From assembly GCA_964016885.1 (NCBI GenBank), contig OZ024752.1, positions 43,462,001-43,526,000 on the forward strand: a stretch of 64,000 bases of DNA, read 5' to 3'. The position numbers and the translations under genes were made by a program. Position 1 is the stretch's first letter. Every line of letters starts with the position of its first letter. Below are positions 1-64,000 of the stretch, one piece after another. This stretch comes from Eledone cirrhosa. Lineage: Eukaryota. Below the pieces are notes generated by a model that saw only the letters and a program-made list of their open reading frames with translations, searched no databases and had not been told where the DNA came from.

Positions 1-524
1 ACTTTAAATGGTAACAATGTCAAAAACATTAAGTTATGTTCCAAAAGGAAATTTAATTATATTACTAAATTCCTGTCTCAAATAATTGATTTTCAAAATT
101 ATTTAAAACAATAAACAATGGCTTTTCATTAAAAATAGGGTAAATATTTATGTAAGAACCTTTGTTGAGTTATATTCTATATACTAATTAATTTAATGAA
201 TCCCTTTAAGTTCTTCTTCATTTTAAAAATGATTTGAACATCAGGGTCTTTGAATAGAAATAAGCTAACAAAAGGTTCAAATATTTTCCCAAGATCTTTT
301 ACCTTTAAGTTAGACCACATTGAAAAAGTAACATTATTAAATCCTCCAAATTCTTGATTATTTTCAAATAATCTTTCCATTAAAAATATGAGAAAAGATA
401 ACTAATATGCAGATATTTTCATTGTTTAAGTAGTAAGGAAATAAGTTTATGAAAACAAACCTTCACTATAGAATCCATAAATTTGAACAACTTCTGTTCG
501 TCTTTCCATCATGAACTAGAATTA

Positions 525-1012
525 ACGGAGGAAGGAAGGGGTGATGACATCACAAACTATAGATGACGTTACACACTAGAGATGACTGAGGAAGGAAGGA
601 GTGATGACGTTACACACTAGAGATGACTGAGGAAAGGGGTGATGACGCCACACACTAGAGATGACTGAGGAAGGAAGGGGTGATGACGTCACACACTAGA
701 GATGACTGAGGAAGGAAGGGGTGATGACGTTACTTGAGATGACTGAGGAAGGAAGGGGTGATGACGTTACACACTAGAGATGACTGAGGAAGGAAGGGGT
801 GATGACGTTACACACTAGAGATGACTGAGGAAGGAAGGGGTGATGACGTTACACACTAGAGATGACTGAGGAAAGAAGGGGTGATGACGTTACACACTAG
901 AGATGACTGAGGAAAGAAGGGGTGATGACGTCACACACTAGAGATGACTGAGGAAGGGAGGGGTGATGACGTCACACACTACAGACGACTGAGGAAAGGA
1001 AGGGGTGATGAC
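525..1012 (+). repeat. Minisatellite, about 42-bp unit, about 12 copies
   Basis: Unit GATGACTGAGGAAGGAAGGGGTGATGACGTYACACACTAGA repeated head-to-tail with small indels. Confidence 0.95.
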
Positions 1013-2805
1013 AAACTATAAAAAACAGCGTCTAACATTCACTACATTTGCGTGTATTTCTGCATGTTTATAATAATATACTCATACATGCCTCAGAATT
1101 TTGAATAAAAATATTCTAGTTAATAAAATAATAGTTCTTAATCTGTTGGTGTGAGGAAGTCTCTATTTCATATTTGAAATTATAATTTATTAGAAAAGTT
1201 CCAAGACAAGCTTGGTGAATTGATTAACTGAAACGCATCTTCTGAGGAATACATGGGCGAAAAAGAATGTTTAACTCTTTACTGACAGAAAAAGCAAAGA
1301 GATCTTAATTCTTATGATACCAAAGCTGCTTATTTTAAACCTGTAAGAATTTAGCAGAAAATAATCTAAAAAAATATATTAATTCAAATATCTATAGTAT
1401 CTTCACTAGTTGATGGATCGTTGTGGAAACCTGCAGCATTCTAAAGTAAAGATTTTTATTTTTAATGTGATGCAGTCATAGTGCTGTTTTGTAATTTTAA
1501 AGACTCACTTGCTAATGCAGTTTCATGTGGTATAGAAATTTGAATTAAATTTTTTGTAATTTATCTTAAAACCTTCCACCATTATTTTATGTAAGAAACT
1601 TTTAAGCTATGCTCAAAAGACCAACTTGATAATGAGAAATATATTTCATTTAAATTCCTTCAAATTCTTGATTATTTTCAAAATTTATTGAAAATAACAC
1701 AGTTTTTCATTACAAATATGGTAACAACATTTTATCATTCAAATGGACAATGAAGGACAATTATATTTCGTCTATCATTCTGCGATTCTCTAATTGTAGA
1801 ATACCTTATTTTTTCAAAACATATGATCACCTAGAACCAATTTGCAAACAACCTACTTAATCCACTTGATACCAAACTGCCTGAACCCAACCCTGGTTCG
1901 ACAATTAAAAAAAAAATTATTCACATTTCAGTTAACCCCTATCACCATAATTTTATGTAAAACTTTGATAAACCATGTTCCAAACATTAGCTTGATTCCA
2001 AACCATGTGAAGCCAACCCTGGATTTACAATACAAAAGTCTAAAAGTCTTCCATCATAATTTTAGGTAAAAACATTTGTTATGCTTCAAGTACCAGCATA
2101 ATAATAGGAAAGTTAGTTATATTGCTAAATCCATCAAAATTCAATTATGTTTAGAATTATTTGAAACAAATAGACAGTGTCTTTCATTGGAAATATGGTA
2201 ATGAAAGGGTCAATTGAGTAAAAGATTTTCTTTTGAAAAAAAAAAGAAAGTAATGAAAATATATTATTAAATTTCAGTGTTTGTTTCTTTTCATTAAAAT
2301 TTCCATATCTTATCAAATTATCAAGTTTGTTTGTTAAAAGAAAAAGGACCAACAATGTACTTCTTTGTATTAAAAAAAGGTTCCAGAGCACATTACTTTG
2401 TCAATCTAACCATCAGTTTTTCTTTTTTGTTTATATCAAACTTTTAAAACTAAAAACCTTTCACAAAAAAAAAGTTAAATAAATAAAGCTAAAAATATCA
2501 AAAATTTAATAAATAGAACAAATAGATATATAAAAAAAGCATTATATAACAAAGTAGTAAATTGATGTCAACTTATAGACACTGGGTTAAGTTGCATCAG
2601 CTGGAAGGAAGAGGGATGATTCAGGAGACCTAGGTGGTTAACCAGCCATCTAACAGCACAGGATACAGGGCACGCTACCAAGCATTTGATGACACACACC
2701 TCTAGCAGGTTGCAAACTTGTCTAGCCTGCAGCTGAAGTTTTAAACTGCCACATCAGCTTGTGCCGAACAGAATACCGTTGACCATTATTACAGTGCCAC
2801 TGTTG

Positions 2806-2832
2806 TCAAGACTTTAGAGATGAAAAGAAAGT
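2806..2832 (-). CDS. XPOT: XPOT terminal coding exon 26
   Basis: Pyrimidine tract plus CAG, then TFFSSLKS-TGA, resembling the xFF C-terminus of orthologues. Short, so less certain. Confidence 0.75.
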   Translation of the reverse strand, partial: TFFSSLKS

Positions 2833-3686
2833 CTGAAAAGAAAATGTTAGAAATAATGTAATTCATATTAAATGACTGCAATATGTACCAAAAGAGTGTA
2901 CTATGTACTAAAAGAGTGTGCTATATAATAAAACATTGTTCTATGTGTTAATATAATGTAATGTGTGTTAAATTATGCAATATATATTTAACCCCTTAGC
3001 ATTTAAACCGGCTGTATCTGGCCAGAATTCTGATGTTAAGGTATTGTTCTCAAAATAAATATCAAAATCTCAGATTTGATATTATGTGAGATAATTATGT
3101 AAGATAAAGCCTTTACCACGAAAATACAATAGTAAATATAAAGTAATGTAAATGTTAAAGGGTTATGCCAATCACTAAGTATTTCAGGTGACCATTCTCA
3201 ATGCCAATACAGCAACTGGCGCATGACATATATCCCATTCACTCTCAATCTTGAATTCTACATAAACATAGTTGAGGTTAAAATCTGCAGGAGTTATAAA
3301 CAAATCATTTAAAAAAAAACATTATACTGATAGTTTTGTAAGCCATGTCAGAAAAGTTTCAATGATATTAGACATTTGAAACACCAACACCTGCTGAAGA
3401 TATTTTGAAACTAAAGCAAAAACTTTTATATAAAAAATAGGAGTGAGTGGTATCATGAGTGCTCCGGACCCAAGATAAAACAGATTTTATAAATATAATT
3501 TACCCTGCAGGATCTCATGTGGTGAAAACACACCGTTAAACAGGTAATATGGAAAAGAATAAATGACGACATGAGCCCCTTCCAAATATTTATGACAAGT
3601 AACTTCTAAATGGTCTTTTTTGAAGAGCGGACGCATTATGATCCTAATTTTTAGTTAGTTGTAAGTATTCATATTCAATTTGTTTT

Positions 3687-3723
<37 letters not shown>

Positions 3724-4084
3724 TTTTATAAAAAAAAAATCAAATACATATCATCATCATCACCGTTTTACGTCCGTTCTTCCACGCTAGCATGGGTTAG
3801 ACGGGTTGTCCTGTTGTGTGCAGTGTCTGGTCGGCTGACCATGCCTTGCTCATACAGGAACTGATCTGGCTTGATTTCTACAGCTGGATGCCCTTCCTAA
3901 CACCAACCTCATTTACAGTGAGTGCTGGGTGCTTTTTCGTGGCGCCTACACGTCCACTTTACAGTGTGGGCTGGGTGCTTTTTTGCCGTGGCACCTCCAC
4001 GACCACCTTGCGGGGGGGAGGGGGGAGGGGGGGGGGGGCATATTGTTTATATGCTTCAGCATGTACCCATGGGAGGTCGGGTAC

Positions 4085-4137
<53 letters not shown>

Positions 4138-7100
4138 TACAAAATTTCATATTGTAATATTAGAAAATATACTTTATATTCTTAAGCAAACAAAATTATT
4201 TTACATCTTAAACAGCATTTATTCTAATGCTGCCATGTTAATTTGCTGATCCTCTTCATGATATACTACTGAATCATAGTAATGCAGTTTATGCTACAAA
4301 CCTTCATGTGCTACTGTTCTGGGGTCAGTTAATAGTTAACTATATCGTTTTCAACAGATGGGGTTTCCCAACACAGAGCCTGACATTAGATGCAGCTTAA
4401 CCCTTTAGCGTTCAAAGCGACAAAAACCGACAAAACTATGTCCCCTTTCATTTATTCAAACCGACAAAAACCGACATTTCAGACCACTCGTAGATCTCCT
4501 TCTAAAAATAAACATTGACATCATCAAAATCTCGTCAATTCGAGATTACAGCGAGATAAAGCCCTTACGCGCGAAAATTAACTCTTAGTATAGTTAAAGA
4601 CCTTGTGATAACACGTGTTTTTAACTTTGAAATTGTAACATGGCTTCCGAAAGCAGCGACAACGATTTTGAAGGTTTTACATCCTACGACATTCAAGATA
4701 AAAAAGAAACAGAAGATAATATCAGTGATTTATCTTCAAATGAATCAGATATATTTATTTCTGATATATCTGATGATGATGATAGTCACTTTGAAAGTGA
4801 AAGCGAAGAGATATCTGACACCATTGAAAAAACACCAACGTGGTTGAAAGAAACAACACTGATACATGTTTCGGATTTTAATGAAAATTCTGGACCACAA
4901 CACACATTACCACCCGATGCTAAAGCTCTGGATTATTTTTTTAAATTTCTACCACAAACTTTCTTCGAAGTTGTGGCAGAAGAGACAAATCGCTATGCAC
5001 AACAACAGATTTCTAATCGAGCAAAACCCGATCTTTTATGGCGTCCGACAGATTCTGCCGAAATGAAAGCGTTTTTTACCATAAACATTGTTTGATATTA
5101 AACAATTTCCACGACTGTGGAATTATTGGAGTACTGATATAAGGTTTGGTGACCCTTATATATCTAGTATTATGGCCAAAACGAGATTTATAAAATTAAA
5201 CCAGTATTTGCATCTGGTTGATACTACAAATGCCCCTGGTAGAAATGAATCGAATTACGACCCACTGTACAAAGTACGACCATTAATTGAAAAGTTGACG
5301 GAAAAATTTAAAAGTATGTATTTACCTGGAAAAAATCTTAGTGTTGATGAAGCTATGATTGGGTATAAGGGTAGGGTTCATTTCAGACAGTATATGCCAG
5401 CTAAACCCACCAAATGGGGCATCAAAGTGTGGGAACTGTGTGAATCGGACATGGGATACTGTGTAAACTTTGATGTTTACACAGGAAAAAAACTTAACGG
5501 AGAGAGAAAGCACGGGTTGGGTTACGATGTTGTGTGGTCGCTGACTCAACCCTTTCACTTTCAACACAGACACATTTATTATGACCGTTTTTTTTCTTCG
5601 GTGCTTTTAGCAGAGGATCTTGCCCTTGTAAATACGTACACCTGCGGCACAATAATGAGCAATCGGAAAGGGCTACCCCAAGAAATAAAAGTTGCGAAAC
5701 TAAAAAACAGAGGAGACATTCTCCAAATGCAAAAAGAGAACATGTTAGCCACAGTGTTCAAAGACAAACGGCAAATTTTGTTCCTGAGTTCTAACCAACA
5801 ACCAGGTGTTGGGGCTGAGGGTAGACCTTTAGTTAACCTCTCCTACAATAAATATATGGGTGGGGTTGACAAATCCGACCAATATTGCGCGTATTACCCA
5901 GTTGGACGCCCTGGAAAGAAATGGTGGAGATACATCTTGTGGTTTTTAGTGAATTTAACCATTGTGAATTCTTATATTGTATTTACTAAAAGCCACAAGG
6001 ATCCGCCACCACCAAAGGACTACTGCCACATGAAATTTCGCGTGGACATTGCATCCCAGCTACGTGGGGGATATACTTCTCGCAAACACAAAGCTGGGAA
6101 AAAATCAAAATTAGCAGTGGTCCACAAAGAAAATATTGATTTTCATAAAGTGGAGAGAATTGATGGTAGGAGGAAGGTTTGCCGATTGTGCTCTTTGCAA
6201 AAGAGAAAAACTGTTAAAGGTTACGCAATCCAAACCCTATTTATGTGTTCCTTTTGCAAAGTGCCCTTATGTAAAGGGTGCTTTGGGCAGTATCACGATA
6301 GAAATATTGTCTGACAATATTGAAAACAATATTTTAAAAATATATTAGCACACATATACAAAAACACCTGCATTCACCTGTGACACACCTGTTAATGAAC
6401 TTATATATTGGGAACATTCTGTTACGTAATTTTACACCGTACATTGTGTAAGAGTACATTGCCAATATTATTTTGACTGGTGAAAAGGTTTTATACATTT
6501 TTTTCAATGAAAATATTTGCCTGGAATGTAGAGAAAGACTAAAACATTGTACTGATTACACCTGCATTTTTAATTAATTCACCTGTTCGGAAAACTGCTA
6601 GAATTGATGGAAATCAGCATCTAGATCATTATTGGATTTTTTTGCAACAAATCTAACAGGTAAGGCAGATAAAGTTTAAATTTTTGTGTTTATCCATAAA
6701 GTTATTACTTTTACACCTGTTAATTAATTTTACCTGCCCATAGAAGTCAAATTTAACAAAAAAAAATCAGGTAAAAATATATAATTGTAAATTATAGTTC
6801 TTTAAACGTCTACTGACAAAATTTCAAGTCTGCACATAGAAAATTAAAGTAATTAGAAACAAATAAAATTGATAACCCTCTTGAGTATAATTAAGTGAAA
6901 ATAATGCGAATAGATGAACATGACATTTGACAATTCAATGTGAATGCTAAAGGGTTAAAGTTAATTGATAAAATTGAATTGGGAAGAATCTAATATAAAT
7001 AGAAGTGTTTATTAGAAAATGTTTTAAATACTCTTTTCATGCACAAATCAATTATTTTATTTCGGATTTTGGATTTATAAAGGGAAATATGTCACAGAGT

Positions 7101-7497
7101 TAATATAATAAAGTTCCAAATTTTTGTGAGTACCTACCTTTAAAAATTGTTTAAAAGATTTTATGTCCATCACATAGGCTTGGCAGAATTGCTGGAAGAA
7201 GAAATTTATATATATAATAAATGTAGTTAACTAAATTTTAAAATATAGGATCACAAATAAACTGCAACATTGTAGATATAAAACAGAAAGTGATCATTTA
7301 ACAATGTTGTAAAATAAACTCACTTGGGTTAGATCTGGAGAAAGTTGAAGCTTGGGAAAATATTCATTCTGTAAATAGTTTATCACTTCATCACCCTGAA
7401 CATAGAAAAAGAAAAATGATTACATATAACATTATACTGATGCAAGCATACAGACACATTATTGTGGTAAGAAACTCACCAGGGGAACTGGACAGCA

Positions 7498-7569
<72 letters not shown>

Positions 7570-10500
7570 GGAATATTTTAACCCTTTTTATGTTAACATA
7601 TCTGACTAATATACAATCTCTGATGTAGAAAGTAATTAACCCTTTAGCATTTAAACCGGTCATAATTCTCTCAACTCTTTCTGTTCATACCAGCTGTAAC
7701 CAGCTGCACATACTTATGTTAAGGTATTGTTCTAAAAATAAATAAGATCAAAATCTCGTAGATTTGATATCATGTGAGATAAAGTGTTTACTGTGAAAAT
7801 ACAATAGTAAATATAGAGTAATGTAAATACTAAAGGGATAAAGGAGTGTACATGACTTGTTTTTTTTCTTTCTTACTAATTTTTGTTATAGTCCATTTAC
7901 TTTGTTGATTGTATATATATGCATTTCAAACAGACACTATTTCTCCATTTCAAAAGAAGAAAAAATTGACACTTGAACCAATTCTTCCTGAACATTATTA
8001 GCAGACTGACATTTGAATGATACAAGATTCATTCTCTAAATGGGTTTTATACACTGATTCAAGATTAACATTTGACTCTTATAAATCAGATTATACGTAT
8101 CAAACATACCATAAATTTCATGCTATAAATTGTATCTTACTTTTTTCAACGTTATTCTAAAACTTACCCTTTTATCCAGAATACATTTCAAACACTGAGC
8201 ACTCTCTCCCAAAGCCTGAAACAGAAAATACAAATATCAAATATACACATTTCAAAAGTCCTTAAACCATCATCTAAGAACATGTTCCACGGGTAGGTCA
8301 GAGTGTCAAAGAGAAAAACAAGTTTTGGTACGCAATAGAGATGATTGAAAACATGAAAGAGAAGAAAGCTATTGTGATAGGAGCAAATTTGAATGGACAT
8401 GTAGAAAGGAATATGGATGGTTTTGAGGGAGTCAATGGGTAGGTGTGTTGTCCATTACCTGATGGTACAAAGGTGAGATAGGAAGGATCTTTGTGATACA
8501 AAGGGGAGGGGGTTGTTATACAGCACCAACTGGTTGTCTGTGACCTGAGGGTGAAAGGTGGTAAGAGAGTTGAGCAGAAGAAATATCAATCAAAGTTGAA
8601 GATGTAGAGGTTAAACGAAGCAAAAGTGAAGGAAGTGTGAGAAGAGAAATTGACTATGTTAGAAATGATATAAATAAACTTGAGAGTGCTTGCAAGTTTT
8701 GAAAGATGGTTTGTTTAGGATTGCTGGTGATGTGTATGGATGGATAAAAAGACAACCAAGACACCTGAAAACATAGTGGAGGAATGATGATGTTGGAAAG
8801 ATAATTGATGAGAAAGGGGGGGAAGATTCAGAGAATGAGAGAAAGCAAGGTATATGGCAGCAGAAGAGGCAGCTTGCCAGGGCTACAAGGCAGATAAGAA
8901 GTAGCAAGAGTACATAGAAGAATGGTTAGAGAACAAATGGATTCAAAGCAGTGTTACTAAGTGATAGATGTGATGTGACAAAGATAAAGTGGGAGAAATT
9001 GTAGACTCAGATGGAATTAAGGAAAAGTGGAAGTGATATGGAAACAGAGAGCAATTGAGTTCTTGGAGATTGCTGAGGAAGAAGTTGAAGAAGCATTCAG
9101 AAAGATGAAGAGTGAAAGAGCTGACAGGAATTGTGTGAAATATGTAAATGGCAGTGTAAATTTGGGGTGTGAAGAAGATGACGACTGTATCCCAGTGGAT
9201 TGGGAGTTGAATATGTTCATCCATCTGTACAAGGGGAAAGTTGGTCCTCTACACTGAGGCTCGTACAAAGCAATTAAGCTATTGGAACATAGAATGAAAT
9301 GATTGGAAAGTGTTTAGAGAAGAGAGTAAGAGAAATGGTGAAGATTGATGAACTGTAGTTTGTATTTCTAATGTGAAAAAAAGAAACTAGATACATTTAT
9401 AGGAATAAAGGGATGACAAGAGGAAGGAATTAATTTTGGAATTTGATGATATGGAGAAAGCTTTCATTATAGTTCTTCATGAAGTAGTTACATGGGCATT
9501 GATAGAGTTGGGGGTGAAAAATGGTTAGTGATGACAATGTATGTGAAAGCATGTACAGTAGTAAGGACGAAAAACAAGATCAGTGATGTTTTTAAAGTGA
9601 AGGTTTGAGTACATCAAGCATTAGTATTAAGCCCATTGTAACAATATCTAAAGTGAGATGAGTATGAAAGAAGTTCTGGGAACTGAGTGGTGAGTGAATA
9701 AAGAGTGGGGGTGGGGGTAAAGAAACTGAAAGGAAAAGTTTGATGTATGTGTGAGAAGTACTAATTTAAACAACATAGAAAGCTTGAAAGAAAGGAAATG
9801 AGAATAGCATCGCTCAGTTGAAGATCAAGAAAGACATGGCTAAAGATTGAGGAAATAAAAGCGTGGAGGGTTGGTTTGAGGGTATAGACGATAATGAAAA
9901 ATGGAGAAGCTTGTCATGGGGTTTGCATGGCTAACTTCTGCATAAGCAGGGAAGATGGCCTGAAAACACTTGCTTCTTAATCCCTAAAACCGTAATACTT
10001 TTGATAGCAATCCAGCCAAAACTGAATGAATAAGATTGCATAAGGTAGATGAGAAGCTGTAGAGAATGCAGTCCAGTCTTAGAGAACAATTATTCCAAAC
10101 TGAAAGTGATACACAGACGACTTCTCTAGTTCTGGTAGCATAAAATGGATCCAGTTTACACTGTAAAATGGCTTGTGATAGGAAGGGCAGCCAGCGAAAA
10201 AAAGCCTGACAAACACAGAATTAAAAATAATTGCATATATAAGGCTAACATTAAGCATATAAGTGCAGCAGATGGAAGTGTTGTGGCTAGCCTAGCCAAG
10301 TGAGAGAGAAACCCCTTCAACTTCAAGTGATTACACGTTCCTTTTCAGGTAGAGAAGGCTATTACCAAAATACAACCCAACCACCAAGAGATTTTTCCCA
10401 TATTATAAAGGAACCCCAACCCAGGGCTGCCACACCAAAAGGTAGACCAAGTGAAATTATGGAGATGAGTAGATGTCTGCTGTGTGCTAAAGAAGAGATA

Positions 10501-13500
10501 ATAGGATGCATGACCAGGTTCTTCTGGGTGGGGCAGGTGGAGTAAGCATTTTACTAGCTAAGAAGTGGATAGACAAAATAATTGAGGTAGTTAGAATAAA
10601 TGACACGGGTTCTATTCCTATTTAAGAATAACCATAGGCAATAGAATGACACCTCCATGTATGCACCACAATTGTTGCAAACATTTGGACCAGGTCTCCA
10701 GTTTAACCCTTTAGCTTTTACCTTATGTATACTATTGTATTTTTGTCGTAAAGGCTGTATATCACACAACATTGAATCTGAGATTTTGATGATGATATTA
10801 TTTATTTGGAGAACAATACCATAACATCGGTATGAGTGGCTAGTTATGGCCAGTTTGAACAGAAAGAGGTGAGAGAATTCTGGCCGGATTCAGCTGGTTT
10901 AAATGGTTAACCCTTTGGTGTTCAAACCGCCCGAAATTATTTCCTCTTCATTTGTTCAAACCCTCCGAAATCGCCACACTAAAAAATCGTTCTAAAAATA
11001 AACAAACCATCATCAAAATCTCGTCAATTCGAGATTACTGCGAGATTATGCTCTTACCGCGAAAATCAACATTTAATATAGTGAAACAACTTAAAACAAG
11101 TGTTTTTTTTAACTTTGAAATTAGAACAGATTTTTTGTCTATCAACATGGCTTGTGAAAGCAGCGATACGACTTTCAAGGTTTTACACATGATGGCATTC
11201 AGAATAAACAAGAAACAAACGATAATATTAGTGATTTATCTTCAAATGAATCTGATGTTTATATTTCTGAAATTTCGTCCGACGATGATTGTTTTGAAAG
11301 TGAAAACAGGACATCATTGAAAATATTACAGCAACATCGTTGAAAAATACCACACTAACATATATTCCCCATTTTATTCAAAATACTGGTCCACAGCACA
11401 CATTAGCTCCCAATGCTAAAGCACTGGATTATTTCTTTTTGTTTTTACCACAAACTTTCTTCGAAGTTGTGGCAGAAGAGATTAATCGATATGCCCAACA
11501 GATTTCAAATCGAGGAAAACCCGATCTGTTTGGCGACCGACAGATGCTGCGGAAATGCAAGCATTTTTACCGTAAATATTATGTTCGGTATAAAACAATT
11601 ACCAAGACTGGAATTACCGGAACACTGATATAAAGTTTAGTGATCCTTATATATCAAGTATTATGCCGAAAACAACGTATTTAAAATTAAACCAGTATTT
11701 GCACCTGGTTGATACTTCAAATGCCCCTATTAATTAATTTCACCTGCCCAAATTTTTACCAAAAAAAAAAAAAAAAAAAAAAAATCAGGTAAAATTATAT
11801 AATTGTAAATTATTGATATTTAAACATCTACTGGCAAAATTTCAAGCCTGCACATAGAAAATTAAGAAAGTTACAAACAAATAAAATTGATAACCCCCTT
11901 GAGTATGATTAACTCAAAATAATTGTTTCTACTTTTGGCACAATAACTCAAAATAATGCGAACAGATAAGCATGACGTTTGAAAATTAATGAGAATGCTA
12001 AAGGGTTAAGGATGCATTCCTTCCTCCTACCAGTCTTCGAAGCCCTGAAAGTAATCATGGGCACTGATTTTTCTCTGTCTAAAAATGTTAAGCATGCCTC
12101 AAGTCTGAAGCCTCATCAGACTGGTGTTTATCCCGGTTTCACTGTTGTTGAGAAAAGTACATTGCAGGTTTAATTCTCCAGCTGCTGCTGGTAATCATTT
12201 TCAGCTGAGTGAAATAGGACCAATGTGAAATGAAGTGTTTTTCTCAAGAACACAATGTGCTATACAATCCAGGAATCAAACCCACAATATTATATTTGTG
12301 AGCCCAACACCCCTCTCTGATTACATAGTAAAAACAAATTTAAAGTTGAATAAAATAAAATGAGGCTTACAATAACAGTTTGAGCATCATTCAAATCAAA
12401 AGCTGGTTTCATAGGAGTTAAGATACAAGCAGGTACAACACTTTGGTAAACAAATTCCTCAAATCCAACCAGCCCATTTTCCCCACCTGGAAGAAAGAAA
12501 AATAAAGGAAAATCTATTAACTAAATGTTCTTCAAAATAATTATTTTCAAAGTCCTAAAAAAGATTCATTTTGATAATTTCCAAATTATGTTTCTCAAAT
12601 CATCAGTTTTAATCTTAGCAAATACAATTGGTTCTATCATACTAAGCTGCTTTATTTAAAGTGTTTATATTTATCTCAAAACTTATCACCTAATTCTATG
12701 TAAGAAGCTGTTACAAACATCAAATAACGAAAAGGTTGATTATGTTACTAAATCCCTCCAAATTCCTGATTTGTGGAATTATAACCAATTGAGCTACATA
12801 CCACTATTGGTCAATAACCACCCCTCTTCCGTATACCAATGCCACTGGGATAACATGATATGTAGATAAAACTGGATTGTGGATCGATTCTTCCTTGGAC
12901 TAACACTGCCTTGCCTACCTCCATTCTGCCACACATCTGCATTGGTTTCATTTTGGGGCCCTCTTCATCAACCAGTACCTTTCTTAATAAGTGCATCTGC
13001 GTGTGTAAGCAACACAAATGGAGCCATGGTAAACACATACTGGTTCCCTTGACATGCCTAGTTTCCTATCTGGAACCTGATGGTCTTGGCCATGGAGCCA
13101 GTTAAGTATCCAGACAGTATAACCCTTCTCTCATTTAAAGGAGGTAAATCTCTAAAAGCCCAAGAACTGCCATCGGTAATGCAAGGAATCAAAAGATATT
13201 CAAATAGTGACTGACTGCCTCCTTTTCATGTTGGTCACCATTTATACCTTTGTTTTCCTTAGTTCCCCAACAACTGTTTTTTTTTCTGAAAATATATAAA
13301 GCATGTATTCTGCCTCAGGATGGAATCCTCTGCTGCAATGCTTTTGCCATCATGTCCATGGAGCACAATTGATATATATTACCTATCAGTTTTTATTTTC
13401 CTTGGAGATTGTAACATGCTAAATTCTCACAAATTCTTCATCATCGATCAACTGCAGTAACAGACAGCTTTCATAATCAATTGAGTGCCAATGGTTAGGT

Positions 13501-16500
13501 AATTATCTCTGGCCATTGAAACACTAGAAAGAATTTGAACCTATATGGTGGTATTATAATGAGCATATTCACTACAGCAGGATTTGAACAAAGGGCTGGA
13601 TACTTCAAGGCAACTCATCCAACACATCTGCAAATCTAGCAATATAGAGCTGTACTTTCATTTACCAATGAATACCACAAGATATTCTATTGGACATCCT
13701 AATGACTGCCAATTCATAGAAATATAAATTATACAAGAATAGACATGTCCAATACTTACACCATACTTCAATTAACCGTTTTAAAATCCCGAAACAAATT
13801 TTTTGAATCTAGAAAATATAAAAAATAATATCAATGTTAAGAAAGAAAACATAAAAAAAAAAAAGAGTTAAAATAAAACAATAAACACAATTTTAACGAT
13901 GCCACTACATTACGTATTAGTGGGGAGATAACTATTAGCAAGATTTTATGAATTGCTTCCCTTATGGCTAATAAATGATATTTCACATTCTCACAAACAA
14001 CCTAACACTGCATTATGTATTAAAGGGAGATTAATTCATTAGGTTAACACTTTAGAATTTACATATATTTACTATTATATTTTTTATGAGATTTTGATAT
14101 TTATTGAGAATAATACCTTAACATCAGTGTGAGTGGCCAATTACAGCCGGTTTAAATGCTAAAGTGTTAAGGTCATTTTCCCTGATACAGCAAATGTTAG
14201 CCATGCTAACCCTGTGACAAACATCACCATTTTACCTTATCCACTGTGCGTTAAACCATATCAGTATGTTGCAACTTATAGGGTTAGTCCCAAGAAGGGC
14301 AAGCAGTCAAAACTATCTGTAAAAAAAAAAACCCTGTGATGAGCATTATTTTTTTACAACTTAAAATAAAAAGATTAAAATCTGATGTCATCTATGATCA
14401 AAATCTTTAACATAATGCTACAAGTCTGAGTGTTATGTTTCAAACCCATGCTCCCTGCTAGCACGGGTCATCATAGACCAAGTTAGTACTCAGTTGGAAC
14501 TACTAACCACAGATGGGCCAGGGGCAGCATCTTATATGTTCCTGCAGTCTATGTGGTATACCAAGGGCATTTATCAAAGTACCAGCATAACAGAGGTTGT
14601 CATGTCTTTGGTGCAAAGAGTTCTTTTGACTGTTTTGCAAGTTTTCTATGGCTGGATGCCCTACCTATCACCAAATCAAAGATAATTGAAACCCTCCTGA
14701 TTTTACATCTGCTTTTCATACTGTCCTAGTTCTTATTCAGAGTTACTTCTAGACGAATGGAAGATCATGTTTCACTTTATATTCCATATTTGGCAAGGTT
14801 TCTATGGTTTGATGCCGTTCACAACACCAACCATTTTACATAGTGTATCATGGTACCAACAGTACAGAGATTATCATATCCCTGATGGAACTAAAGGGTC
14901 TTCCCAACCACTTTATCCTTAAGACAACTAATTTGTAACAATGTTAGGAAGATCATCATCATCATCAATTTGCTTTCCAAGCTAGCAAGAATTTGATGAG
15001 TCTGATACTAGAATGGTCAGAGAACCATGTCTTGTTCATATGTTCTATATTTGGTTTGGTTTCTGCATCCACCACTTTACAGAGTGTACTGGGTGTATCT
15101 TATCATGACACCAACACTGCCATTTGACAGAGTGCACTGGGTGAATCTGATAGCACCCACACTAATGAGGTCAGTCTTTGACAGGACCAAAGAGGCCTCT
15201 CTATGCAGTCTCAAGTTATTCATTCAGCACATCTATAAATTTATTCATTACAATAGAAATAATTGTTTCTACTTTTGGCACAAGGCCAGCAATTATCCCT
15301 GTGCATTACTTTACTTTATTGACCCCATAAGGATGAAAAGCAAAGTTAACCTCGGTTAGATTTGAACTTAGATTGCAAAAGGCCGTAACTATGTTGCAAA
15401 GCATGGCGTTCGACCCACTACCGATACTGCCAATCCACCGCCCTTTTCATTACAATAGAAATAATAAAGTGAAGGCACATGGCTGAGTGGTAAGGGTGTT
15501 GGACTTACAATCGTAATGTCATGGGTTTGATTCCTGGATTGGGATGCGTGCTGTGTTCTTAAGCAAAAACACTTCATATCATGTTGCTCCAGTATACTCA
15601 GCTGAAAGTGAGTACTAACAATAGCATTGGCATCCTGTTCAGGGGGAAGTCTTGCATTCTCAGTCGCTTCACGCCATGACACCCGGATAAACACCAGCTC
15701 AACGTGCTGTCTGCAGCAAACCAGGGCATGCACGCATACAATAGAAATAAGAACATCTATGAAACACTGAATTTTCATAGGTTCCACTATCATATGTATG
15801 TGTCCCCATGTCTACATGCATTGTGTAATTTAGTGGTTTTACAAAACCATTACTGATCAATGTGAGCAACTGTCTAACCCAAGCAAGCATGGAAAATGGA
15901 CATTAAACGATGATGATGATAGCACCAAAATGATCACCTAAATTCTCTTAAGGTGTTGTCCCAGCAAAACCAGTCTAATGACAAACCAGTAAAAGAATAC
16001 ATTACCTGAGGATCAGGATTATTGCAAGCTCCTTCAACAATGGTCATTAGAACTTGATGAAAATTTGAAGCTTCTAGATAAATATATAAAAAATTCCATT
16101 ATCATTTTAATAATCCATGTTTTTCATGTAAACATCAACGGAACACATTTAAAAAAAGTATATTTCTTCTCTCAAGTGGAGTTTTAATATAACATGCTGC
16201 ATTTATGCCAACAGAGTCAATCTATATTAATAAAGCTGACGGTCGTATGTATGTATCTATGTATGTAACAAACTTTTGGCCAAATGGCACCATAGATGTA
16301 CGTTTTTCCAAAGAAGAAAGTGAGGATATTTTTGTCGAGCTCTGACTAGATTTATGAAAAAAACACGGCAATAAAGTATATTCGAAAAGGGGAAGCAATT
16401 AGAATAGCGGAGTTGCCTCCCTTGCATTTCTTGAATTTTAGAGGTTCTGATTGTACAAAAGAAGGATAAGTAAAATCTAAATTTATTTTTTGGGTCATGC

Positions 16501-19500
16501 CCTTTTCACTGACAACATACCTAATGATTCTTCCAAGTGCAAAGCATTATAAATGCTTACTGCAATAGGGAGCAGTATTAAAAGAAATCACCACCAGACA
16601 AAACTAATATTTAAAGATTCTGCTATAATTCTTACTTTAGTTAAAATTCAGCAATCATATTTCAATGTTTCAAATATTGAAACTTTAATAAAGTAGCCGG
16701 GAATTACTGGGTAGCTCAGCTAGTAATTGATAAGTCTCTCAAATTTTTTTTCTTTGTTTGTTTATGTTTCAAGAATCTCCCCCAAGATCTGAATTGTTTC
16801 TAATAATGCTGTCTTCTGAAGAAATTCTGTATGGATTTCAATGGTGGAATTGGCAAACAAAATGCTTTACTACAATTATGTTTCTTCATGTTCAGTTCCA
16901 CCGAGGTTAACTTTACCGTTCATCCTTCTGGGGTTGATATAATCAACTTTCCTCTCCACCAAATACAATATCAAATACCACATCTATTTAACATGAAATT
17001 ATTATGTATTGTGTTTTAAAGGTTTAATAAAATAATTGTTTCTACTTTTAGGCACAAGGCCAGCAATTACCCAGTGCATTACTGGTACTTTATTTTATCG
17101 ACCCCGTAAGGATGAAAGGCAAAGTCAACGTCGGCGGGATAATAATGAAAATTGTTACTTTCAAGCAAGCAAGAAAAGAAAAGTCAGTCTTTAAACAGTT
17201 GTTTGATACTATTAGAAACAACAGCCAATCTGCATCAAATCACAGCTCACCATCTTAAAATAGCATCAGATAACGTAATTCTAGATACCTCTAAAAGAAA
17301 GGACGATTGTGGCAGGATTGATTTTGACTTGGGGTTAAACAACAGCAACAAAGATGGTTACCTTGATCCTGTATGACTTCATGTACATTGTTACTGACAA
17401 TACAAGCAAGAAACTGGAAATAACTCTTCTGAAGTAGCCTCTTCTCATTAGCTGCCACCTGATCATATTCATCTTGGGGTATTGACAACACTCCATATAT
17501 GGTTTGAACAAAAGGACAGAACATCTCCCTAAGGAATGGACTAATTGTTTTCTGAAATGAATGTAAATACAAAGCAAATAATCACAATCATTATCATCTT
17601 GTCTTCTATGCTGGACTGGGTAGGATGGGATGTTTGAGGCTGTAATTTATGACCCTTCTGATACCAAACCTCTTACAAGGATACAGTGTACCTATTCTAA
17701 AATTTGGGATATAGAGAAAAACTATAAGAAGAATTGGAATGTAGTGTGCAAGAGAGAAGACTGCATTGGTGTGGATATGTGATTCATATGGAATGTAGCA
17801 GTGTCAAGAAGACTTTGGATGAGGTAGTGAAGACAGACTTTAAGAAACAAAGCTTCAGAAATGAGATAAAGGATAAAGAGGGTTGGTGTGATGATGAAGA
17901 CCCAGTCATAAACATACAATGTGTGAAATGTGATCTGACCTATTCATATGGCCCCTACCATCTTCACACTTTAGTAGCTATTCTCTCATCCATGCTAAGA
18001 TCTCCTTGGAATCGAAGGACCTGCAAAGACTATCAGTACTGCTAATCATTCTCTGACTAATGTACCACCAAAACCAAAAGATACAAAGGGGCTTGTGGTA
18101 AAATGAGAAAAGATGGAACTTCTGATTTACTAAATCTAGAAAAATAGCTGCATGAAAACTGAAAATAAAACCTGATGATCCAACATTCTCCTTCACTAGG
18201 AGTAATCATAATGCTAGGAATAGAAAACAAACAAGGCAATGGGATGTCATAAGAAAGATTAAATATACTATTATACTAGAACAATTGTGGACAGAGCAGG
18301 TTCTAGGTTCAATACCACTGCAGGACATCTTAGGTAAGTGTGATTGCCATCTTCAAAACTAACAAAAGTCAGGTTGTAATTAAAGTTGGTACTTACTTTG
18401 AACTTCATAATGAGTTGTGTCATTAGTGGAATGAAATCATGAAGTTCTTTGGCATCAGGCTGTTGCAGCAGGTTTTCAAGAATGAGAGGAATAAATGGGA
18501 AAATTTCTTCTTCCAGACAAACCACCATTCGATGGAGGTATTGCCTTACACCAGAACGTATCAGTTGTCTCTGTACAGGACATTTGAAACCTTGTAGGAA
18601 GATTTTCAAGGCTTCGGTGAATGCATCCACACAACCACACTGCTTCATAGTTTGCTGGTTAGAAAAGCCTTTGCTTATTCGACTGAAAAATAGAACACAA
18701 TTTGGTGAAAGTAAAGTAATAATAATAAAACAAATCCCAGTCCCCTCTCATACCATATTTCCCTGGAACTACATTTCTGACAAAGTCCTCCAACAACTAA
18801 CTTTCAACACTTTGCAACAAAAGTTTTTACATAAACTTAAGCAATTTAGGGGCCTTACAGGTAGTTTGGTATCAACAGAGTTAAATTATCTCAAGAATTA
18901 TCTTGAGCCAGTAAAGAATTATCTCAAGAATTATCTCAAGAATTATCTTCAGCCAATAAAGCCAGTGACAAATGGGTTCAGTAAATTATGTCTTACCTAG
19001 CAAAACTGATAGCATTATTAATGCAACAAGCATAATTCTCTTGGTTGTCTTCATTTAATTCAGAGCAAAGTTTCGTCAACATTGTCTCAAAATTTGACAC
19101 TATAGGAGCTAACAGCTTTTGGATAAGAATCTGCTTTCGCTGGAACAAAAGAAACAATTGTTAGAAATTACAGTTTATTTTTGCATCATCATCACTGTTT
19201 AATGTCTATTTTCCATGGGTTAGACAGGTTAGGCAACCAGGTTCTGCATGTATACTTTGTTTTGGCTTCATTTCTATGTACTTCCTAACACCAACTCCTT
19301 TACAGTATTTAGTTAAGTACAAATGAAGAACAACTTTGTGTGCTTTCATTAACCACTACTAAATTTCAAAGAAATGTTAACTATATTGCAAGCATGGAAA
19401 ACAGAAATAAATTGATATTAATGATAATTTATATTTAATCATATCCCTGTTCATTTATTTTTCTATATTGAATTTTGATAAGGTAGCAATATAGCAATTT

Positions 19501-22500
19501 TGTATAATTTCAAATTACAGTTGAACAGTCATAAGGTAGAGAGGACACATTGAACGGTGACATTACAGGGTTAAAAGGATTTATTGAATGATGACAGAGA
19601 GTAGAGAGGAATTTTCAGTCTGGCCAAGCATATAAACTTGCCAAACAAAGGTTGAGAGACTCTTTAGCGGTATAAAAGATGTGACTATCTCCCTAGTAAT
19701 GGTACCAAGATAAAATACAAGTGCCATCTGTAGAGGGCAGGAATGTATATAAGCGAAATACAGTACTTGGCTCTTTTGATTAAATACTGACTGGCTGAGT
19801 GATGACCCTTATAACTCTTACTAGCAGGAAAAACAAATGTTAAATGATGATGACTTAACATAACATTTGACACAACATTCTTCTATATATTTCTGTTTTA
19901 TAAAGATCAGTGTGTAGACAAGAAAACTTAGATACTCTACCTCTGGTGGGAAATTACTGGCCACAATGAGTATACCAACAGTTTCATATATAAACAGCTG
20001 GTCATCACAACTGAGTAGTTGTTGGATGCAGCCATTCTCTGGGGAATGCAACACAAGCATATCAGTAATCTGCTTCAATATGTGTTCTAAATAATCCTGC
20101 AGATGAGACCTACAAGAAATAAACCAAGAATATATATAAATCACTTTTGAAAATTTAGCAGTTTTTCACAGGAATTATTAAACAGTGTTACTGAGATGTT
20201 CACAATAGTAAAAGGAGAGGACAAATACAGAAAATTGGGGAAGAGGACAGATACACATTGTTGGGAAAGACAGAAAATAAAATGGATAGCTGAGACCAAT
20301 AAGTTTATTGATATTACATGGATGAGAGTAGTAAAGGATAGTAAGGGCTTCAGCTTGCAGTGGGCAGGGATAAACCAAATATTTTTTATATCTACAATTC
20401 ACAAAGAAGTTATCTTGTTTTAAGAACAATCACCAATTATTCCATATATAATAAACCTTTTGCCCAAAACAGCCCCTGAATTTATGATACAAAACTGGTC
20501 CCTTTAAAATGATTTTATTAGGTCCTTCATAATTTTATTTAAGAAATTGTTTTAAAACATCAGCTTAAAAATGAAAAGGTTATTTTATTAAATTCCTCCA
20601 AATTTTTTATTATTTTCAAAATAAATTGAAAGACACAGGCAATGTAAATAAACAAAACACACTAAAATTGATTTGAGTTAAAAATATAAAACATAACTAA
20701 CTCACTTTAACACTTTTACAAAACGAGAAAATAGATAGGCTGCCCTACTGCGGACTTGGGGTGATTTATTTCGTAGTCCTCGCTCATCTAGAAAAGCCAT
20801 CTAAAAGGAAAGAATACAAGAAAACATAAATTCAGTTAAAAGACTATCCACTTCACAAATACATTTCTAACTTAAGTAAAATTTAATCTCAAACTTCAAA
20901 AATTACAATCAAAATGAATCATTCATAGTAAAAGTTTTAAATTAATATTAAAATGTAAAGGCATATACATGGCTCTGTGGTTACAAAGTTTGCTTTACAG
21001 CCATGAGGTTTCGTGGCACTTTGGGCAAATCTTTACATCAAACCACCTTGTAAATGAAATTTAGTAAACAAAAATTGCAAAAGCTAATCATATAAATGAA
21101 TGTATGTCTCTGCATGATTTAACATTTAACACCGTTAATTTTTATTTATATCCCAAATAAACAATGTCCTGCAGTTTGGCAGAATAAAAGACTTCTACCT
21201 CAAGAAATCTTGCCCAACCAATGCACTCGAGGTAAAGCAGACCTTAAAAACAGTGAAGATCGTGATATGCAAATTTTAAATAATTTTACATGTGCTTTCA
21301 ATGTTGGCTTAGATTCAATAGGACAGCACAGTCATGTGTTGTCATGGTTTTTACAGCTGGATATCCATCAAACAGTATACAAGATGCATTTTATCGTGGT
21401 ACCAGTACTACCAATTTACATGATGTACTGAGAACATTTTATCATGGGACAAAAACGACCACTTTAGAGTATAGTGGGCACTTTTTAAGGGGGTAGCATC
21501 ATCATCATTTCCATTTAGCATCAATTCTTCCATGCATGCTTGGGTTAGATGTCATCCATGCCAGAAGGTATGTCTGGCCATATCCCACCTTGCTCCAGCG
21601 AGGACTGTAAATTTGGCTGGGTATTCTACAGCTGGATGCCCTTCCTAACACCAACCACATTTAAAGTGTGGGACTGGATGGCTCTGTCATGAGGGACAGG
21701 CCAGTTGGCCGCGCTGAACCCGTCTCGCAATGGAGCTAAGATAAATATCAGTCTTTAAGCAAATAATCAACTATGAGAACAAAAACTAAAACAATTTTCT
21801 TTTTTTTTTAATTTAATTAACTCAATACAAACCAAAACATCTGGAATATATTCTGGTTGGGTATTGAAGAACTTCTCATATCGCACCACAGTTTCCAGTA
21901 CCTGAAGTTGTACACAGCTGTGTTTATGGCAGCTAACACCTGAAGATACTAACTGAAATTGAGAAATATTTTATATAATATATATACATAAATAGATATA
22001 TATACATACATATGATGGCTGCAACTCGATTTCGAGTAATGCCATCGCTTGATACTTAAGTATGAGCATCATGGATGTGGCTTTTTATTTCTGCTAGAGA
22101 CTTGCCTATGACCACCAATGCCATGAATCGCAAAAAAATCTCACAAAGCGATGCCTTTGCTTGAAGCTTTTGTAAGTGCGGAAAGGTTTTGCACAGGGCC
22201 AATCCCACTCTCTGAAGATCGAATGCATTTACCCAAAAAGTAGAACTGGTCTACATCATTGCATGCAAACGATGTTGCAGGTTTTATATCAGAATGACCT
22301 TCTAGAGAAATGTCTTAATGAAGACTAGGATTCTTGCCCTGTTTTGTTTTTCATCAACATCATCATTGTTTAACTCTTTAGCATTTAAACCAGCTTATCT
22401 GGCCAGAATTCTCTCACCTCTTTCTGTTCAGACCAGCCACTCATACTGACGTTAAAGTATTATTCTCAAAATAAATAATATCAAAATCTCATAGATTTGA

Positions 22501-25500
22501 TATAATGTGAGGTAATTGTGTAAGATAAAACCTTTATTGTAAAAATACAACAGTAAATATAGAGTAATGTAAATGCTAAGGAGTTAACACCTACTTTCTC
22601 AACTTGTATGGGTTAAACAGGTTGTCACATTCTTATGCTAGACTAGTCAAATAACCATGTAGCTCATGTGTATGGGGGAGCATTTTATTGAGACTAGCAT
22701 CACCACATCACAGAGTGGAATTTGTCATTCCATCAGCACAATTATTTTATAGGATTGGCTGGGTGTATTTTATTGTAGGACAAGCACTACATCTATGTAC
22801 TTGTAACCCATATACAAATAAATTTTCTCTCTAAAACAATTTTTGGTACATTTGATGCTGTATTAAAATTAGGATGTCCATAAAATATAGATATGCATTC
22901 CACAATTATTAGGAAAAATTCTATAAGGGTTCTGTGACAATAAGTTTAGAAATGACTAACCTAGAGTGACATTTCTTCCTAATGTATAGTGAAAGATAGT
23001 TTCAAAGTAAAATATGACAGCAGTGACAAAAGGAATTTCTTCACCTGGAGAGATACTCCTTAATGTATAGTAAAGGAAAGTTCAGTGTATAAGATTCTAT
23101 CATTAAAAAATTCAAAGAAAAAGAGAAAAACAGCACTTACCAATTGCATCATTTCCTGTAATGGAGAAGGCTTCTCCTTGCAACCAGTAAAACTTTGATT
23201 GGAAGACTAAATAGGAAATTCATTTAAAAATAAGTTATCAAATATTAAATCTTGTATATATTGGCAGCTCTTTCACACACAAATACATAAGTGCACATGT
23301 ATGCACACAACACATTTTCCTTACCCAATTACACCTCTCAAGGGCGATGACACACGACCGTGACCTCTGGCATCACGCAGTAATACAGAAGACCTGACCC
23401 CCCCCCCCCCCCCCCCACCCCACGGGTACAAGCCAAAGCTGAAGCATATAGACAATATGCCCCTACACCCTCGCACTGCAAAGTGGTCGTGGAAGTGCCA
23501 CGGCAAAAAAGCACCCAGCCCACACTGTAAAGTGGACGTGTAGGCGCCACGGAAAAAAAGCACCCAACACTCACTGTAAATGAAGTTGATGTTAGGAAGA
23601 GCATCCAGCTGTAGAAATCAAGCCCGAATTAGTTCCCATATGAGCAAGGCATGGTCAGGCGACCGGCTACTGCCCACAACAGGACAACCCGTCTAACCCA
23701 TGCTAGCATGGAAGAACGGACGTAAAACAGTGATGATGATAGAGTATTGTATTTTTGTGGTAAAGGCTTCATCTTACACTAGATTACCCGTGACCCGTTA
23801 GGTCAAGTTCACTTTATATAATTAAAATACACAGACATGTATATAATGTAAAATGAAATTGAAAGACCCATGTGTGTGCCTGTGATCTATATAAACTGGT
23901 CACAGACACACATATATATATATATATACACACACATAGAAACCCTTCCTATTTAGCAGGAATGATTCACTACACACAGATACAGTAATGCTGCATTCGA
24001 TTCTTTGAATTCACTTGTAATTTCAGTCAACAACACCACCAGCTCTCTCTCTCTGTATCAATCTACTCTCTCACAACCACTATCTCTTTCTCTCTATATA
24101 TCTATGAAGGTACCCGGAAAAACCCTGTTCCTCGGGAACCCATGCTCTAATTTATGCGAAATTTGTTTTATTCCATTTATATTCCCATTTCAGGGGCAAC
24201 TTCCTTTCAAAGTATTTTCCCATTATGTGCCGTTTTTGGCTGTATTAAATTACAGACACACACACGATCACAGAGTTTTAGTAGTATATAGATAATTATC
24301 TCACATATCGAATCTATGAGATTTTGATATTATTTGAGAACAATATCTTAACGTCAATATGAGTGGTCAGTTACAGCTGGTTTGAACAGAAAGAGGTGAG
24401 GGAATTCTGGCTGGATACAGCCGGTTTAATTACTCTATATATATTATTGTATTTTCTAAGTAAAAGTTTTACCTCATATAATTATTTCATTTATATCAAA
24501 TCTACGAGATTTTGATATTTATTTTTAGAACAATACCTTAACATCAGTATGAGTGGCCTGTTACAGCTGGTTTGAACATAAAGAGGAGAGAGAATTCTGG
24601 CCGGATATGGCCCGGTTTGAATGCTAAAGAGTTAAATGAAATTTCGAAGATACATTTTCGTAGTTGTTGATTATGATTATATTGATGAAATGTAAAAGAA
24701 TACATAGTTATAGAAATGACAACTATGTAAACTGGGCTGTTTAGATGTCTCTGAGCTATGACAACTCAATGCCAATACATAATTTAAACCAGTAACACTA
24801 GTTGAGTAGAGTGTTCTACCAACTCAACCTCAGTTGCACTGGCTCCAATGGATAACTGAGCCAACAAGGTAGCCACTGTGTAGTCATTCGATCTGCTAGA
24901 ACGAACAGCTAAAATATTCATTAAATCCTACCCTACTGTCTTAAGAGAAGACTTGTTGGATAATGTAATCCTAGAAATAAACTATGCCTAAAAGAAAAGA
25001 TATGATGGCCACAAGTGTAATGTCTTTGATCATAGGTCATCTTGATCAGGCATGCCTAAGACCAAGCAATAACATTAGTTACGGTGCTGAACTATTGAAG
25101 AATTGCATTCTTCTCGATCAGAATGACATGCACCGTTCCCATTATTTGGGCTGAAACATTGCTTCAACAGAACTTTTCAGAAAGCAGAACAAATTAGGAT
25201 ATTTTAAACCGTTTTTTATACTAACCCACCTGAAACCACTCATGGGTTTTATTATACAAAACTGACCAAAATATTCATACTTATATAAAAACCTCCCATC
25301 ATAAATTTATTTATATCTTTTTAGTAGTGTTCCAAACAGATTACTAATGAAAAGTTATTTCATTAAATTCCTCCAATGTTTTGATTATTTTCAAAATTAA
25401 TTGAAACCTAAACACAGAGTTAAAGACATATCTCATACTTTATCCTTAATAAAAAAAAAAAAGTTCAATTAGTTTTAAAATATCAAAGACAAAACAACTA

Positions 25501-28500
25501 GTTAACTTACAGGGAGGGCCTCTCCAAGCATGTACATTAACATAATTGGCATTTCTACATCCCAAAACTCCAAAGTTTTCCACTGAGATAGCATATTGGA
25601 AAGAACTGAATGAACAGTCATTAAAACCATGTTGGAATCCTGCAATTGAAGAATATATAGTGTAAAAGCCTATTTTCCAATGTTAGTAAGATTCTACTCT
25701 TCAAATATAACTGCAACAGGTGGAATATTCTAGAGAAAGATTTTGTTATTACTTTATTAAAAGAAATTTTGCTCATTTTCGAGTCACTCTAGCAAATCCT
25801 GATAAATTTCCAACTGGTTCGCTTTTTGCTCCACAGACAAGTGTTTGGACACTAGTTTTGCACAAATTTTTCTCATGTGCAAATGTTATGTTAAAATTTT
25901 GTTAACTGCACTTTTATCTAAGCCTGTTTCTTCTGCAATCATCCTCACAATCAGCGATATTTCACTATCACTGCTCGCAGTTGATGAGATTGTCCTTCCA
26001 GAATGAACTTTGTGCCTCTAAAAAATCTTACTTCTCAATAAAGTGGCAACTCCATAAGTTTGTGTTAAAGAATTAAATGTTTCGGTTGCACATTTGGTCA
26101 CATACGTAACAGAGGTTATAAACACATCTGTACATAACAGCAATAACTAATTACTAACTAAATTGATCATGTTGAAGCACATTTGTACATGTAGCCAAAG
26201 TCATAATCAACACACCTGCGTTACCATGTTGTACATAAGAAAATCAGTACCCTTATTTTGGGGACAAATCTCATATAAGATATAAATTATATATAAATAC
26301 ATATTTGTACAAGGTTAACAAAAATTGTGCTAATATGTATATATATATATACATTGAGCATACAGGTATATAAAAGATATACTAAACATTTGAAATCAAC
26401 AAACCCGTTTGCAGATATTTTCTGATAAATCATTACAGGATGTTAAAAATTAATCAACCACAAAGAAATACAAAGCCTATCAAACTATGCTAATAAAGAC
26501 TAAATATACACTTACTAGCTGAGCAAGGTTATTGAATATAATCTTCACCTGCTTCCTGTAATCTTGAAACATGGCCTCTTCCTCTCCCTGAAATGATTAA
26601 AAAATAACATTAACTTAATATCTTGTACCACATGAAAGCACATTAAAAAACATTCTTGAAAATTACAATGGAAGACTTTAGCTGGATCACATTAGACATT
26701 TGAAATTTGTCACAATGATATGTCCACTAGTAAAGATACTCTAAACATTTGAATAAACAAACTGTTTTTAAATATATTTCTCTTAAATTATTACAGGGTG
26801 TTAAGAGTTAACATATTTTGATTATTAGAGGATATGAGGTCCAGTTTTTATTAGAAGTTACATTTCTTTTCTTTAAATTACATTATTACAAATGACAGAG
26901 CCTACATTGGTTTCAACAGTGAGAACTCAGTGCTATCAACTTAACCTCCAACTCATTAATGCCCAAGTGGTTGAGTATTTCATGCACCTCTAACATTCAA
27001 GTAAAAATAACATGACCATGACAAACCTTTAAATTACAGATATAGTTCCTGTCCACATAATGCTTGGGTCAACTTGAGGCTATAGTAATAGACACTTGTC
27101 TAAGAGGCCACACAGGGGGATTAAACCCCAAATCACATGAGTGTAAAGTAAACTTCTTAACCATACAACCATGCCTGCACATATTATACTTACTATATAC
27201 TCATGTATAAATGACATCTCCATTTTACTTACATTTACAATGTAACATATATTTTGAATAAAGTTTTTGTAAGTCAAGAAAATATGCCACATGCTATTTT
27301 TCACATATTTTTTAAGAATAAAGTGTGATAAGGAAAAGAGCAAGTATCCGACTAACTTACTTCAATATCAAAATTATATGTTTCGTCATACTTCAGTTTG
27401 TTAATTATAATAATTAACATTTGCTGAAAGTAAAAGAAGGAAAATTTTTAATAAATAATGTTAAAATAGTAACAACAATCATGTAAATTCAAACCAAGGT
27501 GACTGATTAAAAAGTTGGACTACTAACTTATAGTTAAAAGTTTACATATTTCCAACAAATTGCTGTGCTCTTCAAAATATGTGAGACTGCCTAGGCTTTC
27601 ACATTTAACTTTACTTAAAGCAGTGACGTTTGTTTGTCCCACAGTTAGCAACACAAACAATTCATTTCTTCAATTCTCTCCAGCCATAGCATATCGTGTG
27701 TTCACTGCCTATATTTTACTACGATGCAATAGTATACTTTGTACACATGCATTATACAGCCAGCCTTTCTTTCGTAGAGAAACCTTTTGCTGTCAACAGG
27801 AGTAGCAGCTCTCCAAATTTTTCCATCCTGTTTATACTTTAGCTATCATGCTCTTGGTGCAGCCTCCTCCCAACTTATCGCCTAGGTAACAGAAGATAAG
27901 AGCCACTTGTATGGAGCCTTCCTGCAACTGGAAAATGTTTATTTTATTTGTGCTCTTACTATCCCTGTACATCGGCCACATACAAAGTTTACTTTTGTTA
28001 GTCTGCTTACTATACCATTACACTTCTTGTGTATCTAAGATTTACATTGTGTATATCGTATAGAATTACTACCTACTCCTTTACATATTGAGCATGGTGA
28101 CTTTCCTGGTGGGATTATATCGTATAGAATTACTACCTACTCCTTTACATATTGAGCATGGTGACATTCCTGGTGGGATTATATCATATAGAATTACTAC
28201 CTACTCCTTTACATATTGAGCATGGTCATTTTCCTGGTGGGATTAGGGTCTTGTTTTCTTTTCTGCTCTATAAAACTTATGATGATACAAATATTACATA
28301 TGTAAGTAATTCTTCTGAAAGGATATGTTTTTCATTACTGTTTTCATACTTCCAAAGTTTACTCTTAACCCTTTTCAGTCTAAGTTCTGTTTCCAAAGCC
28401 GGACTTTCTTCTCTAGCTCTTTCACAGATTTGGTTATTAGAACCAGGTTGTCAGCATACATGAGTTTCCATAGGCAACATGTCAAACTCCTCTGTTGTAA

Positions 28501-31500
28501 CTTGCAGAACTATGATAAACAGGAGTGAGCTAAGGACAGAACACTGATGAACACCTACTTACAAAATGAATTGCTTAAACTCATTGCCTACTCTCACCTT
28601 ACTAACAGCTCCTCTGTACATGGCTTGTATTGCTCTTACAAGCCATTCTTTTACACTTAGTTTCCTTAAGGAAAACCAGATGACAGGTTGAGGTACTCCA
28701 TCAAAAGTCTTCTCTAGATCAACAAAAACTAAATATAGCAGTATATTCTTAGCTAGGAATAATGTACATAAATGTTTCAGCTTGAACTATTATTGAAATC
28801 AATAGAAGTCATTTATTTATTTAACTTACCTGAATATGTTCTCTTTGTCTTTGAGTCAAATTTGGAGACTGTTTCAGGAGTCCAATATAATCTTGTGCAA
28901 AACCAATCACAGCTTCTGATATATCATCATCTTCATGACTGAGGAACCGCAATACAAGAGGGAGTTTTCTCTCAATAGCTTGTAAACAGGTTAATGCTGA
29001 ATTGATATCAGTTTTTAACATTCTGAAGAAAATAAATGAAAAACATCTGTTGAGTTACTTACATATGTAATACTAGTGTCATCATAATTGTTTTATGCCA
29101 GCTTTTCTATGTTGGCATAAGCAGTATGAAACTTTTTGAGGCTATATTCTACAGCTGGATGCCCTTCCTTACACTAAACCCATACATTATTTTTTTTTTA
29201 GTCGAGTTACGATTAGGGTATATACTGCTGATGAATATTCAACAGTGACACTGTAGGACATGTTTATAGGGTACATAAACATCATTTGCTATTTAACCCT
29301 TTAGCATTTACATTACATATTGTATTTAAGGTAAAGGCTTTATCTCACATAATATCGAATCTTTGAGATTTTTGATGTTATTTATTTTGAAAACAATACC
29401 TTAACATCAGTATGAGTGGCCAGTTATAGCTGGTTTGAACAGAAAGAGGTGAGACAATTCTGGCCGGATACAGCTGGTTTAAATGATAAAGGGTTAAGGT
29501 GTTGATACAAAAACATTCACAACTGATACAAAAACATTCACAACTGATATAATCACTCACATACAACACTTCCTTAGTTTCTAAAACCATGGATTAAATA
29601 ATTCAACAAATTTATTTTTCAGCATAAAGTGGTTAGTGTTAGGATTAGGGCATCCAACAGGCACATACAAACAAAACATGGTCCCACTGACCTATCTAGA
29701 AGGACAAAAAGAACTGATCTGGTCCGTAACTTGTTCGACCCATGCTACCATGGAAAGTAGACGTAAAATGATGATAAAAAGAATTATGATATTAAATATT
29801 ATATAGTAGAGCAACAGTATGTCTATTAAATATTATATAGTAGGGCAACAGTATGATATTAAATATTATATAGTAGGGCAACGTCTATTATAAAGACAAT
29901 GTTTGAAGGGAACAATAATTACAATATTTTTGTTGAGAAACATTTTTTCAAAATAAGTATAATTTATTTCAAATATTAAAAAATTTGGATATATAATAAA
30001 ATTTTGTTGTTAGTATGCTGGTGTTTGGAACAAAATTTAAATGGGCAATTTTAATCTAAATATGAACATATTAAAATGGTTGGTTTTATATGGGAACTTA
30101 GATAGGTTGGTATCAAAAGGCTCAAATGTCACAACATACTGAAAACACTCAGATCATCATCATCAGCATTTAATGCCTATTTCCCCTGCTAGGAAGGATA
30201 TATAAAACTAGCTGGCCCATGCCGTAAAAAATGACAGTTAATTTTAATGTCTATACATGCTCACTCACACAACTGTAATAAATTTTAGAACGCTGGACTT
30301 CTACAGTTTCTTACCCCCTCCTTCCTCAAATAGATGTGTGTGTAGGTCATAATTATTTTTTCAAAGTGTGTCTATTTATATATATGTTTGTAATTCTATT
30401 GCCTATGTATCTTTCTAAATAAACACACACATCATATATAAATATTATTTACACAAACACTCAATCATAATAGCCAGTGTGTGTAGCCAATTTGCTATAT
30501 ATATATAAGTATACACAGGTGTAATGGATGTTAGATGCTGCTTTCTGTAGTTTGTCATCACCCCTTACTTCCTCAGTCATCTCTAGTGCGTGACAAACAA
30601 ATACACTGGCTATATCGGTAGAGGGTTGGACGCTATGCTTTCCAGCATAGTTACGTCCCTTTACAATCCGAGTTCAAATCCCGCCAAGGTTGACTTTGCC
30701 TTTCATCCTTACGGAGTCGATAAAATAAAGTACCAGTAATACACTGGGTAATTTCTGGCCTTGTGCCTAAAGTCGAAACAATTATTATTATCATAAGGAT
30801 TATCAAAATACTTACTTTTGATAGCAAGAGAACAGATTTTGGCCCATTCCATTAACCAGCTTGGCAAGTTTAGCTATATAGTCCCCTTCTTCATCCTAGA
30901 GGATAACAAAATAGATTTACTTCACTAACATTATTTAAAACAGTAATATTCATTTACAGACATTACTGATAATGAACAGTTAACTGACATAACAAAAGCT
31001 AATGGTAGGGTGCAGTATTGATATGGAGAGGGTGATGGAATAAAGAAGTTGATGTTAACAGACATGATAGTTAAAGCAAGAGGGAGGGGAGTAGATGCTA
31101 GTAACAATATAAATACTACCAATAATAATAATACAGATAAAAAAATAAAAAAATCCTACCTCATTGGGACACATCACACCAGCACTGTTAAGAACAGTAG
31201 CAAATGATTCTATTAATTTGGTTTTTGCTACAGGTTCCATACCTTTTGATATGATTTCATAAATACAATCACAGGTACATTCTCTCAGTTGAGGTGAGTT
31301 CAAGAAGGTCAGCAGTGCAGTAACAAACTGCTCATTAGCAACAAGGTTAATATCTATCCAGGATATAAATTTGCCAACAACCTCCAAACACAGACATGCT
31401 ATATCTGGTTGGCTTGACTGGTATGTTGTCTAGACAAAGAGAAGAAAAATAAACATGAAAACAAGATAAAATCTTCTCCCACTTATTCCTGAGAGGGTTG

Positions 31501-34500
31501 TGGGTCTGTCAAAAGCAACCATCTCTAACTGATCCGGCTGGATCCCCAAGCGAGACCAGCCAAGCTCATGGATGTTATCCAACCATCAATGCTCAGGGCT
31601 ACCCCTGGGTCTCCTACCTGTTGGTTTTGCCCGTAAAATCTGTCCAGCAATTCTTTCCTGAGACATTCTAACCACATGCCCTATCTGGAGTGACAAGATT
31701 AAATGTCATCGTAATTCAACATCCATTCTCTCCACTGATCTCTCAAACAGGTTGGGGGACAGTATCTCACATGCCCACACTGTTGAGTGCACCGGGCTTA
31801 GTGGTACCAGCACTAAGGAGGTCTTATCTCACACCTTGATGACCCATCCAAACCAGGTAAGCATGGAAAACGGACTTAAAATGCTGATATAAGGGACAAA
31901 ATGAGTAACAAAAACAAGAGTTTTAAGGTTTATTTTTTTGCTAAAGCAGGTGTTAACTTTGCAGACCCCACAACAGACTTCATACTCATCAATGGGATCC
32001 ATTTTGAGGCAGAGATTGATGCCCTTCTTGGCACTAACCCCTTTATTTGCCTCTTATGACACAAATGAATATAAATAACATTGTCATTTCTTTCATCCAT
32101 TTTTCTATAATAGCATGGGTTAGACTGGATTTTTTTGAAGTGATGTATTAGAACTCTGCTTGGCATTTAAGCCTTTTAGTCGCTTCTTACAAGCAGGAAT
32201 ACAATGTAATTTATTTTGAAAACCAGAATACACATGGTATGTTAACAATAAAAACATTTAGCAGAGCCCACTCTGATGTGAGGATACTCCACCCTGCAAC
32301 ACACACATACACAAGTTTCAGTGGCTCGGACTAAGCTATAAATAAAAAATAAGTTATTTCACTAAATCCCTTTTAATTCAGTATTTTTAAAATCAATTGA
32401 CATACATAAACAATATATCTTAAAAGAAATAGGGCCATTTCACTGTTGAAGCAGGTGTTAGACTCATGACAGTCTTTATACTCAACATGGGATCTTTCTG
32501 GGATGATTTACACCTGGATATCATTCCTGGCACCAACAGTTTTAGTTGCATCTTACGACATGAAGAGATATGGTATTCTAAATAGAATGCATGGGCAATG
32601 TATCTCATAAATATGGTTACAAAAGAATTAAGAGCTTCTCCATAGGACTATAGATGTAGACGCAAGAGAAAAATAACAAAAATTCTGTCAAAATATATAG
32701 TTACCATAATCTGTAACCAGGAATCTACTAACTGATGAACACAATGTTCCCTCATAGCATCCTTTAAGTTGGTATTACGGTCAGCTTCCTGTAAATGGAG
32801 AATATTACCAAGTCTTTCAAAATTGTAAAATAATAATGCAATGATTTACAGAAGCATTCCCTCGAATACTAAGTAACTTTTCTGAAGTGGGCACAGTAAT
32901 AATGCAATGATTTAACCGGGCCGTATCCGTCCAGAATTCTCTTGCCTTTTTCAGTTCAAACCAGCTGTTCATACTTATGTTAAGGTATTGTTCTCAAAAT
33001 GAATATATCAAAATCTCAGATTCAATATTATGGAATTACCATGGAAATATAATAGTAAATATAGAATAATGTAAATGCTAAAGGGTTAAGAAGCATTTCA
33101 AGGTCATTTTCCGAGATACTGAGTACCTTTTCTGATTTAAAGCAATAACAAAATTAGAATGACATCAAATATGGATAACTTTCACACCAGATATACCACA
33201 AACCCTCAATATATTTGCTTAAGCTTGGAATTCATAGCAAACCACAAATGTAAACATAATTTTAGGTGGTAGATTCAATCTGCTGATCAGTTAATCACCA
33301 CCGTCTGGCCTAGGCGTTCAGACCAAGTTTCTGGTTTGATACCTTACTTCTTTCATCTTTCCACACTCACTGACACTGAATATGGTCACAGCATTCTTCT
33401 CTTTGACCAAACATCATCTTGTCTACTTTCTATGATCGCATGGATTGAAGAAGTACTTCACATTCATATGTTCTAAACTTTGGCATAGTTTTTACAACTG
33501 GATGCCTTTTCTAATATCAACCATTTTACAGAGTGTACTAGATGCATTTTATAATAAATAGTACCAGTACTAGTAAGGTTGTTATGGCTTTTACAAGACA
33601 AAAATGAATGGCTATGAATACAGCAACATGGCTGAATGATAATGCTTGTGAGAAACAAAACAAGGTTCCATTTCATGTTGGCTACTACTGAGATTTGATA
33701 TCCTCGGTCCCCAGTCTCCTCTGTATAATTAGGACAGGGACATCATGTTTAGAGAAGAAGCCTCATGAGATTTTGTGGCAACACTTTTGCCATCTTGTCC
33801 ATAGGACATGGCTGCTGCTACCCTGTTCAACAGAAGGGAGGGGCTTTTTTTAATGTATGTAATCAAACTCATCAAGGAGTCTTTTTTTTTTTAGGCAATG
33901 TTTTGTAGCCAGATCTTCCTGGTATCAACACTATAACAACATGCATAAATACAGTATCTATTCTAAACCAGATACAGTATTAATGTCTATCTAGTCTAGG
34001 AAGTAAAGGAAAAGGGAAGATCAAGAAAGGTGTGGCTAAGATGAGGGGTGACAAAGACCAGAAGGCTGGTGAGGGAGGATGTAGAGGATAGAACAAAATG
34101 GAGATGTTTGTGATTGAGTCTGCAAGGGACAATGACCTTAAAATGCTTCTGGATTATTTTTGTGTATATTGAAGACAAAAATGATAAAACACAAGCAATA
34201 TGCTGGAAAAAAAGTCAGTTCATATTTGTGAATACAAATGACCCCAACATTTAGGCCATTTTAGTCTTGTGAGCGTCCTGTTACACTTCTTACTCATCTC
34301 AAGATTTTTCTAAGGCAATGTTTTAGTCAGATGTTCTTCCTGCCACCCTTTTAGTCACCTCTTATGACATACAAACACAATGTACCTATTCTATACTGAA
34401 CACACAGATCAATTCATATTCTTGAAAAAATAAATAAATTATTGAGCACACATTAAAAAATAAATAAATTATTGAGCACACATTAAATATGAGAACGATA

Positions 34501-37500
34501 ACTTACATGATCAGAATGAATAATCTCACGATCAACAACATCACAATCAATAGCTGTGAGAATCCTCAGATACATTTCAATAGCTACATGGCCAAAAGAT
34601 GAAACTTGGAGAAGGTCAGAGAAATATGTTGGCCAGCGATGGGGGAAGTCATGAAGGAATGCAAGAGAGAAAAGCTGAGCAATCTTGTTCTTCAAAAAAG
34701 ACTTGTCTTTGGTAATGCTAGATGCCTAAAATAAAAGAAGCACACTTCAAGGACCCATTGTATAATCAAAACATTATTTCTTAATGTCCTGTACCACATT
34801 AGCAAGACTTTCTTAAAACAGCACTATGACTGCATCACATAAAAAATTGTACTAGTAACTGAACATATGGTTCTTGTATAAAATTGTTAGTTTTTATAAA
34901 CCCTTTAAAATAGGTAGTTTTCTTTAATGGAACCAGAGCCATTTTAGTCAGGTCAGTATCAAATAATACAATTTGCTCACTAGTAAAGATACAATAAACA
35001 CTTGAATTAAGATCATTTTAAAATGTTTCATAGTAAAACATTAAAAAGATATTAAGATAAGATGACCTACAAATGTTTCACCAGATAAGTAACACTCATA
35101 AAACAATAAAAAAAAGCACGTTAAATAATAAGAGGACACTGACCTGCATTTGAAGACATGTCATCAAGAACTCTCTCACTATCTGCTGATCCTCAGACCC
35201 GGCAGTTTGATACCTAAATATTAAGACAGCAGAGGAAATAATTCTTTAGACAAGGCAAAGATCTAAACTATAGCATTTGAATATTTTATCAATAAATATT
35301 CCAACCAGAACTATTTGTACCTAACTGATATTTGTCCTCAGTACCTGATCAAATTCCCTCCAACAACACCAGCACAAAAAGCCTCTCCATTGGTTTGGTC
35401 ATACACTCCATGTGGTGAACTCCTCAGTAATATAGTCATGCCAAAGCTCCTCCCAGGATAACATAGTTGGGGCAGCTGATAGTCCTGGGATATATGGTGC
35501 CCACAGCTGATATCTGCAATAGTCATGTATGAACAACCCCTGTTCATGATGCTGTGAATTCAATGGTTAGAGCCAGCTCAACCAATCATGGGTGAACACC
35601 AACATGTACAAGTGGCACTATAATGAACTTTAAAGAATTAACTGAACAAAGTTTTCAAGAAATCAAATAAATACCTTTGCTTAAGATATGACTCCAATAC
35701 TTGAAGGAAGAAGAATCTGGCATTATCACTGAAATATATAAATTTCAAATAAATCAACAAATTATTATAATCAGCATAAATTACAAATTGACTTTCTGTT
35801 ATTGGCAATAATATAGGAACTGTGTAGCTGATACATGCATTAATCCACAATGTGTTTAAAACTACAAAAACTTGATTGCTTTAATTTTATCCCCTTGAGT
35901 TAGGATCCTATCAAGGAGGGTTGAACAAACTTTTTCAAACCATTTCTTCGCTAGAAATCATAGGAATAGCTGTATGGGTCTGTGAAGCAATATATTTTAA
36001 TATTTGTAGGCTTTGTGTTATTAACTATACACAGTAGCCAAGAAAACAGTACAATATTCTGTTAGTAGTACACCATCCCTAGAGACTTCACCAATAACAC
36101 CCCAAACTATTTAACTGAAACTACATGTCTCTCATTAGAATTATATTACACTGCTGAACTAATTTATTCTGATAGCACACTAAAGAAGACATAGACACTA
36201 CTAATATTATTATCAAACTCTGAAAATACTGAATTGAAAGATAGCGAGTTTGGCTTTTATACCTACCTTCCTTCTTCTGATGACAATGCTGAGCTGGTGC
36301 ATTACTGCACCAGCTCCTGCAATACATGCACATAATTCAGCCTCCTGCTTGCCATCACTTGTGAAAACAGCCCACTCTACCTCATTCGATGGAACACGAC
36401 TCACATGTTGAGTACATTGTGCAAGTTTTATTGAGAAGACGAGTGTCTCAGTCATCGCAGCACTGATTTTCATTCCTGCTGTGCAGCACTCAGCAGCAAA
36501 CTTATTAAATGACAAGTAGTACCATGTCTGCAAATTCCAGCTGACTAATCCTACACCTGCCAATCCTGATACCACTTCCAACATGGCTGTGCATGCCAAT
36601 CCAGTTCAGGAAGATTACCAGGAGAGGTGATAGTATGCACCCTTGGCAGAGTCTGACACCAACACTGAATGGTTTTGAGTTAGTACCATTTATCCGATCA
36701 CAAATACTAGGGCATTTGTATAGACTTCAGGGCAACCAGAAGCTGTCCCTTGATCTCATATTCCTGCAGAACCTTCCACAACAGGGTCTTATGCCATTTC
36801 GAGGTCTCAGACAATAATACCACGTTCTCAAAGATCTTCCGCAATGTAAATATTTGGTTGACTGTGCTGCATCTGTGCCAAAAACCACACCGTTTAACAT
36901 CTAGCTTGGACTTAACAATATTCCTACATCTTTCTGCCAGACACTTAGCATAGAAATTACATAGACATAACAAGGAGGTCCTTCTATAATTATTCGTGCC
37001 AACTCTTACCCACTGTCATGAATCTTGGGTAATGACAAAGAATATGATTGCAAACAGAAGTGGCCAAAATGGGTTCCTCTGAAGGACCTTAGGAGTAACG
37101 TTATTCAGAGTGCGTAGCTCAGAGAGTCACTAATTCTCAGCATTCTAGTAGACAATGTGTGACTATATCCCACCATCCCAATATTCAGCTACACACACTT
37201 CTGTTTACTACAGATATTTACACTGATTTCTCCAAGAATCAGCAATCATTTTACTGTTACAGGATTACTCTCAAATCTCTATTTTTTTCAATATCAATTG
37301 ACTGATAAACATTTTTTCAATGATATTTGTGCAAAACACCTTGTTGGGATCCATATACATGGCAGGGGTCAGGCTACAATGTTGTAACTTTAATCCTTTA
37401 ACATTTACCTTACTCTATATTTACTATTGTATTTTCACAGTAAAGGCTTTCTCTAAAAAAAAATCTCACAATGTTGAATCTATGAGATTTTGATATTTAT

Positions 37501-38682
37501 TTTGAGAACAATACCTTAACATCAGTATGACCGATTTGAAAAGAAGGAAGTGAGAGAATTCTGGCTGGATACGGCTGATTTAAATGCTAAAGGGTTAAGT
37601 AATGTAAAAAGATTATAAATAATTCTACACACACTGACACTGAAATACTGACCTATTGTATTTGCCACAAGTAAAGGCAGTGATACACATTTTCCAACCA
37701 TCATCTGACCTCTTCAACAGTTCAAAGTAAGCCAATAGCTGAAATGGATAAGAAAACAAACATTAATAGAATAACAGCAGCAAAAATATTGATAAATATA
37801 TAGATTTACTATTAGCTCAAGCCATGCCAGGCTGAAAAGTGGGTGTAAAATGATGATGACACCATCCAATGTAAGGAAGATATTAACCATTTTTATACCA
37901 TATTTCTATTCAGTATCATAACTTTCTCATTAGGCTAGTGTTTAAAGCTTGAAAGTGCTTACATTAAATCATGATGTTTTAGATAAATATAAACTTTATA
38001 TGAAGGAAATCGAGGTACAGTTTCAGGCGGTATCAAAAGGATAATTATCAGATTTCCTGAAAGGATAGCATGTCAACAGACACAAGTCATGCTGTTTAGA
38101 ATGATTTCTTTCCTTACAGAGTGAAAACCCAGTGAGAGCCAATAATGTAAATAAACGAAATGATGAAATAACAAAAACCAACCTATTTAACACGGAATTA
38201 CAGCGAATAATTTAATGGTTGTAATCTTTTTGTTAAAAACTAAATGAAATTTGACTATATATAGGGCATAATTAATAATTTAATACCTCCTATAGTCAAA
38301 TACACGAATATGACAACTGAAATACAGACGTAAGAAGCAAAAGTTTATTTGTTATAAACAAAATCCTTCACATCTAGTGTGGCTCAGTTTTCCTAGAGAT
38401 GGCAACATGAATAGTTACTTTTCTTTAATTCCACCTCGCCCCGTCCCTTCAATTTTTCTAATTTCTCATTCATTCTTCCGATGAAGGACTAACATCTGAA
38501 ACGTTAAGACCCTCTTCCTGCTATTTCAAGCATTAAGCTAATATATTCCTTCCTGCTATTTCAAGCATTAAGCTAATATATTCCTTCCATATACTGTACC
38601 GATTGTGTTATTTGTTTACCTTTTACACACACACACATATATATATATATGGCTTTTTGCTACAATGTTTTCTATACCTTTC

Positions 38683-38732
<50 letters not shown>

Positions 38733-38768
38733 ACATATATAGTTGTACAAGTCAAACTAGTGTGTGTG

Positions 38769-38800
<32 letters not shown>

Positions 38801-39994
38801 AGTTTGACTTGTACAACTTTTTCTGTCCACCAATCATTTTATTTTAAAATCTGTTAAAATGACAAAAGCACAACAATTACAAGCTGTAAATTAAGACAAT
38901 TAGTTCATTCACAGCAAAGATCTTTGATTCTGTCAGATGTTTTGGTAAACATATAATCAGGTGACACCCTTCGTAGAGGGAGGGGAAACACTACATTAAT
39001 ATTCAAGGCATTACTATATTTACTATATTTCAGGGGTACTTTTAGTCACTAATCACTTGACATTGGTGGGAACATAGAATTTCGTGATCGAAGAGAACTA
39101 TTGCATCAGTATTGTAATAATTAGATGCAAAAGTATTGATGCAATAATTCTCTCCGATTGTGAAGTTTATTTTACGGGTTTGAAAAACTTCAATTACAAA
39201 CTTATAAATTATACAAATTATACATTGGAAAATTCGTCGATTTCTTATATATTTATCCTTATCGAGCCCTCTTTGGATTTTAGTCTTCAAATTTATTATT
39301 ATTACTATATATATATATATATATATAGCAAGAAGTTGTGAACAAAAGTTTCTACAAAAACTTTGTATTACACAAACTGCAGAATTAGTACGAATAAGTT
39401 ATGGAACATTTTACCATATTTCTGGTGAAATATTATAGCACAGCTTTTAATATATTTTGAAAAGCAATTAAGAAATTATTTTCAAAATTAAGAATTTGGA
39501 GCAATTTAGTAACATAGTTAAACTTTTTTCATTATTACATTGACGATTTCAAATTTGTGTTGAAAGGTTTTAATCTAGATATAAATATTTTAAAAAAGGG
39601 ATATGTTTAGCATCATAAAAAATAAAAACAGGGTTGGCATTTAAATTGGCCATAACTGGCTACCCATACTGATGTTAAGGTATTGTTCTCAAAATAAATA
39701 TCAAAATCTCATAGATTCGATATGCGAGATAAAGCTTTTACAATAAAATATAATAGTATATATATATATATATATACTATTATATTTTATTGGTAAAAGC
39801 TTTATTTATCCTTATCGAGCCCTCTTTGGATTTTAGTCTTCAAATTTATTATTATTACTATATATAAATATATATATATATATATAGAGAGAGTAATGTA
39901 AATGCTAAACGTTTAAATATCTACTCACCTTCTCTTGAGCTCTCCCGTCAGCCAAGTGGGGCCCATCAAGAAATCTAAGTGCTTGTTCATCCAT
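2806..39994 (-). CDS. XPOT: Exportin-T (tRNA nuclear export receptor), complete gene span, 26 coding exons
   Basis: 26 GT-AG exons with consistent phases sum to 2889 nt (962 aa plus stop). The peptides follow vertebrate XPOT as recalled, from MDEQAL through HEDDDIS, GEEEAMF, DDQLFIYET and RSGVRQYLHRMVVCLE to FDLNDAQTV. Confidence 0.96.
2992..3162 (+). mobile_element. piggyBac-derived MITE family A
   Basis: TTAA-CCCCTTAGCATTTAAACCGG...AATGTTAAAGGG; internal TCAAAATCTC...GATAAAGCCTTTAC block shared with the piggyBac left end. Confidence 0.85.
3751..4088 (-). mobile_element. RTE subfamily 1 3' UTR fragment
   Basis: Reverse complement of about 63165-63498; ends in a (TA)n tract. Confidence 0.9.
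4401..6954 (+). mobile_element. Full-length piggyBac DNA transposon in the last XPOT intron, antisense to the host
   Basis: TTAA at 4397-4400 and 6955-6958; 14-bp TIRs CCCTTTAGCGTTCA / TGAATGCTAAAGGG; encloses the transposase. Confidence 0.97.
4640..6314 (+). pseudogene. piggyBac transposase split by one frameshift near 5089
   Basis: Acidic N-terminus; DDD triad SVDEAM, YYDRFF, GGVDKSD; YMPAKPTKWGIK; C-terminal Cys-rich domain CRLC...CSFCKVPLCKGCFGQYH. The sister copy has an extra AT at the junction. Confidence 0.92.
7138..7191 (-). CDS. XPOT: XPOT exon 25
   Basis: QFCQAYVMDIKSFKQFLK. Confidence 0.9.
7324..7395 (-). CDS. XPOT: XPOT exon 24
   Basis: GDEVINYLQNEYFPKLQLSPDLTQ. Confidence 0.92.
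7499..7568. repeat. (TA)n/(CA)n microsatellite; similar tracts at 3689-3720, 4089-4132, 38686-38728 and 60602-60660
   Basis: Direct reading. Confidence 0.95.
7640..7837 (+). mobile_element. piggyBac MITE family A
   Basis: TTAA-CCCTTTAGCATTT...CTAAAGGG. Confidence 0.88.
8168..8215 (-). CDS. XPOT: XPOT exon 23
   Basis: ALGESAQCLKCILDKR. Confidence 0.9.
8320..9970 (+). mobile_element. Old, decayed RTE LINE
   Basis: Remnants IVIGANLNGHV, HQLVVCD, IPVDW...LYKGK, YKAIKLLEH, DMEKAF, VHQ..LSPL; many stops. Confidence 0.75.
10707..10906 (-). mobile_element. piggyBac MITE family A, one TIR truncated, abutting the deleted piggyBac
   Basis: Reverse-complement match to the family. Confidence 0.85.
10911..12005 (+). 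mobile_element. Internally deleted, decayed piggyBac related to 4401-6954
   Basis: TTAA flanks and TIRs CCCTTTGGTGTTCA...ATGCTAAAGGG. Colinear with the 5' part of the transposase to about 11728, then jumps to the right end. Confidence 0.93.
12371..12486 (-). CDS. XPOT: XPOT exon 22
   Basis: GLVGFEEFVYQSVVPAC...FDLNDAQTVI. Confidence 0.95.
13760..13808 (-). CDS. XPOT: XPOT exon 21
   Basis: IQKICFGILKRLIEVW. Confidence 0.92.
14048..14166 (-). mobile_element. piggyBac MITE family A, short copy
   Basis: TTAA-CACTTTAG...CTAAAGTG-TTAA. Confidence 0.85.
15257..15445 (-). mobile_element. tRNA-derived SINE, second family
   Basis: Reverse-complement match to 61388-61565. Confidence 0.82.
15475..15700 (+). 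mobile_element. tRNA-derived SINE, third family
   Basis: TGGCTGAGTGG...GGTTTGATTCC head, central GTGTTCTTAAGCAAAAACACTT, tail CCGGATAAACACCAG; antisense relatives at about 12100-12310 and 55168-55330. Confidence 0.72.
16006..16073 (-). CDS. XPOT: XPOT exon 20
   Basis: FHQVLMTIVEGACNNPDPQ. Confidence 0.92.
16221..16723 (+). mobile_element. Non-autonomous Helitron
   Basis: A|TCTATATTAATAAA 5' end, short (GTAT)n, subterminal hairpin CCGGG-AATT-ACTGG, CTAG|T 3' end, no TSD. Confidence 0.82.
17031..17138 (-). mobile_element. 5'-truncated SINE, second family
   Basis: AATAATTGTTTCTAC...GGATGAAAGGCAAAGTCAAC. Confidence 0.8.
17362..17551 (-). CDS. XPOT: XPOT exon 19
   Basis: ISPFLREMF...EKRLLQKSYFQFL. 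Confidence 0.95.
18397..18682 (-). CDS. XPOT: XPOT exon 18
   Basis: SKGFSNQQTMKQCGC...RSGVRQYLHRMVVCLEEE. Confidence 0.96.
18997..19139 (-). CDS. XPOT: XPOT exon 17
   Basis: RKQILIQKLLAPIV...CINNAISFA. Confidence 0.93.
19941..20109 (-). CDS. XPOT: XPOT exon 16
   Basis: LLSCDDQLFIYETVGILIV. Confidence 0.95.
20706..20800 (-). CDS. XPOT: XPOT exon 15
   Basis: MAFLDERGLRNKSPQVRSRAAYLFSRFVK. Confidence 0.95.
21833..21952 (-). CDS. XPOT: XPOT exon 14
   Basis: LVSSGVS...ETVVRYEKFFNTQPEYIPDVL. Confidence 0.94.
22374..22583 (+). mobile_element. piggyBac MITE family A
   Basis: TTAA-CTCTTTAG...CTAAGGAG-TTAA. Confidence 0.88.
23141..23206 (-). CDS. XPOT: XPOT exon 13
   Basis: SSNQSFTGCKEKPSPLQEMMQL. 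Confidence 0.9.
23322..23741 (+). mobile_element. RTE subfamily 1 3' fragment
   Basis: Near-identical to 63100-63498. Confidence 0.92.
23742..24631 (-). mobile_element. Two tandem piggyBac MITE A copies, the first interrupted by a Helitron
   Basis: Family body at 23742-23778 plus 24293-24428, and again at 24430-24631, ending CTAAAGAG-TTAA. Confidence 0.8.
23779..24292 (-). mobile_element. Non-autonomous Helitron nested in a MITE
   Basis: Minus strand reads TCTATATACTACTAAAA...hairpin GACC-N5-GGTC...CTAG. Removing it restores the MITE sequence TCTTACA|TAATTATCTCAC with no TSD. Confidence 0.88.
25511..25639 (-). CDS. XPOT: XPOT exon 12
   Basis: WKTLEFWDVEMPIMLMYMLGEALP. Confidence 0.94.
25735..26275 (-). 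pseudogene. Decayed mariner transposase fragment with one TIR-like end
   Basis: Minus-strand translation VRMIAEETGLDKSAVNKILT*HLHMRKICAKLVSKHLSVEQK resembles the mariner HTH and linker; TA-TGAGATTTGTCCC end. Confidence 0.7.
26516..26587 (-). CDS. XPOT: XPOT exon 11
   Basis: GEEEAMFQDYRKQVKIIFNNLAQL. Confidence 0.94.
27361..27423 (-). CDS. XPOT: XPOT exon 10
   Basis: QMLIIIINKLKYDETYNFDIE. Confidence 0.92.
27640..28760 (-). mobile_element. Decayed RTE LINE with an internal tandem triplication
   Basis: Antisense DLEKTFD, YADNLVL, PHD-coding and YLGD segments. Confidence 0.8.
28830..29022 (-). CDS. XPOT: XPOT exon 9
   Basis: LQAIERKLPLVLRFLSHEDDDISEAVIGF. Confidence 0.95.
29297..29493 (-). 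mobile_element. piggyBac MITE family A
   Basis: TTAA flanks and TIRs on both sides. Confidence 0.9.
29787..29882 (+). repeat. About 34-bp tandem repeat, 3 copies
   Basis: TATTAAATATTATATAGTAGRGCAACAGTATG repeated. Confidence 0.85.
30208..30615 (-). mobile_element. Non-autonomous Helitron-like element, 5' end obscured by a SINE
   Basis: Minus-strand 3' CTAG|T preceded by an imperfect hairpin; carries one copy of the 42-bp minisatellite unit. Confidence 0.6.
30615..30790 (+). mobile_element. tRNA-derived SINE, second family
   Basis: Matches 61388-61565. Confidence 0.85.
30816..30895 (-). CDS. XPOT: XPOT exon 8
   Basis: DEEGDYIAKLAKLVNGMGQNL. Confidence 0.93.
31160..31429 (-). CDS. XPOT: XPOT exon 7
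   Basis: CLEVVGKFISWIDINLVAN...KGMEPVAKTKLIES. Confidence 0.95.
32705..32788 (-). CDS. XPOT: XPOT exon 6
   Basis: EADRNTNLKDAMREHCVHQLVDSWLQIM. Confidence 0.94.
32910..33085 (+). mobile_element. piggyBac MITE family A, left TIR lost
   Basis: Family body ending AATGCTAAAGGG-TTAA. Confidence 0.85.
34507..34725 (-). CDS. XPOT: XPOT exon 5
   Basis: FLKNKIAQLF...YLRILTAIDCDVVDREIIH. Confidence 0.95.
35144..35213 (-). CDS. XPOT: XPOT exon 4
   Basis: YQTAGSEDQQIVREFLMTCLQMQ. Confidence 0.9.
35675..35728 (-). CDS. XPOT: XPOT exon 3
   Basis: DNARFFFLQVLESYLKQ. Confidence 0.92.
36185..36995 (-). mobile_element. Decayed non-LTR (RTE-like) reverse transcriptase fragment
   Basis: CGF..RCSTVNQIFTLRKIFE, LLWKVLQEYEI. 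Confidence 0.7.
37394..37594 (-). mobile_element. piggyBac MITE family A
   Basis: TTAA flanks, TIRs and family body. Confidence 0.88.
37653..37738 (-). CDS. XPOT: XPOT exon 2
   Basis: LLAYFELLKRSDDGWKMC; AG/GT boundaries. Confidence 0.92.
38474..38509 (+). ncRNA. Penelope-type minimal hammerhead ribozyme relic
   Basis: TCTT-CCGATGA-A-GGA(ctaaca)TCT-GAAA-CG-TT-AAGA: stem I TCTT/AAGA, core variant CCGAUGA, palindromic AACGTT. Confidence 0.5.
38741..38818. repeat. Inverted repeat centred on (TA)n
   Basis: AGTTGTACAAGTCAAACTAGTGTG...CACACTAGTTTGACTTGTACAACT. Confidence 0.92.
39637..39911 (+). mobile_element. piggyBac MITE family A, rearranged
   Basis: Family body interrupted by a foldback and a templated insert. 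Confidence 0.75.
39929..39994 (-). CDS. XPOT: XPOT coding exon 1
   Basis: MDEQALRFLDGPHLADGRAQEK followed by donor GTGAGT. Confidence 0.88.
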
Positions 39995-41015
39995 GCCGAG
40001 CATTGGAACCGAAACAGTTCCCATCTGTTTTAAATTAAAAAAATTCAACTTTCTCCTTTCTTCCTTTTAACTTTTGTAGAAGTAAGTTTTGTTGTGTTTA
40101 AGGATTAAATATCAACGAATGTTTCTTGTTTATATGAGAGGACAAGATGTTAGCTTGACGTCTCATAGCATTCACTGGCTATTTATTATACTTAATATAA
40201 ATAAACAAACACCTCCCTAACATGTTGACCAGCAGTAATTAAAGGCCATTAAGGGGCCATTGTTATTTCAACAAATCAAAATTTAAATTATATTGATATT
40301 TCTTTTAACAACAATAACAACAACTATTATTATTACAACTGTTCGGAGTTTTAAATAAAGTTCCAATATTTTCTTGTCACATTTTGGAGTTAATTATAAT
40401 AATAAAATCATTATAAAACGCTCATTTTTTTTCTTCTGAAACTGAAAAAGGAAAATGGTTTAAATGTGATCAGATTTAAAGAAATATCTGTAAACTAAGT
40501 GTTATATGAGAGATTAGATGAACTAAAGGAGTGAGAGATAAAGACAGAAATGTTGGTTTAGTCGGCAAAATCTGTGGAGTCTCTCCTTTCATAGACACGT
40601 GGAGCTCACACTTAATGGATTTAAAAAAAGTTGTAACTACAATATTACATGACTATACTATATACTAGAGGTTGAGGTTCTTGTGGTGGGTAGCAACTGA
40701 TAAGTGTAAAATCCTTGTAGAAATTATTATGCCATAGCTTTTGTAAGAGGATAAATTTTAAACAGTTTCTTCCTTATCAGTTGTTTGCATTATTAAAGCT
40801 TGAAATAAGTCTCGCTGTGTTACCTACACAAGCGTGCTAAAAAGATCTCGAATGTTCGAGATCTGAAACAGATTTTTTAATATTAGAAAAATTCATATTT
40901 TACTTTAAGATTCCAAAAGGATTTTTGTATATAATAAATATATATTAAATAAAATTAAATGTAAATTCGAATTTTAATATTTCTACAAATATTTCACGGA
41001 AAAGTCTCGTTTCAA

Positions 41016-41034
41016 TCACGTGATCTACCTTTCT
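41016..41034 (+). promoter_or_regulatory. RPL18A core promoter: E-box plus TCT/5'TOP pyrimidine initiator
   Basis: TCACGTGA at 41016-41023 and CCTTTCT at 41028-41034, 15 nt before the ATG, as is typical of ribosomal protein genes. Confidence 0.65.
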
Positions 41035-41049
41035 ACATCAGCCATCAAG

Positions 41050-41067
41050 ATGAGAGCCCGTGGTCAG
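41050..41067 (+). CDS. RPL18A: RPL18A exon 1 coding part
   Basis: MRARGQ then GTAATC donor. Confidence 0.9.
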
Positions 41068-44000
41068 GTAATCTCCTCAGAAATTCTTTATATCTATCGT
41101 TATTGTATATATTTTTGACACCATCACCCTTTTAACGATGTTAAAGAACATCAATTAATTATATTGTCCTATATATAGACAGAGATTTAACTGATTTGTT
41201 GAGTTTTTCTGATTAATTCCTCCCATTTCTAAGGCTCCCACCATCAAAATGGCGCTTTAGCCACATGGTAAATTGGTTCCAAATATTCAGGGGAAAATGT
41301 AAATTCTGTTAGATATTCCTTGAATTATATTTTAGTTTTGCATGTTGCGGTTTTAACATAAATAGATTGATTTTTAAAATATAGCATTTGTATTTTCTTA
41401 CGGGAATGTTGAAAATATTAAAGTAAGCACATGTCCCTTTACTCAATATTTTTATAGTGTTGATGTCAGAAAAATTGTGCTACATTAAATTCAACCGTGT
41501 CGTTTCTCCTAAGTTTACTCGTGTTTATGAGATTGAATTATGGTTGATACAAAAATAAAGGTCATTTTTTTTTTATATAATGTATGGAAATCATTTCTCG
41601 TCAACTTCATTGAATATATACGGTGAATTGATCGTTTTATTTTAACTTATTTCAAGATTTAATGTCAATGATATACTATTATTTTTTATATTTTAATTTC
41701 AGTTGAACGAATATAAAATAATCGGGCGAGAATTACCGACAGAGAAATGTCCAATTCCTTCCCTGTTTCAAATGAGAATATTTGCATCTGAGCCATGCAG
41801 TGCTAAGTCAAGGTTTTGGTATTTTGCCAGTCAACTTAGAAAACTTAAGAAGAGTCGAGGGGAAATTGTTTGTTGCCACAAGGTAAATTTAACAAATTAT
41901 AAATACAGGTTGGTAATGACACAAAATGGTGGAGCACAACTCTTGTGTGAGTTGTGAGGAAATTAAATTCTATGGGTTTGATATGTATCATGACATTCTT
42001 TAGTAATTGAGCATAGGAGTTCAGATACGTGTATTGTCTGGGTTGGGTGTTAAAAATGATGGGTTGCATGTAGGAGACGGGTTGATATGCTGAATAAAAT
42101 TCTAATTGGATATAAAAAGGACATCTGATATCTAGTCATGATTAGCGGGAGTATATGGTGACAGGAAATATGCATCTAATTGAGCCAAAGAATATACGAC
42201 ATGAGTAGAGCATGGTTTCACACAAACTCCTTGGAGTATCTAGCTTTAATTTGTGACATCTTGTGCCAGTATAGAGGATGAATATAAGATAGTGATATTT
42301 AGGTGGTTTCATGTGTATATGTTAGCTTTGCTACACAGGAATTATCTCCGAATAGTTATGGTAGTGAATGGCTCAGTTGAAGATTCTTCCTAACTTATTG
42401 TTTGTATGATTCCTATTAGGAGCATTTTTCTTTTTTCTATATTTTAGATATTTGAAAGAAAACCTGGGACCATAAAGAATTATGGCATCTGGCTTCGTTA
42501 TCAGTCTCGAAGTGGAATTCACAACATGTACAAAGAATATCGTGATCTCACTGCAGCAGGAGCTGTAACTCAGTGCTGTAAGTAAAATTTGTGGTGTTTG
42601 GTTGAATTTTAGGTAATGTCATATTCTATATTTCTATAAAGAAACAATAGATTGGTGTACCTAGTTGCAAAAGAACTCTTGTTCCTGTACATCTAATGAA
42701 GCGGGTTCATGATCAAGAATTTGGAGGGGTTTAGTGATAACTTCTCAGCTTTACGCTGGTACATTGAACATATATTTACATAAAATCACACTGGAAGGTT
42801 TTTATATAAATACTTGAAAACAGAGCTGGAGGTAGTTTGGTGGCCTTGTTGGGTCGACCCATTTACATCACAATTTAGGTGTTTTTAAACATGGTTTTTC
42901 ATGCATTGATTTATCTCACTGCATAGTAATGTAAAGGTGGTTAGTGGGAAGAAGAATTGATTACATTTTGTGGTGAAGTGGGTACAATATACCAGTAGTT
43001 TGGTAGAGTAAGTGAGGTTATTTATAGAAGTGTTTCCTGTAGTGGGGGGTAGTATGCATTGATTGTAGGAACAGTTTTAATGGGTGGAAACAGGATAAGG
43101 GGTTCTATATGTCTTGATTCAGGGACTAATGGCTGAAATTTCATTGGGAAGATGGCCATTCATAAAAATGACCCCCTCACACAAGTTGGACTGGTCATTT
43201 CTCACTATTCTGTATATGGCATCGTGATTGTGGCACATTGTTCCACTGCAAGCGTTATTGCAATTTGTTTACTAATAAAATGAATGGCAGTAATATAAAA
43301 CTTGTTTGAATCTATATTTAGTTTCTTGGTTTTGAATTGAGAAAGTATATATGTTTATGAAGTTTTAATATCCAAAATGTTTTAGTTTTTGTGAGTATTT
43401 CAATGGACAGGATATATATAGTATACAAATTTTCATGTGTGTATTATGAGTACGATAAAAAAAATTTTATATTGTCATTTTCGCTCGTGGAAATTACTCG
43501 AAGTACTGCTGTTTTTTTATTTCCCTGGTAGATATTAGGTTGGTGAAAATAAAATCAGCAAAATATGAGATTGGATATAACCCGCCTCCATTTTAACACT
43601 AATTTTTATATTTTGTCTCAGCTAGCTTATTCCCTGGTAGATATATACAGTATATTGTTTTAAATAAGTGTCCTTCCTGAATGGTGCTGTGCAGTTGATT
43701 ACATTGCACTACTTCAAATATTCTTATTTTCGTACTATCTTATTACGTTTTTCATGCACTCTAACAGTTTACATGGACATTTGTGTGCAATATTAAAGTA
43801 CACCTTTCTAGTTTACTCACTGGTATTTATCTTCCGAATGTATGGTTATGACGATGCTTTTCTCATGATGAGATTCTTTGTGCGTTCTCAGCTAATGTTT
43901 CATATTCCAATATGACATTAACCCTTACCTTATATTTCTAATGAATGACATTGTCTCATGTGATTAAGCCATGTTCAAAACATCAGCTTAAATGAAGGTA

Positions 44001-44778
44001 CTTACATGAAATTATAACTTTTTAGATAAACAGTTCATTATTGAAAAGGGTTAAGATGTTTGTAGCTATTTATTGCTATCAATTAAAGATTGTATTAAGT
44101 TCAAAAATTTTGTTGCATTCATTGGTACTAAATAATTACTTCTTTTAATTCAGACCGTGATATGGGAGCTAGGCATCGTGCCAGGCCTTCAGCTATCCAA
44201 ATCATTAGAGTGGAAACTGTGTTAGCCAAGAAATGCAGAAGAGCTTACATTAAGCAATTTCACGTGAGTGTACTTTTATTAAACCAACTTCAATTTTTTG
44301 CCTCTTGTAAAAAAAGTGGGGAAAGGGATATTTTTATACACTTTGTTTACATAGGTATTCTTTTCTGAGGAATGTATGGAACATTAAATATAACCATTCT
44401 AGTTTAGTCACTGGTGTAGATCTTGGAAATGCTTTTCTTGTAGTTATATCCAGTGGATTGGCAGTTATTTAGTTGCTGAAAAGAATGTGGTTCAAATTCT
44501 ACCAACATCATTACCTTTTATCCTTTCTGGGTAGATGCCATGTAGTGTCTGTTACAAAAAGAAAAGCAGTGGCGTTTCCAAATTAACCAGCAGATGGTAT
44601 TTGCAATAAAAAATTTAGTTTGATTTGGAGGATGAACTTCTTTACTTTGTTATAGTTGTAGGATTTAAGTACTCTTCTTTTTCAGAATGCCAAAATCCGC
44701 TTCCCGTTGCCCCATCGTGTGGAGAGGAACTTACAGAATCCTAAATTCACCACCAGGAGACCATACACTAATTTCTAA
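41050..44778 (+). CDS. RPL18A: 60S ribosomal protein L18a (eL20), complete gene span, 5 exons
   Basis: Exons 41050-41067, 41703-41882, 42448-42577, 44154-44263 and 44686-44778 total 531 nt (176 aa). Motifs [46 protein letters not shown]. Confidence 0.97.
41245..41254 (+). promoter_or_regulatory. YY1-like site in RPL18A intron 1
   Basis: CAAAATGGCG matches the YY1 consensus often found just downstream of ribosomal protein gene start sites. Confidence 0.5.
41703..41882 (+). CDS. RPL18A: RPL18A exon 2
   Basis: [12 protein letters not shown]...[23 protein letters not shown]. Confidence 0.97.
42448..42577 (+). CDS. RPL18A: RPL18A exon 3
   Basis: [27 protein letters not shown]. Confidence 0.97.
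43922..44050 (-). mobile_element. TTAA-flanked MITE, family B-like, in RPL18A intron 3
   Basis: TTAA-CCCTT...AAGGG-TTAA. Confidence 0.6.
44154..44263 (+). CDS. RPL18A: RPL18A exon 4
   Basis: [17 protein letters not shown]...IKQFH. Confidence 0.97.
44686..44778 (+). CDS. RPL18A: RPL18A exon 5 coding part
   Basis: [11 protein letters not shown]...[13 protein letters not shown]. Confidence 0.96.
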   Translation, partial: NAKIRFPLPHRVERNLQNPKFTTRRPYTNF

Positions 44779-44807
44779 TCTGTTCAAATAATGAGCTGAT
44801 AGTGTAC

Positions 44808-44813
44808 AATAAA
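44808..44813 (+). terminator. RPL18A polyadenylation signal
   Basis: AATAAA 30 nt after the stop, followed by a GT/T-rich downstream element. Confidence 0.8.
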
Positions 44814-44946
44814 ACAATATTGAAAACGATTTGCTGTCTTTGTTTTTTTTTTTTTTTTTACTGAAACCCTGATAGTAATATCTTAAAGAAAACATGGTTG
44901 CAGCCAAGCATTAGGTCTTTATATATATATATATATGCACACACAC

Positions 44947-45835
44947 ATCATCATTTTACGTCCACTTTTCCCTGCTTGCAAGGGTGGGAAGGACCCTATT
45001 CAGTACAGCATCTCTCCACTTGTCACAGTCCTCCGTGAACTCCACTCATGTTTTTCGTGGGATTTCTTGACACTTCTTTACCCAGCGGTCATCCTCCATG
45101 CCATCGCTGTCTTCTCTCCCACACACTACAACTTATCCCTCTTATACATAGCTTCATTTCTCTCCAGCTGTTCCATGTCTCACACAGCCATCATATAACT
45201 GGCCTTTTGTACGCAAGGAAAAACCCTTCTTCCAACCTGTCCTTATTCTAGATACTATGGCCTCGGAACACCCCTCTCCCATGCTAATCTGATCTAGGTA
45301 CCCGGAAGCTATCAACCACTTCTATAGAACCCACCTGCATTTGAAAAATCTATCACTGACCTCTAGTCAAATTTCCCTGTACATCTACTGTATATGTAGT
45401 TTTGCCTGCTATCCCACTACATCTCTTGTGTACCCAAGATCTGCATATCGAACATGGCCATTTCCCTCTCGGAATAGTTTTGTCCTCTTGATTCCAACTG
45501 CTGTTTCCATAGCCAGAATTTATTCTCTAGCTCCTGATTCTGCTATAAAAACCAGCGTCAGCATAGAGAAGTTCCCATGGCAGCCTGGCTTGGAGTACTA
45601 TAATGAACAAGAGCGAGCTGACGACCGAATCCTGATATACTACTTGTATCTGGGACTCCTCTACACCAAGTTTCCTTAGGGACCACCAGATGACAGATTG
45701 GGGTACCCTATCAAAGACATTCTCTAAGAACCTCTGTTGTACTTTTCCCAGGCACAAAACCAAACTGCATCTCATCTAATTTGACCCTTTCTCTAATTAG
45801 TTGCGCTAATAATCTCTCTGCCACTTTCATAAGCT
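44947..45835 (-). mobile_element. Internally deleted RTE subfamily 2 copy between RPL18A and ACAD9
   Basis: FDRVPQSVIWWSLRKLGVEE, PWELLYAD; same 3' end as 55802. Confidence 0.85.
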
Positions 45836-46026
45836 GGCCCCTCTGTCGAGTCTACATTTTGGAAGTCAACCTCGCAATTGCAAATCTGATTCTTTAACCA
45901 CTCAGCCACATGTTATGATGTAGAAAATATGGAAAGAAGACATGAAACAATGACACTGGTCATATGTCTTTAATACGTAGACAATCCTGATTAATGATAA
46001 TTAAAACTTCCAAATTTGTTTCACTG

Positions 46027-46127
46027 TTACCAATTCCGAGTTAATGGATGTTCAGCAGCGTAGCCGTGTGCATTGATAATTTTGTCTGATATTTGCCTCA
46101 AATTTTCATCATTGTTCAGTACACTTC
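46027..46127 (-). CDS. ACAD9: ACAD9 terminal coding exon
   Basis: [13 protein letters not shown]...[14 protein letters not shown]. Confidence 0.92.
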
Positions 46128-49100
46128 CTATTGAAAAAAAAAAAGACATGTTATGACGATTTTATATAAATTTGAATCATTAAATTCAACTGGACCTTCA
46201 TCAGCTTTGAAAATAAATGGTCCAGTAATAGCATGGCTAAGTATTCCACAGACATGTACCGTTAAACTTTTACCTCACATAATATTGAATCTGAGATTTT
46301 TGAGAACAATACCTTAACATTGGTTTGAACAGAAGGGTGAGGGAATAGTGGCTGGTTTAAATGCCAAATGGTTCTTGGAGATTCAAGAAGGCTGACCTTT
46401 AAAATTACAAGTACAATCCATCTTACGGACTTCCAAACAGTTACCCCTCTAGGCTTGCCTAAGATAGTAGCAATGGGATTGAAGTGATATTCCTAACCAT
46501 CTGGCCATGCTATGTCCACTATATTATAAAACCAAGTATACTTACCCATACTTAATTCTTGCACCTTGTTACCAATACGTTGACTGGCATTAGCACAGAA
46601 TGCTTTTGTTATCATTATCTGTTGGAAGAGAAATTCAGTATATTTCAAATATTAATTTCGACATAGCACATGACAGAGGTGGACAGGAATCTAAAAGGCT
46701 CAGAGTAAACCTAGCAAAAACTGAAGGATTCTAATTTCTTCAGGGAAGTGGCCATGCACAATATGTAGAGGAGATAGGAATTCTCTATGTACACAATATT
46801 AGGTATGGGTAGGCAGGTAAACATCATGACTGCATATGGCAGATGCACAATGATACCAAAGTTGATAGTTTCTGTTATTAAGGTGGTCTAATTAGCAGTA
46901 AAAGTTTAGGGCGCTACTACCTTTGTTGACAACAAAGGGATTTTATCTATGAGCAAATGGAAGGTGGAATGAAATGAATTGGCTGTGGTGGAATCAGATG
47001 TGTACAAGAAAGAACAGCATTAAGATAATGTGTGTGATATTAAATTCTTTCTTCAGTTTAAATATCTTGTATAATACTTGATATTGTGTCATTTAATCAC
47101 CTGATACCACTTCAACTAGTCTCAGACACACATTCATGTGAGTGAACGACCAAGCATAGATGAGTTGAAAATTAAACTATATAAGAGGAATAAAGTAGTG
47201 TGCTGGAGATAAGACTGCATTGGTATGGCCAAGTAATCGCAGTGAAAGAAGGGCCACAAAAAACGTGCGGAAGTGGTGATCGCTGAAGCTCATAAGAGAA
47301 GACAAATGGAAAGGTGCTGTGCTGAAGAGGACCTGTCCCGCCCTTGCAAGCAAGGAAAACCTGACGTTAGATTATGATGACAACACCCAGTTTTATTCAC
47401 ATTCTGTCTAATTTGGCAATTTCCTACTTCCACAGTTTATGTGACATCATTTTACGTCCGCTCTTCCCTGCTTGCAAGGATGGGACGGGAACTGATTTTG
47501 GCTTGATTTCTACAGCTGGATGCCCTTCCTAACACCAACCTCATTTACGCTGGGTGCTTTTTTTCCGTGGCACCTACACGTCCACTTTACAGTGTGGGCT
47601 GGGTGCTTTTTTTGCCGTGGAATGATAGGGACCCCAGTCCCTATCATCTCATTTCTACAGCTGAGTAAACTGGAGCAATGTGAAATAACGTGTCCTGCTC
47701 AAGGAAACAACACATCACCCGGTCTGAGAATTGAACTCACAACCTTTTCATTGCAAGCCCTATGCCTGGATAAGGCCAAATTAATGAATTAGAATAATGT
47801 AACACATTCCTGTAGTTCCAAATATTAAAGAAACGGGGAAATGGTACTATACCTCATGGTCAGCATTACGTAAACCAATAGAATAGGAACGAGATGACCG
47901 AGCAATACAAGATGTCATGGCATATAAGTCTATAGCAATGTCTGCAATACGTTGAACATCCAATTGTTGGTCAACAATTTTCTGGAAGAGAAGGTTAGAA
48001 AGAAATGAAGCAAGTATACTCCACTGAATGTGTAATCTTAGTGTGCTAAAACAATGTAGCATAAGCAAGCTGAGAAGAAAACTCAGCAATTGGATGTAAT
48101 GTGCAAGAGAGAATACTGTTAATATGTGACAGCTGTATATAGAGATGCAGAGAAATCTTAGTGAATGGAACTCATAAAAGAGGCAAACCTAGGAAGGGCT
48201 TATCTTAAGAACCTCACAACACAAAGGACTGGTGCTATGCTATATTGGTAAGAAGACCCATCAGCTAGCCTATCCACATATCACCCCCAAGTAGCTTGCC
48301 CCACTATTACTGCACACCTACCACTGTAGTAGCTATTCTCAGCATCACTACACCTTCACCCCTCTATTTAGGACCCCTTATAAAACATAATACCAATCAG
48401 ACATTATCCAGGCTCACCACCTGCCCATTCTACTCTAGATCACTCCCTAAACCCTGACTCAACAGTCATAAGTCCCCAAAACAGTATCATCACAGTTGCC
48501 ACTTGTGACATTGTGGCCAAATTCCTGATATATTAACCAATATCCCTACCAATAAAACCCACCACATTTACAGCTACTACAATTCTCAGTATATCAAGCA
48601 CCCCTTATTTTTCCTGCTTCTGATCATTACCAATTCCCATCTTTCCCTGCCACTTTCCTCAGTATACCACCTCTCCTTTCAATAAAGGTTTTAACAGCAT
48701 CATATACTTATGTACATAGACAAGCAAAATAATAGAGTTAATAGACTAAACTTACATTTCCATGTCTTGCTAAGATAACTTCAACAATTTTTTTAAACTG
48801 AGCAATACATTTCTCCAACATATTAGCTTCTTCCTAAAATAAAGAATTACAGAATATTATTTTGAATGCTCGACGTAATCAAATATGATATCTTATGACA
48901 AAAACAAAAACTCAACTGATCTTGTTGGAATTTTTACTTCCGTACTACATGGAGTTCTAACAGCATTATTGGTCCTACCATAGACAGATAGAGGAATCAG
49001 AGGCGGTTGCGTTGGTATGGACATGTGATGTGTATGAAGGATGACAGCTGCATAAAAAGGTGCAGAGCACTAGAAGTCGATGGAAACCGCGGAGTGGAGA

Positions 49101-52100
49101 GACCCAAGATGACCTGGGATGAGGTGATAAAAGCCGACCTTACCCAATTACACCTCTCAAAGGTGATGACACACGACCGTGACCTCTGGTGTCACGCAGT
49201 AATACAGAGTACCCAACCTTCCATGGGTACAAGCTGAAGCATATAGACAATATGCCCCCACACTACCCACTGCAAGGTGGTCGTGGAGGTGCCACGGCAA
49301 AAAAGCACCCAGCCCACACTGTAAAGTGGACGTGTAGGCGCCACGGAAAAAGCACCCAGCACTCACTGTAAATGAGGTTGGTGTTAGGAAGGGCATCCAG
49401 CTGTAGAAATCAAGCCAAATCAGTTCCTGTATGAGCAAGGCATGGTCAGCCGACCAGACACTGCCCACAACAGGACAACCCGTCTAACCCATGCTAGTGT
49501 GGAAGAACGGACGTAAAACGATGATGATGATGATATATGTGTGTGTGTGTATATACCAGGATTGAGCAATAATCTCCTATGTAACACCTACTTTGTTCTT
49601 ATATATATATATATACACACAGTATGTGTTAACCAGTTTCCCTCCCAGAGCATTAATTAAACCAATAATAACACCCAACAAAGTGGAATTGAACTCAAAC
49701 CATGTGATTATTAAGAAATCTTCACAGCTTGTGCCTTAAGATCTAAAGATTAAATTACTCAAGGTTCCAATTTACAAAGCCAAACTATGTTACGAGAAAG
49801 CTAATATGAAACACCAAGGAGGTAGGACTGGCACAATTTTGACCTTTAAGAACAATGATTTTTGTAGAATTACAATAAAAACATCTTGTGTTGACAATAA
49901 ATGATATGGCAAGAGTTACATGCCTAAAGAACTGGTGTGAGAAAAATTCACCTTTCTGCTGTTTACTTCTAATTGAATGTGAACAAAAATGCTTTTGTCA
50001 TCGTACAATAACAAAAAACCAAAAAAAAAACCAACAAGAAACTGAGGATGGTGCCATATCTAATGACTGGCATAGCAGCATCATCATAAAACCACATCTG
50101 CCAAAATAGAGATTAATTTTTCTGGACCCTTAACAAGTTTCTTACCCCATTGTCTGTATTCTTCCCCGCCAAATCTTTGGTTTTCATTTTCATATATATC
50201 CAGTTTAGAATAGATATATTGAACCTTGGAGTATTGTAAGTTAAACTAAAAAGGTTATCACTGGGAGGGGCATCTAGCCATCAAACTTGGCCTCAAAAAG
50301 AAACCCCATGGTAAGTAAAAGAATTATTTACGGTTTTAGTTAAAGAGGATAGAGCAGTGCCCGTGTCTCTTAAGGACCTCTGAGACTGGTGAAACCTGGC
50401 CAGAAATTTTGCAACAGTGTGGACTTTTGCTAAAAGCACTCAAGGGCCAAGTGGTAGTGTTGCACTGGGTGTCATTCAAGTTTATCATCTAAATAGGCCA
50501 CTGCAGCATTTAAACTCAAAACATAAAGACCCAAAACAAATACTGCAAATTATCTCGTTAGATGCTCCAACAATTCAACAAATCCACCGTCCTGGACTGG
50601 GACTTTATTTTATAAACCCCAAAAGGATGAGACACTAAATTTGAAATATCTGCAACAATTGCAATTTTGTTCTGATTAAAATTCATTTTAAAGAATAAAA
50701 AGTAGATATTACTTGGAGAATTGTTTTAGGTTGGTCTGGATATAAGTCCATGACCCCCAACCCTCAGGTATGAGGATGAGAAGGAAGGAAGGATATGTTT
50801 AGAAAATTAGTAAATAAAAGATGGTAACCTTTAAAGATGGATGCACAGATTCAGCAAGTTCATAGGTTATTTTTGGTTCAGTCACTTGGTTCCTCATGTT
50901 GGAGTAAATAGTGCGGAAAACAAGACGAGGATTATTTAGAGGGTTCCTTAATTTCCTGCAACGTACGATACAACGAAGTCTTTAGATTTATATAGTTAAT
51001 GCCATAGTAGATACATATAAGAGAATTATGAATAAAATGTATATTTATTTAAATACAATCTAACTGATTTATAATACTTTTTTGTGTTTCTAGTTTAGAA
51101 TTGGTACACTAAAAGGGTTCTGTAAAAACACTGCCTCCAAAAGAATGTCATGGGGGCCTGATAGGCAAACTTCTGTTCTGACAGAGGAAATGGACTTAAA
51201 CTGTCTAAGAAACTCTTTTTGGCTGTTACAGTCATAATGTTTCAGTCACTGAACTCTTCACACTTCTTCATGTAGCTATCATATTCAGTAAGGTTCTTGG
51301 AATTTCAAACCACATGGTTTGTCAATAATAGCCAGGATGAGGGCACTAGTCTGAACAAATCAGATTATAATAATTTCTCATCCCATAAATTCAAACAAAA
51401 GCACACAGACACTTACAGCAGTGGGAGTTACTGAGAGATAATCTGCTGAAGACCACAAAGCAGATCTATGGCTGGAGCAAGACTTCAAGGAAAAGGAAGA
51501 CGACTTGGTGGTGGAATAATAGGGTTGATGGGACAAGATCAAGAAGTAGGCATGGAAAGACTGGCAAAACGTGGGATGCAGAGAACAATACCAAGAAGCT
51601 AGGCAATAGGTAGAGTCTGTAAAGAAGGTAGTGAGAAGTAAGAAGTTTACTCGTGTTTAACACTATGAGCAGCTATGGGGTGAGGTGTTCAGGGTTGGAA
51701 GGTAGTGTTTCAAGGAATATCAAGATGTTGCTAGGGGGAAGTGTGCACCTGCCCTCACTGATACTGAAAAAAAAAAGAAGCATGACTGTTGAATGGGGAG
51801 AATGCCTGGAAGAAGATGGCTTGCTTAAGGTGGATCTAACAGAGGGACCAACCATCCTAGTTAGCAGTAGTGTAGGAAGTAGAGTAATTAAGGATATGAA
51901 GACTAGACCTTCAGGGATATCAACTGTTACTTTGCAGTCAGCAAAGTGAAAGTTAAGGAGTATATTGAGGAATTTAGCATGCAGGTCCACTAGGGCATTC
52001 TTCTGTTTATTAAAGTCCTCCAGGTCATAACAGATTGGTTTGTGACAGTCTGCCTATGAGAACTTGTGTATGCTGATGACCGAGATCCTATAGCTGAATC

Positions 52101-54955
52101 TACAGAAGAGATTCCAGACTTGGAAGGGAAGGACAATGCTCATAATTCTCTTCTAATCCAGTGAAACATCCAGGGTGTGACTACTGGAAGAAGAGAGGAC
52201 AGCACAAGCACTGGGCTGATATTGGTCCCAAGAAAATGAAAGGCAAGTTGGACTTCAGCGAGATTTGAACTCACTGTTTGAGCACAGTTGGAACAAAAAT
52301 CAAACACCAACAAGTCTTACAAATCAACCATCTTCAGAACATAATGCAAGACATTTAGTCCTACACTCCAACAAATCTACCTAATCAACCACCTTTGGAA
52401 CAAACGCTGCAAGGTATTTAGTGCTACCCTACCAATATCTCTGTCAATTTGCCACATTTTAACAATTGATGGAAAAAGGAAGTAAATATTTACTTGATTA
52501 GTTCTTTCAAAGTTACACCAGCATGTTTCAGTCCAGTAAGTCCAACAAACAACCTCAAGATTTCATTGGTTCCCTAGAAGATAAAATAGAATTATTAAAT
52601 TATTTAAGAAAAATATAAGCAAGCATAGAAAAGCAGATGTTGATGATAACTAAATCTGAATTTTCAACGGAAAAAGAAAAACAAAACCCTTTTGTCCATT
52701 TTAGTTAGGCCAAGGACACGACAACCTCTCTAGTCCTGATACCATAAAAAATACACTCTGTAAAGTGGTTGGTATTAGAAAGAGCATTCAGCTGTAGAAA
52801 CCATGTAAATAGAGGTAGAGAGGACTCTTTAGTCATGTCAAAGACATGATACTCTCCCTGGTATGATGCCATGATAAAATACACCATTATTAGGAAGGAT
52901 ATCCAACTTACATTGAATAAGAACTGACATGGAACCATAACAAGCCATGGCATGATTTGAACTTAGAGAGCTAAAGCAAATACTGCAAGGAATATAATCT
53001 GATTCCAATATGTTGCTACTGCAATAAATAATCCTTAACCCTTTAATGTTCAAACCGGCCAGAATTCTCTACCTCTTTCTGTTGAAACTGGCTGTAACTG
53101 GTCACTCAAACTGATGTTAAGGTATTGTTCGTAAAATAAATACTTTCAAAATCTCATAGATTCGATATTATATGAGGTAAAGCCTTTACCATGAAAATAT
53201 AATAGTATATATAAAATAATGTGAATGCTAGGACTTACCTCAAATATCATACATATACGGCAATCACGTAGAGACCTCTGGTATGGATATTCCTTCATGT
53301 AACCTAACCCTCCAAGAATCTGTAAACACTCACTTGTCGATATCCATGCCTTTTCTGAACTGAAGATCTGAAAGTAAAAGAAATATTGACATTGTTAGAT
53401 TTGTTGCTATTAAGGGTGACACCTGTATTATGCTAAATCCTTAAACTCATTAATACAAAAACAATGAAAACCCAAAACTTTGCTGATTTGCTGAAATGGA
53501 TCAATGAGAGTATTATAAAATAATAAAGTGAAACATATGCAGACCTGGCTGTGTGATTAAAAATTTAGTTCTCAACCATGTGGACTTAGGTTCCATCCCA
53601 CTGTATGGCACCTAAAAGCGTCATATACTATAATCTGAAGTTGACCAATGCCTTGTGAGTAAAATTTGATTTACAGAGACTGTGGAAGACTGTATATGAA
53701 TATATGTGTGTCTCAGCATAGGTTTTTATTTGACACTACTTAAAAACAACCAGTGATGTCTGTTCAAACATCACAGCTTAGCAATTCAATGGATGAAAGT
53801 TCAGTGAAAAAAATATGTACAGGTTGGTATCAGAAAGGGCATCTGGTCATACTGCATCAAAAATATCTCTTCCATCTGATGCCAGTATGAACTAAACAAT
53901 ATCAGAAACTCAATACATCAAAAACCTATCAATACATTCCAATATGTAATATCAATATTCTTCATAAAATCAACCCTTTTGACATGAAACTACTTAAAAC
54001 CAACACTGTTTAGATTCATCTAAAAACATTCCATCATAATTTTATGTAAGAACATTGTAAAGTTGTTCCAAAGACAGCTTAATAATAAGAAAGTTAGTTA
54101 TATTACTAAATCTCTGTCTGTGAATTTCAAATAATTTAAATAATCAGTGTCTTTCATTAGGAATACAGTAATGAAAGGGTTAAGATTGAATAAGAGGATA
54201 TATGATACAGAATAAACAATAAAAGACCAAATTTTGAATAAATTACATTTTCATCATGTCGATACTATAATATTCATTTTTAACAGTTCAGGGCAGTGAA
54301 ATGATGAAATTTTTTAAAGTATTGAATGAGATACCTTGTAGTATTTATTCTAGCTCTTTGTGTTCTACACACTTTAGCTTACTTAGGTGTTAAATACATC
54401 ATCTGGTTTAAAATAACCATCTGGCCCTTACATGTCTTTAACGGAGTCCACCCCATTCCAAGCATTCAGGTCACATTTCCAGTTTTGGGATACTTCACTC
54501 CTTCCTACAAATCTTGGACATCCTTGAAAGGATCATGTTCATTGCCTCACTGACTAAACAAGACAAGCATTTTAACTCTTTAGCATTTAAATCGGCCAGA
54601 ATTCTCTCACTTCTTTCTGTTCAAACTAGTCATAACTGGTCACTCATACTGATGTTAAGGTATTGTTCTCAAAATAAATCTCGTAGATTCGATATGTGAG
54701 ATAATTGTGTAAGATAAAGCCATTGCCACAAAAATAAAATAATATATATATAGAGTAATGAAAATGCTAAAGGGTTAAGGGCATAAACCTTTTTAGGTGC
54801 CTCCTTGACTAGACAGTAACAATATAAATCCTTACCTTAACAATAGCTGCCTCCAAAGAAACATCCACATTAGGACTGTTATCTATAATCCCAGATGTCA
54901 TGTAAGCCATACTTTCCATCACATAAATATTCATTGCAATATTTGCCAACTTTTC
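46027..54955 (-). CDS. ACAD9: Acyl-CoA dehydrogenase family member 9 (complex I assembly factor), last 8 coding exons; no further 5' exons recognised in the window
   Basis: Motifs [30 protein letters not shown] (catalytic Glu), [15 protein letters not shown] and HPLTRNW. The long C-terminal extension places it in the ACAD9/VLCAD group, and it is closer to ACAD9. Confidence 0.9.
46265..46352 (-). mobile_element. Decayed piggyBac MITE family A fragment
   Basis: GAGAACAATACCTTAACAT...GGTTTAAATGC. Confidence 0.6.
46546..46618 (-). CDS. ACAD9: ACAD9 exon
   Basis: [24 protein letters not shown]. Confidence 0.88.
47445..47768 (-). mobile_element. SINE of the same family as 55463-55785
   Basis: Reverse-complement similarity over its whole length. 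Confidence 0.87.
47853..47981 (-). CDS. ACAD9: ACAD9 exon
   Basis: [43 protein letters not shown]. Confidence 0.94.
48756..48833 (-). CDS. ACAD9: ACAD9 exon
   Basis: [26 protein letters not shown]. Confidence 0.9.
48988..49533 (+). mobile_element. RTE subfamily 1 3' fragment
   Basis: RWYGHVM...WDEVIKADL plus the same 3' UTR as 63197-63498. Confidence 0.93.
50829..50955 (-). CDS. ACAD9: ACAD9 exon
   Basis: KLRNPLNNP...[10 protein letters not shown]. Confidence 0.9.
51466..52130 (+). mobile_element. Decayed RTE fragment
   Basis: Degenerate RT segments including ELVYADD. Confidence 0.6.
52494..52573 (-). CDS. ACAD9: ACAD9 exon
   Basis: [19 protein letters not shown]. Confidence 0.94.
53039..53231 (+). 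mobile_element. piggyBac MITE family A, right TIR truncated next to an ACAD9 splice donor
   Basis: TTAA-CCCTTTAATGTTCAAACCGG...GTGAATGCTA. Confidence 0.87.
53239..53367 (-). CDS. ACAD9: ACAD9 exon
   Basis: IFSSEKAW...[29 protein letters not shown]. Confidence 0.94.
53974..54179 (+). mobile_element. Older TTAA-type MITE family B, representative copy
   Basis: CCCTTTTGA...GTAATGAAAGGG-TTAA. The body CATCATAATTTTATGTAAGAA...GTTCCAAA..CAGCTTAATAAT..AAAGTTA recurs near 1-400, 1540-2210, 12600-12780, 20455-20670, 25205-25420, 29930-30120 and 39415-39600. Confidence 0.7.
54576..54774 (+). mobile_element. piggyBac MITE family A
   Basis: TTAA flanks and TIRs. Confidence 0.9.
54836..54955 (-). CDS. 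ACAD9: ACAD9 exon
   Basis: [25 protein letters not shown]...SLEAAIVK. Confidence 0.92.
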
Positions 54956-55462
54956 CTAGAAATAAAATAGAAACAATAACACATCTTTTTTTATTGTTTT
55001 TGTTTTATATTTTCACAATTTATCTGAAGATATCAATAACTTTAAAGTCTTTAGACAGTGGAAATATTTTTTAATCTGGGAGGACCTCTTTGTATCAGAA
55101 TGGAATTAAAGCCTTTAATGTTCAGCTGTAGTTGTTACAAGTGGTTCAAAATTTAATGTTTGCACCAAGCCTGAAGAGGCTCATCAGGCTGGAACATATC
55201 CCGGTTTCATTGCTGTTCTTTCAGCTAAGTAGACTGGAGTGACATGAAACAGTGTTTAACTGAAAGACACAAAATACCCACCAGACTGAGGATTGAATCC
55301 ATAATCTTACAATCATGAGTGCAACATTCTAACTATTACATATAATCACAGGTTTAGAGTAGCAGGAAAAATTCTGTTTGTATAAACTGTTGAGGCAGTT
55401 GTTTAATTCTTAGACTGTCATTTTGTGTATCTTACTATAAACTATAATAATTTCCATTGAAC

Positions 55463-55785
55463 ATGGCTTAGTGGTTAGAGCATTGGCCTTGCAATCGAAA
55501 GGTTGTGAGTTCAATTCTCAAACCGGGTAATGTGTTGTTTCCTTGAGCAAGACACTTTATTTCACATTGCTCCAGTTTACTCAGCTGTAGAAATGAGATG
55601 ATAGGGACTGGGGTCCATATCATTCCACTGTAAAGTGGAAGTGGAGGTGCCACGGAAAAAAGCACCCAGCACTCACTGTAAATGAGGTTGGTGTTAGGAA
55701 GGGCATCCAGCTGTAGAAATCAAGCCAGAATCAGTTCCTGTCCCACCCTTGCAAGCAGGGAAAAAGCGGACGTAAAATGAAATGA
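55463..55785 (+). mobile_element. tRNA-derived SINE with pseudoknot module and RTE subfamily 2 tail
   Basis: A-box TGGCTTAGTGG, B-box GAGTTCAATTC, central CCTTGAGCAAGACACTTTA domain; tail matches the RTE end at 55802. Confidence 0.88.
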
Positions 55786-55801
55786 ACAGTCAATGGTGTG
55801 T

Positions 55802-57957
55802 ATCATCATCATTTTACGTCCGCTTTTCCCTGCTTGCAAGGGTGGGATGGGTCTTATTCAGCACAGCATCTCTCCACTCGTCACGGTCCCTCGTCATCTG
55901 TTCTTGGCCCCCTTTTGTTTGTGGTATATATTAATGACATAGATGCCAACTTAAGGAATGCCACAGTACTAAAGTACGCAGACGACATCAAGCTGTACCT
56001 TGAGATAAAAAGGACAGATCCTGAACACTATAGATCTTGCTTGCAGTCTGACCTGGACACAATGCAACAGTGGATCTCAGACTGGCAACTCAAGCTAGCT
56101 GTGGACAAGTGCACCACCATGCATTTTGGGAGTAAAAACCCAGCGTCCACATACTCCCTCCACAGCACTAATATCAAGAAGTCTTCCTGTGAACGTGACC
56201 TGGGCATTACGGTCAGCAGCGATTTGCGTTGGACGAGGCACGTCTCTAAAATTGTCAAGAGGGCCGAGGGTGTCTTAGCATCACTCAGCAAGACCTTTGT
56301 CAGCCGCTCTCCAGATATCTATTTAAGGCTGTATACAGCTATGGTGCGACCACACTTAGAATTTGCATCACCAGTCTGGAACCCCTATCTTGCTCAGGAC
56401 ATTGACCGCCTGGAAACTGTTCAGAGACGTGCAACCAAGCGAATACCCTCCATCAGGCATCTACCATACTCTGAGCGCCTTGCTTCCCTGGGCATGGATT
56501 CATTGAAGCTCCGACACCTGGCAACTGACTTGGTAAACACCCACAAAATTGTTAACCATGTTGCCAACAACAACCCTGAGTGCCTTTTCGATTTCCATGT
56601 GTCTAACACACGTGGACATGCCCACAAAGTAAGAAAACAGCACAGTTCCCATGACTTTCGGAAACATTTTTTCACGCTCAGAGTTGCTGAAGCATGGAAC
56701 AAACTACCTGCATCAGTTGTTAGCTGTCAAGACACTGCATCCTTTAAGGCCTCCATGCTTCCCGAGATCCGCCAACACTACAGCTAACACATACAAACAT
56801 GTACTTCCCTGGCATTTGTGTATTATTCTATGTACTATATTGACGAGTTGTAGTGCACCTGAGCACTTTACACAATAATTTCATTATTATTTATTATTAT
56901 CTCCACCGTGAGCTTCAATGATCTGAGGTCTGTTCTCACCACCTCCGCCCATGTTTTTCATGGTCTACGTCTTCCGTCAACTGGCAATTCCTGGCACTTC
57001 TTCACCCATCGGTCATCCTCCATGCGCATCACATGTCCATACCACCTCAATCTCCTCTCCCGTACACTACATTCTATCCCTCTCAGACACAGTTTCTCTC
57101 TCAACACATTTATGCTGGGTCGTTCACGCACATCCAACGGAGCATGCTTGCCTCATTTCTCTCCAGCCGTCGCATATCCTCTGCAGTTGCTGCCCATGTC
57201 TTACTACCATGCAGCATCGCGCTCCTCACACAGGCATCATACAACCAGCCTTTCGTACGCAGGGAGAAACCCTTCTTCGTCAACAGAGGAAGCAGCTCCC
57301 TAAACTTCTTCCAACCCATCCTTATTCTAGATACTATGGCCTCGGAACACCCTCCTCCCATGCTAATCTGATCTCCTAGGTACCGGAAGCTATCCACCAC
57401 TTCTATAGCGCCCTCTTGCATTTGAAAAATGTGTCTATCAGTGCGACTTCTACTGTCTAATTTCCCTGTACATCTACTGCATACATATTTCTCCCTACCT
57501 GTTAGTTTGCCTGTTATCCCGCTACATCTCTTGTGTACCCAGAATCTGCATTGTGTGCATTTTATAGAATTTATGCCAGTTCCTTTTCTGCATATCGAAC
57601 ATGGCCATTTCCTTGACGGAATCAGGGTTTTGTCCTCTTTTCTACTCATCAACACTTTTGTCTTAGCTAGATTCACTCTCAGTCCCCTTGCTTCCAACTG
57701 CTGTTTCCATAGCCAGAATTTATTCTCTAGCTCCTCTACTGATTCTGCTATAAGAACCAGATTGTCAGCATAGAGAAGTTCCCATGGATAGCCAGTCTTA
57801 AACTCCTCTGTTATGGCTTGGAGGACTATAATGAACAAGAGCGGGCTGAGGACCGAACCCTGATGTACTCCTACTTGTATCTGGAATTCCTCACTAAACT
57901 CCATTCCTACCCTGACTTTACTGAGAGTACCTCTGTACAAAGTTTGCACTGTCCACT
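55802..57957 (-). mobile_element. 5'-truncated RTE-clade LINE (subfamily 2, short 3' UTR) interrupted by a CR1 insertion
   Basis: ORF 57110-57967 GVHQGSVLSPLLF...LLYADN...PHD...FRYLGD; the 3' end continues across 55900-56900 to GGACGTAAAATGATGATGA. Confidence 0.93.
55897..56900 (+). mobile_element. 5'-truncated CR1-group LINE with an open RT C-terminal frame
   Basis: SVLGPLLFVVYIND, KYADD, LYTAMVRPHLEFASPVWNPY, TRGH...FFTLRVAEAWNKLP; stop at 56787; (ATT)n tail. Confidence 0.93.
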
Positions 57958-58712
57958 GTATGTGCATATATATATTTATTTAGTTAAGCAGAAATGGTAA
58001 TCAAAAGTATGTACCATATGTTTATGACAACAGAGTTTCTCCATCCTCCCCCATGTGGTGTTATTTTGTATGTACACTATCAATTTGGGTCCCTGATCAA
58101 AAGTGTTCACTGAACTATTGAGACATATACTCCTTATTAGAGCCTCATAAGTATATTGGTTGATGGGGACCAATGGTCTTTATGTGATGTAACTAGGGAA
58201 AATTATACTGGAATAGCTTTTCATTACCTTCTCTAAGTCTATAGAGTTATAAGTTAAAACTCACAACATTGATCCCATATTTCCTAATGGAGTCAAAGGG
58301 GAGCCATCATAACTACATTCATCCCATTTTCAGATTTGACCAGGGGTGATGTCTTCCAGAGAAGGAGCAGGGGAGGGGAGAGAGAGTAAGTGAGAGGGAG
58401 GGAAGGAAAGTGAGAGAAAAGATTTGACCCTAATGCTGGGTTGCTATTTTATTTATGGACTCCGAAAAGATGACATAATAAAATAAGTTTCAGCAGGATT
58501 TGAACTCGGAGTGTAGAGAAGGGATGCTGCAAAGAATTTTATCTGACACACTAATAAATCTGCCAATTCCCCACCTGAAAGTTAATGTAGTCACATGTCA
58601 AATCTGCTATTTAAAGCTGTAGGTTGTTCTTACTTTGTATTTTCCATAGTTTACATTTATATAATCAGAAATGTAAATATTTAGATCCAGACACAACATC
58701 TCTAGTTTGTGG

Positions 58713-59225
58713 CTAAATTGCTATTTCCACTGTCAATCCATTGTTTATCGCTGTAAAAGTCAACATAAGTTGCACTCCCTTATTAAAGTTTCTCAGAATC
58801 ATTGAGAAACAACTTGTTGCACCATTGTTTAAAGCATTGATTGCTTTTGAACAAGTCAAACCATGTTCTTGTATAAACTCCACATTACAATACTCAATAT
58901 TTTTATATTCAGCTTTTGCTTTAGTTTTCTCATATATTACATTTTTCACTATCAATAAGTCACTTTTATTTCTATATCAATACATACTTCACAACACTTC
59001 TGTATCACCAATGATACTTTACAGACTGGAGAGAAAAATGACAATCTCATCATACATGTAATACATATGTTAGCTATGTTTATCTGTGGCAGTGTGTTGT
59101 CACCTTCTTTTCCCTTATTGCCAATCTCCCCATTACAATGATGTAGGAGACAAAAAACAATTATCTTTCCTGCTTTTAGCAATAAATCCAAATTCTTTGA
59201 TCCATTCACAGTTAAATTTGTATGT
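58713..59225 (-). pseudogene. Possible decayed hAT-type transposase N-terminus
   Basis: Frame-broken FNCEWIKEFGFIAKSRK...FCLLHHC..EIGNKGK...HTATDKH resembles a BED-like zinc finger, followed by KAE...FIQEHGL. Confidence 0.4.
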
Positions 59226-59396
59226 ATCCAGTTTAGAATAGGTACACCATATTCTTGCATGTTGTATGAAATGATTAAAAGGTTTGACACTAGGACATCC
59301 AGACACTAAACATGAGTATTGTTCTGAAGATCACAAGGCTAACCTCTACTTTAACAGAGAAAATAACCTTATAATATTTGCTGTATTCATGTTTAA

Positions 59397-59581
59397 CCCT
59401 TTAGCATTTACATTACATTATATTTTCATGGTAAAGGCTTTATCTCACATATCAAATCGATGAGATTTTGATAATATTTATTTCGAGAACAATACCTTAA
59501 CATCTGTATGAGCAACCAGTTACATCCAGTTTGAACAGAAGACAATATTGGTCAGATATGGACGGTTTAAATACTAAAGGG
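59397..59581 (-). mobile_element. piggyBac MITE family A
   Basis: TTAA flanks and TIRs. Confidence 0.9.
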
Positions 59582-59730
59582 TTAATGTTTCTAAAACTAT
59601 ATCATATTTCAATAGTATAATATATCAATGCAGCAAAATTCTAATACTTGTATTTTAAAAGGATTTTATGAATTTACATAAGATTATCACCATTTTTAGT
59701 ATATCTGGGTTGAGTTTTTTTAATCAGATG

Positions 59731-59761
<31 letters not shown>

Positions 59762-60599
59762 AGGACAAATTAGCATGCAGCTTGAGTTGTGGTCAAATAG
59801 AAGATGGAATGCTCAAAATCTGGACAGATTAGCAGAAGAATAAGAGCATCCAACGAAAGGATTTGTATTTATTCTGGTTGATTGCATTGAGAATACCTTC
59901 TTCCCTCCCATCACCCTGCTACAAGTGTTGAAGACCATTGAAAAGAGTCATGGACCTTGCCCTACCTCCTGAGTAAGTGATAAAAAAAACTGGGTCAGAT
60001 GTTAAAGCATAGGACCTGAGGCTCACCAAAACAACCACAGAAACTAGATATGGGACGTATTTTTTTTACATCATATGGTATTTTCTGTTAAATCTTTTAT
60101 AGAGTCACTCAACAGAACAAAAAGCATTTTAAGGTCATTTTCCCTGTTACAGCAGTAGATTTCATACTCGTCATGGAGTTGCTTTTGAGGAAATGTTTTG
60201 CAGCCGGATACTCTTCCTAACAACAACCCTTTTGGTCACTTACAACATGCAGAGATATGGCATAACTATTCCAAAGTAGATACACAATCTAAACCAGACT
60301 ATATTTTTACAAAGTATTTTGCATCATCTTTCAGTACAGAAGTAAATTTTTCTTCTCTTCCTCTCCCTATCAATCTGGAAGAAATTGGCTGTGGTCAAAC
60401 CTTGAGAAGGATGAGTGTTACTAGGTTTAAAACACACCACAGACATCATAGGGTTAAAACACACCACATTTGACATATATCATGGCAGTACCATTAACAG
60501 TTATAAAACTGGTGATAAATCTATCTTCAACATCTTTATTTTTTCTATTTCATTTCATTAAAAAAAAAAAAAAAGTTCAATTTATCAACTATTATGAAC

Positions 60600-60634
<35 letters not shown>

Positions 60635-60659
60635 TTATATATATATATATATATATATA

Positions 60660-61112
60660 TCATTATTGTTGTTTTTACATCTGTTTTTCCACGAGTTAGA
60701 TGAGTCTTCCCCAGTATTTCTTTCTTTCGTCATCTACTTTATGACATTCATTATGTTGAGATCAGCTTTTATCATCTCTGTCAAGGTCTTCATTCCATTG
60801 AGAACTCCTAGAACTCTTGCATTGATATGGATATTACATATCCATACCAATGCAATCCTTTCTCCTGTCCACAACATTAGACATCACTTATTCTCAACTC
60901 ATCTGTGCTTCATTGTTCATAATAACATTACCAAAGGGACCATACTTAATTCATTTCTTTCTAGCTTTTATATATATCCTCTACATTTAGTGCACATGTC
61001 TCACCATCATGCAGCATTGCACTATATACACAGGATTCATACACTACCCTTCTCTCAGAGAGAGAATTCCTTGGTTACTAACAAAGGTTGGAACTCCCTG
61101 AACCTTTTCCAA
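60660..61112 (-). mobile_element. Decayed RTE 3' fragment
   Basis: Antisense WKRFRE..PLL and 3' tail GGAAAAACAGATGTAAAA. Confidence 0.6.
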
Positions 61113-61387
61113 ATGCTACACACACACACACATCCATAAACAATGACAATGTGTATGTATATATAAAATGACAAGCAACAGCTAGGAGTTTGTCTTTTTA
61201 AATAACAGAAACTGACTTTCCACTGTAATGTGCTTTATCCCTCCAAAGTCAAGGACATTTTTAAGCTAAGAAAAATATATCTTGTAAATATAATGAATTA
61301 GGTTTACCAACCAATAAATTTAATTCAACTAGAAGTATTTTATTCCATTTTTATATCTCTCAAATCATTTCATTATTACTTTGAAGG

Positions 61388-61565
61388 GCGGGTGATTGGC
61401 AGTATCGCTAGAGGGTCGGACGCCATGCTTTACGGCCCTTGCCATTCCGAGTTCAAATCCTGCCGAGGTTAACTTTGCCTTTCATCCTTACAGGGTCGAT
61501 AAAATAAAGTACCAGTAATGCACTGGGATAATTGCTGGCCGTGTGCGTATAGTAGAAACAATTAT
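61388..61565 (+). mobile_element. tRNA-derived SINE, second family
   Basis: A/B boxes (TGGCAGTATCG, GAGTTCAAATCC), body AACTTTGCCTTTCATCC...GGTCGATAAAATAAAGTACCAGT, tail AGAAACAATTATT. Confidence 0.85.
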
Positions 61566-61764
61566 TTCTTTGAAGTCGTATTTCTTGTTCTTAACTCACT
61601 GAAACAAGTTTTGAGGTGACAGTAGAAAATGACATAATTTAGTGGTGTGAATACAAAATTGTTTCCAGGATTTGTGCAAAGATTGCGAATGTGTGCCATC
61701 GAAGGAGGCAAGAATAACAGAACTAGGTTAAATATTATAAATATTTAGATAATATTAAATATTT

Positions 61765-63498
61765 AGATAATCTATAGAGGTATAAAGCTGATGGACCAGG
61801 TCATGAAAGTAACAGAGAGTTATAGCACAGTTGATTAGGGACCGGGTGAAACTAGATGAGATGCAATTTGGGTTTGTACCAGGAAGAGGCACCACTGATG
61901 CCCTCTTCCTTGTGAGGCAGTTACAGGAAAAGTACCTAGCTAAAAGTAAGCCACACTACCTGGCATTCGTCGATCTCGAGAAAGCCTTTGACAGAGTTCC
62001 ACGTGCTGCAATCTGGTGGGCTCTTAGAAAACTAAGAGTAGATGAATGGCTTGTGAAAGCTGTACAAGCCATGTATAAGGGAGCACTCAGCAAAGTTAGG
62101 ATTAGCAATGAGTATAGCGAGGAATTTAGCGTACAGGTTGGGGGTCCACCAGGGCTCTGTTCTTAGCCCTCTCCTGTTCATCATAGTCCTGCAGGCAATA
62201 ACGGAGGAGTTTAAGACCGGATGCCCATGGGAACTCCTGTATGCTGATGACCTCGCACTTATAGCTGAATCTATAGAACTAGAGAAGAAATTCCAAACTT
62301 GGAAGCAGGGACTAGAAAGAAAGGGTCTCAAAGTCAACATGACAAACACTAAGGTCCTTGTAAGTAGACGAGAAAACAGAATCCAGGTCCCCTCAGGGAA
62401 ATGGCCTTGCTCAGTATGTAGGAAAGGTGTAGGTAGGAACTCGATTCTCTGCCCCAAATGCAAACAATGGGTACACGTGAGATGTAGCGGGATCTCAGGA
62501 AGCTTATTTAAGAATGTAGGCTTCACATGCAGCAGCTGTGCTGGGACAGCAAGCAGCCACAGGAAACAAGTACCACCAATCTCTGGGAGGGCTCTCTAGA
62601 AACAGTAGACAGCTTCTGCTACCTAGGTGACTGAATTAGCAGCGGAGGTGGGTGTTCAGAAAGTACAATAACTAAGGTAAGAACGGGATGGAAGAAGTTC
62701 AGGGAACTACTGCCACTGCTAGCTGCAAAAGGCTTCTCCCTCAAAATGAAAGGCAAACTGTATGATGCGTGTATCCGAACAGCAATGTTACATGGTAGTG
62801 AGACCTGGGCGCTGAAGGTGGAAGACTTACGTAGATTAGAAAGAAACGAAGCCTGCATGCTCCGATGGATGTGTAATAGTAATATACGCGAACGACAAAG
62901 CATAAATGAATTGTGAGAGAGAGACTGAGCATAAGAGGAATCAAATGCTGTGTGCAGGAGAGGCGGTTGCGTTGGTATGGACATGTGATGCGTATGAAAG
63001 ATGACAGCTACATAAAAAGGTGCAGAGCACTAGAAGTCAATGGAAACCGCGGAGTGGAGAGACCCAAGAAGACCTGGGATGAGGTGATAAAAGCCGACTT
63101 TACCCAATTACACCTCTCAAAGGCGATGACACACGACCGTGACCTCTGGCGTCACGCAGTAATAGAGAGTACCCGACCTCCCATGGGTACAAGCTGAAGC
63201 ATATAGACAATATGCCCCCACACCCTCCCACTGCAAGGTGGTCGTGGAGGTGCCACGGCAAAAAAAGCACCCAGCCCACACTGTAAAGTGGACGTGTAGG
63301 CACCACGGAAAAAGCACCCAGCACTCACTGTAAATGAGGTTGGTGTTAGAAAGGGCATCCAGCTGTAGAAATCAAGCCAAAATCAGTTCCTGTATGAGCA
63401 AGGCATGATCAGCCGACCAAACACTGCCCACAACAGGACAACCCGTCTAACCCATGCTAGCATGGAAGAACAGACGTAAAACGGTGATGATGATGATG
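61765..63498 (+). mobile_element. 5'-truncated RTE-clade LINE (subfamily 1) with PHD finger and long structured 3' UTR
   Basis: [62 protein letters not shown]; (GAT)n tail; a few frameshifts and stops. Confidence 0.95.
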
Positions 63499-63542
63499 GT
63501 AAATATAAATATTAACAGAAAGAAATGTGAATCAATGAAATA

Positions 63543-63582
<40 letters not shown>

Positions 63583-63876
63583 TTCAAGGTAAACTCTGTA
63601 TTTCACTGTTTAGTAAAGAGAATCAGAGCTTCCTGAATGATAAAACTGGGGAGCAAAGGCATGTGAAGGAGTTTAATATGGTTACTGTTAAATGTTTGAA
63701 GGAGAAACTCTTCAACAAAACTCAACAACACTTGTACTAACATTTCATGCACAAATATTTAATATTTTCTAACACAAAGAAATTTAAAACCATCCCCCAC
63801 TCACACAAATAAGTATGAGAGTGTATGTGAGTGCATCAATATGTGGTGGTTCTACTAAGTCACTAATGAAGCTTAA

Positions 63877-64000
63877 CCCTTTAGCATTTAAACCAGCCAT
63901 ATCCAGCCAGAATTCTCTCACCTCTTTCTGTTCAAACCAGCTGTAACTCGCCACTCATACCAATATTAAGGTATTGTTCTCAAAATAAATAACATCAAAA
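63877..64000 (+). mobile_element. piggyBac MITE family A, cut by the window end
   Basis: TTAA-CCCTTTAGCATTTAAACC and family body. Confidence 0.88.

What the first reader, a model, noticed from the sequence alone, without database searches (positions are those of the whole stretch)
63228..63371. Tandem pseudoknot plus CUGUAAA-loop hairpin RNA module shared by a LINE 3' UTR and a SINE: candidate undescribed functional RNA
Seen: the repeat unit is CGTGG-A-GGTG-CCACG-GC-AAAAAA-GCACC. Stem 1 is CGTGG/CCACG, stem 2 is GGTG(C)/(G)CACC, with a 1-nt first loop and an A-rich last loop, i.e. a compact H-type pseudoknot. It alternates with hairpins whose stems change but still pair around a conserved loop: CCAC-tgcaag-GTGG, CCAC-actgtaaa-GTGG, CTCA-ctgtaaa-TGAG (extended by CCAGC/GTTGG), and TTCCAC-tgtaaa-GTGGAA in the SINE at 55623. 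The module ends in GGTTGGTGTTAGGAAGGGCATCCAGCTGTAGAAA. Six copies are present (3870-4010, 23475-23617, 47507-47620, 49267-49410, 55623-55720, here) with one or two pseudoknot units; in some the second unit is partly decayed. Known: self-cleaving ribozymes (HDV-like, twister) occur at the 5' ends of some RTE-clade elements, and compact A-rich pseudoknots act as frameshift or protein-binding elements. I cannot fit this one to a known ribozyme core. Inference: a selected RNA structure acting as RT-recruitment signal, nuclease block or a new self-cleaving motif. If it derives from an RTE 5' UTR, its position at the LINE 3' end would make the element terminally redundant.
Basis: partly seen in the sequence, partly recalled or inferred. 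Interest (0 to 1): 0.75.

Follow-up and report, generated by a model that had tools for sequence, protein, structure and literature searches.

The report
Retrotransposon RNA knot moved front-to-back
A small predicted RNA knot that sits at the front end of RTE jumping genes in this genome and in other organisms lies instead at the back end of several LINE families and inside a SINE here, where it likely serves as a protein-binding handle rather than a self-cutting RNA.

Summary
The module is real. It is the 3' UTR of a young RTE-clade LINE family (A) and the body of a tRNA-CORE SINE; its end motif occurs about 80 times per Mb. It comes from an RTE 5' UTR. A sister family (E) carries it in 1-3 tandem units before its ORF, and so do divergent RTEs in metagenome contigs. 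Its end motif is printed in hagfish RTE 5' UTRs (Kojima 2020); by eye the pseudoknot is the 3' end of Kojima's 2018 'Ceph/RTE' domain. The H-type pseudoknot has moderate covariation support across 12 hand-picked lineage units. However, family A's second unit is broken in the master, family D lacks the knot, and the CUGUAAA loop is not kept outside this genome. There is no Rfam match and no pile-up of 5' ends, and 56 of 70 copies run through the module: self-cleavage and a nuclease block are unlikely. A and B lack it at the 5' end, so they are not terminally redundant. Best reading: a known sequence domain with an undescribed structure, relocated 5' to 3', likely a protein-binding signal (untested). 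An earlier scan note found a satellite from this repeat, not the knot.

The parts
61769..63197 (+). 5'-truncated, frameshifted ORF of an RTE-clade LINE (family A): reverse transcriptase, PHD finger, C-terminus; stop at 63195-63197
   Evidence: RVT_1, PHD; 5' edge from genome copies; sister family B has an intact APE-RT-PHD frame of 1113 aa
63198..63227 (+). family-specific 3' UTR spacer ending in a C-rich run
63228..63241 (+). remnant hairpin of an upstream unit; also the junction point of the SINE head/CORE
63243..63271 (+). unit 1: predicted H-type pseudoknot, S1 5 bp, L1 1 nt, S2 4(5) bp, L2 0, A-rich L3; intact in the family master
63276..63291 (+). inner hairpin CCAC/GTGG with CTGTAAA-containing loop
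63293..63318 (+). unit 2: duplicated pseudoknot unit, mismatched in both stems in the family master
63324..63338 (+). last hairpin CTCA/TGAG (CACA/TGTG in families B-D, CCCA/TGGG in outside lineages)
63338..63371 (+). conserved RTE 5'-UTR domain (GGTTGG...GGGCATCC...TAGAAA), here in a 3' UTR
   Evidence: (hagfish RTE-2/4_EBu)
63442..63497 (+). RTE 3' tail and (GAT)n end of family A
48999..49534 (+). second family A 3' fragment with module
23321..23740 (+). older family A 3' fragment with module
3750..4091 (-). family A 3' fragment with module
55459..55785 (+). SINE: tRNA-like head, CORE-like body (about 55529-55599), one-unit module (55623-55720), family E-type 3' tail (55741-55780)
   Evidence: CORE judged by eye against MIR sequences
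47447..47765 (-). second SINE copy with one and a half units
21497..21668 (-). family D 3' end: hairpin + domain + tail, no pseudoknot unit
52720..52803 (+). old decayed 5'-UTR-type unit (CTAG-preceded) with domain

Best explanation
The stretch is an RTE-clade 5'-UTR module (predicted pseudoknot, hairpin and a conserved end domain) that lies in the 3' UTR of LINE families A-C and in a SINE body, and it likely works as a position-independent RNA handle bound by the element's own reverse transcriptase protein. Shown: the same module lies before the ORF in family E and in outside RTEs, and after the ORF in A-C (D keeps only hairpin and domain); bipartite non-autonomous elements and the SINE keep it. 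Inferred: an ancestor of A-C gained it by a template switch onto a bipartite element or SINE (module + RTE tail), then duplicated it by slippage; selection keeps about one good knot per element; the LINE protein binds it during RNP assembly, which is why non-coding passengers keep it.
For: Position: 22 of 25 family E loci have ORF homology downstream; none of 20 extended E loci has the motif after the ORF and 11 end in the tail straight after the stop; 10 of 79 outside loci show an endonuclease start downstream, none has the domain after its own ORF; hagfish RTE-2/4_EBu have it in the 5' UTR. Structure: 88.9% of cells paired against 79.5 +/- 1.8 in shuffles, covariation score 0.242 against 0.094 (0 of 500 shuffles; slid controls at most 0.123); all four Watson-Crick types at the closing S1 pair; U-A/A-U swaps in both stems. 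A blind scan finds this knot upstream of the domain in 4 of 67 outside stretches (3 lineages, same spacing; 1 further AT-rich hit) against 169 of 13,400 shuffles and 1 of 233 control stretches. Compensatory changes also separate 3'-UTR families (S2 in C, last hairpin in A), so selection went on after the move. Kept in non-coding elements: SINE (29 of 32 copies use the family E tail) and bipartite L394, L401, L420. Analogy: R2Tg protein binds a 3'-UTR pseudoknot to start TPRT (PMC12222951, abstract).
Against: No binding, probing or RNA data. Covariation rests on few events: 5 of 7 double changes pair once a CpG-decay case is dropped; the 12 rows were hand-picked and related; 12 of 108 cells do not pair. 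Family A unit 2 is broken in the master, both B units are imperfect in register, old F units have a C.C mismatch in S1 and family D has no knot, so it is not essential. 62 of 67 outside stretches with the end domain lack such a knot. The unit also expands into long, apparently neutral arrays. The protein trees do not resolve the backbone, so the 5'-to-3' direction rests on distribution, not on a rooted tree.
Confidence: 0.45

Rival explanations
1. Passenger relic: the structure was selected in ancestral 5' UTRs, rode into the 3' UTR with a captured tail and now has no job there; duplication is slippage.
For: Broken unit 2 in A, imperfect B and F units, loss in D; long arrays of the 47-49-nt unit; head and tail swaps at the module.
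Against: Compensatory changes that arose among 3'-UTR families; A, C and the SINE each keep at least one perfect knot.
Confidence: 0.25
2. Translation element: the module recruits ribosomes or initiation factors to an uncapped single-ORF RNA (IRES-like at the 5' end, like a 3' cap-independent enhancer after the move); SINEs keep it to reach ribosomes making RT.
For: Ancestral place just before the ORF and next to 5' twister ribozymes; ribozyme-headed LINE RNAs are translated without a cap (PMC8501958, PMC6765202, passages); A and B have ragged 5' ends with no fixed start.
Against: No assay; kept in non-coding elements; no match to any Rfam IRES or CITE family.
Confidence: 0.17
3. DNA-level internal promoter or enhancer, multiplied like mouse L1 monomers (recalled), with pairing as a second layer.
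For: 1-3 tandem units in the family E 5' UTR; invariant letters in the end domain; Kojima 2018 speculates on transcription-factor binding.
Against: Compensatory pairs point to a single-stranded fold; the SINE has its own tRNA head; no excess of head-to-tail copies upstream of B (4 of 25 same strand, 4 of 25 opposite); no pile-up of starts at the module.
Confidence: 0.08
4. New self-cleaving ribozyme or exonuclease-resistant RNA.
For: Compact pseudoknot, duplicated in a 3' UTR; in some outside RTEs a twister occupies the slot before the same domain.
Against: 56 of 70 tail-selected copies span the module and no start position holds more than 2 copies; 17 SINE copies in the unselected sample span it from the head; no twister, HDV, pistol or xrRNA match; element 5' ends lie well upstream of the knot.
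Confidence: 0.05

Closest known systems
[quoted passage not shown]
   Same: By eye about 50 of 69 positions of OegopSINE 154-222 match the outside lineage L415/L394, whose 3' end is this pseudoknot; family E units keep the same stem-hairpin-AA-stem-CTAG layout; duplicated copies in 5' UTRs and capture by SINEs are described.
   Different: The paper gives sequence only, no pseudoknot; always 5' UTR or SINE body. Families A-C keep only the 3' third and hold it in the 3' UTR.
[quoted passage not shown]
   Same: Same GGTTG...GGAAGGGCATCC...TAAAA domain; same SINE design (head, body, RTE 5' piece, RTE tail).
   Different: Preceded there by a twister-like core or another element, not by this knot; not in a LINE 3' UTR.
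Twister ribozymes at RTE 5' ends (Perere-3, PMC8501958, passages)
   Same: Same slot: in L393 a twister-P1 match ends on the first letters of the domain; this genome has a separate twister-headed RTE family.
   Different: The module has no twister core and no Rfam match; ends do not map to it.
R2Tg 3'-UTR pseudoknot (PMC12222951, abstract only)
   Same: Pseudoknot in a non-LTR retrotransposon 3' UTR; model for protein binding.
   Different: Different clade, no sequence relation tested; here the knot lies 170-250 nt before the end and is dispensable in some families.
Octopus CORE-SINEs OR1/OR2 (Ohshima and Okada 1994; seen only as cited in PMC4824008 and PMC4758252)
   Same: tRNA head plus CORE in an octopus-type genome.

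Membership tests
RTE-clade LINE | single ORF with APE endonuclease and RT | tested here: met
   RVT_1 and PHD in the window; endonuclease-RT-PHD frames read in long A and B copies; the endonuclease was recognised from motifs, not by a Pfam scan
RTE-clade LINE | short-repeat 3' end and RTE-type tail | tested here: met
   (GAT)n end; tail resembles RTE-4_EBu 3' end by eye
RTE-clade LINE | RT groups with reference RTE proteins in a tree | not tested
   no named reference proteins in the trees
Bipartite RTE-derived SINE (Kojima 2018) | small-RNA head, RTE 5'-UTR piece, RTE 3' end | tested here: met
   55459-55785: tRNA-like head and CORE by eye (ARAGORN finds no tRNA), module as in the E 5' UTR, tail as in the E 3' end
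Ceph/RTE 5'-UTR domain | full domain incl. upstream stem and GGCAA..CTAG | tested here: not met
   window copies keep only the 3' knot; the full domain is in E and L415/L394, compared with the paper by eye
Twister ribozyme | P4/L4 core and GAGGG strand; Rfam match | tested here: not met
   no hit on the module; 0 twister-plus-domain matches in G000
HDV-like or pistol ribozyme | nested P3/L3/P1.1 with catalytic C, or pistol P2/P3 core; Rfam match | tested here: not met
   no Rfam hit to E 10; no room for these parts between the stems; the C after S1 varies; family features recalled
Any self-cleaving RNA or xrRNA | ends pile up at one site | tested here: not met
   genomic 5' ends scattered; RNA ends could not be examined
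Any self-cleaving RNA or xrRNA | cleavage or XRN1 resistance in vitro | not testable with these tools
   needs bench assay
Conserved H-type pseudoknot | covariation in both stems | tested here: inconclusive
   above all shuffles and slid controls but few independent events and several broken masters
Terminally redundant LINE (TART-like, recalled) | same sequence in 5' and 3' UTR of one element | tested here: not met

The most novel reading that the evidence does not exclude
RTE retrotransposons across animals carry an unrecognised modular pseudoknot that loads their RNA onto the RT or the ribosome, works from either end, was moved from the 5' to the 3' UTR in a successful group of LINE families, and is the reason SINEs keep capturing RTE 5' pieces: a structural function for the 'enigmatic' SINE body.
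Probability: 0.25. Interest if true: 0.75.

Novelty: new variant of a known kind. Interest (0 to 1): 0.5.

Why it matters
Why SINE bodies and RTE 5' UTR pieces are conserved across phyla is stated as open in Nishihara 2016 and Kojima 2018. A concrete fold with natural compensatory variants, present in both UTR positions in one genome and in an intact single-ORF family, makes that question directly testable. Movement of a 5'-UTR domain into the 3' UTR of autonomous LINEs reverses the usual LINE-to-SINE flow; my 8 completed paper searches on the topic did not show it in print, but Repbase/Dfam records and subscription journals were not searched. If the module proves inert at the 3' end, this is a tidy case of retroposon module shuffling.

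Tried and rejected
Rfam: no hit at gathering over the window, none to E 10 on 63150-63520, none on the module in 8 other loci (only twister in L046 and L393 and microsatellite-type noise). IMG/VR scan: 45 matches to the 16-nt motif, all in unrelated context. No RNA holder listed, so RNA ends and expression were not examined; laying three contig sets of unknown kind only showed the repeat and its one-unit/two-unit forms. Twister-remnant idea (the last hairpin as twister P2 with the core deleted): suggestive by eye, no twister-plus-domain element in G000, unproven. HDV and pistol fits by eye failed. Head-to-tail promoter supply: no strand excess. Trees left the backbone open; the row labelled D_L272 was an adjacent family E copy. 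The first unit tally missed adjacent units and was redone. Ruminski 2011 was not held. The RTE-2_OV sequence was not found in the supplements searched for PMC9115989 (4 files not searched); file 1 of the PMC4824008 supplements was not searched; Figure S4 of Kojima 2018 gave no text. A genome-wide degenerate count of all stem variants could not be run, so variant frequencies come from fetched stretches and narrow patterns. The similarity to published sequences is by eye only.

Full report
Observation. The stretch 63228-63371 is as described and the five other copies are present. Unit 1 can form a 5-bp S1, 1-nt L1, 4-bp S2, no L2 and an A-rich L3; 1 of 20,000 shuffles of the unit gives such a knot. 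The copies are near-identical members of young repeats, so the window alone says nothing about selection. Unit 2 is mismatched in the family master (44 of 52 downstream units) and the extended SINE hairpin occurs in 1 of 32 SINE copies. Rfam has no match.

Setting. The module lies between the stop codon of a truncated RT-PHD frame and an RTE-type tail ending in (GAT)n. The genome (3.0 Gb, likely an octopus by inference) holds many 90-97% identical copies (40 of 942 candidates scored); one 30-nt tail variant alone has 11,959 exact matches. The 13-nt end motif occurs 84 times in 1,044,000 bases fetched without regard to the motif (99 stretches, 10 of them beside the window) against 0, 0 and 1 in shuffles. 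The SINE at 55459-55785 has a tRNA-like head, a CORE-like body (by eye), one unit and a different tail.

Families. I labelled them A-G. A (window), B (intact 1113-aa frame in L033) and C (1,114 exact pattern matches) carry the module after the ORF. D carries hairpin and end domain after a long degenerate repeat, without the knot. E (408 matches) carries 1-3 tandem units of about 89 nt before the ORF: 22 of 25 loci have ORF homology downstream (two pairs of loci overlap). In 20 extended E loci the motif never follows the ORF, and 11 end in the tail directly after the stop. That tail is the SINE's tail (29 of 32 copies). F and G are old forms, often in long arrays. The 5' regions of 25 long A and 25 long B copies are ragged and hold no module in the shared part, which refutes terminal redundancy.

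Outside this genome. A scan for the end domain gave 70 metagenome and 9 genome-contig loci. Ten show an RTE endonuclease start downstream on the same strand and none has the domain behind its own ORF. What precedes the domain varies: a twister (L393, E 2.7e-7, below the gathering score), another element also seen in RTE-4_EBu, or this same knot. A blind scan found a knot in 5 of 67 distinct upstream stretches (4 are this module, from 3 lineages, at the same spacing) against 169 of 13,400 shuffles and 1 of 233 controls. There the hairpin stem is kept but its loop is not CUGUAAA. L394, L401 and L420 are bipartite non-autonomous elements. The organisms are unknown.

Literature. [quoted passage not shown] By eye L415/L394 match it at about 50 of 69 positions, and the knot is its 3' end; E units and L415 align with the window module. 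Searches for the motifs, for a pseudoknot in RTEs or Ceph-SINEs, and for a 3' location showed no paper describing the fold or the move; I judged most listings by title and abstract start, and Repbase/Dfam were not available.

Covariation. One real copy was chosen by hand per lineage or unit (12 rows; D left out because it has no unit; C, E and F rows were fetched with patterns fixed after seeing them in unselected DNA). 88.9% of 108 cells pair (shuffles 79.5 +/- 1.8, 0 of 500 as high); covariation score 0.242 against 0.094, slid controls at most 0.123. The closing S1 pair shows all four Watson-Crick types in 8 rows and mismatches in 4; S1 pair 3 and S2 pair 3 each swap U-A to A-U once. Counting distinct states, 6 of 8 double changes pair, 5 of 7 without a CpG-decay case. 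This is moderate support; the tool warns that related rows can beat all shuffles.

Function. Cleavage or an exonuclease stop inside the module should leave many copies starting there. Among the first 70 listed copies chosen by the tail alone (two pairs redundant), 56 start upstream of 63200; the other 14 are scattered, no position holds more than 2, and 2 of the 4 starts at 63228-63233 are SINE heads. Retention in SINEs and bipartite elements, which make no protein, fits a handle for the LINE protein best; the R2Tg 3'-UTR pseudoknot is the precedent (abstract). A translation role fits the ancestral position; a passenger reading fits the broken masters and family D. No RNA or binding data were available. 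The trees group A with B (97/95) and E apart but leave the backbone open, so the 5'-to-3' direction is inferred from the wider 5' distribution.

Verdict. The sequence domains are known; the pseudoknot reading and the relocation into 3' UTRs of autonomous LINEs were not found in print. It is not a ribozyme on present evidence. New variant of a known kind, interest 0.5.

Noticed in passing
L046-L054, about 1501-1555 of each: A separate RTE family in this genome starts with twister-P1-like ribozymes (9 matches, E 4.8e-7 to 3.5e-4, below the gathering score), followed by a related hairpin ending in GTAAAA and the endonuclease frame.
   Followed up: partly
L372, L382, L433 just upstream of the end domain: Another element in the same slot (also in RTE-4_EBu) could form its own pseudoknot by eye; no Rfam hit on L382.
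   Followed up: no
L237, L238, L256 (first domain of the family E 5' UTR): The most upstream Ceph-like domain of E ends in a knot of similar shape with a wholly different S2 sequence.
   Followed up: no
L163-L166, L333-L335, L353, L103; G000 C12:34.98 Mb: The 47-49-nt unit expands into long tandem arrays.
   Followed up: partly
L183-L232, 500-1000 nt upstream of the ORF: Families A and B have ragged, rearranged pyrimidine-rich 5' regions with no fixed start; how they are transcribed is unexplained.
   Followed up: partly
L457, L496: SINE head and CORE joined to the family A tail: tails are swapped at the module.
   Followed up: no
window 55741-55889, 47301-47489, 44946-45031: Family E-type tails occur as short inverted pairs next to SINE ends.
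   Followed up: no
window 21480-21800 and L259: This stretch with its flank has a 99% identical copy on C5, suggesting a segmental duplication or assembly duplicate.
   Followed up: no
L429-L436: Several prokaryote genome assemblies contain RTE/SINE-type DNA with this domain, probably eukaryotic contamination.
   Followed up: no
L041, L084, L111: Family B copies repeat a 112-nt block including the end domain up to six times.
   Followed up: no
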